The position numbers were made by a program, and so were the translations under genes. This document shows, in pieces, positions 1 through 64,000 of a stretch of 64,000 bases of DNA. Source of the DNA: Lepidodermella squamata (taxonomy: Eukaryota > Animalia > Gastrotricha); the NCBI GenBank assembly GCA_047495785.1, contig JBLDXI010000019.1, forward strand, positions 2,356,001 to 2,420,000. Reading direction: 5' to 3'. Numbering within the stretch: position 1 is the first letter of the stretch; every line of letters starts with the position of its first letter. The notes under the pieces are model-generated. The model was given only the letters and a program-made list of their open reading frames with translations. It did not search any database and was not told the origin of the DNA.

Positions 1-823
1 AGGGAAAGGTCTGGAAAATCAGCCGCTTTATTGCCTTTAATTGATCAATCTAAATGGAATTTTAGTCCTTTTGTATATTTAGGGTCATGTATGATTTTCC
101 GAAAGTTGCTTACAGGACAAATTTAGGATTCTCCCTAGGAATTAGCCTTTATCTTAATGAAATATCCACTTTTCAAATTTATTTAAGTTTTCAGAATAAT
201 TCATGCCGAACTCAATTCCCCTGTTTCGGAATTTGATCTAAGAATGGACAAAAGCCTCAAAATATGCTGAAAAATTACGAACATTTTCGAAGCTCGTGAC
301 CAAGTAGGGCTTTCGATTTGTTTGAATTAATAATAACGCTTTTTAACAGAGAATGTCACTGAATCCAACGTAAATTATTGGATTTTTTATGGCGGATATT
401 TGAAAAAACCAAAGAATCAATATTTATCTCGAATTTTTTGAATTTGTTCTAAAGAATTTTGGAAGTATTGGCGTTACACCTAATTTTTTTTATCTTTCTA
501 CTAAATGAGGTGGAATTCAAGAAAAATCCAGCTCTTGTCTTGATTGGAGCCAGAGCATTCGATAATAAATGATAAATTAAAATCCCTTAACAAATTGAAT
601 AAAAATTTCAACTATTTTGGAAATATTCTTCAATGAAGAGTGGTGTCATTTTAGCAAAATTGAGAATATACCTATCGAGCTATCAAATTAAAAACATATG
701 AAAAAAACCAAAATGAGATGAAGTTTCGGAATTTTCGTAATTTGATTGATCGCATGTCGCATGTCGGAATCGATCGTAATTTGACTGTTATCACTTGCTA
801 ACGTCTGCTAATGCTTTCTGTAG

Positions 824-2340
824 ATTTTCATCATGGCGGCTCGAAAGAGGAAAAAGTCGAAGACCTCGAATTATCTGCTGTCCGTCGACGCGACCGACCT
901 GTCTCGGGGCGGCGATTCTTTCACGGGCAAAGTGCGCTCAAACCTTCTCGGAACCCAGTTCACAATTTTCGACGCCGGGCGGTCGCCGAAAGCGTCGTCG
1001 GTGATATCGGAGGACAACCTGCGCTCGGAGCTGGCCGGCGTTGTCTACGAGACGAACCTACTCGGCCTGAAAGGCCCTCGTAAAATGACCGTTATCATAC
1101 CGGCGATGACGACAACGGGCGAGCGCATCGAATTTCGGCCGTTGTCCGAGCACGACGGCATCATCGAGCGGTGGAAGAAGAAGAATATGGAGAATCTACT
1201 CGAGTTGCACAACAAATCACCGGTTTGGAACGACGACACGCAGTCGTACGTTCTCAATTTCCACGGTCGCGTCACTCAGGCCTCGGTGAAAAATTTTCAA
1301 ATCGTCCACGACAACGACGGTAAGCCGCTTTATTCATTTCCAAAATCAAGCCTAATGTCGAATTTTATCTTGTAAAATCATTTTTCGAAATTTCCAAAAA
1401 TTATTTTTTGTTGTAATTTATATAAAATTTATCTCAGAAAATTCTGCTTATTTTTTTAGACAACTTTTGTTTTACCAATCGCATTGCGAATATTCACCCA
1501 TATGGGTGCTTCAAGGTCACATACTAGATGGGGTAAAAGTTTACAAAATTTTCAGAAACTTCAAATTTTCGAACACTTCTCCTTGATTTTACCCAACTTG
1601 TTCTGTTCGAGAAACGACAGGTAGCCTCAGGATTTCAATGAAAATTAAATTAAGAATTAAGTTTTATGATAATTAATTTTAATTATTGGAAGAGAAATCG
1701 AATTTATAGAATTAATATTACGAAACATGGGCCATGGGCTCCTGGTCTAGATTTTCCAAAATTCAGGTCCACTTATTACCTAGAATCTGAATATTTATGT
1801 TATCACGCCTAGCAAATATATTTTATTAATAATTTTACCTATGAGTTTTTCTGGTATCGATTATCGATTTTACAAATGAGTGATTTTCTAATATCAGCAG
1901 TCTGGGAAGCCAACGTAAAACTTCTCCTACGTACCTTAGGTTACCAGGTGACTAAATTGACTAAATTCTTAGCGCTGTAGAGAACATCATTTTCGATGAA
2001 GAAAAGGAAAAATTCAAAATCACTCATTTGTATTAAAATTCAAAATTGAGGGCTGGAACCTCAATTTTATCCTTGGTAATTAAGAACCATTTTTGACATT
2101 CATTTACCTAGAAAATAGTATTTTAATTCTTGAATTTGTTATCTTTGGGCTTGAATTCAAATAAAAATTACTTGAATTGTAATGAAATTTTTGAATTTTT
2201 TTGCAGTCGACTACATTGTGCTGCAATTCGGACGCGTTGCTGAGGACATTTTCACGATGGACTACGCGTATCCGATGTGCGCCCTCCAAGCCTTCGGCAT
2301 CGTTCTCACATCCTTCGACAACAAGCTGGCGTGTGAGTAG
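824..2340 (+). CDS. tub: Tubby-family protein, last two exons (824-1319, 2207-2340); 5' part lies outside the window
   Basis: Tubby domain motifs [34 protein letters not shown] and [19 protein letters not shown] phase-1 GT-AG intron (1320-2206) joins to [44 protein letters not shown], the canonical KLACE terminus. Confidence 0.97.
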
Positions 2341-3972
2341 CTATCGACAAGCGTTCGCAATCGATTTCTTACCCACTTCCTACGTTGTGCAACACCTGCA
2401 AATTTCGAATCTACTACTACTACTACAATGATGATAATATAATTTTTCACATGCCATTTGCGCACCGCAAATTGTTGTCGATTTTTTTTTCAATATTTCT
2501 GGCGTTGAAGAAATACCTTTTTTGAAGCTGACTGAAATTTGAAATTTTTGAACTGGTTGGGGAAAATCTCGTCTGTCTACTCGTGTTCCGCGCTCTCTCA
2601 AATTTCGAACTCCTTGCGATATTAATTGTTCTATAGTAGTATTGATTTTAAAGGCTAAAATTCGTAATATTTTTCTTGTTTTGTTTTATTGTTTTTTCTA
2701 AACAATTTTCCTTAATTAATTTCGTTGTTGTTTAGTTTAATCAATCGATCTGCTTATTTCCTGTTCTGGTTGTTTCTCGTTCAAAAAAATAACAATTTTA
2801 GTCCCTCTCTAAATCTCAAAAGCAGGAAAGAAATTGTGATTTTAATGTCATTATATTTTATCGATAATTTTATTCGCACTGCCTTTTGTCTGTTGGGTAG
2901 CGTATATAGGACTGCAAAATACCTATAGGAAGCAAAACTTTGAGAATGGACCAATATTTGCATGTTTGCATGTTCAATTTTTTTCCTGCTGATTAAAATC
3001 GATGATTTGAAATGCAAAATTTTATTCAGCACAATTTTTTTTGTTCGGAAAAATAATTGGCGAAAAATAATGATGTCAAGTTTTGCTGCGCTTTCTACAA
3101 CTGCTAAAAATGAAATATAGTGAATAAAAAACACACTCGCTCCTCGACAAATTGGCACGTTATAAGACTGCAAAACCTCATAATCGAACGTTCTCTTGAA
3201 TCGTGGGAGAAATTAAAAAATGGTTATACACGAAAATTAATATATGGAAGAAAAAAATATATAATCTGATTTTTACAATCAATCTCACTGTGATCTCGTG
3301 TAGATATAAAACTAATCATAAATATATTGAACTACGTAAATAAATTATCTTATTTATAATCACGGTTGGGTTTCTTGTCCTTTTTCTATTGTCAATCGCA
3401 CTGAAATCTGGCGGTAAAATTTGAAGACGAAAAAACATATTTTTCACCGATCAAGCATTTTTCGTGCCGTTTTTTTCTTGTTTCGCTGTTTTTTTCTCTC
3501 TCAATAATTCTTTCTGAACTGCGCAAAAATTCAACACCCTAATTGAGTTTCGTTCGAACAAAAAAGCACGGTCAAGTTGTTTCTTTTTTTTCACTTGATG
3601 ATAAAAAATTACCACGTGTTGTGACGAGAATTCATGGATAATTCTCGACTTTTTTCCATACTCGTTGTTGTTGTTGATTGATGAACGGCTTTTTGAAGCA
3701 ATTCGCCGTAAATTTTTCTTCGGTCAATTTTATTTTCTAATTTAATTCTGGAAAGATGCGTGTTGAGTTTTGAAATGAAAAAATGACGGCTCGGAAAAAA
3801 TTGTTGAAAATCAGCTAATTTATATGGCGAAAAATGTTGTGGCCTTGTTGTGGTGATGATCAAGATCAAGAGTTGTTACAAGTTTGATTTTTGCTCTCTC
3901 TCTCTATCTCTATCTCGGCCGTATTAACCTAATTCATGCATTTTAATATTGTTAATAATGTTATTATTAGTT

Positions 3973-3996
3973 ATGATGATGATGATGATGATGATG
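3973..3996 (+). repeat. (ATG/GAT)n microsatellite
   Basis: Directly visible run of GAT units. Confidence 0.9.
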
Positions 3997-5398
3997 TAAA
4001 AATCGTTGATTGAGAAAGAATTTGTCGAACGAAGCGATTATTGCTGATTTAAGATGCAGAGTTGACAATGAGTAAAAAATGTTTTATTTGCGATGAAATT
4101 CCGTCTTTTTTCTTGAAGGGATACCTAAGACTGTGACTAATTTTCCCGAAGTTTGCCAAGTGCATACCCTTAATTTAGGGTTCCAGCACTTTCAAACAGG
4201 ACTTCTCAATTCTAGGTTGCTACCCCCGTAGGTTTCGCGAACCTTTTTTCTGTGGGTCGCCGAGTCAGCTGGGTGTTGTGAGGGTTGCATGCTGATTTTC
4301 ATAGAATTGGTTCATTTCTGTCCACTCTTTTAGATAAAATCGGCAAAAATAGCGTTAGCTATAGCTCGCCTCGTCCCACGTTATTTGGCTATAGCTGGAG
4401 GAAAATACTGTTAAGAGCCATGTTCATGGAAAACTCCAAGAAAGTATAGGAAACATGGAAATTAATGCAAATAGGGTATTATAATATCCTAGCTCGGGCG
4501 CAGAATTTATTTCCTACACTGAAAAATGATAACAAATAAAAAAGTTGGCAATGTTTAGAGAGCGCTGTCTTAATTTAATCATTTTCCTAACCGATAATCT
4601 CATCATCACGAGCTTTGAGCTCTTTGAGCTTTGAGCGCTCATTTACGAGTTAAGCAAAGCGGATATCTATTAAAGAAATCAGTGATTTTTCCGATTTCAG
4701 CAATCCAGGAAAACAAGGCGAGCCAAGATGAAAAGGTTTCCAACATTCCTCTAGATAGGTAAAAGACGAAACCGCAAATAGCTATTGGAAAATTATGTCA
4801 AGTGTTCCCCATCTTCAGACCTATCCAAGATTCCTACACCATCATTCAATGTTGGTAAACCTCACCGAAATGCCTGCGGTTTCGGTTTCGGATAATGATC
4901 GAGCTTAACTTTCCACTTTCCAGCAAGATTTCTAGTAAAAAAATCAGCATTTTCTAGCAGTGATTATTGAAAAGGATGAACTTCTGATTCCGGATTCCAG
5001 AAGACAGTCAATTGCAAAAGGCATATCTATCAAGGTAACAGCAACAAAGAAATAGAAGTCAACGTCATTTGTGTTTTATTGTTATTTGTTCTTTTCCAAG
5101 CATGGATTATTCGTTAATTTTACGCCCAAATAATTTGGGTTCTAGTTTTATGCGCATTTTGCGAATTTAATCATCATTTATATTATGGCTGATAGAATGA
5201 TAAGATTACCATAAAAAGTTCCGATTTCGCATTTTAGTAATTTCAGAAAACTTAGTTACTAAAAGGTCGAAATTCCGCTTTTGAAAATTGAACTTTTGAA
5301 ACTGAAAATTCCCCAAGCTCGAAATCGGAACTTTTTACTCTCAAGATAAAATCAGGATTTAATAGAACTTTTATGAAAATGTTTTACGAAAAATATTA

Positions 5399-8300
5399 TT
5401 AAACAACAAAAATAAGTTCAGCACCGTGGACATCAATTAGCACACTGTCATTAGTCACCGTTGAACCAGAATCACTCGGAACTTCAGCCAACACTTCATG
5501 GCCCGGGTAGGCGTGGCCACAGCCTGGTGAATCACTGGTTTCGCTAATCGAACTAAATTCGGTGATAACCGTATTAGACGAACTGCCCCGTTGAACGAAA
5601 CTTCGAGCTCGATCCGGAGCTTTTTGATAACTTCTAGGCCTAAATTGCGCCGGCTGTATTTCGCCGCCGCCGAGGGAGACTTTAGTCGGTGAAATCGCAT
5701 AAATCGACCCGCAGTCGTCGCAGTCGAGAATTATCGGCTCTGAAATTGTTCGATTTCGGCTCGGGGCTTGGCTGGATAGCCGCGATCGAATGGCTTCTCG
5801 CGTTGTAGCCACCCTGCGAACAGTTGCGGCTGACCGGGTCGGTCTGCGATGGTTTCGATGCGTAGCTAGCGTGCCTAAAACTGGGAAGTCACTTGACGAT
5901 GTGCCTCTTGAACTTCGCGGCTCGTCTAGGCTGCATCTTGGCTCGAGTCGCCACAACCGCCTGTGAATGTCCTTAGCCATGCGAGCCAGCGATTTGAACG
6001 GGTTTTGCAGCCGAAAGCCGTAAATCGCCGGGATTAAAAACGTGTTGAGTGAGTGAATGACGTGTAATATCTGAAATATTCATAATTTAAAAATTAAAAA
6101 AAAATTAAATATTTTTTAAATTATGGAATAATTGTCCCAAATTAATCAGAAAAGGTCCAGAATGAGAGTTCCAGAAAAATTACGTCCAACCGGGTAAAAT
6201 ACCGATAATTACCGAAAAAATTACCATCGGGTTTTTCCGGGTAAATTTTCCTATAAATTGAAAATTTCATCAACTTTTTGAAAATTGAAAAATTACTGTA
6301 CTAATGGGACATCCTGTAAAATTTTGGGAAATTCCGAAAATTAATTAAAATTTATTGAAATTAAAAAAACTTCGAAATTTATTAAATTACCTGAAATGCT
6401 AACAAATTGCTTTCGAGATCCATGCCAGCAGGATTAGTTAAAAGTTCAATCGACAGAGCGACCCGGTATAGCTTGTAGGGTGCCCAGAGCACGAGCGAAA
6501 ATATGACGATTGACATCGTGAAGAAGAAGCTTTTGCGCGTCAACTGCGCCAGCGTTGCGGCTTGCAGGGTCGCGGAAGAGCGGCGAAGATTCGGATCTGG
6601 CGTTACTGTTGTTCGAACTTGAAGATAGATGCGGAACTGTAGGAAAACGGCTAGAATTGCCGTGATTATCATAACCCCGGCTATGGTTATCTCGGTGACC
6701 AGGTTGATGGTGATAATGGCTGGCATGCCGTTCTCGCGGGATATCCAAGCTTGGAGGCAGTTGATGAGGGTCCATATGAAGATGATGATGAGCCAGGATA
6801 CTACAACAACGAGAACGCCCAGGCGAGAACTACGGCCGAACAGGGCCATATAGCGTAATGGCCTCTTGATGGCAATATACGTGTCCACGCCTAATGCAAC
6901 CTGGGCGAAAAAATTAAAGTTGGAAAAATTATAATGATTACACTATTTCAATGACGAATAATCGAAAATATGAAATAATAAAACAATTAGCAGCATTTTT
7001 TCTGGAATTTTCGAAACTAATTTCTACTTTAGTTACCAAAATTTCATTGAAAACTGAAAGCAGGTCAACAATAATAATCTTGCGTAGAAAAACGCAAATA
7101 ATGGCTAAATATATTTGGGAGAAAGCTATATAACCCTTTAGTTAGAGGAAAGTTCAAGGAAGCTTGGTCACCGTATGATTTTTCATTAGAGCTGCCTGTT
7201 TGTTGATTAACTTCGAAGTTCGAAGACTGCTGATATCGGAAAAATCACTGATTCGTAAAATCGATACTGGAAATCGATATCTAATCCGCAGGGTGAATTA
7301 TAGCTCGCAAACATACCACAAATAGCTCAGAACTCGCGTAATATTGAGATGTATCGGTTTGGCGGGATAACAAAACAATAGAGATTCAAAGACAGATGTG
7401 AAATTTGAAACGGCATATTTTGAGGAAACCTAGTTCTGAAGCCGCAAATTTAGAGCCTGAACCCAACATTTATTGGTACTTCGCACAGCCATGAAACATA
7501 TTGGGAACCAAAACCCTTATTGGGGGGCCTCAAAATCAATCAATAAGCTTTGATTTATAGGTGAATCACCAGTCCTCACTTCGGACACGAAAGTCATTCG
7601 TCACGATGACCTTTGACCTCCGATCCCTTTTTATTACAGATTTAAGGCAAATTCTTAGAATTTTCTATCAAGGTGAAAAAGGTCGTAATTTTCTTTCAAT
7701 TTTGAGATTACTTTTGAAGCTAAAAGTTACAATTTTTCATTAATTTCAGGTAATCCATATTTCCCATCTTGAATTTTTTATCAATTGTTTTCGAAATTTT
7801 GGCTTATTTTTCTTTAATTTTCTTTCCGGTAGGTCATAAGCTTTCGAATGTCAAATTTTCATCTGCTTACCATCATGACCACTGTGAGGGTAGAAGCCGA
7901 CTGTAGGATTATCGCCGGCGCCACAATCGCATAAGACACCGGGTCCTCAGGGTCGATAATCGCCAAAATGTCCTCTCTATAGACCTCCCACAGCGACGCC
8001 AAAATCTCCGTCACGCAAAAGTTGATAAACAAAACATGCCGCGATCGAACCGCCAGTTTCAAGTGGTACAGCAGGGTGGCTACAACCGTAATATTGATAA
8101 TAATACTCAGCAACGCAAAGGCCGGTATAATTCTCGAATAAACAGCCCCTGATGATCGGAGGCAAGTTACTAGCATGACATAAACGCTATAAGCCGTCAA
8201 TTCAGGATCTTCCGTTGAATTTCGACTCGACTGGTGAATTTCAGTGAGCAATTCGTTAAACCAGCCATGCTCGTGACTCGAGTCGTGGTTGTGAAGATCG

Positions 8301-8446
8301 TAATACTGCCACCAATAATTCGAGTCATTCCTCGTTAAATTCAGCCCGTAAAACAGCTCGCCATCGGCTGTTTCCGGCGTGTTTTTGAACTCGTCGCACG
8401 TTTTTAAGCAGTTTAAGGCGGATTTATTGAAATTTTTCGAAAATGA
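5399..8446 (-). CDS. Orphan class A (rhodopsin-type) GPCR; exons ~8446-7871, 6900-6391, 6070-5399; start codon uncertain
   Basis: Seven hydrophobic segments across three exons joined by phase-0 GT-AG introns. TM3 ends VALGVDTYIAIKRPLRY (DRY-like), TM6 is LVLWAPY and TM7 is SLNTFLIPAIYGFR (NPxxY-like). Long Ser/Arg-rich C-terminal tail. Confidence 0.88.
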
Positions 8447-10400
8447 TTACAAGGCACGTGAATGGCTGACGTGTTTTGTTGTGTCCGTTGAACAAAAAAT
8501 TGAGCTATTTTTCGCGTCTTATCGTGTAAACATTCCGCCTTAATTGCGTTTTTATATCGTCACGCGCGAGTGGTTTCCCGGCTACTTTTTCTCACGGCCC
8601 GAAGATGATTTGGCGCGCACTCTCGAGTTATAAAAACAACATATCGCGTGCCTCACCTGCTGGGCACCTCTATACTGTACTAATTGCTCTCGATCGCGTG
8701 AGAGGTGTCAAGATGGGCGACAACGCTAATGCACCCATTACGCACCCTTGTACTATAACGGCTGAAAATGTGTTCACGTGATGATTATGATTGTACGAGA
8801 TCAAATTGAGATCAAAATTCGATTTTCCACTCGATTTGGCCGTCAGCCAAAATTTGGCGCGAGCAAACACGCGCCCAGACACAAAGAAAACGGAAGCGCG
8901 TACGCCTTTTCAACCGATTTTCATGCGTAAACAAAACGGCACCTTTTGTCTATCTCTCTTGTGTTATTTCAATCTGTAAAGCGGGTTTGGATTATACCGA
9001 TATATTTTCAGTGTCAAACGGTGTCAACAGGCGCCGACAAGGTTATTACGCAACGGGTGGTCGTCCGGCGGCCGGCCGCCAATTTGCTGCGCAAATACTT
9101 GACCCAATAGAGTAACATCATAACAACAATAAAATTGCGCGTGTTTAACGTAAATATTTACGCTGGTAGTACCCGAAATATTGTTCCTTACGTAAGTATC
9201 ATGGCAGATGATTTTTCGCTGATTTATTCACAGGTTATACGACGGGTGACCTATCTCGTGCGCTGGGTGTCATCGATAGCAATTAATCGCCACGTGTGCA
9301 AATAAAAGTGTAATAAAAATCGGATTTTTGGGTGGGATCTCCACTTAATTAAGTATGTTTATCCTGTGGTATATATCTGTATATGTAACAACAAATAATA
9401 ATGACAGTAATGACAATAAACAAGTAGCTGTATCACCTCAGGGCGACTCGTCGTTCATTAGATTAGTCTCGGGAATTTTGCAAGCTTGGCATGCGCCTCG
9501 TGTCGTCTTAAAATTGAGCGTGTTGCGCAACGGCGTGTGCGCGCAAGACGTTTTATTATACTGACGCGCACATCATATTGGCAATATACGTTCGATTTAA
9601 TCCGAATATTGCGTAGCCGCGCTCGATATAACCGATTGTTGATGGGCTCGATTTTTAATAACAAAGATAAGGCGCTTAAAAAGCTGAGCGGATTATCGAG
9701 AAGTGCCATCCACCTTAACGAGGCCCTCGGGGCAATTATACGTGTAACCGATGGAGGAAGTCAAAATCGTTACAAGGATAAACTCGAAAATTCAAGAATC
9801 AGAAAAATTATCGCATAGATTTTCCAATTTATCATGCTTATTTGAATGCTAAATCAGAATAGCTTTAAGCCGAATGCTGATTTTCGATTTTTCCTAATCA
9901 CGAAAAGTCATGATTTTTCAATTTCTGATAATTAATCATAGAATTCTCGGAAATTATAAAAATGCATTTCGTGGCAAATTAATTGCTCAAAATTTCGCGT
10001 ACAACGCAAATTAAAATCCTCCTTAATTCTCATGATGAATGATGACAGCTGAATTTTTAAATATTTTTCACGAATTTTCGACCGTAGACTCGGCGTTCTG
10101 GTTGGTAATCAAAGTTCTTCGTTGGAAAACTTGAAATCAGAAAATCGCAAAATTCGTTCAAAAGGCGTTAATCGATTTCAAATTGACGTTTTATTGATTA
10201 ATAATCAAATTAAATAATATCTGTGATATAATATATTAAAAGGTAAAAATGAAGCAGTTCCCAGGAAGCGCAACCAATAGTTATACACAGCGTAATATTA
10301 TTTACAAAAATGCACGGATTTTTTGGTTTCGCTAATAAAAATTGAAAGAATTTTCATTTCTCAAATAATTCTTTTTAGAGCAATCATATGTAGGTATTTT

Positions 10401-11326
10401 CTAGCGACAATAATTAGCAGTAGAATTGACAAGGCTTTGTTGCATTTGAAGGTAGTGTTGATTTTGCTGCCAGTAATAATTAGCGTTGTAGTAACTGGTG
10501 TTGGTACCATAGCCAACAGGAACGCCGTGGAAATTAACCGGCGAGCTAACAGTAGCCGGAGATGGGGAAGATTGAACGTAGTAATTTGAATAAAAAGTCG
10601 CGTTCGAAGTCGGAACCGGTTGGATGGGTGGAGAATACGCGCAGAAATTGTCGACAGTAGCCGCCGCGTTGACTTGACAACTCGGCGCCAAACTCGCGGT
10701 TTTCGGCGACGCGAAAGAACACGCTGGAGCCGGGTAATTCGGGTAAAAACTGGTTCCAACTTGGTTCCCAGCATCCGACGACGAACTGTTGTCTAAATTA
10801 TTGTCATCCGAGCCGGAAAATTGCGGATTTTCAGCGATCGGTGCCAAGTTGGTACCAGCGCCGCTGAGTTTCTGCCGTTTCGCGCCCGGTTCCACCAGAT
10901 CGACAATGGTAACTTGCGGGTAGTTTTGCGGGTTGTACCGGTCAACATCGCCGTCTTGGGTGAGCTGCGTTTGCAGCTGGCGGATGTAGAGAATAGCCGC
11001 GCGTAATGTATCCACCTTGCTCAGCCGTTTTGATGAGCTGGTCGACACCCGCTTGGTACCGTTCGGTCCCACTGCGGCCACGAATTGGCGCAAGCGCGAA
11101 AAACACGCGTTAACATGGCGAACTCGATTTCGCTCTCTGAAAAAATGAAAAACAATTTTAAATATGTTTGAATAAATCGAGAATTTTTTATTTAATAAAT
11201 CGAAGAAAATCTAGAAAATAATTACCTTTCATTGCGGCGGACCGTAGCGGGTGTCTGGGGCTTCCTACGGCGCCGGCCTAGCACGGGTGCTGGCTGGTTG
11301 GGTTCGACCTTGGGCAATGGAGACAT
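10401..11326 (-). CDS. ASCL: Achaete-scute family proneural bHLH transcription factor; exons 11326-11226 and 11136-10401
   Basis: The spliced bHLH reads RRNER|ERNRVRHVNACFSRLRQFV...KRLSKVDTLRAAILYIRQLQ, matching the achaete-scute consensus. There is an 89-nt GT-AG intron at 11225-11137 and a Pro/Ser/Tyr/Gln-rich C-terminus. Confidence 0.92.
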
Positions 11327-11404
11327 TTCAGTAGTCGGGAAGTAGTAATATCAGCGAAAATATCAAATCGAGATAAATCGTATATCGTGATTTTGCGAGA
11401 AGTG

Positions 11405-11575
11405 GCGCACGCGTGTCGCGTGTGCGCCCTGGGCGCTATGGGTGCGCGCACTCCTATTGGCTGGCGCGTTCGAGTGCGCGCTGATTGGGTTTCTCATGTT
11501 ATTGTTATTATTATTATTAGCAGTAGCTGACAATGTTGCGCAACACAATGTTTTATGCGTGTGTGTATATTGGCT
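11405..11575 (-). promoter_or_regulatory. Proximal promoter of the ASCL gene: overlapping CACGCG class-C (HES/Hairy) sites and CCAAT boxes
   Basis: gcacgcgtgtcgcgtg at 11407-11422 contains CACGCG on both strands and CACGCGAC on the minus strand. ATTGG (CCAAT on minus) occurs at ~11456, ~11484 and ~11569. Confidence 0.5.
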
Positions 11576-14500
11576 ACACACATCTTCTCAACCGCTCGCC
11601 CTTTTCCGTTTCCTGGGCTTTCATCTTACAGGCTTCGAGGCCGGCTTTTTAAATCGCTGGCTAATTTGCACAGCGCGCGGTCGGCCGGTCGTACTTCTCA
11701 ACTTGCCAGGAAGCCCTTTGATTTAGCAAAACACCAGCCGCGCGCTTCGATTTTCGTTCAATAATTGGCCCATGACGAATCCTTGTGTGTATCGTAACAC
11801 AATAAAAGACACCCTTTCGCGGCGCGCCCGCGACGGGAAGCCGCTAGCGGGTGCGAACTTTGTAGTCACCCTAAATGTTTGTTTTACTAATAGCTCACTT
11901 AATTGCCTCTATAAAATGTGTAACAATTAATTGAAATTAAAATGCGCGGTGTCTTTGAGCAATATATATCGCAGGGTGACCAATAAAAATATAGCCGCGC
12001 TTGACCCGCGCGACATGTGACGTGACATGTGAGGGTGTAACGACGACCAAGAAGTGTTTGCTACGCACTTGAGCGGCGTTGCAAGTAAAAATAACACTTG
12101 CGAAGAGCGCTTCGAGCGCTTTTGTCTCGTGGTGTCGTTGGCCACTTTATGCGCCTTCAGGCTCTTCTATAATTGCTACAACTCAAAACTGGAAAACATA
12201 ACACGACCGCGAGCAAGAACTTGAGGTATTGGGAATTTTGTTTCATAAATTTTCAATTCAACTCAGCGATACGGGTGAAAAAACAAAATAACGTAATCGG
12301 AAAATTTTCCGTTTTGAACAGATAATAAGATCGATAAACTCGTGCGGAGTAAACAAACAAATAATCAATAATGCCGAGGCTAGTATTACAAGCCAGTTCG
12401 AGCGGCGGCTAGCGCATACGCGCTCTTTTGCTATCGATTTCCAATAAAGACGCTCACTCCTTAATGTGCGCTCGCATGCACATACATGCAAAAAGAGTTC
12501 GCGAGAAATGCCCATTTTTATCTACCCTGTTTTAAAAATAGCTATTCACAAACCGCAATAACACGCTGCCGTAGTTCAGAACAACGAATCGTCATTTAAA
12601 TTCTGCAATTTTTTCAGTCTTTTTGTTAATATTTTAAATCTACCGTCGTGAAGGGGCAGGAAAAGTCAAGTCGCCGTTTTTAGAGATTTAGTCACCTGAA
12701 TTTTAAGGGGTGGACGATTTTCACGTCATATTTTACGAAAATTTCGTTGCCTTTTGAATTTTCTGAGTTGTTCTCAACTTGCGACTTTTTAAAAGGAACG
12801 AGAAAACCTCGATTTTCTTCAATTAATTTTGCTAATAATTCGATAAAATTAAGGTGGAGCCCAACGCTAGTTAATATCGCAAGAGATTCTCGGTGTTAAG
12901 TAAGGAATAAGTTTGAATTACAATCGCAGAAATTAGGGAGGGTCAATTAATTTTTTATTCCAAGATGAGAAAAAATTCGAATTATCAGAACTAATAAAAT
13001 CTGTCATTAATTCTGAAAATTTCTAATTATTTGTCTTCTCAATCTTAAAGTAAAAAATTACCAGTAAAAAACCTCGTAAAAATAATTCACGAACGCCCGT
13101 AATTCAACGTGAGCTATAACTTCGAACTAACCTGTGCTAGGCGACCCGTTAGCTAACGATCAGGTCTCCCGTCGCTTCTGTTGTATTGACCAACTTCCTC
13201 ATTCTTCACGTTGTCTTCTTCTCCGTCTTGTTGCAATCGCGATTTTGGAACGGCTTATGCGATTATTCGATGCACTTGTCCGCTGCAGTAGTTGCTGCTA
13301 TCTCGTAGTTTCCATCACAAACGCGGAATGGCCCGACAGCTACGGCTCGGTAAATAATTCATAATCTGTTAACGAAAAACAAGAGTGCTTATACGAAAAT
13401 AACACGGTAAAGCGTAATGCTTACCAAGTTCCAAGATAATAAGCGACGGCAGACGGCTTACGGTTCAAGCCCTTCGAACCTCAAAAATCGACAGCCAAAA
13501 CCGAAAACTGTAATTAGGAGCGGCGGAAGGAAGCACCAAATATCATCCGCTTGCCTGAGCGACCGTCGTAGATTCAAGGCCATTTGAATAAAGCCATCTG
13601 AAATTAAAATCGCCGAAAATTCACCAAGATTCTAGCTGGAATAACACTGGTTTTATTAAATTCAAATTTCCAACAGGGGCAAAATTACCTTCAACTGACG
13701 TTGCGAGAACATCATCGTTTAATATCTAAGAGGAAATTACAGGAACATTTCAACAACTAGGACAAGTTTGAAATTAGTGATAAGTGATCAGAATAATCAA
13801 ATTCTTAAGCTTTCTAGTTAGCGAACGCTGTGTTATTTATGTCGACGACGAGCGTAATAAGTATTAATGAACGACGTGGCCTGCCAGTGCGCGCGCGTGC
13901 CTTATTTTTATTACCCCTAATGAAGCGGGCCGCCGACCTAAAAAGCCGTGCAGGCCGTGGCACATTTTGAATCTCACCAGACGTGGCAGTTGTCTAGGCT
14001 AGCCAAAGCCAGCTACATTCACAGCGAAATTATGCGAGAATTATGGAAAATTGTAAATGAAAATCTCCGAATGGAGCCTGCGAATGTCTTGGCGGCTGAC
14101 TAAAAAACATTTGATGCTGCTTATAAAACCTGACATTACGAGAAACACGAGGAAAAATTGTGAAAATTAAGGTGGATTTTTTCCTGCGAGTGCAGTTGCG
14201 TTGAGGTAGAAATCAATTTATTCGTCGAGACAAGCGAATCAGCCTTTTCTGTTAGATTTAGTTAGGCTCGTGGCTGACGAATAATCCACTCAGTTGAATC
14301 ACGAAGCAGGTATGGTATTAAAGAAGGCGAATTTCCGAAAAATTCAAAACCCATGCAATTGCAATTTCTCGACTATAGCGGCAAGTTGACCATAATTTAT
14401 CTCAGTGTTTTAGGATGAAATAATGTTGACTATTAGGTTAATAAAAAAATTTCCGGAAATGATTGATGGCGAAACAAGCACGTGCCGCTTTTTTTTAAAT

Positions 14501-14843
14501 TTTTTTCATGGCCACCACGCCGATCATGCGTGTCATCGAAGTCACGCCGATCACGCCATAAAAAGGCGAAAAATAAGCATTTATAATTCAAACCAGAAAT
14601 ATCACTCTATATGTGCTTTTAATATTCTACTAGCCTCAAAAGTTTTCAACAACGATGTCGCGTTTTTTCTTATATTCGCAGCAATTTATCTATATATTTT
14701 CGTTGTTAATTTTTTCTCTTTCATGTGCAATTTTGTGATTTTATTACATATCTGCAAAATCCATTTTCCAGTGGCGATTGCTAGTTATCCCTCAAACCTA
14801 ATTTATTTACCTAATTTTCTGCAATTTTTTTAGAATTGAAAAA

Positions 14844-15416
14844 ATGAATACCGATGAGCGCCTGGAGCGACTAACAGCCGAGATGCGGGAGATGCGGGCC
14901 GGGTTCGAGAAAATGTCGGCCGGGTTCGAGAAAATGTCGGCCGGGTTCGAGAAAATGTCGGCGGCAATTGGAGGGCTGGCGGAGGAGAGGCGGGCCAGCG
15001 ATCGCTCGACCGCAAAATTAATCGTAAGATGACAAATTTCATACAAGAAAACTGATTTTTTTACACAAAGATCCGACTCCTCAGTTCGAATTTGATACAG
15101 ATAATAAAAGGCTCGGAGGTTCTTAATAGCTACTAAGTTTGTCAATCATCACCCTTGTGTTGTGTTGTGTTGTTTGTATTGTTTGTTGTCCATCGCTTGC
15201 TTTTTTGTTATGTAAATATTTTCTTAATATTTAAATGACTCTAACAACATGTTTTTGCTTTTACGGCAGAGTGCTAAGCAACGCTCGTCAGCGGAACCTG
15301 CGCTGGACCTGAAAGAGTTTGGCCCGGCTCGCCAAACCAGCCAACTCGATTTCAGCAGCAGCTACCCGAGTCGCAGCTATCGTAGCCACAGCCAGCAGCC
15401 GCCGACTAAAAAATAG
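14844..15416 (+). CDS. Small two-exon orphan protein (~108 aa) with heptad repeats (AGFEKMS)x3; exons 14844-15023 and 15270-15416
   Basis: GC-rich ORF in an AT-rich background. Donor ATC|GTAAG and acceptor GGCAG|AGT, phase 0. Exon 2 stays open for 48 codons (SAKQRSSAEPALDLKEF...PPTKK*). Confidence 0.55.
14898..14962 (+). repeat. 21-bp tandem repeat GCCGGGTTCGAGAAAATGTCG x3
   Basis: Three exact copies are visible; each encodes AGFEKMS. Confidence 0.95.
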
Positions 15417-15464
15417 TTATATAAAATCGCGTGCCACTATTTTTTCTTGATTTATCATTACCAA

Positions 15465-15562
15465 TTGCTCTTTCGTCGTTCTGCTCTTATCTCGTTGCTC
15501 TCATATCGTTTTGCTCTTTATCACTGCTCATATAATTGCTCTTATTTCGCTTGCTCTTTTTG
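15465..15562 (+). repeat. Degenerate short-period tandem repeat with a TGCTC(T) core, ~7 copies
   Basis: ttgctcttt / ctgctctta / ttgctctca / ttgctcttt / ctgctcata / ttgctctta / ttgctcttt. Confidence 0.6.
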
Positions 15563-16279
15563 CACACAACCTTCTTGTTATGGGCGAAACTGTTTTTTCA
15601 TGTATTTAAAAATGAGGGCCATCGAAAAATGCGAAACATCCGGCCAAAAAATGTGAAACAAAGAGCAAAAGAGAAAAATAGCAACGAAAATGCAACCTAA
15701 ACAAAACTCCTCAACATTTTTAGTTTGGAATTCCTCCCACAAAATAACTTGAAAGGAATCTATAACTTGAAAGCACTATAAAACTCTATTAAACGAGAAA
15801 TGTATCGAAACCTCAAAAAATTGTTAAAATTCAGTAAAAAATCGTTGAAGGTCAAACTTGGGTTCAAAAGAAAGCTCACGACTAGCCGCGTTCAGATCCA
15901 TCGACGATTGTTTCAATGTCACTTTCATTCTTGTCGATTTCCAATTATGCATAAAAATAGCCCATTTCGACGAATTTTTTCCACCCTTTACAATAAACGG
16001 GTTTCAAAACTCCGCAGGGATCAAAAGAGCTCTAGTCGCCGGTCGCCGGCTTACGAGGTCACACGAGCTCCACACAAAATTAAATGCATCACCAGAAAAA
16101 ATATCACCCTAATTCAGTCATTTTGCACCTTAATTGGCGTGAGTTTTTTCTGGTGATCATAAAAATGAACGTAAATAATTGGCGAGCATTTTTTGCAATA
16201 GCTCATAAAAATATTCACAAGTGGATATTCATAGATAATACGCGTCGATGGAGGCGCAAATTTTTCCCATCAGCAATAG

Positions 16280-16446
16280 TAGCCCATTCAGTAATAATCG
16301 CCCATCCCTTATATAGTAGCCCAGGGTTGAGGGGTCAAGTCGGTTCGAAAAACATCAAGAATTAACGATTCGCCAAAAACTATTTTTTCAAAATTTCCAG
16401 GTTGAAATTTTAGTAGCTCGGGCTGTCATAAGATACAAATACGGTA
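16280..16446. mobile_element. Possible single end of a Tc1/mariner (pogo/Tc2-like) element
   Basis: Ends ...ATAAGATACAAATACGG-TA (reverse complement TA-CCGTATTT) with repeated TAGTAGC(C/T)C subterminal motifs. I found no partner end. Confidence 0.3.
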
Positions 16447-16690
16447 GTAGGAATTAGTATTCCTCACAAGATGCGCCGTGACCACTTTCGGACTTCGGTC
16501 GTCACAAAGATGCAAGTGACGCATTCATTCACATCCTTGCAATCAGTAGGTCAGATCGCTAGACCCACACTTCTGCAATCCTTTGCTTAGTGCAATCATG
16601 CCTGTTCGCAATTTCCGGTCTCGGCTAGCAAAACTCAAGCTTGGAGCAACCCAAGCTTCCTTCATTGCACGATATACCGACCTTGAAAAA

Positions 16691-17851
16691 ATGATCATCA
16701 AGTCATTGACAGCTCCTTCCAGTCCAGCTAAGAGCACGCTCAAATTCATCATTTCAATGATTCTTGCGCCAATGATCACTTGCGACAAGCAGATGTTCTA
16801 TTTATCAAACGCCCGAAGTTTGGACCTCTTAGCGAGGTGCAATCATTTTTCTGTTGAGGCTACAAACCCAAACTGCAATATTAGCAATACGTTCGACTAT
16901 CTGGACCATTCCTGCTCGAGGACACCAATTAAAACTATATTAGGCATAAAGCGATATCGCGGAATCGACGATGTAACTGAAACGTTTAGCGTATACGCTG
17001 AATTCGTATCCGAGTGGAAAGTGGAATGCAATCAATTAGGCGAGTTACGTGGCACTAGTTTCTATCCGAATGCAAGCCTTTTCTGGCAACCAGAATTCGT
17101 CCACGAAAACTCTGTCGGCGATCCAAACATGGCTGATTTTCGATCGATCTTCAGCGCTCGGATTAACGAACAGCATGTGATATTTAGATGGGAGCTAAAT
17201 GGAATATTTACGTCATTTTGTGACATCGATTTAAGGAATTTCCCGTTTGACAGACAAAGGTGCACGATACTCCTAAGATTGGCAAACGAAGCTGAAGATG
17301 CGGTAACAAAAGAAACTTCGAGCCGATTATGGGGCAAGGAGAAGACAATCAATAACTGGCAATTGAAAGACTATCATTCCTCCACTGTGACGGTTATTGA
17401 CAATCCAAGCCCTATTTTTTATTTCTATTTCAAACGCATCCCAGATTTCTACATTTGGTTTCTCATGATACCTTGTGCTGTTTTGACTTTCCTCCAATTC
17501 CTTACAATCGCCATTCACGCTTCGAAGCCTTTAAGACCTTGTTTTGCGATAACCATTCTACTTGCTATGACAGTTTTGCGAATTGAGATAAGCAACAGGA
17601 CACCAGCAAAGCCTGAAAGGATGTTACTAACGGATTACACACGTTCCTGCGAACTTCTCACGCTGTTCATTACTATGTACGCCTTTTTCACCTGCCATCT
17701 CGCGAAGAAATTCCCTAAATGGTTCAACAAGAATACGATTGTTCTTGGTGGATGGAAGGTCTCGCGCAATAGGCTGTGTGACGCTATTGCTTGTTCGACA
17801 TCACTGGTAGCATTCACCTTAGTAAATGTTCTCCTCTTCCACGATATTTGA
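16691..17851 (+). CDS. Divergent intronless Cys-loop ligand-gated ion channel subunit (LGIC-1)
   Basis: Loop A FWQPEF, Cys-loop CDIDLRNFPFDRQRC, pre-M1 FKRIPDFY, four TM helices and a very short M3-M4 loop. Start placed at the ATG at 16691; 16757 is also possible. Confidence 0.92.
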   Translation: MIIKSLTAPSSPAKSTLKFIISMILAPMITCDKQMFYLSNARSLDLLARCNHFSVEATNPNCNISNTFDYLDHSCSRTPIKTILGIKRYRGIDDVTETFSVYAEFVSEWKVECNQLGELRGTSFYPNASLFWQPEFVHENSVGDPNMADFRSIFSARINEQHVIFRWELNGIFTSFCDIDLRNFPFDRQRCTILLRLANEAEDAVTKETSSRLWGKEKTINNWQLKDYHSSTVTVIDNPSPIFYFYFKRIPDFYIWFLMIPCAVLTFLQFLTIAIHASKPLRPCFAITILLAMTVLRIEISNRTPAKPERMLLTDYTRSCELLTLFITMYAFFTCHLAKKFPKWFNKNTIVLGGWKVSRNRLCDAIACSTSLVAFTLVNVLLFHDI

Positions 17852-17987
17852 CCATACCAATATGAATGCTATGCGCAGGAATATATTGTTGTTATCGTAT
17901 TGCGAATAAAGGAAATTTGATGTCAAGGCAAACACGCCAGGCTTTGTTGAATTTCTTTCGAGATAAAGCCATGATTTGTTCTCGACA

Positions 17988-19112
17988 ATGCTCTCGAGTA
18001 TTATTATATTTAGCTTTTTATTTCAACCTTCGATCTCTTGTTTGACAAACTCTTCACTGCAGAGGGCTCGAAGCCTTCTGTCAAACTGTCCGAACCTTAG
18101 TCCTGAGAACTCGGGACCATCATGTGCCGATGATACTATGAAAGATTGTAAATTAGCTAAAGTCCAAATTACAGGCGCCGTCGGGCTGATTGAAGCCATC
18201 AACGATCGGCAACAAAGTTTCTCTGCTACATTGGATATTATGGTAGATTGGAACGGACATTGCAAGTGGCCTCGCGTTGCAGCGGAGCTAGATCCAAGGC
18301 AAAGCGCTTCGTTTCCGATTCCTAATACCATGTTTTGGCGGCCGAAATTTGTCCACGTCAATCCTTCCACCACTCACATGAGCGACAGCAATCCTTCAAA
18401 AACGAAAGTGGTGATTAAACCTTCCGGTATAATTTTCAGGTGGACCTTCAAGGCAAGACTTACCTCAACTTGCAATCTTGATGTGGCAATGTTCCCTTTT
18501 GATACTCAAGTTTGCTCTATAAGGCTAAAAATTGCCGCGCACCGAAGTTCGTATGCCCTTTACAATGTAGATCCTGCGATAGCATTTGGCGCGTATCAGA
18601 GAGAAGTTGGAAATTGGCGCATCGTCGGCAGATCTGTTTCGGTCAGTAATAAAACAACCTACGAATATGCTTTCACATTTCGAAGAAAGCCAGCGTTTTA
18701 CATTTGGAATATCATCCTACCATTTGTTGTTCTCACATTTCTGGCATTCATCGTCCTAATCTTGGAACCACGTCTCTCGGACCGGCCAGTTTTAGCTGTA
18801 ACCATTCTGCTAGCTCTGATTTTCATGGAAGCGGACTCTCTGAAATATTTGCCAATGAAACCTGGTTTTACAATCATGACTGCATTTATGAAGTGTTATG
18901 AATTTCTCACCTGTATTCTGACATTCTATTGCCTAGTCACATGCGGCCTTGCAAACTCTTATTCAGAATGGTTTGACGCTATTGTCCTCGAGAATTCCCT
19001 TTTCATACTTAAAAAAGGTCGTACCATGGACATTGCTGCCTTTACCATAATTTTATTGGCATATGGTGTCTGTATTGCGTTCTTCGTACTAATGGTCTTA
19101 TCCAATATGTAG
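17988..19112 (+). CDS. Divergent intronless Cys-loop ligand-gated ion channel subunit (LGIC-2)
   Basis: Signal peptide MLSSIIIFSFLFQPSISC, loop A FWRPKF, Cys-loop CNLDVAMFPFDTQVC, pre-M1 FRRKPAFY and four TM helices. Confidence 0.93.
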   Translation: MLSSIIIFSFLFQPSISCLTNSSLQRARSLLSNCPNLSPENSGPSCADDTMKDCKLAKVQITGAVGLIEAINDRQQSFSATLDIMVDWNGHCKWPRVAAELDPRQSASFPIPNTMFWRPKFVHVNPSTTHMSDSNPSKTKVVIKPSGIIFRWTFKARLTSTCNLDVAMFPFDTQVCSIRLKIAAHRSSYALYNVDPAIAFGAYQREVGNWRIVGRSVSVSNKTTYEYAFTFRRKPAFYIWNIILPFVVLTFLAFIVLILEPRLSDRPVLAVTILLALIFMEADSLKYLPMKPGFTIMTAFMKCYEFLTCILTFYCLVTCGLANSYSEWFDAIVLENSLFILKKGRTMDIAAFTIILLAYGVCIAFFVLMVLSNM

Positions 19113-19338
19113 CTAGAAAAGAAAGTAAAGACCGTAATTACATCTTCCGGATGGTTCTTTTTTGAGAAATAAGACGTTTGGATTTTTTATAAAGCGAGAT
19201 CATACGACGGGCGAGATCGAAACGAACATTCATTTTATTAAAAATTTCTTTAAAATAATAAAGTGAAAAGAAATCAATCTACAGCATTAAAGTAACTGAT
19301 GATTTTCTTAATCATTTAGCTGCGTCATTTAGAGAGAT

Positions 19339-21997
19339 CTAAGTCGAAATTTCAACCACCTGAGTTACGTGAGCCATTGGGATAACCCTTGTTACCCTGC
19401 TACCAATTGGGCCGCTATTACGGTGACGGCCACGGAACACTGTGTTCATAGTCTGCAGACTTAATGTTTCTTTCATATCGCTCGACTTGACAAACTTTGT
19501 TCCAACAGCCATTGCAGCGGTCAACGGAGCGATTATCAGCAGGAAAGCTGAGATGGTTATGATCACATACTGCTCATCTTTATACTTTAATATCGCGACA
19601 AAGCAAGCGGCAAGAATGAGGAGAAGGAACTGAGGAATGGACGTGGTCAGCATAGAAAAATGGGCAACATTACTCAGCAATTTTGGCTTCCTTTTAACCA
19701 ACCCTCTTAGCTGGATAGCGTGATTGGCAATGTAAGCTAACATGATGAGTTGGCTGATTCCTGATATCCCCATCAAAATTTGCGACGGCAGATGTTGCGA
19801 TGAGAATAACGCTGACATCGCATTACATTTTTGGCGTTTGAATTGAAATGACAGACTAATGTCATTTGGCGACGATTCCTCACTGCTAACTTCTTCAGAG
19901 CTTGCCAGTGGATGCGATAGGAATAGGGCTACTAGCAGCGTTGTATGAAAAATTGCCCATTCCGCCGCTGTAAGGTAATTAGAATGAGCCCGGTGACCTA
20001 AGCCTTGTCTCAGCTTCGCGAATAGACTGCCAACGATGGCGGATACGCCAATGCAGATCATGAAAGCAATGGCATAGCAATTTGGTTCAAGGTTAGATTG
20101 CAGTTCCACAGGGATAGCGTACACTTGCCCGATCGCTATACCAAGTCCTGTCAAAAGAATTGTTAATAATTCAATGAGAACAACCTTCGTCATTTACCCA
20201 TTAATGTGGCGTAGTCAATTTTGTCAAAATATTGCTTCCCGCTGAGTGGGCTGATTCTTTTTCCATTAATACCAAGTATGACAAGTGCAGCGATCTCAAC
20301 ACTGGCTGCAGCTTTCAGACCAACGCTTGGGCCAAAGTCAAGCAGAGGCAACTTCAATCCGATAACTACGAGGCGGTCTTTTGGCGGCATGCCGTCATTG
20401 CTTTGCCAGTCGATATTTTGCTTCATCAGAATCACAGTTTCATTCATTAGCAAATGACCTATCAATTTCTTTTTAGTAGTTTTGCCGTCTTCAGAATAAT
20501 GCTGCTGGTAAAGAACAGGCACATAGGAGACGGAATAGTCTGAGATTTTTGCATTTGGATCGTATCTGAAAATACCGGATTGGCCGGCCAGAGTAGTGCG
20601 GAAGAAAGCGTCCTTCAAAATGTTGAGGATTTCAGCACCCTTCTGCTGGAAGAATGGTCGATTAGTTGATAAATCAGCAAGGGTCATATTTCTTTTCCTC
20701 AACATTTTTTCAGTCTCATTCAAAGCAAGACCTAGAAACATGTAGCGATCATAGTCGCCGGGTACAAAGACTTCTATTCCATGAAGCTGTCCGGGATTAT
20801 CGATTTTCGACTTGATTTCTGAGAATAATTGAATTTGTTTCAGGCCTGTTTCATCAGCATAATTAGGATCAAGATCTGACATCGTCATATCGCTCGAAAC
20901 TATCATATGATTTCGAACTTCGAAAAGCATCTTCGGAGTGCACCAAGATGCCAGGAACGAAGGAACCTCTGGAAAAAGAATATTCAATCAACTCAACAAT
21001 TGAGGTCTCTTAATCACATAAAATTCTTTGACATTCATTACCTGAAGTGTCGTCGAATGTGTAAAAGGCCATCGCAAGCAAAACGTAACCCTTCCCATAG
21101 AGTCCATATCGGTGCAGGTAACAAGCGAAAGTTGGCATCATCCAAGTGAAGATTTGAATAATTCTTGGACCGTTGGCTTTAAGCTCTTTGAAAACTTCGT
21201 CCATCTCATGTTCGCTGAGGTCCCATATGGTGCTAGAGACCGCACCGTAATACAACAACGAAATGCCGTTTTTCTCGAGATGGTCTACCATAATGTCACT
21301 GAGCTGAACGTTGAAGATGTCGTTATCTCCAATTATAGCGACCCGTTTCCAACCAACCGTTTGAATAAAGCGAGACCACGCCCTCAAGTAGATTTCCGCG
21401 CAGAATCCCATAGGAAAGAAATTGGGATACAACCGTCGCTCAATTATTCCTCGTGGTCCTTCCAGGTCGAAAGAGAAACCGAAGAGATTCTGGGGTCCAA
21501 GGGTCATCGCGACTATTCTCTGGGCGAACATTCCGCAGTCTGGCAAAATGACGATAGGGAGTCGATTGTCCACCTCATCGTTGTCTCGTAGTTTTTGAAC
21601 CTGAAGGATGCCATTCTCATTCGTGCACTGAAATACAATTCGAATCAAAGCTTTTACATGCCGATGGAAAACGTTATCTCACCTCATTGTCAACTAGCTC
21701 GAAGATGATTTCGTAATCTCGAAGCCAATATGGATAGGTCTTGCGGAGTCTATCCAGGGCGAGCTGGGCTGTTAGATAGGTTCCCGGACCGACTGCCCAC
21801 CACGAGCCTGAGTACAGGACTGATGTCACAATTTTGATGACGGTTCTAGCCCTTCCTTCAGTGGTGTTAAGTTGGCTTGAACCGATTTGAGGTGGCATTC
21901 GGGGGTCATTCCACGGGATTTTCGTTAGAGAAGCTGGAACTGCTAGGAATGCGAGTATAAAAAGGCACGCACGCGTTCTCATTTTTCTCTCAAGCAT
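19339..21997 (-). CDS. GABA-B-receptor-like orphan class C GPCR, copy A (~826 aa); exons 21997-21683, 21627-21042, 20968-20198, 20147-19339
   Basis: Signal peptide; Venus-flytrap motifs (DNE|CTNENG, LPDCG, RRLYPNFF, GWKRVAII, GLYGKGYV); stalk WQSNDGMPPKD with no cysteine-rich domain; 7TM with TM3 CYAIAF...GSLFAKL. Three 50-73 nt GT-AG introns keep the frame (2481 nt total). Confidence 0.88.
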
Positions 21998-23766
21998 GAA
22001 AATATCTCTATTTCAAATGTAAGCGAAGTGAAATAAAAAAATTTGAGAAATGGAGTGTTTATCAGAAGTTGCATTTTGGAAATGTCGAAGTATCACCCAA
22101 GCCGGAAAGCGTCACCCAAACCGGAGAAATTCTCGCTAGTTTCAGGGGATGTAAAACCTAGCGTCTAGAATGCGTGATGCTTGAGCACGCGTCAATCGGG
22201 ATTCGAATGGCACCCTTAAAGTGATCACGCATGAATGTTTAAAGTGTCTTTTGTCTTAAGTTGAAGCTTCATATCCTCCCTAGGACAAGAAACATTCAGG
22301 CTATGACGCGAGTATGCGCAGACAGTCGCGACGCCTAATGCTTAGAAATATTCCCAAGGAAGGGGTTGGATCATATCTTCGTTTCAGCACGTTCACTTTA
22401 TGACGGCTCGAATCGAGGCCCGGTACACCATCAAGGAAATTTGTGAATATTGAAAAGTCTTATCAAACCTTTGCAGCAGTAAGCGTGCTTTATTTTCATA
22501 AAAATATCTTGTGTTCGTTACAAGGAAATATTTGAATTTGATATCGCAGCGTAAAATGGTCTCAAAAGCTTTCGAATTTGCTTGAATATGACGTCGGTCT
22601 CCATACCTTCTACTAGGTCATTAGCTAGATTACTACACCTTGAATGACATCAGCAAGTTTTCTCACGGATCAAAAAACGGTCTTAGAACTTGGAACTCAA
22701 CGTGGGCGGCATTGCACTGCCGATGACCCTTTTGGGATTCAACATACCGTACATGCTATACTAATTAAAAGTTTATTTCTGAACGTCCAATTCAATCCGA
22801 ATTCGCTGAGTTTTCTCAGCCCCGAAATTAGCTTCTTAGCCATGCACATAAACACTGAGAACTCTATCCACTTATAATGATCGAAGACAATTCTCGCTAC
22901 TCTCGCTCCCTAATCAGAAGCGCTATCTATCATCAGCGTATCATCTTTCGAGTTTGGATGCTAACACTAATTCTCTGTCTGTTTTTAATAGTTATTTCTC
23001 CCCTTTCTCTCTGTTGAGTTTGCTCGAGCTGCCCCTGAGGGTCATCCCCACGGATGTGCGAAATCATGGCTGCACTGCGTGCAAGAATGTCAAGATGCAA
23101 ACACGATTGATGAAACTGTGTCGCGCATGATTTTTCTAGCACTGCCCTGGAATGACGTCAAGTTGTAAACATTTTCAGCAGACGTATGTCAGCAAAATTA
23201 TTCAGCAGACGTATGTCTTCTTTTATCAGAAAAATGTCTTATTCTCCGGCAACTAACAATGCGACTTGAAGTAGAAGGATTATGTGCAACCTGGGTGGGA
23301 TCGGCCTAACTTCGAAAGTCGCCGCGATGATATTAGCTCAATCCTAGGCACTTGAGGATAAAAAGAGTTTGATCATGAGGAAAACTATCACCCCGGCAAG
23401 TATGCCTCGCTCACATTGCCAGAGTTCTTGACCAAGAAATATTCTATTGGCGGTAATGTGCTTAAGCCGTCACCTACCAGATTCTTCAATGTTCGGGAAA
23501 GTCTGAAATCAATCATTTCGGTTTTTAGTCCAATCGTTCTTGGTTTTTATTGTCACAATAAAGTTCAGAATCAGACGCGTTTCAAGTCAAGCTCGTGCGC
23601 CTCCAACACCCACTGCTGCCCTGCAAAATCACGATTTAATCATTTAGCCAAGCAAACAAGATATTCAGGAGCATTATCTCGCGGAAATATATCTATCAGT
23701 TGGACGCAGAAGCGAGCAGAGTATCAGCTTTCAGCACGCTAATTCTGAGCTACTATAAAAAGCAAA

Positions 23767-23883
23767 ATGCATTTTCTGTCAAGTCTATTTTTAATAGCAT
23801 GCATTGCGACAGTTACCGCCTTCAAAGTCCGTGACTCAACATCTGCCGCTGACCAGTTTTTATTTTTTGTCATTTACGCTTAG
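23767..23883 (+). pseudogene. Truncated duplicate of the phospholipase B-like gene (upstream region plus first ~29 codons only)
   Basis: 23568-23852 is closely similar to 31345-31630. It encodes MHFLSSLFLIACIATVTAFKVRDSTSAAD, then homology breaks and a stop follows. Confidence 0.9.
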
Positions 23884-24264
23884 ACAAATTCACTGTTGAA
23901 GCCGCAGCATCTAAGTTGGACTTTGAATTATTTCGCCGCGCTACACTATTCAAAGATATTCTACCGGGCGGAAGATTTGCTCTGAGAGTTGGTGGAAATG
24001 TGCGCGCATATAGAACATGCTCTATAAACCAGATGGGCGATCTTTCCAAGTAAAGTATGGGAGAAGAACCAGAGATCAGCATTTCTACCGATTCCGAAGC
24101 AGCTAACAGGAAACTGACAAATATTGTTTATGAAATTTAGCTATTTTTCTAAGAATCGTTCTGTTTGACAGTGAATCCCCAAAAAAAGTCCATGAACGTT
24201 TTGCAAAAATTAGGAAAATGAATAGATAATTCGAGGAACATATTAAGTGAAAGGTGTGTGCGAA

Positions 24265-26500
24265 TGTTGGGGCCCGAGCGCGAAACGTGCCTGAACGCGT
24301 CCAGGTATACCCGAGCCCGACTGGGTAATAGCGTTTTGCCCGTCCGCACTCGGGCCGTTTTAAATGCTGCCCGTATGTAGCGTTTACGTTAAGTCGATGA
24401 AAATGAAGCAAATCCCGCTTGAGTGGACACCAGTGTAGAAGATGGACACTTTGCCGAAAGGGGGATATAGGTATCGGTTGATCGGCATTTCCATCAGCCG
24501 CTTATGATTGAAACACGCCGGCTAGACCCGATTGAACCACGGCAAGAACTTTGGCGTAGACTTGGCCGGCGTAGCATCCAAGTGCAACACACTTCTTCCT
24601 CGTCAAAGAGTCCTCCAAATCTGACTGGTCGTCATCTGAAAAAAATTATCAAATAATTAGTAATAATAATGATGATTGCAAATTGCAATAATGATTAATA
24701 ATGATATTAAAAAAATGTATGAACATTTTTGAATTTGTTTTTTAAATTCTTAAAAAATTCGGCAACAAAATAATAGCGAAATAACAACATACAAAAACCT
24801 AAAAAAAACAGACTGAGCACGCGCTTCAGGTCTTTTTCGTTCTCGATGGTCGGAACAACGTCGAAAAGCATCCCGGGAACAGAGTAGGCACCTAGGCGAG
24901 GCGGAATGCCGTAGAGCGTCTGATATGGAGTGCACCCGAGGCCCACATGCCACGTGGTGTTGATCTTCTTCCGCCCGACAGGCTGGATGGGCAGCTTGGC
25001 AAACTCGCTCTTGCTCGGCAAGGCGAGCTTCCTGGGCCTCCTCCTCCGGGTCAACGCGGTCGGGTGCAGGGAAAATGACCCAGATGCTTTGGCCATTTTA
25101 ACTCATCTCAACTCGCCTCCGGCTCGTTTCGATTCGTAAATCTCGGTCGGCTCCGTTCAGATATGAACTCTTTACTCATGTTATACCATACAAATATAAT
25201 ACGGCGAACAAATCTAAATATAAAAAAACAATTTTGAAAATCAATTATTCATTAAAGAAAGATTTTGGCCGCGCCACGACCGATTGCGCACAGCTGAATC
25301 TAAATCGTGTAAAATGTTGAATATAACAATCGAAAAAAGGTTTGAGGGTTCAGGCCATTTCGGCCATGAAGGTGGGCCCGTTGCCATTTCGGCCATTCGG
25401 CGGAATAAACGAGACAAGACTCCTGACCTTTCGCCAATTCTTGAACATGCTTTTGCTTTGAGTAATAGATTTTTGAGCAAATTGATAAAATTAATCGTTG
25501 GATAAGTACCCATTGGATAAAAGATTTAAGGAGGCATTAAGGGATTGAGTTCGAAGAAAGCCCCACACTTCTAACACCGGCTTAATTAAGGAGGCTTGAG
25601 CTGTGCGAGTAGTTTTAACAATAAGAAATAAAAAAATCTGATGTCTATTATCAATTTCGGGGGAACGAGACGCATATTAGCCAAGCATCCAGAAACGGGT
25701 ATATAGCTGTCAGAGAACATGGATAAAACATTCTGTAGGTACTTAATACTTAGGATGATGGGGTCAACATGCGTCTTTATTATTTATGAAATAACGGGGC
25801 TAGAATGAACGATTTTAAGCTGAACTGCGTTCCAAATTATGAACATTAATTCCGAATTAAATGGAATACTTCGGAATATTGGACTTCCTCAAGTTGCGTG
25901 AGAGTAGGTGAGATGTGTGTCCTTTCACGCGCCGTCAAGGACCCTGGAGGGCGGCCGGACGGGCTTATCTTGAGCGGCGCAATCCGAAGACGCGCCACGC
26001 CGCCGCCTGTAATCAAATTGTATCACGAATGATCTTACTGCACTTGAGTGCTTCATCAATGCAAAGGCGGCTACTACCTGTGTCAAAAATCATAAAAATG
26101 AGCGACGAGACTCAAAAATAAACACAAATTCCAGTCATTTCTTATTTCTTTTATTTTAACAAAAAAAGATATGGAAAAATGATGATATAATGACAATGAG
26201 TTCAAGTCAATATTTAAGTGAGGCGCACCTTATTTTCCCATGTCGGACTTCGGTAAATTGCAATCCCGACTGTGGAATCGTGTCCAGAGTGAAAACAATG
26301 CGTGGTTCTTTCAGCCGTAATCGGGCTGACACCTGCTCTTACCCGTGTCCACTCAAGCGGGATTTGCTTCATTTTCATCGATTTAACGTAAACGCTGCAT
26401 ACGGGCAGCATTTGAAACGGCCAGAGTCCGGACGGGCTCGGGCTCGGGTAAGCCCGAACGCGTTCGGGCACGTTCATGACTTGGCCCCCAACCCCCAACA
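24265..26500 (-). mobile_element. Non-autonomous Ginger-like DNA transposon (TGTT...AACA ends, ~160-bp TIRs, 4-bp TSD CGAA) with an integrase remnant
   Basis: 24265-24430 is the imperfect reverse complement of 26345-26500. CGAA flanks both ends (24261-24264 and 26501-26504). An internal minus-strand fragment KINTTWHVGLGCTPYQTLYGIPPRLG resembles the end of a retroviral-type integrase core. Confidence 0.82.
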
Positions 26501-27431
26501 CGAATATCTCGAAGCCATCAATATGAGTCATGGGTGAGTTTGATAACTGCATTTCCTCTGGATTTCCTCGCCGAATCAGGGTTTTTTAGAAGCACAACGA
26601 AAGTGTGCATTAAGATTTAGATTCGTTGGCACGGATCAATCTTTGCCATTGCTTGCTTTAAGAGCAGAGAGCGAAAATGTGCAATTCTAGATAGTCATGA
26701 ATCACGAATGAAGCTGAGAGACGAGCAAAAGCCATTCGTAAGCTGGGTGCTTGGAGCTGGCGACCAACAGGGACAGTGGCGTAACCAGCTGGTTGTTTTG
26801 GTTCATACAACTACCAAAATGAAAACTCAAAACCCCCTCCTAGGCCTATTTTCTCTATAAAATGCATAAAATTGCTTGAGAAGTGGAGGATATATTTGCA
26901 AAATTGTCAAAACTATTCTCGCTTCGCTCCAAATCCCGAGATTATTGTTGATATTTCCTATTGAAAATCGGCAATAGTCGACCTTGGATTATCCTGGGAA
27001 AAAATCAAACTTCTACCAACTGAGATCTATAACTACGAAACATTTTTTCTGGTTACCGCCACGGAACAGGGAGAGTGTTTTGTTGTTCGAGAGAAGCTCA
27101 TCGGCTACTTCAACTTTCACAAAATCAGAATTATGCGAGGCCAAAGAATTGATACGATACGATACTGATACGATAGTTGAAATCGTCATCAACGAATCGT
27201 TTTTCCGATCGGATTTGACAGCTTCAGATACAATGGAGGAAAACATGGAACCTATGTATCGACCATTTCGTTGGATCAGATTTTCGATAAAGATATGGAT
27301 GGTTATTCTTACACATTACACATCACAGATTGTGCACATCAGTAACAAAACACTGCAAAAGTGGTACGCCTGCCGACCAGTTTTCTTGGTGCCACGATTG
27401 GCCAACGTGCCAGGGTTAGAGAACCACTGAT

Positions 27432-30120
27432 CTAAGCTGAAGTTTCAACCACCTGAGAAATGTGAGCCAGATCCAAACCAGAAGCAGCCATTGGAAAAGC
27501 TCTTGATACCCTGGTAGTATTTTGGCCACTATTGAGACGACGGCTTGCATCTAACGCCGTGCCCATTGACTCGCCGTGCTCACCGAGCTTCATCAAACTC
27601 AAGTTGGCTTTCACTTCGCTCGGTTTCAGAAATTTGGTTCCAACAGCCATTGCAGCGGTCAACGGAGCGATTATCAGCAGGAAAGCTGAGATGGTTATGA
27701 TCACATACTGCTCATCTTTATACTTTAATATCGCGACAAAGCAAGCGGCAAGAATGAGGAGAAGGAACTGAGGAATGGACGTGGTCAGCATAGAAAAATG
27801 GGCAACATTACTCAGCAATTTTGGCTTCCTTTTAGCCAACCCTCTCAGCTGGATAGCGTGATTGGCAATGAAAGCTAACATGATGAGTTGGCTGATTCCT
27901 GATATCCCCATCAAAATTTGCGACGGCAGATGTTGCGATGAGAATAAAGCCGAGATCGCATTGCATTTTTGGCGTTTGAATTGAAATGACAGACTAATGT
28001 CATTTTGCGACGATTCCTCACTGCTAACCTCTTCGGAGCTTGTCATTGGATGCGATAGGAATAGAGCTACTAGCAGCGTTGTATGAAAAATTGCCCATTC
28101 CGCCGCTGTAAGGTAATTAGAATGCGCATGGCGACCCAAGCCTTGTCTCAGCTTCGCTAAAAGACTGCCAACGATGGTGGACAAGCCGATGCAGATCATG
28201 AAAGCAATGGCGTAGCAGTTAGGTTCAAGGTTAGACTGCATGTCCAGAGGGATAGCATAAACTTGCCCGATCGCTATACCAAGTCCTGTCAAAAGCGTTT
28301 TTAAAAATTCAGCGAGAACGGCTTTTGTCTCTTACCTATTAACATGGCGTAGTCAATTTTGTCAAAATATTGCTTCCCGCTGAGTGGGCTGATTCTTTTT
28401 CCATTAATACCAAGTATGACAAAAGCAGCAATCTCAACACTGGCTGCAGCTTTGAGACCAACGCTTGGACCGAAGTCAAGCAGAGGCAACTTCAATCCGA
28501 TAACTACGAGGCGGTCTTTTGGCGGCATGCCGTCATTGCTTTGCCAGTCGATATTTTGCTTCATCAGAATCACAGTTTCATTCATTAGCAAATGACCTAT
28601 CAATTTCTTTTTAGTAGTTTTGCCGTCTTCAGAATAATGCTGCTGGTAAAGAACAGGCACATAGGAGACGGAATAGTCTGAGATTTTTGCATTTGGATCG
28701 TATCTGAAAATACCGGATTGGCCGGCCAGAGTAGTGCGGAAGAAAGCGTCCTTCAAAATGTTGAGGATTTCAGCACCCTTCTGCTGGAAGAATGGTCGAT
28801 TAGTTGATAAATCAGCAAGGGTCATATTTCTTTTCCTCAACATATTTTCTGTCTCATTCAACGCAAGACCTAAGAACATGTAGCGATCATAGTCGCCGGG
28901 TACAAAGACTTCTATTCCATGAAGCTGTCCGGGATTATCGATTTTCGACTTGATTTCTGAGAATAATTGAATTTGTTTCAGGCCTGTTTCATCAGCATAA
29001 TTAGGATCAAGATCTGACATCGTCATATCGCTCGAAACTATCATATGATTTCGAACTTCGAAAAGCATCTTCGGAGTGCACCAAGATGCCAGGAACGAAG
29101 GAACCTCTGGAAAAAGAATATTCAATCAACTCAACAATTGAGGTCTCTTAATCACATAAAATTCTTTGACATTCATTACCTGAAGTGTCGTCGAATGTGT
29201 AAAAGGCCATCGCAAGCAAAACGTAACCCTTCCCATAGAGTCCATATCGGTGCAGGTAACAAGCGAAAGTTGGCATCATCCAAGTGAAGATTTGAATAAT
29301 TCTTGGACCGTTGGCTTTAAGCTCTTTGAAAACTTCGTCCATCTCATGTTCGCTGAGGTCCCATATGGTGCTAGAGACCGCACCGTAATACAACAACGAA
29401 ATGCCGTTTTTCTCGAGATGGTCTACCATAATGTCACTGAGCTGAACGTTGAAGATGTCGTTATCTCCAATTATAGCGACCCGTTTCCAACCAACCGTTT
29501 GAATAAAGCGAGACCACGCCCTCAAGTAGATTTCCGCGCAGAATCCCATAGGAAAGAAATTGGGATACAACCGTCGCTCAATTATTCCTCGTGGTCCTTC
29601 CAGGTCGAAAGAGAAACCGAAGAGATTCTGGGGTCCAAGGGTCATCGCGACTATTCTCTGGGCGAACATTCCGCAGTCTGGCAAAATGACGATAGGGAGT
29701 CGATTGTCCACCTCATCGTTGTCTCGTAGTTTTTGAACCTGAAGGATGCCATTCTCATTCGTGCACTGAAATACAATTCGAATCAAAGCTTTTACATGCC
29801 GATGGAAAACGTTATCTCACCTCATTGTCAACTAGCTCGAAGATGATTTCGTAATCTCGAAGCCAATATGGATAGGTCTTGCGGAGTCTATCCAGGGCGA
29901 GCTGGGCTGTTAGATAGGTTCCCGGACCGACTGCCCACCACGAGCCTGAGTACAGGACTGATGTCACAATTTTGATGACGGTTCTAGCCCTTCCTTCAGT
30001 GGTGTTAAGTTGGCTTGAACCGATTTGAGGTGGCATTCGGGGGTCATTCCACGGGACTTTCGTTAGAGAAGCTGGAACTGCCAGGAATGCGAGCATGAAC
30101 AAGCATTCATACATTTTCAT
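27432..30120 (-). CDS. GABA-B-receptor-like orphan class C GPCR, copy B; exons 30120-29821, 29765-29180, 29106-28336, 28285-27432
   Basis: Same exon structure as copy A at a constant 8138-nt offset. Nearly identical ectodomain, with a diverged signal peptide and C-terminal tail. Confidence 0.88.
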
Positions 30121-31542
30121 TTTCCGAGATAACGTGCGAAAAATAAATTTTTGGAATTAGCGAAATATATTGACTTGAAATCCGGTTAGTATGACCCACT
30201 TCGGCGAAATGTGTGTCAGTTTGACAGGATGCAGAACCCTCAGGTCTGGCGGTCGTGACGAGTTTCAGACATAAGGGTTCATCATACTCGAGTTTTAATC
30301 GGGTTTGAAATAACAGCCTATGAATGATTATATGCATTTTAATAGGATCTTTTGTTCTAGACTGAGAGCTTAATATCCTCCGTAGACGTGAATTTTGTAG
30401 GAAATCGTCGGGATTTTCCCCCAACGCAGACATTCTGTTGCGCAGGAAAGTTTCTCAAAGCATGTGACGCATTTGTTTCAAGTGTGATGCTATTTTCGGC
30501 GCTTTCGTTCCGGTGTTTGGCATTGAAGCTAAAATCATCTTCAGGAAACCAGCGAATAGTTAATAGGTTATTACTATTTAACGCATTGCAAGAAGGAGCT
30601 GAATTAGCGTATTTCTCCAAAAGGGAAATATAGTTGGATATGATAAAAACAAAACTATGTTTACGTATCGAAACTGTCCAGAATATTATCATATTGCCAC
30701 GTATTTACTCGGATTACGTCAGTCGCAGCTACTTCGAAATGCTATTAGCTTGATTACCACATCTTGAATGGCAACAGCCAGTTTCCTCGAGGACAAAAAA
30801 AGCAGCTTTTAGAACTCAACGTAGGCTGACTTGTACCCCTTCTGAAGTTGTACATGCTTTAGCAGTAATTAAAATAATAATAATTAGTGACCAAACGTCC
30901 AGGAATCAACCCTCCACAACAGAGAAACGTCTTAGTCTTACCTCTAGTTCTCGAAACCTTACTTTCTGGTCTTATGGGCAATATACTTTTAAGACTTGCG
31001 CGGTCAATCCACGAAGATCTGGGCTTTGAGCGTACGGATCTGACAATTAGATAGATTAGAAGCTAGATATCTCGCATTTATGACTCGTTCTGGACCGTGA
31101 AACATTCGACGTAGGCTGCGCACTGTGCATCTATCAGATTCAAAGCGTGGGAAATTTTACAAACCAATCATGTCAGCTTTGTTTCGAATTGCCGTCCGCA
31201 CTGTTTCTAAGCTCACTTAAAATGAGTAAAAATTATGATTCAGGCGTCGCGTTTTATTCAGGTGAAACTTGTGCGCTTCCTGTTAGTTACTATTTTTGAA
31301 TCATTTATAGCCAAGCAAACAAGAATAAGCAGAGGCATTAGAGGAATCAGACGCGTCACAAGTTAAAGTCGTGCGCCTCTAACACCCACTGCCGCACTGC
31401 ATAATCAAGATTTAATCATTTAGCCAAGCAAACAAGATATTCAGCAGCATTATCTCGCGGAAAGATATCTCTCAATTGGACGCAGAAGCGAGCAGAGTAT
31501 CAACTTTCAGCACGCTAATTCTGAGCTACTATAAAAAGCAAA

Positions 31543-34023
31543 ATGCATTTTCTGTCCAGTCTATTTTTAATAGCATGCATTTCGACAGTTACCGCCTTCA
31601 AAGTCCGTGAATCGACATCTGCCGCTGACAAGGTTGCTTTCGTCTACTATTACGCTAATGACAAGTTCGTAGTTAAAACCGGACCGGTAAACCCTAATAG
31701 CCTCTTAGCCGCAACAGGCCGATTCCGCGAGGATACTAACATCACAGGATGGGCTTACCTGGACGTAACAGCCAAGAAGAAATTGTCACAGACGTTCAAC
31801 GATACAATCCGAGCCTATGCTGCGGGGCTTGCTGAGGGGTTTCTTACCTCTCGCATGATCAATCTTCACTACATAAATCGAGTTCAAGGGTATTGCGAAC
31901 AGGACCCGGCTTACTGTAAGAGATTGAAGGACTTCCTTAACCAAAATGTTAACTGGATGGCTAGGTATGCGACGACCATTTGTTGTTGAATGAAAGGGGT
32001 TACAATTTGAGTTTTCTAGCATGGTCACGGCAAATCGCAACTCCTCTTCATTTTGGCACCACGTTGGCCTATTCATGGAGCAACTTTCTGGCATCGCAGA
32101 TGGGGTCAGTGGGACTTACCTAGGCCCTCGTCTCAACTTACAAGGACAAGGATTGGCCGATCTTTACTTCTCGAATCTTCACGGAGATATCGATGATTTG
32201 GAGCATGTCCTCAACAAATCCATCTTAACTAAAAATGGCGCATCTGGCTGCTCAGTTTTAACTAAAATCACACCGAATGGTGACTTGGCAATAGGCCACG
32301 CAACTTGGATAAACTACAAAAGCATGTTGCGGTTGATTAAAAACTTTCAACTCGACTTTTACGCAACTGCAGCGGTGCAAACTGGGCAGAATTACGTTGC
32401 GAAAGTTAAGGTGACCTCCTACCCAGGTTATTTGACGTCCCTCGATGACTTTTACATCAATTCGAATCAACTTGCGATTTTTGACTCGACCCTAACGAAT
32501 TACAACAACACCATTTGGAAGGTTGTGACGCCGACTACGACTGTTCCGTACTCCATAAGAAGTGCTGTAGCATCTCGGCTTGCGACAAATGCTAACGATT
32601 GGCATGACATTTTCAAAATGTTCAACAGTGGCACTGGTAATTCTGAATGGTTTGTAGTTGATTACAAGGCATGGGCTGCTAAACAGGATACGGGAGTTTT
32701 GGTGGTTGGAGACCAAATGCCGGGCAATTACTTTGTCGCTGATGCTACACAACGCTTGAAGGCTAATTCTTACGTTGCGTCGTATAACATTCCGTCGATT
32801 CCGGCGGCTTACGATTGGTCGAATAATACTGGCATGGAGAAGGTTTTTGGCGACTATTTCTCGTACAATAAAACCGCGAGAGCACTGATTTTCGCACGGG
32901 ATCACTCAAAGGTATGGATTATTTCTTATTAATGTAGACTATATACTGTTCAGCTTTCATCCTTCATACAAAATATGTTTTGAGACACAAATTTAGAAAT
33001 AAATCTAAAATGGAGGAAATTATAGTATTCATAAGTTGCGAGAATTTCCCAATTTTATAAACAAATTTTTAGAAATTAAGCTAGGGGAATATTCCATCCT
33101 TTATCCTTTATCCACGATTTTACCGAAGAAATTGAAAATTTACCAGGGAAAACCCTGAAAACCCCGATGGTAACTGTTTCGGTAATTTTCGGTTTTTACC
33201 TGGTTAGACCACATTTTTTCATTTCTTCGGATTTTTCTTCGGATTTTTTTTCATTTATTCTCATTCACAAGAGACATACTTGATTACTTTTTTTTAGGGC
33301 ATTTTAGATTTTGCTAAGATTTTCTTGCCATGAGATATGACTTCCCCTCTCATTTAGGAGTTTCTGATTCCTTTGCCGTATATTTCCTTTGTTTGCGTTA
33401 CCTATGGGACACACTGTATAAGGAGCACAACATGTTGGTAATTTCCAGTTCCTATTTTAGATGATAGTTTTCCCAATTTTGAATCATCATTCAAAAAAAT
33501 CATCAGACTATTTAAGGAATATTTTTTTTAATTTTTTTAATTCTCCGTAATTGTCATTCGAAGTTCTATTTTTTCTATTTTATTTCAACAATTTTCTTCA
33601 ACTGTCAATTGAACCACTAAATAATCTATTGTCGGTGATTTTTCGTGCTAGGTTGTCGATGTGGGCACCTTGCTCAAAGTCATGCGATATAACGACTTCA
33701 AAAACGACCCGCTCTCACGCTGTCCCACCTGCAACCCGCCTTACTCTGCCGCTCTAACCGTCGCATCCCGCTACGACCTGAACCAACCCAACGGCTCGTA
33801 CCCGATCGATTTCCTCGGCGGATGGGACTCGATGGGCGCCACTGACGCCAAGGTGCTCAATGCAACGCTGATCGCTGGCATGAAATTTGTCTCGGTATCG
33901 AGCCCAACTTTCGACCAACAGCCGCCTTTCCAGTGGAGTAAGGCTAACATGCCGATCGATAAATTTCCCCACTATGGCCAGCCTGATTTATTCAATTTCG
34001 AGCCAGTAATTTATGACATTTAA
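31543..34023 (+). CDS. PLBD2: Phospholipase B-like Ntn-hydrolase (PLBD2-like); exons 31543-31964, 32020-32911, 33652-34023
   Basis: Signal peptide; TGWAYLDV; AYAAGLAEGFLT; nucleophile motif SGCSVLTK; GHATW; SYPGYLTSLDDFY; ASYNIP; RALIFARD; MRYNDFKNDPLS; GATDAK; HYGQPDLFNF. The GT-AG introns keep the frame. Confidence 0.93.
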
Positions 34024-35680
34024 TTATACCTTGTGCGAGTTCGTGCTGCAATCAATAAAAATGCGATGAATTTTACTGCCGAGTGGTAATCGAATTTTCA
34101 CCAATAAAAATAATGATAGCAAAATTTATCACCCATCTCTATGTTGCGAGTAAAAAGCATTCAAATATAATTACGGGGCGGAGAAATCACGCGGCTGAAA
34201 GTGCTGGGTGTAGCGAAACAAAATATTTTGATTTGTAAAGCGGAAATTTTACAGCAACAAAGGCGAACCGCGGCGGTATTTTCGCCACATTCAAGTGCTT
34301 TCCCAACAACTCTACAAGGCCTATTGCGAAAATAAGAGCGCATATTGATATCAAGTTGAAATAACATTGGCTTGTATCAACTTGAATTGTAATAATGATT
34401 TTAATTATTAATCATCTCACTAGCTTTACATACTCATAGACAATTTTTCCATCTCATTCCTAACACAGCTCAAGTGCAACAACTTTCAACCACTTTTATA
34501 TACCTATACCATAATTTTAGGGCAGATTTATAATTCGCAATTATTCTGAATAGCCGACGGGTGAAACAAATTTTATACCGATTTTATACCCAAATTTCCG
34601 AAATTTGGGCTTGCACATGCAATACTGAATTCTGAAATTTCGAAAAATGTTATATGTAGGTCTTGAGTCTTGAGAAACAAATTTTATCGGAAACGGAACC
34701 AAATTTTAAATAATTATTCTCCAAAAAACGTCTTTCCTGAATCTTTCAGTTTGATGATCGATTCGAAAAATCCCGCTAAAATCCTCTACAAGGCCTTGTA
34801 ATTGGGATCTAAAAAAGTACAGAATATCGTTTAGGGGATCCTAATTTTACTGTTGCGGAAAATAAATTTAGGTGAGCCAGAGGTCACTTTTCGAATAATT
34901 CTCCGAATTTTATAGTGAAAAATGCTCTTATACAGAACTGCATTGATGATCTATTTCGAATTATTCCGTTCAATCAATATGACATCTTTGAAAGTTTCGA
35001 AAATATGATTTAATCCCATTGAAAATTCCGAAATTTAACTCAGCCAACAGGCAAATTTGGTTCCGCTAAAAGTAAGACCCAACAAATTACAGCTGCGTGA
35101 CAACTTATAATGTAGTCGTCGCTTTTTTCACCTTACGCTTTTACAAAAAAATCTGGAAAAATTCATCGCCTTTTCTTTGTTTCGACCGCGAACGATTTAT
35201 TTTGTTTTTATCCCAAAGCTGATAGGTCAACAACAAATTTGTGGTTTCTGAATATAAATTAACAACAGTTTTCGTAAGCAGAAGATCCAAAACCTTAAAA
35301 TCACCTTTCCGTATCCCTTCGCACAGGTTGCCTTTTTCCGAAATTTTTATATGAATATGAATCCAAAGTTGGAATGAAGAATGTTCACTCTTGAGTGGAA
35401 GCTTTACGCCAATATCTATTATAAGATATAGTTCCTTATATTTTCAAGATCAGCAGTCAAATGAAAACGTTGCACTCCTTTGTTTTCTTAAACCCCCATT
35501 CGGTTTATGTTTATTGAAAAATGGCAATTTATTCATATTGTTCAATTTTTTACTGTTTACCAAGGCGATATATTTTGTGGTTGAAAACCCCTCTTCAAAC
35601 AAACGATGCATTGTTTTTCATTATCATCATTCTGAAATAGTGACACTTAATTATTTACCGAAGCAGTATAATTATACGGC

Positions 35681-38600
35681 ATGTCACTGCTGCGCAAGTT
35701 ATCATTCCGCCGGCCTGATAAGCCGGCGACCGGCGATGAAGACGGCGGCGGCGGCGGGCGGGCGCACGAGAAGCTGGCGCGCGGCGGCAGTTCCGGCTCC
35801 GGCTACGGCGTCATTCGCTATCACGACGCCGGCGAGGACGATGCGCTGTTTCTGTTCGGCAGCAATCGAAGTGCGACTTCGGCGGTGACGGCCACGTACC
35901 CGTATCCGCCGCCGCCGCGCAATCTAGCCGTGCCCGGGTCGTCGTCACCGGCTAACGCGGGCGGATTGTCGACTGTTGACGAGGCCGAGTCGACGCCGCG
36001 GCTTGGCAGCCACTCGAATTTAAGCTCTTCCTCGGTCGCCGCCATGCGCGCCGCCACGGCCGGCAGTGATAATGAGGCGTCGCCGGCGCCGCTCGCCAGC
36101 CGCCGCCCGCAGACCCTTCACATTCATAATCGGGTCTACCGGGAGCTGTCGCCCACAAAATCCGTCCCATATGTCTCTACAAACGGTACGCTATACAGTT
36201 TTTTACCGATAAATTTGAAAAAAAAACATTCTTCCAGACTATACTTACCCTGCTTGAATGTAACAAAAAATCGACATAGTTGCCGTACTTATAGCTCTTT
36301 AAATCCTGGTTTTTTAGGTGATGACCCCGAAGGATGATGTATGGATATAATTCTCTTTATCGATTTTTCATTTCAGCTATTTAACGCGTAAAAACTTCTG
36401 TCTGTCAAGCTATACATTTTTTAGACTTTGCCCTCGCTAAAACGTACACCTAATGCCATTACTTGTTCTCATATAACTATTAAGGTAATTTTTATTCTCA
36501 GTGGATGCTCGCACACATTTGTGCGGAAATTTATTAGGCTATTTATACCTTTTATTACACATCGAGAAGATGTCCTCATTTTTCCCCATTGACAGGTCGT
36601 CGCCATTTTCTATCTTTGATACTGAAATATTTTTCTCATAAATTTTGGCAATAAGTATTTTGTAAATTTAATATTGTTATAATATTTTCAGCTTTCAATT
36701 TTTGCGCGATTTTTCCTTTGCCAAGTACCACCACGCGTCGCAGAAATCAGCCGAAGAGAAGCACAAATTTAATATTTTGAAGCGCAGATTTTTTGCAACA
36801 AACTGTATTGTTGTTAGGCATTAGTGAAGTAGGTAAAATTCAGGCACCCGAATAGAAGTTTTCGGAATCAGGATGCGGCGTTCATTCAGAACTCAGAGAC
36901 ATCGTGACCGGGTAAACCGGGTAAAAACCGGGCGGAAGAGGTAAAAATAAAAATTGTTCATTTCGGTTTACATATTCGAATTTAGCGTAAGAAGGCTATG
37001 TCTTCCAGTTACTGTGAACTTTCAAGTTTTAGAGAAATAAGTAGTTTGTTGCAATTTGACCCTACTGCGAATTGGTTTATTTGTATTGCGCTGTGGTTTT
37101 AAGCGAATAATATTTTAAGCTTTCCTAACAAATTTAGTAATTTTTGTAACCACAACTATAGCTCTCTTTAATAATTTTGATAATTTTGATAATTTAGTAT
37201 TTATATTGAGCCCTTGAAAATGTTTCGCGGCGTGATCGCCTAATTTGCCGTTTTTGCAAATTTTGCGCGCGAAAATCAATTTTATAGACAATGATGAGCC
37301 TGATTTTGATATCCCCCTATGCGGCCTGCTTGGCGGCTCATGTTACGATTTATTGCTAACAATTTTCCATTAAAATCCCGTGGGACCAATAACGCTATCA
37401 GGATCATTTTAGCGAAGATCTATAACAGATTTGGTAATCAATCAATCAAGTACTCGACATTATAGCTGCTTGGTGCATCAATCTCTGGATAGTCATCTCA
37501 TATCACCCTTTTATTAGCAGACCAACAGGCGTAAGAAATACAATATAAGCGACCTCATGCAATAATTTTGCGGTTTAATAACAAACGATTCGCGGCATCT
37601 GCTTTGCCTCTTCAAACATTTTCAGAATCTTCCGTGGCTTAATAATCGCCATTTAACGAAATATATTCAACTGAAATATTTTTTATGCTAAATTTTCTTT
37701 CTTTAGCTGCGCCTAATAATTCTGGTTCGGACCCGAATTTGAGCGCCTCGACTTCGACTCAGCCTACTCCGAAATTAGTTCGAATCCCGACGCAACGACA
37801 ACAATACATGGGCAAACGACGCTCTTCGGCTCTGACGTCGCTCGTTGCCGGGCACGTGCAGGCCCAGGCGAAAGCTGGCCGAAGCGTACAAGGACAAGGA
37901 GGCGACTTATTCAAACAGGTAATTTCATTAAAATTTGAAAATCCGGAATTGATTAAATCCCTCCTTATTTGATTCTGGAGTATATTTGCGAGTGTCCTCC
38001 GTTCGTAGATAAAAATGTTGTATTGATGAAATTAGTAATAATATGGCGATGGAAATATTTTTTGCATTGCGATATAATGAAATTCGCGGAAAAATTCTAT
38101 TGATGTGGGATCTAATTGCTCCTCTAAATTATAGCCTATTCCCCGAACTGGCGTAATTGGATAAGATCGCCGAAAATTAGCCTATTGTCCACTTAATTTG
38201 AGCAATTGCCCGAAGCTTTTACCTCTTTATCAGTGGTCATTTTGCTATCAATATTGAAATTTTACAAAATCATAAAACGTCCATCTGCAATTTTTTGCAA
38301 ATTTTAATCCGGTAAAAGCTATTAATTGAGCTCGAAATCGGATAATGGCGGCAATGTACGTGACCATTCGCCGGGCCGTGCGAGAAAGGGTATGGATTTC
38401 ATAATATATAAATGTTACACTCTGCTACTGTACAAAATTTCCCAAGTTTCTCGCTGATTATTCATCGTTTTATCTCACTTGTTTACCAATATTTTGGGGT
38501 CAAATTCTCCCGGGGTAAAAACATTTCCCCGTGCCATAAAATTAATTGATTTGATGCCTATTTTATTGGAACAAGCCTTTTCCGGTTAGAATTCGTCAGC

Positions 38601-41600
38601 ATTTTCTTATATTTTTTAGCTAACGACCTAGATTTCTCTGCCGCATTATTTGAGGTGTATTTTATTGTTCGCGCACAAGAGCCCATTATTGCTGCAATAT
38701 TATAAAATCGCTCGAAGACACAATGATTATTGCTTTCTTGACGCAAAAGTTGTGTTTGTATTACGGCGGCGACAATATTTTATTGCAAGCAAAGAAATGG
38801 CAATAATTAACAAAGCTTTTCCTTTTTTGCTTTCTACACGCAGCGGTCAAGCAGTTATTGTGGCTGTGTGCTGCACCTGCACACGTGTAAAAACCGATTG
38901 ATTTTTCTTATGGGACGCTTTAGCATGTGTAGCTATAAATTGTTATTGCTTCTATGTACATATTGTGTGGACGCATTGTAGCCGGCCTCCCGTTGACATT
39001 AGTTTTATAGGGCCCCGGTGGTGGGAAAACACAGCAATTTGATTTCTACGCACAAATATGTTGATTTCCTTTGTATATAATAAATCACTAAATAAAAACC
39101 TCGCTTAGTAAGAAAAAATTTATTAAAAAATTTCCATATTTATCGATCAAGCAAATCGCGGAAAATTGACAGGTAATTAATCGTAATAAATATCAGAGTA
39201 ATTTTTTGAAAATTCCTCCTTAAAGTACTTAAAAATCAATTTTTAACGCTCGGCTAACCGCAATTTCGATCGCGAAAACTTCCGCAGTTGCGAATTTATT
39301 GAAGCATGGCAGATATGACGCGCGACATTTGCCTTATAATCGCGTTTTATTTCGAAACTTTTGCGTTCAAAAATGGCGGGCCAATATCGGCCCATGTCGC
39401 TTCGTGCGACCGCCACAGTTAACCCTGTGATAAGCGTGGATGAAATCAGCTGCGAGCCACCAGGCAAAACCCTACGACCTCTGGGTGCGACGACGTCGAA
39501 CCCGAGTTCGAACTCGGATGGCACACCGTACCGCGGCGGCATGTTGTACGTCGCGCCGTCTAGCTCGGGGAAATCCATAAAAATCTCGCGAACTTACTCG
39601 ACTCTTGGCTCGAATGAATCACTTCGGCAGAAGTCGATCGATCAGGCTAAACTCGATACATCAGCCCCTCAACGACCTCGGATGCTGAGCTCGACGAGCA
39701 GCACTAAGCTGACCACCCCAAGGCCGAGGAGTTTGATACTATCGAACTCGAATGTCACAATACCTGGGTCGATTTCACCCGGCTCGAGTGAGGTCATGAT
39801 AGCCTCGGTTCAAGAGCTGGCTAACAAGGCTACATCGACCTCATCGTCATCGACAACACCGTCGATCGCGAAGGAAATCTCGGGTTATTCATTCGGTCCC
39901 AGGGCGAGCATCGCCATAAACAGGCTTTTCGCACCGCCATCGCGTCCGCCCCAATTTAAGCGATCTTTAAGCATTAATGTACTTTAAAAATAATTATTTA
40001 AATTATTTGCAAGTTTCTTTTTTTAAATAACAAATAATCATAGAAATTAGAGATCTAAGTTAATACTTTTACCGATTACAATTTTCTTGTTTTGTTTCAG
40101 GTTGACAACCAGGGCGAATTCATGCTGAAAATCGTTCAAGCTCTAGCTGGGGTTCCGGCCAATCAGGTACGCGCCAAATTCTGAAAATTTCCTTATTTAT
40201 CCTGGCTTTGATCCTTCGAATTCGGAGAGCTAAAACCCGCATGTTATTTTTCATCTTGAAATTCCCTTGATTACCCTGCATCCCTTTTTTGTGCATGTAA
40301 AGCCTGTAGCGCCGCCTAGAAAATCGAGGTCTTTGCCTGTTAGCCTTAAATGGCTAGCTCTAACGGTATTTCGATACAAGTATTTTATGTCGAGACCCCT
40401 GAAATTCACTAAAAATTGCTTTGCACCCACCATCCCATTTTTGTGTTCTATCCTTCACTTGATCTAAATTTTATTGTGTGACTGATGTAATACCCTCAGC
40501 AGCAGACACCCTAGACACCCATGTTATCGATAGCGGGCGCTACCGCTACTTCATCACCGGCTTTCAGCCAACTCGCACACAAAAATCGGCATATAAAACG
40601 TTCACCGCCCCCGACACGAGTAAAACGAGTCAGTAGATGAAATTTCGGTTTACATTTCTGTTGTTGAGCATTCTTCGATATTCTCTGCTTTTAACGTAAA
40701 ACTATTTATATTTTCATGTAACTCGCATTTTTAATTTTTGGTGGAGGAGTTTGTGGGAAAATGGTGGCGACTGACCCCTCCGTTTTAATGAATCAGCCTA
40801 CACATTTGCATCACTCGTCGAATATCGGTCAAAGCGGCGCAAAATACCAATTTAATGTGGGTTAAGGTGGCTCTGTGCCGATCGAAAATTGGCGTTCATT
40901 CGCATGTTAATACAATGCTAAGCGCGAAATGGCGCTAAAAACGGACAGCCGTTGAGATGGCTATCATCATCGTCATCATCAGCTATGATGACTGGCCATC
41001 TCGGAGTTATTATTGTTATATTGTATATTATACTAAAGCAAGCAGGCGTTATTTATTATAATAATTGAAAACGGGCGGCATCAGTGTCGCGCGCCATCGT
41101 CAAAGTCAACTTATTATTATTATTGTTATTTTTGTTTTCCGCCTCATTTTATCCGCTCTTAGCTCGCGTTACAAAAGCGCGTGCGCGCCGCCCTATCGAT
41201 ATTATTGGCGCCGAAATGTGCGCGCAAAATGTGGAACCGATACTTCCGCTCCGTCACACTATTTTTACGCACACCAGTCAAGTAAAATGGGGGCGTTAGT
41301 TTGAATGTTGACGTATTTTAAGGCATATATCAAACTAACGAGCAATCCAAGGCGAGTCGAGAGATGTATGTCTCTAAGCACGTGTAAAAATTCCATTTTT
41401 CACTTGATTTCGTAGTTTTGGGTGCGCGCGGTCTCTATTGTTGCCGCTTATAATAACACGGGGCTGAAAATATAAAACACGCTAGTTGAGGGCGGCTTAT
41501 ATTCCTTCCCGTTGCCTCTCTGGACAAAAGCGGCGGCTAGTATTTATTTTGCTAGACTACAAAACCGATATAGAAATTCCTTCTCGCCACGCTTAGTTAA

Positions 41601-44600
41601 CCTTGCTAATACATCATGGCTGGCCATAACTTGCCCGTCGCCAGTTTATCATCACCAGCGAGGCGCGTCGACGAACAGCGCTTGATCGGGGCGCAGAATG
41701 TCAATTTTAAAGCCGGGGTTGACGACTCGGAATCCGCCTCGTTTTCGCCGATAAAAAGCTCGCTAACTGACGTTTTAGAGGACGAAGACCGGTTTTCGAA
41801 CTCACCACCGCCACCCGTTGTACCGAAGCCGTTGCCTCGCTTCAGTTTACCCGCCCGGGCACCACCCCCACCGAAGCCCGGCGGTTCGGCGACTGCGTTA
41901 TTAGCCGCCAGTTTAGCGCCTGGCCGCAACCCTAGTAACCTCATCAGCTCACAGCCCCAGCAGCAGCAACAGCGGACTAATTTCATACAAGTCAGTGTGA
42001 AAACAGATCCGCGCAAGGGCACGCAGAAGTTGGAGACGGTGGTTATGAACAGAGGTGTCTCGCTAGATTCACAAGAAACGGAGGTAAATGCGTTAACTTC
42101 TTCACACAAAGTTGCCGCTAATTTTCCCACAAATTCTACACCTTCTTGCTCTCAAATTCTCAACCGTGAAAATTCTGAAGGCACCGTGGATTCTTTTCAG
42201 TTTCTTCGACGCATGAATTTTTGATATTTGCAGCATAATTTGCTCTTTAAAAAAAATATCTTGTATTCAAGGAATTTTAAGGTAGATTTTGGCTCAAGTC
42301 ACCTATGAAGTTTATCATTTTTGGGGTGAAAAATTGAAAATTTCACAGGAAAAACAAATCATTGGTGCATTCATTGTTTTTTTACGGTCTATTTTCGGCT
42401 CCTATGATATCCAGTATAGTGTAAATCCCGCGAGGGTTCAGAGCTCCTCAGACTTCTAAATCTCGCATTATTATTCGATTTTATGGACTGGTAGGCGTAA
42501 TGCGTATCCCGTCTGAAGCCCGAAGCCGGCTTCTTAATGCGTATATTCAAAATTAGAACTAAAAAATGAAAAATTCCGAATACAAATTAAAAATAATTAT
42601 TTATGGGAAATTTCCAAAAAATTCGAAAACTTGATTAAATTTGTTTCGGTTATATATCTCTGCGGGGCTTAATATATACCGTAACGTAATAACCGTAACC
42701 GTAACGCGCAGTAATTAGGAAAAATTGCATGTTTTTTGAGGATTAAAAATTAAAAATTAGTCCCAACAATTTACAAAATAATGAGAATATTTCGTACTAA
42801 GACTTTACCTAAGGTTTATCCCGATACATCTGCAAATTTTGGAGATTTTTGGTAATTATTTAGGCGATTTAACTCATTCTTGCATAAAGCTGGACACTTA
42901 GAGGGTAATTTTATGCGAAGAACCGTACCGTTCGGCGAAGTGTCCCAAGTTAGCCCGCGCTGACGTATGGTTTAAGTTCAAATGAACTTTTATTTTGGCA
43001 TATAGTTGACGGTGTCCATTTTAGTCAATAGTTTTATCGTTTATTCTCAATTAAATATCGCAGTTATTTTCTCGGTTTTCTGCCTCATTGCGAATGCTCA
43101 ACTTTCGATTATGTATAATTTTCCAAGGCTATTTGTCGCACTGTTATTTGTAGTCTTTTTGTCCAATCCCCTAATTTATTTCACGGCTTTTTGTAAATAT
43201 ATTAATTTTTATGCGATATTTCCCAAATTTAAACTGAACTTTGAAAATGAAATTTTAAATTTCAGGGCAATAACGAATCTGAATCTGACGCGCGGAAGAA
43301 GGCGGCAGGCAGTCATGGCGGCCTGCCGCGCTTCATCATCCTGCACTACTCGCCGTTCAAGGCCGTGTGGGACTGGGTCGTGCTGCTGCTCGTCGTCTAC
43401 ACTGCCGTTTTCACGCCGTTCATGGCCGCTTTTCTCGTCACCGAGGAAGAGTCGCGCATGCGCCTCAACCAGGACGCAGTTTCGCGGCTTGAAAACGCAA
43501 AGCCTCAAACAACCGACCCGCTGGTACTCATCGATTTGCTGGTCGATGTTGTTTTCATCGCTGATATTATCATAAACTTTCGAACAACCTATGCTCACGA
43601 GGGCGATGTCATTACTGATCCGATGAAGATAGCTAACAATTATTTGGTAAGTTACGATTTAACTGGAAAAAATTGATCACTTTTGCCCTAATTTGAATTC
43701 TTAACCTTTCCATCCTCAACTTTATATACGATAAGTTTGTAAGTACAGATGAGATTTATACTTTCATATATAATCGTTTTTTGGTTTGTCAGCATCACGT
43801 CGATTGAAAGGAGAGAGGAGCGCGAAATGGAAAAAATATTAAATTTCAAAATAATTTCAAGATAAAAAATTAATCTGATATAAAATTTGAATTTTCAATA
43901 TATTTAAAAAGAGATCACTGCTCTAAAATTCGAGAAAAATATGATTCATACCAATACTGTCTAAAATAATCTGATTTCGTACCTCTTTATGTAGATTCTA
44001 GTTACTCCAGTGTCGTTATGGCAACTGTTATTTATAAATAACAGCGGGTTTTTGTTGTTTATAACAATAAAATATATATACTTGCTCGCGGATTGAAATT
44101 ACCTAATGTTTTTCTCCTACTAAGTTAGAGAGCCGATATAATGGGATTCTCAAAAGACGTTCGAAGTAAAATTTTCTGAAAAATTTATTTCGTCTCTGAA
44201 CATTTAAGAATCCAACTGAAGTGCCCCAGGTTACCCTGTCTCCTGAGTTACGGTACTCCCGCTTTTCCAGCTGAATTCAATCGCGGCTAGCTAATTAATC
44301 GCTCTTTAGAGAGCGGCTTTATAGCTTTTTATGTTGCAAAAATATTCGTAGGCGTGATAATAAAAGATAAGGTCACGTGACCATCGTAACTCGCAACTTA
44401 CTTTATGAGAAAAATAATAGTTGTCGAATTATTGGACTGGATTAAAAATTTTGAAATTTTGTAAAAAATTGAAATTAATTTCATCGCTCCTCTCTCTTTG
44501 CAAATAAACGTACACTGCTATTTTTTAAGCATGCTTGGGTAACAAAATATCACGTATAAAATATACATTAATTCACGTTTATGTTGTCATCGCAATAGCG

Positions 44601-47600
44601 TCACCCTGTCTCCGTAATTTTTACCGAAAAATGCTAAAATATTTGCAATTTTTCCGCTCACAGCATGGCTGGTTCATGATTGATTTAATCGCCGCCGTGC
44701 CGTTCGATCTCCTGCTATTCGGCACTGGAACCAGCGAGACGATGACAATAACTGGCGTGTTAAAAACTGCTAGGTTAATGCGCCTGCTCCGAGTCGCCAA
44801 AAAAATGGACCAGTACTCGGAGTACGGCGCTGTCATGCTGCTCATTCTTCTCGCGATTTTCGCCCTGGTCGCGCACTGGCTCGCCTGTTTCTTCTACGCG
44901 TTCGCCAACGCTGAGAGACCGCTGTTGAGTGAAAAAATAACATGGCTAGATCAACTGGCCGATAAAGAAGGGACGCCTTATTTGCCTAATGATACGCTTA
45001 GTGGGCCGTCTATAAAGGCCAAATATGTGACTGCTATGTATTTTACATTGACTGTTGTTACGACGACTGGCTTCGGAAACGTCGCGCCGAATACGAATCT
45101 CGAAAAGCTGTTCAGCATTGGAGCTATGATTATTGGATGTAAGGAATTTCCACTTCTAAAAAAAAATTAGGTTCTAGCTCACAAATTTTCCGATTTTTCA
45201 CGATTTCAAAATTGTTTTCGATGGTCCTTGATAGACAGCTAATATTGGGGAGAATGATTGATTTTTAAAATCGATATCGGATATCGATATCGGATCTGTA
45301 GACTGATTTAAAACTCGGAGACCACTTGATTGCTCTATAATATTCAATCTCATATTGATGAGAAAATTGAGATACTTAGGTTGAGGTGAAAATCGGGAAA
45401 CCTTTTCTTGGGACTATTTAGTCCTGGAGCCTCAAAGTTAGGGTTTAGGGTGTGCTATTAGGATTTTAAAAATGACGCCGAATTTTAAGATAATATATTT
45501 GGATTTCTTTCAACTAATTATGAAAATTCGAGAAACTTTTAGTGCGAATGAAAAATTGGATTCGGATTCCTGTGATAATACTTAACTATTAATTTCAAAA
45601 ATTGTTTGAAATTTCAGAATTTCAAAATTATTTTGAAGCAAATTTTAATTTTTTTTTTAATTTTTCCCAGTTCTTTATCATGTATTTGTTCGCATTTTTT
45701 AGCTTTGATGAGTGCCGCGATTTTTGGTAACGTTTCGTCGATTATGCTGCGTATGTACCAAGGCACGGAAGAGTACCAGGAGAAGCAAGTCAGCATCAAG
45801 GAGTTCATTAAATTTCACAAAATTCCTATCACTATGGGCGGTCGTTTACTCGAGTCATTCAACCACACGTGGCAAAATACTAGCGGCATGGACATGAACA
45901 GCGTAAGTTCAAATTCATTTACGTTATCATTACAGACAATATCTAAAAAATCTTCAAGATTCAGCTTCACTAAAAAGTTATTTTATCCAGAAAAAATCTC
46001 AGAATATTAATTTTGTGTACAACGAAAAATTAAAATTTGAAATTTGAATATTTAAATTGCTTCGAATTCAATTATAATTTTTTAAATAATTGTTTGTGGG
46101 TTTTAAAAGTTTTCCCGACTGTTTCTTTCCAGCTTCAACTTTCAGGAAAAAAATCAGAAATTCAGAAATTTGAAAATTTGAAAAACCTGAATTTCTGAAT
46201 TTTCAAATTCAATATAATGTTTTTTTGAAAAAAGTATATTGTTTTATGATTTTTTGTAGGTTCTAAAAGCCTTTCCCGACTGTTTACAAGCCGACGTTTG
46301 CCTCCACCTTAATCGAAACCTGCTAACCAACAACAACGCCTTCAAACACGCCAGCCCAGGGTGCCTAAGAGTTCTATCCAAGCTGTTCAAATCAACCCAC
46401 GCCCCACCTGGGGACACCCTGATACATCAAAGCGAACTTCTCACCGCAATTTACTTCATCGCGCGAGGGTCGATGGAAGTTCTGCGAAATGACGTAGTCA
46501 TGGCCGTTCTAGGCAGGGGCGATACTTTCGGCGATTCCATCGTCGATTTCGACCCGGCCCAGTTCGGAAAGTCAATGTACGCCGTTCGAGCGCTATCCTA
46601 CTGCGATTTGAACAAAATCGACCTGCAAGACCTGCAACAAGTCATGCAGGCTTATCCGGAATTTGCCGAAAAATTTGTCACCAAATTTCGATTGACTTTC
46701 AACCTTCGCACGGTAAGTTATAACGGTAGAAAAATTAGGAAAAAATCCGATCCGAACAATTCGAAATTTAGCGCTTGATTAATTATACACAGCTGATGAA
46801 AAGGATAGATTTTTCTTATGAACACAAACCAGCACTGCTTTTTCTGATAATTTTCAGGACGAAGAGTCGAACATTGAGGTAAAACATCCCAATTTAATTA
46901 GAAAAATAACAAAGGCTCTGGAGCATTTTGCCACAATTGATTAATTAACGCACAAAAATGTATATTTTGCCTGTTTGCACCTTGATTCAAGTAGAAAAAG
47001 CACCGATTTTCTCGACAATTCATCTGTTTAGCTTTTAGTGATTCTGACTGTATGAAATCTATCGAAAAATGCTCATTTATTTTTTCGTATTTTTCAGAGT
47101 GCGATGGCTCCTTTAAAAAATCCCAAAGCCATGGACGATGAGACGCTGAAATTTATCAAGCAAAAGAAGCCGGCGCTTCAATATTTGGGCGTAGTCGGCG
47201 GGGCGCAACCGGCGGGAAAATTGCGTGAAATTCAATCGGCGCTAACAAACATGGCGGCTAAACCAGGTCAGACTTGGGTTAATAAAATATTAAAATTTAA
47301 TTAATTCGGGTACAATTCTCAAAAAATCGAAAGGTCACCGGCGCCGTTTAAAAGCTTCGTAATTAATTTTCCTCTGGGAGTCTGATGGAATTATTACACG
47401 CAATTATTCTATTGATTTTCGAGCCTTTTGTGCGGTTTCATAAATTAGCCCTTTCAATAATAGCTTTATTCCAATTAATGACATGTGCGGGTAGCGAAAG
47501 GCCGCTTTTCAGTTTAATTTCGAACTGCTGTAATAAGGTGAACGGCTTGCGTTGAGTCAGAATTGATGAAAAGACTTGAAAAAGATTATTTTGAAGATGA

Positions 47601-49625
47601 ACTTGATATGAAAACAAGCTTTCATTGAAACCGGCTCCAGAAAAGATTTTCTAGCAAAAAAGTTGATTAGAAAATTAAGGGATGATAATATTTATTCATC
47701 GGTTACATATAGTTCTGATATCACCCATAATGCATTAAGACCTAAATCTCAGCATTCCGATTCAAGTTTCATTCTGTTTCTGTCAACTTGATCTCAACTT
47801 CATCAGGTCAAATCTAGTGATGCGCAAAGATAATTTGTTGTTGAAAAGATTAAATGGGCCAGTAAATCGTAATCGAGTCGAGTTAATCGCGATTTTTCGC
47901 CCACAGATCGATTAATCAAATCGGTGAAAATAAGGAAATTAAATGTGAAAATCAATCAGTCCATCAGCACCGATAATTGCGGAATAAGCAGTTTGCAGGT
48001 TTTAAAATTGAAATAACTAATATTTTAGTCGAATCATGTCAAAATATCAGGAATTGATTGAAATTTAAAAGGGATATAGTGAAATCATTGAATTCCGTAC
48101 CAACTTATTCCAATCACTTCCTGATACCTCGAGTCAGGTTGAAACATATTCAATATCGACTTCCAAGTCTGCCGATGGCGGGAAACGGAAAATCACTAAT
48201 TTGTAGAATCGATACTTGATATCGATATCGGCTTGGATGGCCAAAGTATAACTCAAGACCGGCTATTGACCAAAATGTGGTAAAATATAGATACAGCGGT
48301 TAGGCGTGACTATAAATAGTAAAATTCTAGAAAGGTGTGATACTGAAAACCACATTATAGAAAAGTTTACCGCTCATTGTCAAATATTGCGTTGGACCTT
48401 TATTTGCGATATTGAAATTATTTGAAAACTTGAAGACGTTGTGATGCACATTTTTGTTAATTATCGACTTTCCCATTTCAGAAATAAAGCCTACTGGTGG
48501 AATCGAGCGCATTGAAGAGGTCGACGAAGAGGCTCACATCGGCGGCTTGCGAGCAAGCGACGCCGCGTCCAGCTCAACGAAAGGCAGCAGAAGCCGAAGC
48601 ATTTCCAGCTTCATGAAGCGCAGGAAGAGCCAAAAATCGCCGAGCAAAAGCCCCGGCAAGGAGGGCGGCGACCAAACACCCGCGTTCAGCCACCTCGGCG
48701 AACAGTTGCGTCAGACGCTAGAATCTCGCCGGCAGAGCGTTGAGCAGAAATTAAAGGCGCAAAAATCGAGCGGCTCAGAAACGCCGGTTTCGACGTCGAT
48801 CGAGGTGTCAAGTTCTACTCAGGTCTTGCAGCAGGAGCCGCAAACTCTATCCAGACCGCCAGCACCAGGCGGGGGGTACCGGGGTCAGAGGAAGATGTCG
48901 GATTCGTCGCCGCAACAACGGCGAAGGTCGTCGAGGTATTCGTCGCATAAGCAACCGGGCGATGCGGCGGATCCGACGAAGGCGCTGTCGCCGGATAGCC
49001 TAGTGCCGCGCGACCTTGTGCCAGCTAGTCCGACTTCGTACCCTGCGAGCAGTTTTGGCGGCACGCCGCAGAGGCGAATCATTTTACCGCCGCAGATATT
49101 GCCGGCTTTGTTAGCTCAAGAACGCATGCAGGAGCACATCAATGAACAGCTCAATGATTTAGAATCGTAAGTTTTTTCCCTATCTTCATGGTATCGGTAA
49201 AATCACTGATTTTTGTAAAATCGATACTTGAAATCGATATCGATCGATTTTTCGAAATTAGAATTTTATATTCAAATTCTCAAACAAATTTATCGGTAAA
49301 ATCACTGATTTTTAAAATCGATACTTGGAATCGATTGATATCGATCGATTCTTCAAAATTCGATTTCAAAATTTTTCATCTCTATTTTTGGACATTTTAC
49401 ATTCATTTATGTTTGCATTGCAGGCGCCTTGGTCAATTCGAAGACAATGTCAGTAAAACTGTAAGTGAGATTTTCGCACTTCTGGGCCTTCCGCAGCAGT
49501 GCCGCATGACTGGGCAAGCGATACCTGAAACAGCGATTCTCGATCAACCTCCGCCGCCTACCTCATCACGCCAAACAACGTCCACTTTCGTAAAATCGCC
49601 GTCTCTACAGCACACGACTGTTTAG
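35681..49625 (+). CDS. erg: ERG-subfamily (KCNH2/6/7-like) voltage-gated K+ channel with no visible PAS domain. Exons: 35681-36185, 37707-37918, 40101-40166, 43266-43646, 44664-45138, 45703-45902, 46260-46712, 46858-46878, 47098-47266, 48482-49166, 49424-49625
   Basis: [13 protein letters not shown]; [10 protein letters not shown]; S4 [23 protein letters not shown]; HWLAC; filter [12 protein letters not shown]; C-linker [19 protein letters not shown]; CNBH domain VRALSYCDL. All junctions are GT-AG and frame-compatible. The N-terminal exons are less certain. Confidence 0.93.
39373..39978 (+). CDS. Candidate alternative first exon B of the ERG channel (202 aa, Ser/Pro-rich)
   Basis: ATG in AAAATGG context. 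The ORF ends AAT|GTACTT in phase 0, compatible with the exon at 40101. Confidence 0.65.
41616..42083 (+). CDS. Candidate alternative first exon C of the ERG channel (156 aa, Pro-rich)
   Basis: ATG in ATCATGG context. Donor GAG|GTAAAT in phase 0, compatible with the exon at 43266. Confidence 0.7.
49192..49360 (+). repeat. Two tandem copies of a dispersed ATCGAT-rich repeat
   Basis: tatcggtaaaatcactgatttt..aaaatcgatactt.gaatcgat occurs at ~49192 and ~49291. Related copies lie at ~7225, ~45255 and ~48185, and in reverse at ~1850 and ~4590-4705. Confidence 0.75.
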
Positions 49626-50019
49626 TTATTTATTGATCAATTCATTTTTATTAAGCCATTTTGTGTTTGTCTCATGCTTGCTTAGCGTTATTTGTTGTTG
49701 AAAAGTATATAAAACAGCTTAATGAAAAATTTATGTGCCGTTGATATGGACAGGTAATAAAAGTCAATGAGTTCACTTTCAAGGCATATGTTTTTGCTGC
49801 CCACGGTCGAGCGTGCAAATATCCAGGCTCATATCATTCATTCACAAATATTTTGATCTAAAAAATGCGAAGGAGGGGGATTTCCAGGTCATGCGTTGTT
49901 TTGCTGCTCAAAGTGACTAGGGGCTCGAAAGAGTGCCACCTTCACAAGAGATTAAAAAAACGGACGAAAAGTGAATATAACAGCCAACAAGGTGGACTAA
50001 CGGGCGTATTTTCGAAAAC

Positions 50020-51476
50020 ATGATTTGGCTGTTGATTATCGCCTGTCTTCTTGGAGAGAACGGTGGGGCATCTGCCGAGGCAAATACAACAATTGAGGTT
50101 TGATTTAATCTATCATTCGACGATGTTGAACATCTTAGTTGATCTCTCAGGATGTTGGCTCACCTTCGCCAATAATGGCATCGAAGTACCCTAACAATTA
50201 CTCGATGAGCGGAAATCCAGGTGAGTGAGATTCCTTACATATTCAAGTTGTATTTCAAAGCTCTTGAATTTACGTAGATATTGGAGAGGTTGCACGCATA
50301 TTGAATCGATTTGACCAGTCGACAACGCAAACACTACAGCAGCTCCTCGGAACCACTGACGTAGCTGACACAGAGCTGCCTCTAGCGAAGCTTACCGCGA
50401 AACAGCTGCTGCAGAGGTGTGAGGACTTCTCTCCGACTCGAGCTGCCCCGCCATCACGCGACACATTCACCGTCAAAGTGGCCTTCAGCGTTGATAAGTT
50501 GAACGAAATCAACACTGTAGATCAAACGATATCAATCACCGGCGCTGTTTTGCTGTCATGGGTCATTGACACATGCCCACGAGAAGGCACTAGTCTTAGC
50601 GAAGCTGGTCGAAAAGTCGAGCAGTTGTACATCAGCAATACAAAAGAAACCTGGACGCCACCGTACAGATTCCTAAACAGCGCCAGTGGAACAATCTACA
50701 TGCAGTCGACAGAACATTTCGATGAAGATTTGTTGGCAACGACATCGCAGTCTTCTGCCTCGGAAAATAGGACTCTCGAGTTCTTCTGGATCAAAGACGG
50801 TCTATTCGTCGCTTCATGCCAACTTGACCTCACTAAATTTCCCTATGACACACAGACTTGTGTCTTCCTCTTCTCGATGAATCGAGCTGTTGGTTTGATA
50901 AAATTCGACACGCCTCTGTTTTTGTGGGAAAGTGGCGAGGTCTCTGATTCTTGGATCTACGAAGGTCATACTTCTGGGCTGAAAGATTCCTACTACAAAG
51001 GGAAAATTGTGAGCACGGCGTATTTTGCTATCACCTTGAAACGAAACCCTCAATATTTTGCTGTGAATCTCATCTCGCCCTGTGCCTTGTTGTTTCTGAT
51101 GCAAATCGCCTCTTTCATGTTACCGCCCGCTTCTGTAGAAAGACCGGCCTTTTCCATGGCGGTTCTGCTAGCCTTTAATGTCGCACAATCGACGGTTATC
51201 GACGCGATTCCGAAAACAGCTGAGCGAATTTTAATCGTGGACTACGTTTCTGTTTTGATGTGGCTATGCACTGCTTGCACCTTCTATCACGCTGCTGCAT
51301 GCTGTTATGTCGCTGCAACCCGGAAAGGTAGACTGAGCAAGATGGGAGGAGTGAATGATGATTTCGGCATTTTGGGATATATTGGCCTTATTCGATGTTG
51401 TGATATTTTATGCGCCCTTTTCAGCGCTGTTGCTTTCTTCGGTTTACACGGTTATCTTGGTTTCATTGATGTCTGA
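50020..51476 (+). CDS. Divergent Cys-loop channel subunit LGIC-3 (short form); exons 50020-50097, 50151-50220, 50278-51476
   Basis: Signal peptide MIWLLIIACLLGENGGASA; WTPPYRFLNS; Cys-loop CQLDLTKFPYDTQTC; LKRNPQYF; four TM helices. Introns of 53 and 57 nt. Confidence 0.92.
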
Positions 51477-51947
51477 GGATGCCTTATTACTTTGTTACAA
51501 TCCAGTTGTTACAGTTAATCTCAAGCGAATAAAAATGTATCATATGGAGTGTAAAATCGCAGCGCTTTTTTAAATCATCGCAAAAAATGGAGAAATCAAC
51601 GGCAGAAACCATACTCTGTGCTCAGCTGGCGAGACTTTTGCGCATAGTTTCTCCTCAAATCATCGATTGAAAACTTTTTAAACTCAATTGTCTTTTTCAG
51701 GAACAATTATTATGCACCTAACGTAAAACTGTTAATTGAATGTTCCATGTGTTTATAAATAATTTATAATTTTCGCTCGCTTTTTCAACCTCGGGGTTAC
51801 TACACGACTCAAACTAAGGCTGTTTTTTGTTTTCCAATTTCGCCCACGGAAATCGAGGTCTGCAGAAGTACATAAAAAACAAAGGTAGCCTTCATTCCCG
51901 GACTGAAAAACTGGCTAGCAGTCGCTACTTCTAAATCAACCCTGACG

Positions 51948-54900
51948 ATGATACGCATCACATTTCTGCTTGCAATCAGCTTTCAGCCGGGTAACTTTTC
52001 CAATATTATTGCTTGGAATAGATTAAACTATGTTTCGTTTTACAGGTATAGCACCTGCTCCAGTGCCCGATACTGCATCATTTCCCCTGCCTTACCTATG
52101 GTCTGGGACTCCGATATACCAAGCGCAAAACTCGTTCGATGTGATTAACCCAGGCGTTGGCAATACAACATTTTTCACGCTGAAAATCGTGGGTACGACA
52201 CCTAATGGCTACCAAATGAACGAGGTCGTCGCAACAGCAACTACCGATAACAGCAGAATTGCCCAAAACGAAGTGAGAATTGCTTCATAAACGTGCGTTT
52301 CGAATTATTTCTTGATTTTTTTTCTGTGAAGGCTGTGCCAGTTAATTTAACAAATTGGAGGGCTGAAATCGACATAATGACGACTTATGACACAACTCTT
52401 AACATCACAGGCTGGTTCGGAGTCACATTCTCGACCACTTTCTCAAATTACAGTAGGTTTTAGTCACATCTTCTCTCATTGGTGAGGGTGAACTTATATT
52501 GATTAAAAAGCCTATCAGATGACTGGAACCGATATTTGCTACACCGTTATGTCTGGAGTCAATGGACCAGGATTTTTCCAAGAAATTCAACAAGGCGGAA
52601 GATTTTACAGTACGACAGCTTTGGGTGGCGTTGTGCCATACACTCCGACCATCACTTCTGCCCCAGCTTGCGGAAGTTCCACTGTCTTAACTTCATCAGG
52701 AAAAAGTGATTATCGCATCATAGTGCAGATGAATAATGACAAAGCCACGGTACAATACAGTTTAAAAGATGACCCTGTTTCTAGCTTTTGATCGTTAGGT
52801 CGCTATAGCAGCTCTCCCCGCAAACGGAACAACGCCCGCAAGCACCTGTTTCTCGGACGTCTTGATGACTGGATCAGGTGCTGCTACTGGAAGTGGTTTA
52901 GCAAAGATAAGACTTCTCGCAATGTGCGGCATGGCTGGTAATAAATGCATAATCTAGCGATTTGCCACCATTATTACGCAATTTTTCTTAGGAAATACGA
53001 CAATCAGAAAATTCTATTTTTGGCAACTGACTTCAAGCCCGCCAACCACTTCAACTAGCTCGACTTCAACGACCACTACAACGACACGTACAACAACAAG
53101 CACATCGACAACAACTACAACGAGTCCGTCCACCTCAACTACGCCAACCACCACGACCACAACAACCCCTAGTACCACAACTTCATCGACTTCAACAACA
53201 ACGACGACCAGTCCATCCACCTCAACTACATCAACTCCTTCGACCTCAACCAGCACGACTACTACAACGACCCCTAGCACCTCAAGCTCGTCGACGTCGA
53301 CTACAACGGCGAGCCCGTCAACCTCAACTACATCTACTGATTTGACTTCAACAACCACAACTCCCAGTACTACGAGCACATCGACTGAATCCACCTCAAC
53401 TACAACAAGCCCTTCTACAACATCATCTTCGACACCTAACCCGATGACTAGCAGTTCGACGGAGACAAGTACAATGGATTCCTCGACCTCAGTACCCTCA
53501 TCTACTACGGATTTACCATCAACATTGACTACGTTAGATATTTCATCAACAGATGCTTCAACGTCATCTATCTCGAGTTCAACGACTTCCACCCAAGTTT
53601 CATTGACCAGCAGTTCCACACCTCAAGCAATGTCAACTTCAAGTTCACCCTCAACAGCCGGTTCAACCGCATCTGAATCAACGAGCCTTTCGACGGCAGC
53701 TGTGACGGCCGCGTCGTATACATTGACAGGAATAAGCAACTCAAGTTCAACCATGACATCTCCAGCGGTTATATCGAGCTCTTATTCACAGACAGCGATA
53801 TCATCCAGCAGCGCTACAGGAATTGGCAGCTCAAGTTCATCTTTGACTCCAACAACTCTGACAGTTGCCTCGAACTTTTATTCGCCGACAGTGATAACGA
53901 CAACAATTCCAGCTTCACTAACGTCCAGTAGCTTACAAGTTGTTGGTAGTACTACGACGCCCACCTCTACTACAAAATCAGAGCCGACTTCAGTTTTTAC
54001 AACTTTATCGACAGCAGCTATGGTAGTATTGAAAAACAGCTTTTAAAAAATTCGATATTAATGCATTGACTTGCTTGGTACAGGTGGTGGCGAGTTCAAT
54101 CTCGACAATCACAAGCATTCCAGGGGCATCGGCTGAACCTACTACCCCAATTTTCTCGTCGAGCTTATCTGCTAACTATTCAGCAGGAGGAAGTCCAGGT
54201 ATGTTTACATCATAACTGCTTCAGATCATTCAATCATCTGGTTTTTATTTCAGACAACGATGAAGTGAGAAAAGTGCTAACACGATTCGATCAATCAACC
54301 ACTCAGTCCTTGCAACGGCTCCTGAAGTTCACGGACGAACACACTGAACTTCCCCTCGCAAACATTACCGCTAAACAGTTGCAGAAACAATGTGACGACT
54401 TCATCCCGATGAGAACTGCCCCGCCCTCAGACGAAACTTTTCTTATCAAGGTGGCCTTCGGCGTGGATAAGCTGAACGAAGTGAACACGGTCGACCAGAC
54501 TATTTCAATCACCGGAGCTATGCTTCTTTCCTGGACTGTTGGCACATGTCCTATTGATAGCGTTGACATCTTTTCAGATCGACCAATTGAACAGCTTTAC
54601 GTAGCCCAGGCCAGCGAAGTTTGGTCGCCGCCATACAGGTTTCTAAACAGCGTGACCGGGACAATCTACATGCAAACGACTGATGAATTTGGCGAAGATT
54701 TGATTGCTTATACCTCTCAAACTATTGGCAAGCCCAACAGGACCTTGGATTTCTTTTGGATTAAAGACGGTCTATACACCGCGTCATGTCAGCTGACCCT
54801 CGGAAAATTCCCTTACGACACTCAGACCTGTGTATTCATTTTCTCGATGAATCGAGCAATCGGGTTGATTGCGTTCGATACTCCGATTTTCCTCTGGCGG

Positions 54901-55452
54901 GCTGGGAATGAATCAGATTCCTGGATCTATGAAGGCCATACATCTGGGTTGAAAACTTCGTACTACAAAGGGAAAATTGTGAGCACGGCGTATTTTGCTA
55001 TCACTTTGAAGAGGAATCCTTACTACTTCGCTGTGAATCTCATCTCTCCCTGTGCACTGTTATTCCTGATGCAGATCGCTTCTTTCATGTTACCGCCTGG
55101 TTCAGTTGACCGGCCAGCGTTTTCAATGGCCGTTCTACTCGCATTCAGCGTGGCTCAGTCTACAGTAGTGGGAGCGATTCCGAAGTCGGCTGAACAAATA
55201 TTGCTGGTTGATTACGTTTCAGCTTTGATGTGGCTCTGCACTGCTTGCACCTTCTATCACGCTGCTGCGTGCTGCTATACATCATTCATGCGCCATTCGA
55301 GGCGTGTGTTGAACGTTGAGTTGATGGAAAATCCTTCGATCTGGGGATACATTGGCCTGGTCCGTTGCTGTGATATCCTGTGTGCTGTTCTGAGCACTGT
55401 TGCTTTCATTGGGTTGCATGCTTACTTGGGGTTTTTGAATGTCGGGATATAA
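51948..55452 (+). CDS. LGIC-4: DOMON-like domain + mucin-like Ser/Thr stalk + Cys-loop channel fusion (~1037 aa). Exons: 51948-51990, 52046-52272, 52332-52452, 52511-52749, 52799-52937, 52992-54022, 54084-54198, 54254-55452
   Basis: Seven 49-61 nt GT-AG introns join the exons into one 3114-nt stop-free frame. It contains GWFGVTFS...MTGTDIC, a long Ser/Thr tract, Cys-loop CQLTLGKFPYDTQTC and four TM helices. The channel exon has no signal peptide or start ATG of its own. Confidence 0.8.
53030..54022 (+). repeat. Low-complexity Ser/Thr/Pro coding repeat (mucin-like; TTTTSPSTSTT-type units)
   Basis: Dense ACN/TCN/AGY codons with recurring ccgtccacctcaactac units. Confidence 0.9.
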
Positions 55453-55896
55453 GACGATTTCGCATTGACAAGATTTCTTTTTATTAGAGATATTAGTTGA
55501 AAATAAAACTGAAAAAGAATGAGCTTGAAGACATTTTCAACCCCAGAATTTTCCGGAAATCGCACTTGTTCATATTGTCACATTTAAATCATCAAATTTG
55601 AATGGCTAGTGCATTTTTTTTAAACTGTAAAAATGGTAAAACATAACAGGAAAGCGTACTGCTCTACACGTGTTTCGTTTTTTCAAAGTTGCCGTGAGGC
55701 GTAATTAAGGCCACTTCCCAATTTGTATATCTTTAGCGTGGTGTGACCACGTATTGTTGGCCAGCCATGCTGACACGAAAGATGAAAATGTGCTCGCGAA
55801 GAAAAAAACAGCTTTCAGCGGCTATAAAAGACGCGAAATTTGGAAAGAAAAATCATTCGATTATAATTTCACTATTTTGGACTTCAACTTGAGATA

Positions 55897-56250
55897 ATGC
55901 GGTCTTCAACTACCTTGGCTCTGCTCGGCGTTTTTGCCGCTCTGCTCATTGTTGCTCAATCTGCTCCGGCTAAACCAGCTGGTGGCACTCCACCACCAGG
56001 CACTCCGCCATCTGGAACTCCGCCACCTGGTACGAAACCAACTGGCGATCCGCCATCCGGAACCCCGCCGTCGGGTAGTAAGCCGACAGGTACCCCACCA
56101 TCAGGCACTCCACCCGCTGGAACCCCTCCTAACGGAAAGCGGTAGGCTATTGGAGTTTGCTCTTTTTGTTCTCCTAATATTCTCAATTTTTCACACAGCC
56201 CCGACGGACCACCTCCATCAACTACGACGACTGCCAAGGCGTCGAGCTAA
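55897..56250 (+). CDS. Small secreted Pro/Gly-rich protein, paralog 1; exons 55897-56141 and 56199-56250
   Basis: Signal peptide MRSSTTLALLGVFAALLIVAQS, then GTPP[PSA] pentapeptide repeats, a phase-2 intron and RPDGPPPSTTTTAKASS*. TATAAAA at 55823; AATAAA at 56365. Confidence 0.85.
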
Positions 56251-57997
56251 ATATGCTTGAACCAGGCATTCAACTAATGATTTTTTCACATATATTCAAG
56301 CTATTTTCTACAACAAACTTCCAACATGGTGCTATTGTTTCGGATATTTTCGGATGTTTTAGATAATAAAGTTTAAATTTAATAAATTGTATGTCCGTTG
56401 TTAGTTTCCAATTTGCAAGCTGGCATCAAAATCTTAGTGTATAATCTGAGAGGTCGCTTACTAGGATTTAGTATACTCGTAGGAATGTTCGGAATGGTAA
56501 CGACGCTGATTTCACTCCATCGTGCAGCCTTCTAAGAGTCAGAGAAACGTACTGAACGTTGTGGGATTTAGGTTTGGGTGTAAAGCTTGAGCACAGCTTG
56601 AGAACTGTCATAATAATAATTTATCGAACTTTTCACAATGCTCTATGCTCGCCAACAACACTAGACCCTTCCAGGAAGTTGATTTTGAACACCATAATGA
56701 TTAATTAACCGATTTCAAAACAATTCGAAAATTCTATGTTATTGTTATTTATTTATTCATTGAATGGATTGGCCAAGGCCATAGGTCTTGAATGAGCGCT
56801 CTTAGGGTCGCTTGTGGGGTCTCTTCGGGACAGCTCAGTAGCGATTAGTGCAGTCTCGCAGACACTCCTCATCTACCACTTCTCACTTTTGTATCACGAT
56901 GGAGTGGCCAGCCACCGTCGGGGTAAAATGTCATTGATAATTCACGTTCGAGTCGGGTTGGGAACGAACTCATGCCCATCGACCTTGACGCTCAATGCAC
57001 AGCAGACAGCTATCCACCGAACTACTGTGTCCACTGTCTGAGGGAATGACAAAGCCGGGAAAATGAAGGCCGCACCGAAATATCCTCCGTTTTTTGTAGC
57101 TCTTCTTAGAAAAAACAGCTTCTTTTCACCGCGGCGCATCATCCAGATAAAATTGATTAAGATGAAATAATAGACTTCGAAGAAAGGTATCTGAAACGAA
57201 GCGAAACAGCTGCCTATACGCAGTTACGAGGAGTCTGCTGATGTTCGAATCTTTTTGTGGCCAGCAAACTTTTCGTCGATCATATTAGCTGGCAAGAGGT
57301 CCATGATTGAGCTACAACGATGTACAGCCGAAACGAATATATTATGATTGGTAAAACGGGGTGTTTTCTGAACATTTAGCCCCCAGAGACAAGTATGAAT
57401 TGAATTTGATTGAAGCTATGAGTGAATCGAGTTAGAAATCCGAATCAGGAAATTGACCATTCCCCATCAAGAGAATAATATGAGACTGGTATTATCAAAG
57501 GCTCCATTATCAAAAAGCGAAATGAACGAAATCAAATGTTTCTGTCAACCGGTCGGCGGATAGGAAGGGCTGCGTTTAACTCATTCGCCTTCGCCGGAAT
57601 AATGATCGAAGATTCGAAAATGGAAAAACATCCATTTCCCAAGCTATTAGTGCTCTCGGCCTCCAGACTCTTCGTCTGAATCTCAAATATTTCAGGAAAT
57701 AGTAATTTCTTAACATATCAGAGCCAAATGTCATTGAAGGGGCAGCCTCGGACAGGAAAGCGTACTTGCCTATATAAAACTGTTTACTAATATCTAATGC
57801 TAAAAGTTAGGTCACTTGGCCAATTTTTTGCGCTCATGTAGCGTTTTTTTCTATCACACGTGAGCGTTAACCTCGCCACAATGGCACGAAGTTCGCGATA
57901 TATAGAAAATGTACTGCGCCGATTGGGTATAAATACCGGCCGAGCTGGTCTTGGAAATTCATCCCAAGTTTCATTCACAATTCAAATCTAACTAACA

Positions 57998-58558
57998 ATG
58001 CAGTTTACAACATCTCTGGCTCTTCTCGGCCTTGGCGCCGCTCTGCTCATCGTTGCTCAAGCTGGCCCTACAAACAAGCGCCCGGATGGACCCCCGCCAA
58101 ATGGGTATGTGAAAATTCCATTTCAAGAAGAACTAAGCTAAACCATTCTTTCCCCCTTTTTCAGCAACGGAACTCGGTAAGCCTTCTTTTTGCACAACAA
58201 TTTTCAAGTTTTAAAACGTTCGATATGGCAGCCCTGATGGTCCACCCCCTGGCAACGGAACTCGGTATGCTCCTCTTACTTAAATCCTAAACTTGAAGTC
58301 ATCGTTTTTCGATTATAGCCCCGATGGTCCTCCGCCAAACGGAAACGGCACTCGGTAGATTTCAACTAGATGAAATAGGATTGTTTTTATATATGATCTT
58401 GATTCTAGCCCTGATGGACCCCCGCCAGGCAATGGAACCCGGTAAGCTTGATTGATCCTAACTTCTGAATGATTTTACATCTTTTCCATCTTGAACACAG
58501 CCCTGCGGGCGATCGTCGTGGCCCTCCCCCATCAACAACGACCACGGTCAAGGCATAG
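57998..58558 (+). CDS. Small secreted Pro/Gly-rich micro-exon protein, paralog 2; exons 57998-58104, 58165-58176, 58232-58264, 58319-58354, 58409-58441, 58501-58558
   Basis: Absent from the ORF track. Spliced product: MQFTTSLALLGLGAALLIVAQAGPTNKRPDGPPPNGNGTRPDGPPPGNGTRPDGPPPNGNGTRPDGPPPGNGTRPAGDRRGPPPSTTTTVKA*. All introns are phase-2 GT-AG, 54-60 nt. TATAAAT at 57928; AATAAA at ~58654. Confidence 0.88.
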
Positions 58559-59026
58559 TGAAGCAGCGGAACATGAAATGACTCGCTGTAGTTCGCCTTC
58601 CTTCACACCCAACTTTCTTACTGCACTTTCATCCCGCTTTGAATAGCGCTTTAAATAAAATATTTGGTACCAAACATTGTCTTGTGTATTTGATATATAT
58701 CATGGGAATAGGTATGTACCTAGGGTACCCCGCCAGTGCAGGGTAGAAAGGTAACGATGCCAAAAGAAACCGCAAATATTTATCGTTAGGATTTAGCAAT
58801 TCATACGATACTCCACGAATGGCTATTAGACAAGTCAAGAGGCTAGATTATGCGCGTAAAAATGACCATAAACCTATGCTCGCGTTTTATTTACCATACA
58901 TTGTAATGAGGGGTGGGCAAAATAATAGCAATCATAGCCCCGCCTATTGTTATCATCATATGAAGCTCGCTGTGTTACATTGTAAATATCATCGCTCATG
59001 TTCCTCGCTGCCGCTGCTGCTACCTC

Positions 59027-59049
59027 ATGATGATGATGATGATGATGAT
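59027..59049 (+). repeat. (ATG/GAT)n microsatellite
   Basis: Directly visible run of GAT units. Confidence 0.9.
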
Positions 59050-62000
59050 AATCGCCAACTCGGGAAATTACTACTAGGAAGAAAAGCCGCAAAACAAAGG
59101 CTATACTGGCCTGTAATAAAATACTAATGATAAACACTATAAGTTGCCATCTTACAGAGTGTTTTAAGGCGGATGTATGGATGCGGTGCCCTCTTAACAC
59201 AGGGTAGGGCATGCGCATATATTCGAGAAGCAGCAGGGTGCGTCAAATATTTGCGCACGGTGTGTGTGTGCGCGTGTCTCGGTTGGCTGCTCTTGACCGC
59301 TGGCTTAAAACACTCTGGCGACCGGCGCCGGAGTCGAGACGCGCCTTTCGCCCCTATTTCCCTAGCCTAATGCCTCGACTCGTTCGTTCGTAAGAAACCG
59401 CAAAACAAGAGAAATGCGCGTCTCGTCACGCCTGGTTTGATTTTATATATATCGCATTATTACCACAAGGTGCGCACAATAGATCCTATGTGTAACAACG
59501 CACGCGTTTTGGGAATTCAAGGTGTTTCATACATAACGGATTAATTAGGTAATTAAACAAGCCTGTGTAATTCAACCATACGCCCTATAATATGATCCTA
59601 CAACTTTTTGTTTGTTTCCGAGGGCATTACTCTCAAAATTGCGCATCACTTTGTATCTTCCTTATAATATATTACACCCCTATTTACTAGCCGCGCCTTG
59701 TTTTAAGGTGTCTACGCGCGCGGGAAAATATGAAGTGCGCGCAAAAAGTATATAATTGCCATATTTTTTTCATATTTGCCCCACCGCCGGGCGCGGTAAT
59801 AAAATACTACGAGTTCAGCTTTCATCTTTCATCCCCGCGCAGAATAGCAATCATTTTGCCCGCGTTGTTATTTATCGGAAATGCTTTTACCAGCGTAACT
59901 TTATATTGGTATCTAATCTGTATGTACCTGTCTATTTACGAGTAGGATGCTTTCAACATAGGTTATGTTACCGCTTTTAAAATCAAAGGCTCAATGAAAA
60001 AGGGTACATTAACCGGTGATGTATATTGTTTTATTGTCCCATTCACGTTCGCCTTTTATTATTTCCGAACTCGCATCATGGAAAAGACCGTTTATATAAT
60101 ATTGCGCATCGAACTCGACGGGAATGAAATATGACCCTTTAGATAAATAATAGCTGTATATGAATTATTTTCATTTGACGCCTCTTTTAACAAACAAAAG
60201 AGCGCATTTTTTACGTGTAGCCAGCCATAATATGATAAATGGTAATATTAATGAACCTTCTTTCAGAATGAATTTGAGAAAAAATTATTCCCCTAGCTCA
60301 TTTTTTTGTCTCATGAGATATCTTTGATTTTAAATTTATGCCTGAAATGGCACTAAACTTGGCTCGAAAAATATTATTTATAACAACAAAAATAGCAAAA
60401 CAACAAGCTAAAGCCGGTGTTGTATATGTTATATGAATGTAAGCGCATGAATGTGATTAAAAAGGCCACTATACCGCTTATCATTTTCTTTTAGCAAAAG
60501 TATTAATTGCTATTATTATTCTTATTTATCATTTTATTTATGTCGCGTGAGTGAACACCGCCGCGCTGGTCAAGTTTTGTTAAATGGCATTTTTTTGTCA
60601 GCATAGGGTGGCCAACAACACGTCAAGCAGCGATGCTATTAGTTTTCGCGCCTAGTCGAGCGTGTGTGTTTTAGCAATTTTTTTATTGCGAAAATTAAGT
60701 ACTGCCCACTTTCGAGTACCAAAAATGAGGAATAATTTTATATACCTACGCAAACAAACACGCACGCCTTTTCAGGGCTAATATTTCGCACTCTAATTAG
60801 GCAGTCTTCTTTTTTATACAAATTGCGATATATATCTGCAAAAAATAAGGATTAAATGGCCAAGTGGAAAAGTGTGGCTTAGAGATTTTTAACAAATTTA
60901 ATCGGATTTTTTTAGATTTTTTTTCTAAAATTCAATTCCTTATCTTTTATATCATCTTTCACGGCCTCGGCTTAGAATTTTTAATTACATTATACCATTT
61001 TTTTATTTAGAAAATAACCTATACGGGTCTTCTTTCATAGCGTTTTTTTGACGCGGTCACGTATTCCTCGACCCGGCCACTTACACGCCGTTTCATTCCA
61101 TCCTCACTTGAATAATAGAAGCTCGTTAGCCATACCCACACAAATGTGTTAAAAAAGGGCGTATCACCTGCGTAACGAAACACGAGCTGTTAATTTTCAC
61201 TTTTTAGTAATGAAAACATTGCGATATTTGTTTAAGCTTTTTTACGCAAAAGCAAGCTATTTTTTTTAGTATAGCCCTATTATTTTAATTTTCTGGCAGT
61301 GGAATCAATTTTTTCAGCTAATTCAATTAGCCTTTCAAATGAAAAATTGAAAAATTACCCAAAAAGGTCATCCATTTTTAATTATTCTTCATTTTCGATC
61401 GATTTTTGTTCTTTGATTTTTACCGATATTCGCAATGCTAGGAAATTATTTTTCGAAATGTACTTTCTAGTGCATTTTCTATAGGTGCTTTCGGATATTC
61501 CCAGATCGAGCGCAGGAAAAAAATCCGCTTAATTGACCGGTATTATTTCTAGACGCTTGTCAAATTAGATTAAATTCAGCGCCCTCAGTGTGACCTCAGT
61601 ACTGTATAAGTCGATTTATCGACCCTAATCACGAAGCATCAAGTAACTGCTGGCTCATCTATCAATTTATTATTTACCTGAGAGCAGTGCGAGCGGTCTA
61701 TAAAATCAGCCTTCAGCCGCATGCCGCCACACGTCATGAAATGTTATTACTCCACCTCTCGCGAAAAGCAAATTTCTCAGTTCGATTAATCGATTTTTCG
61801 CGCGACACGTGTCGCCTCTCACGTTATCAAGCGCGCAATGTTTTTATAACACACGCGCCGCGTTGCTTAATCGAAAATTTTATTGAACACTCTAGTCTGC
61901 GCGCGACCATAATATACGCCCAAACACACATACACACGCATTCGCCTTTTGATAAGGTATTCTGATAACGAAAAATTAGGAAAAATATCAGTAATTTTCG

Positions 62001-64000
62001 CTTGTAAATAATAGCACTAATTGCTGTAAATAATTTGCGGAAATTTCCGCTGACTGATTTTTTAAGGTAACGATTAAGAGCCTGTTTTTGTTATTATTCG
62101 CCTCGTTATTATTATTTATTTCATTTTATAATAACAATACTTTGTTCCATTAAAAATTCGCGGCGTATATAGCGTAAGAAACGTGTGATTGTTACCAACA
62201 TGTGTAATTACGCGTGTTTTATATTGGCCCAGGTGTGGCCGCCCTATACTCGAGGCGTTAGTAATACGCCTCGCATTGACCCATAGCAAAATCGCTTATA
62301 TTGTAAAGCGAAAGTGTGCCTCGTTGGAAGAATGTCCCTAGTCGCTGCCTTAATTCTCTCTCTCACCTGAGCCGCGGTCTCATTATTGCGCTATAACATG
62401 CAACAACAACATCTCGTAGCCGCCTTAATAATTGAGGCGCATGACTTTTTCCGGTGCTAATTTGAGCTAACACCCCTTGTAAATTATTCAGTGGCTTTTG
62501 GCTCGAGAGCGCTCTTCACCCACAACTACACATATTATGCCTTAATACTATAATACGAGAGAGAATATATAGAGAAATGCATTTCATGATTTTCCGCAAC
62601 GTTGGATTTTGACAAAATTTTGAATTTTTTGAAACATTACGACTTCTTTGTGAATAGAAGCAATTTTAGGCATGATTGGCTAGGTTTTTAGGGCGCGTCT
62701 CTTGTCTAATTCAATAATATAAACCAGCGCGCAAAATTTTAAGCGCGTGCGCTCTTTCATTAAAACGCTATTTATTACATCGAAAACCGTTAAAATCGCC
62801 CGCCAATTTTCACAGCTCCTCGTTACCATCCTCATATTATTATTCGTTTTAGCTATAATATTTTATTAATATATATTGTCGCAACTCGATGTCCATTCAG
62901 CTGTCCACTATAATGTATATATAGAGTGGACATTTTGCGATATTAATATGCATTACTGTTATTCATATATTTGAAAAGTATAGCCAGTAGCCAGGGATTT
63001 AATGCGGCCGGGCCATCTGCTGATTTCGCTCAAAGCATGCATGAGAAATTTTTCCATATTGCCGAATTCGTAAAATATGCGCATCGCTAAAAACAACAAG
63101 CCCAGCCGCGGAAAAATGTATGGTCTGTATAAATTATTAGATAAACAGTTTCCGGCTCACAAACAAATTTTTTTATGTTGGTTTTAGCTTCTTTATAGCT
63201 ATAAACAGTATTATTAGAGTTGCGTCCCATTTTTTTCTCATATAATTTAAGCCTATTTTCAGCCTTTTTTTAGGATAATTATAAGAATCACCTTAAAATG
63301 ATCTCAATATATTTTTTTCATAATTCTCGTAATTTTTCTGTATTTGCTTAATAACGAAAAGTAATTAGAAACTCAGAAGATAACAATGCTTGTTATTTTT
63401 CTAGCGCGTTTACATTGTTATATGATATTATTTATTACACGCACAATTTTGCGCCGAAACATACACACAAGCGCGCACTTTATTATTGTCGCGCGCTCGC
63501 TCGCTTGTGGCAACACGCGCGGCTCTGTCGTAGTTTTTCGCCACCGACGACAACGAAAAATGTGTCAACGGGGCTTCTTCGTCTTCGTCGTCTTCCCTGC
63601 TCGCAGCAGCACCACAAACCACTTCAAGCCGACTGCTGTTTATTCACTTTTTACGCGCGTCTCAAACAATGCGACGCGCTTTATATGAAATGTCGTGCGT
63701 TTTTAATGATTACACAATCTTCGCACAGTTTCGCGCTTCGGGCTACTATTTTATGATCTCTGAATGTTACTTAGATGTTTTCTCGAAATTCGGTACATTT
63801 TGGTGTAAATTTAGTGTTTATAGCAATTAATCGGAAATTATTTCCATTTTAACCCCGAAATTTTAATTTAATGGCTAAAATTATTGCTAGATTTTTCCAT
63901 TTTTTTTTAAGATTTTAGACGTGAATATTTTTGGGGCTATTTCCGGATTTTTTGCTGTTTATACTGCGGCGTTAACAGCGCATATCTCGTTGTAATCATC

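What the first reader, a model, noticed from the sequence alone, without database searches (positions are those of the whole stretch)
51948..55452. Cys-loop ion channel carrying a DOMON-like head on a ~380-aa mucin stalk (candidate tethered-sensor channel)
Seen: the ORF track shows disconnected pieces, but seven 49-61 nt GT-AG introns splice them into one 1037-aa frame. The order is signal peptide, ~250-aa beta-rich domain, Ser/Thr stalk, then a full pentameric channel (ECD plus four TM helices). The channel exon starts at a phase-1 acceptor (TTTCAG|AC at 54254) with no leader of its own, so it needs upstream exons. Established: GWxGxxFS...MxGxD is the core DOMON motif. Animal Cys-loop subunits normally begin directly with the ECD, and extra N-terminal domains are known mainly from prokaryotic pLGICs such as DeCLIC. 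Inference: the stalk could hold a ligand- or surface-binding domain out through mucus or glycocalyx, giving a chemo- or mechano-tactile channel. The weakest junction is the AAAAAG acceptor at 52510.
Basis: partly seen in the sequence, partly recalled or inferred. Interest (0 to 1): 0.93.

Follow-up and report, generated by a model that had tools for sequence, protein, structure and literature searches.

The report
Cys-loop channel with stalked extra head
An invertebrate gene most likely encodes a nicotinic-receptor-type ion-channel subunit that carries an extra 250-residue outer domain on a roughly 90 nm sugar-coated stalk, a layout most channel papers say animals lack but which a lobster genome paper and other parts of this scan have already reported in related forms.

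Summary
Eight exons (51948-55452, + strand) joined by seven GT-AG introns of 49-61 nt give one 1037-aa frame. The order is signal peptide, a 254-aa Cys-containing head, a 368-aa Ser/Thr stalk (67% S+T), then a complete Cys-loop channel.

No transcript was available, so the fusion is inferred. It is well supported:
- The channel exons have no usable start codon of their own.
- There is no poly(A) signal between stalk and channel.
- The closest relatives (30-37% identity, unnamed metagenome proteins) carry N-terminal domains plus Thr-rich linkers in the same uninterrupted ORF as the channel.
- The head itself matches (BLASTP E=6e-5, shuffle z=8.3) the first N-terminal domain of one such relative.

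The "DOMON" label is not supported. There is no Pfam hit, and the motif residues are not kept in the one homologue. I could not fold the spliced head.

The claim that this layout is essentially prokaryotic is out of date. The 2021 lobster genome paper reported lectin/pentraxin-bearing Cys-loop receptors. This scan has also noted head-plus-stalk Cys-loop genes at several other places in this same genome.

What is new here is an orphan head type and an adjacent short paralogue, which suggests how the fusion arose. What the head does, and whether it affects gating, is untested.

The parts
51948..51990 (+). Exon 1. Holds the start codon and a 15-residue signal peptide and ends in phase 1.
   Evidence: The hydrophobic core ITFLLAISF has mean Kyte-Doolittle 2.5. 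The donor is CGG|GTAACT.
52046..52272 (+). Exon 2. N-terminal part of the head.
   Evidence: An 86-codon ORF. It aligns with the region just after the signal peptide of the relative P0167.
52332..52452 (+). Exon 3. Head, including NWRAEIDI and GWFGVTFS.
   Evidence: NWR.E is matched by NWRMEFRL in P0167.
52511..52749 (+). Exon 4. Head, including MTGTD and VNGPGFFQ.
   Evidence: The intron before it (52453-52510) is used by all 288 minimal stop-free paths.
52799..52937 (+). Exon 5. C-terminal part of the head.
   Evidence: It aligns with P0167 up to the last strand, FYFWQL against FYMFKL.
52992..54022 (+). Exon 6. Holds the last 13 head residues, then the Ser/Thr/Pro stalk. Its last codon is ATG.
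   Evidence: The stalk (residues 270-637, exon 6 plus exon 7) is 67% S+T, has no Cys and only 12 charged residues in 368. It contains imperfect 87-102-nt tandem repeats.
54084..54198 (+). Exon 7. Ser/Thr-rich linker that looks like a vestige of the ancestral channel's signal-peptide end and pre-ECD linker.
   Evidence: GASAE...PI..S....NYS.G.P aligns with exons A and B of the paralogue. There is no in-frame ATG upstream.
54254..55452 (+). Exon 8. Complete Cys-loop channel subunit: two N-terminal helices, the ECD, M1-M4 and a short M3-M4 loop.
   Evidence: Pfam Neur_chan_LBD scores 32.4 bits against a cutoff of 26. The AF2 model has pLDDT 89.8. The top Foldseek matches are ACR-23, alpha7 nAChR and GlyR. 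The Cys-loop reads C-x13-C with FPYDTQTC.
55502..55507 (+). AATAAA poly(A) signal, 50 nt after the stop codon.
   Evidence: There is no AATAAA or ATTAAA in 53950-54260.
50020..51476 (+). Tandem short paralogue of 448 aa. Its exons are 50020-50097 (own signal peptide), 50151-50220 and 50278-51476. An AATAAA lies at 51528.
   Evidence: It is 71% identical to the target channel, with dN 0.21 and pS 0.72, which is saturated.

Best explanation
The locus is one gene for an orphan, cation-type Cys-loop (pentameric) channel subunit. Its N-terminus is extended by a secreted, about 250-residue, disulfide-containing globular head and a stalk of about 370 residues that is probably heavily O-glycosylated.

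Shown or strongly indicated:
- The architecture itself.
- The channel fold.
- Purifying selection on the channel.
- The same 'head, then Thr-rich linker, then channel' layout in single ORFs of relatives.
- Homology of this head to the N-terminal domain of one such relative.

Inferred origin: a stand-alone channel like the neighbouring short paralogue lost its own start and signal peptide. It was then joined through the 54023-54083 intron to an upstream head-and-mucin gene.

Inferred mechanism: five subunits would form a channel with up to five heads held as far as about 90 nm above the membrane. A linker that long and flexible cannot pass on a conformational change. The head therefore most likely works as a capture or anchoring module. 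It would bind a glycan, matrix, cuticle or microbial surface and so place or concentrate the channel or its stimulus. Gating would stay with the channel's own extracellular domain, whose agonist is unknown because the acetylcholine-type loop-B tryptophan is absent. Gating by pull on the tether is possible but less likely.
For: Gene model:
- The model is frame-consistent, with AT-rich GT-AG introns.
- All minimal stop-free paths use the acceptor at 54083.
- Intron 7 has the same position and phase in the paralogue.

No separate channel transcript is apparent:
- Every ATG in 53900-54270 opens 8 codons or fewer.
- No poly(A) signal lies between the stalk and the channel, whereas both true gene ends have AATAAA 50-52 nt after the stop.
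- The stretch equivalent to a signal peptide in exon 7 is only weakly hydrophobic: 1.8, against 3.1 in the paralogue.

The channel is real and maintained:
- Its 398-codon ORF is intact although synonymous sites are saturated, with dN 0.21.
- Pfam, PDB sequence matches and the AF2/Foldseek result all agree on a pLGIC.
- The M2 helix has Asp at -1', Arg at 0' and Leu at 9'.

Relatives:
- 11 of the 23 best representatives have N-terminal extensions of 147-709 aa.
- P0010, P0002, P0003, P0015 and P0167 are each one uninterrupted ORF on their contigs.
- They have proper signal peptides, LamG_3 or EGF hits, and Thr-rich linkers.
- The P0010 head folds as a ConA-like jelly roll.
- All long forms fall in one well-supported clade that contains the target.

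Head homology: target head residues 27-269 align with P0167 just after its signal peptide. The Smith-Waterman score is 83 against 35.7+-5.7 for shuffles (z=8.3, 0 of 2000 shuffles as high). BLASTP gives E=6e-5 with 28% identity over 177 aa.
Against: - No transcript or cDNA evidence exists for this gene. The species' proteins were not found in the databases searched.
- The exon 6-exon 7 junction has no counterpart in the paralogue.
- Exon 6 ends in an in-frame ATG preceded by a decent acceptor. According to earlier scan notes (unchecked), the genome uses spliced-leader trans-splicing, so a separate short channel mRNA is conceivable.
- The head's fold, ligand and any effect on gating are unknown.
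- The head homology rests on a single relative at 31 bits.
Confidence: 0.72

Rival explanations
1. The locus gives two products. One is a secreted head-and-mucin protein that ends at the TAA at 54044 when intron 6 is retained. The other is a separate short channel. The short channel's mRNA would start by spliced-leader trans-splicing or from an internal promoter just upstream of the ATG at 54020, or at the 54084 acceptor with an AUG supplied by the leader. Either way the product would begin M-VVASSISTITSIPGASA. This could coexist with the long form.
For: - Exon 6 ends exactly with an in-frame ATG, preceded by a T-rich tract and ACAG|CAG.
- M plus the first 17 residues of exon 7 has almost the length of the paralogue's signal peptide and ends in the same GASA|E.
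- Earlier scan notes report genome-wide spliced-leader trans-splicing and other genes with ATG-less in-frame extensions. These notes are unchecked.
Against: - The would-be signal peptide is Ser/Thr-rich and weakly hydrophobic: 1.8, against 2.5-3.1 for real ones in this window.
- There is no poly(A) signal for an upstream gene.
- The stalk ORF is in frame with the ATG.
- Relatives encode head and channel in one ORF, and the head is homologous to one of those heads.
Confidence: 0.15
2. The downstream channel copy is a dead or dying duplicate that lost its start codon. The long open frame through the stalk is then fortuitous.
For: There is no start codon of its own. No expression evidence was found.
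Against: - The 398 codons have no stop or frameshift even though synonymous sites are saturated, and dN is 0.21.
- All invariant family residues are kept: the Cys-loop, the M1 Pro, Arg at 0' and Leu at 9'.
- The splice sites are intact.
Confidence: 0.05
3. The channel exons use a leader from elsewhere. For example, the paralogue's signal-peptide exon (50020-50097, ending in phase 0) could be spliced across about 4 kb to the phase-0 acceptor at 54083.
For: The phases are compatible.
Against: It would need read-through of the paralogue's poly(A) site at 51528 and an intron of about 4 kb, in a gene family whose introns are about 50-60 nt.
Confidence: 0.03
4. An assembly indel hides an independent start. 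The ATG at 54061 is one base out of frame with exon 7. In frame it would give a 25-residue signal peptide.
For: ATG CAT TGA at 54061 lies 23 nt upstream of exon 7. The frame-0 reading LTCLVQVVASS is hydrophobic.
Against: There is no homopolymer run there that would invite an indel error. DNA similarity of this stretch to the paralogue's start region is not above chance.
Confidence: 0.03

Closest known systems
Lobster 'chimeric' Cys-loop receptors with C-type lectin, pentraxin or LDLa domains (Polinski et al. 2021, PMC8221624)
   Same: Both are animal Cys-loop subunits (PF02931/PF02932) carrying extra extracellular binding-type domains. Both belong to an expanded orphan family. Relatives of the present gene carry LamG/ConA-like jelly rolls, which is the fold class of pentraxins.
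   Different: The head here has no Pfam family. That paper does not describe a 368-residue mucin-like stalk. The paper calls the class unique to lobster and related crustaceans, whereas the nearest named relatives of this channel are from bivalves, a hemichordate and Macrostomum. Orthology with the lobster genes was not tested.
DeCLIC and other prokaryotic pLGICs with N-terminal domains (PMC9897478)
   Same: A pLGIC with beta-rich accessory domains N-terminal to the ECD.
   Different: The two jelly-roll lobes of DeCLIC pack against the ECD and affect gating kinetics. Here the head is separated from the ECD by a long flexible stalk. This is a eukaryotic gene with a true Cys-loop. [quoted passage not shown]
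Adhesion GPCR ADGRG4/GPR112 (PMC10687090)
   Same: An N-terminal beta-sandwich head at the tip of a very long Ser/Thr mucin-like stalk on a signalling membrane protein. It has been proposed as a shear or distance sensor. That paper gives a mucin pitch of 2.5 A per residue.
   Different: It is a 7TM receptor with a GAIN domain and tethered agonist, not an ion channel. There is no sequence relationship.
Other head-plus-stalk Cys-loop genes of this same genome
   Same: The notes describe the same layout: lectin-like head(s), a mucin stalk and a Cys-loop channel, in tandem families.
   Different: Those heads are described as LamG- or L-type-lectin-like and are often duplicated. Here there is one head of a different, orphan sequence family, and an adjacent headless paralogue. 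I could not read those loci.

Membership tests
Cys-loop / pentameric ligand-gated ion channel | Subunit fold: a beta-sandwich ECD followed by four TM helices | tested here: met
   The AF2 model of exon 8 has pLDDT 89.8 and pTM 0.84, with ten ECD strands and four long helices. Foldseek against the PDB gives E about 2e-20 to ACR-23, alpha7 nAChR and GlyR, covering about 390 columns.
Cys-loop / pentameric ligand-gated ion channel | Signature Cys-loop: two Cys 13 residues apart with F-P-x-D | tested here: met
   CQLTLGKFPYDTQTC is in exon 8. The Cys, Pro and Asp are invariant or nearly so across 50 family members.
Cys-loop / pentameric ligand-gated ion channel | Pfam models at their curated thresholds | tested here: met
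   Neur_chan_LBD scores 32.4 bits against a cutoff of 26. Neur_chan_memb scores 21.7, below its cutoff of 28.1. The TM part is confirmed by the fold and by alignment to nAChR M1-M3.
Cys-loop / pentameric ligand-gated ion channel | Pentameric assembly and ion conduction | not testable with these tools
   This needs expression and electrophysiology. The pore-lining residues Asp -1', Arg 0', Leu 9' and Val 13' suggest a cation channel.
Nicotinic-type agonist site | Loop-B Trp and loop-C vicinal Cys of the aromatic box | tested here: not met
   In the alignment with Torpedo alpha, the loop-B Trp position falls in SMNRAIG, which has no aromatic residue. Loop C has no CC.
DOMON domain | Match to a DOMON-family profile (PF03351 and relatives) | tested here: not met
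   No Pfam family at E<=1 for any head exon, nor for the intact homologous domain P0167:1-170 or the whole of P0167. The spliced head as one piece could not be submitted.
DOMON domain | Conservation of the GW.G..FS ... M.G.D motif among homologues | tested here: not met
   In the only detectable homologue the aligned residues are NFGVLLS ... SSNTV.
DOMON domain | An 11-strand beta-sandwich fold | not testable with these tools
   The spliced head has no reference, so it could not be folded.
Mucin-like (PTS) domain | A long stretch dominated by Ser/Thr/Pro, low in charge and Cys, often in imperfect tandem repeats | tested here: met
   Residues 270-637 are 67% S+T and 74% S+T+P, with 0 Cys and 12 charged residues. 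Tandem repeats of 87-102 nt are present. O-glycosylation itself is not testable here.
Eukaryotic Cys-loop receptors with extra N-terminal binding domains (lobster-type chimeric LGICs) | An extra extracellular domain in the same polypeptide as PF02931/PF02932 | tested here: inconclusive
   For this gene it is inferred from splicing only. It is shown in single ORFs for the relatives P0002, P0003, P0010, P0015 and P0167.
Eukaryotic Cys-loop receptors with extra N-terminal binding domains (lobster-type chimeric LGICs) | The head is a C-type lectin, pentraxin or LDLa domain | tested here: not met
   The target head has no Pfam hit. Relatives have LamG_3 (59 bits in P0015) or an EGF-like domain.

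The most novel reading that the evidence does not exclude
The head and stalk act as a working tether. Binding of the head to a surface, particle or matrix, together with relative movement, would pull on the N-terminal helices of the ECD and gate the pore. That would make this a contact- or force-gated pentameric channel. The adjacent short paralogue would co-assemble with it to set how many tethers each pentamer carries.
Probability: 0.1. Interest if true: 0.9.

Novelty: new variant of a known kind. Interest (0 to 1): 0.55.

Why it matters
Structural papers on pentameric channels still state that N-terminal accessory domains do not occur in eukaryotes (PMC9897478). The lobster report of lectin- and pentraxin-bearing receptors has had no functional follow-up that I could find.

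This locus adds three things:
- It carries a head of an unknown sequence family on an unusually long mucin-like stalk.
- Its nearest named channel relatives are from bivalves, a hemichordate and a flatworm, not crustaceans. This suggests the layout is more widespread or has arisen more than once.
- It sits next to a 71%-identical headless paralogue. That gives a natural with-and-without pair for testing what such heads do to trafficking, clustering or gating.

Tried and rejected
Head identity and head relatives:
- Pfam on each head exon found nothing.
- PDB sequence searches with exon 2, exon 4 and P0167:1-170 gave only noise.
- The target head against all 171 fetched proteins gave no hit except P0167.
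- A profile comparison of the head with the LamG-like heads and with the P0005/P0016/P0017 heads gave nothing.
- An apparent profile-profile link to P0016/P0017/P0005 (P=3e-5) vanished when the two groups were aligned separately. I rejected it as an artefact of the joint alignment.
- An alignment of P0167 with the separate head exons was misaligned by MAFFT and was not used.

Searches for relatives and transcripts:
- The word-based protein search with the channel exon found one weak hit.
- The same search with P0008 (channel region) found one relative.
- The same search with the P0167 head found none.
- Both metagenome scans (channel exon, P0167 head) found nothing.

Other dead ends:
- DNA similarity between the paralogue's start region and 54040-54140 is not above chance. 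The idea that the ATG at 54061 is the ancestral start therefore stays unsupported.
- Rfam found nothing in the window or in the five loci searched (L001-L005).
- Looking up the sample names in the literature found nothing.
- The organism could not be identified.
Full report
WHAT IS THERE. On the + strand, eight exons (51948-51990, 52046-52272, 52332-52452, 52511-52749, 52799-52937, 52992-54022, 54084-54198, 54254-55452) are separated by seven GT-AG introns of 55, 59, 58, 49, 54, 61 and 55 nt. The introns are AT-rich, at 27-35% GC. Joined, the exons give 3114 nt, or 1037 codons plus a stop. The product reads as follows:
- Residues 1-15 are a signal peptide.
- Residues 16-269 are a head with 4 Cys and 6 N-glycosylation sequons.
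- Residues 270-637 are a stalk with 67% Ser+Thr, no Cys and only 12 charged residues. It is built partly from imperfect 87-102-nt repeats.
- Residues 638-1037 are a complete channel subunit.

IS IT MORE THAN CHANCE? A stop-free path alone is weak evidence. If any GT...AG of 40-120 nt is allowed, many 5-intron paths exist. If introns are restricted to 45-65 nt, the minimum is seven introns and exactly 288 paths exist. The 1063-nt head segment can be crossed with five such introns. Only 4 of 200 shuffles and 14 of 300 random window segments do as well.

THE CHANNEL. Several lines of evidence agree that exon 8 encodes a complete pLGIC subunit:
- It matches Pfam Neur_chan_LBD at 32.4 bits against a cutoff of 26.
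- It matches nAChR and 5-HT3A chains of the PDB at E about 1e-12.
- With an alignment of 50 family members, it folds at pLDDT 89.8 into a full pLGIC subunit.
- The best structural matches are ACR-23, alpha7 nAChR and glycine receptors.
It has the Cys-loop (C-x13-C with FPYDTQTC). Its M2 helix has Asp at -1', Arg at 0', Leu at 9' and Val at 13', which is the cation-channel pattern. The loop-B tryptophan and the loop-C Cys pair of acetylcholine sites are absent, so the agonist is unknown.

THE NEIGHBOUR AND THE JUNCTION. Immediately upstream lies a three-exon paralogue (50020-50097, 50151-50220, 50278-51476; 448 aa). It has its own strong signal peptide and is 71% identical to the target over the channel. 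Its second intron sits at the same codon and phase as intron 7 of the target, which validates the exon 7/8 junction.

Target exon 7 aligns with the end of the paralogue's signal peptide (GASA|E) and its short pre-ECD linker. The position of the hydrophobic core, however, is taken by VVASSISTITSI, with mean hydrophobicity 1.8 against 3.1. Between 53900 and 54270 no ATG opens more than 8 codons. There is no AATAAA or ATTAAA between the stalk and the channel, whereas both the paralogue and the target have AATAAA 50-52 nt after their stop codons. Synonymous sites between the two channel exons are saturated (pS 0.72) while dN is 0.21. Both copies have therefore been kept by selection for a long time. 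Taken together, the channel exons need upstream exons, and the only ones available are the head and stalk.

RELATIVES. An exhaustive HMMER search found no close orthologue. The best hit was 36% identical. Among the 23 best representatives, 11 have N-terminal extensions of 147-709 residues before the channel. None of the more distant hits do, apart from tandem-channel proteins. All the close relatives whose sources I looked up (20 of those 23) are unnamed proteins from ENA metagenome assemblies.

P0010, P0002, P0003, P0015 and P0167 are each one uninterrupted ORF on their contigs. The contigs are eukaryotic: they carry Mediator, TFIIS, CUB-trypsin and LINE genes. The extensions begin with good signal peptides. 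They contain LamG_3 (59 bits in P0015; weak in P0008 and P0010) or an EGF-like domain. In P0010, P0014 and P0019 they end in Thr-rich linkers. The P0010 head folds (pLDDT 72.6) as a ConA-like jelly roll. Its matches are to lectin-like jelly-roll subdomains and to the Emp47p carbohydrate-recognition domain.

In a maximum-likelihood tree, all 12 long forms lie inside one supported clade of 25. The target and its paralogue sit inside a supported 14-member subclade of which 9 are long. Some 'short' members are incomplete gene calls. P0013 (358 aa) shares a 90% cluster with the 812-aa P0167.

THE HEAD. The target head has no Pfam family and no PDB sequence match. It does have one relative, the first N-terminal domain of P0167. 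On contig L006 that gene has an upstream signal-peptide exon (280-564) and a 48-nt GT-AG intron, giving 915 aa. This shows the metagenomic organism has the same kind of short introns.

Target residues 27-269 align with P0167 residues 32-262, from just after the signal peptide to the last strand before the linker. The Smith-Waterman score is 83 against 35.7+-5.7 for 2000 shuffles (z=8.3, none as high). BLASTP gives E=6e-5 with 28% identity over 177 residues, and two of the four Cys align. A homologous head is thus covalently joined to a homologous channel in one ORF of another organism. This is the strongest argument here that the target's head and channel also belong to one protein.

The same alignment argues against the DOMON reading. 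GWFGVTFS...MTGTD aligns with NFGVLLS...SSNTV, and Pfam finds no DOMON in P0167. I could not fold the spliced head, so its fold remains open.

HOW IT PROBABLY WORKS (inference). At the mucin pitch of 2.5 A per residue quoted in PMC10687090, the stalk could hold the head up to about 90 nm from the membrane. A pentamer would carry up to five such heads. Such a linker cannot carry an allosteric signal. The head is therefore more likely a capture, anchoring or positioning module for a glycan, matrix, cuticle or microbial surface, as the lectin-fold heads of relatives suggest. Gating would be left to the channel's own ECD. A pull-to-open tether is possible, and I rate it at about 10%.

RIVALS. Earlier notes of this scan, which I could not check, say this genome trans-splices a leader onto most mRNAs. 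Exon 6 ends in an in-frame ATG preceded by a T-rich tract and ACAG|CAG. M plus the start of exon 7 has the length of a signal peptide. A separate short channel mRNA is therefore conceivable, and I put it at 15%, possibly alongside the long form. Against it stand the weak hydrophobicity, the missing poly(A) signal and the comparative evidence above. The remaining rivals are each about 5% or less:
- a dead duplicate;
- a shared leader exon from the paralogue;
- a one-base assembly error at the ATG at 54061.

WHAT IS KNOWN. [quoted passage not shown] However, the 2021 lobster genome paper (PMC8221624) reported 66 Cys-loop receptors with C-type lectin, pentraxin or LDLa domains, some highly expressed in brain and antennules. 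It called the class unique to lobster and related crustaceans. The scan has also noted lectin-like-head-plus-mucin-stalk Cys-loop genes at several other places in this same genome.

The nearest named relatives of the present channel are from bivalves, a hemichordate and Macrostomum lignano, not from crustaceans. I found no paper linking DOMON or mucin stalks to pLGICs. The closest functional analogue is the adhesion GPCR ADGRG4, which has a pentraxin-like head on a Ser/Thr stalk and is proposed as a shear sensor.

VERDICT. This is a real and most likely single gene. It is a new variant (an orphan head, a very long stalk and an adjacent headless paralogue) of a kind that is already reported but little studied. 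The DOMON label and the tethered-sensor mechanism are not supported by anything tested here.

Noticed in passing
window 54020-54022: The last codon of the stalk exon is an in-frame ATG directly before the donor (ATG|GTAGTA). What follows the intron has the length of the paralogue's signal peptide and the same cleavage motif. This may be a relic start codon or a second, internal start.
   Followed up: partly
window 19339-21997 and 27432-30120, minus strand: Two copies of a four-exon gene about 8 kb apart. Its exon ORFs look like a class-C (GABA-B/ANF-receptor-type) receptor; that reading is mine from the translations and was not checked with any tool. The 212-aa exon is identical in both copies.
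   Followed up: no
window 16583-17851 and 17976-19112, + strand: Two more single-exon, very divergent Cys-loop genes only about 125 nt apart. They are 21-24% identical to the target channel. Their nearest relative in the tree is a Logan protein, P0027.
   Followed up: partly
window 55897-56145, + strand: A small ORF with a signal peptide followed by GTPPSGTPP-type proline-rich repeats, about 450 nt downstream of the channel gene.
   Followed up: no
window 49190-49360: An intron near the 3' end of the upstream multi-exon gene (an EAG-type K+ channel by my reading of its exon ORFs, not tested with a tool) contains two copies of an about 90-nt unit (...ggtaaaatcactgattttt...atcgata...).
   Followed up: no
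L006 280-612: The metagenomic relative P0167 has an uncalled signal-peptide exon and a 48-nt GT-AG intron. The called proteins P0016, P0017 and P0167 all begin at an internal 'MEF', so their true N-termini are probably missing from the database entries.
   Followed up: partly
protein clusters of P0013 / P0167: A 358-aa 'short' representative and an 812-aa long form share one 90% cluster. Counts of long forms made from representatives are therefore underestimates.
   Followed up: partly
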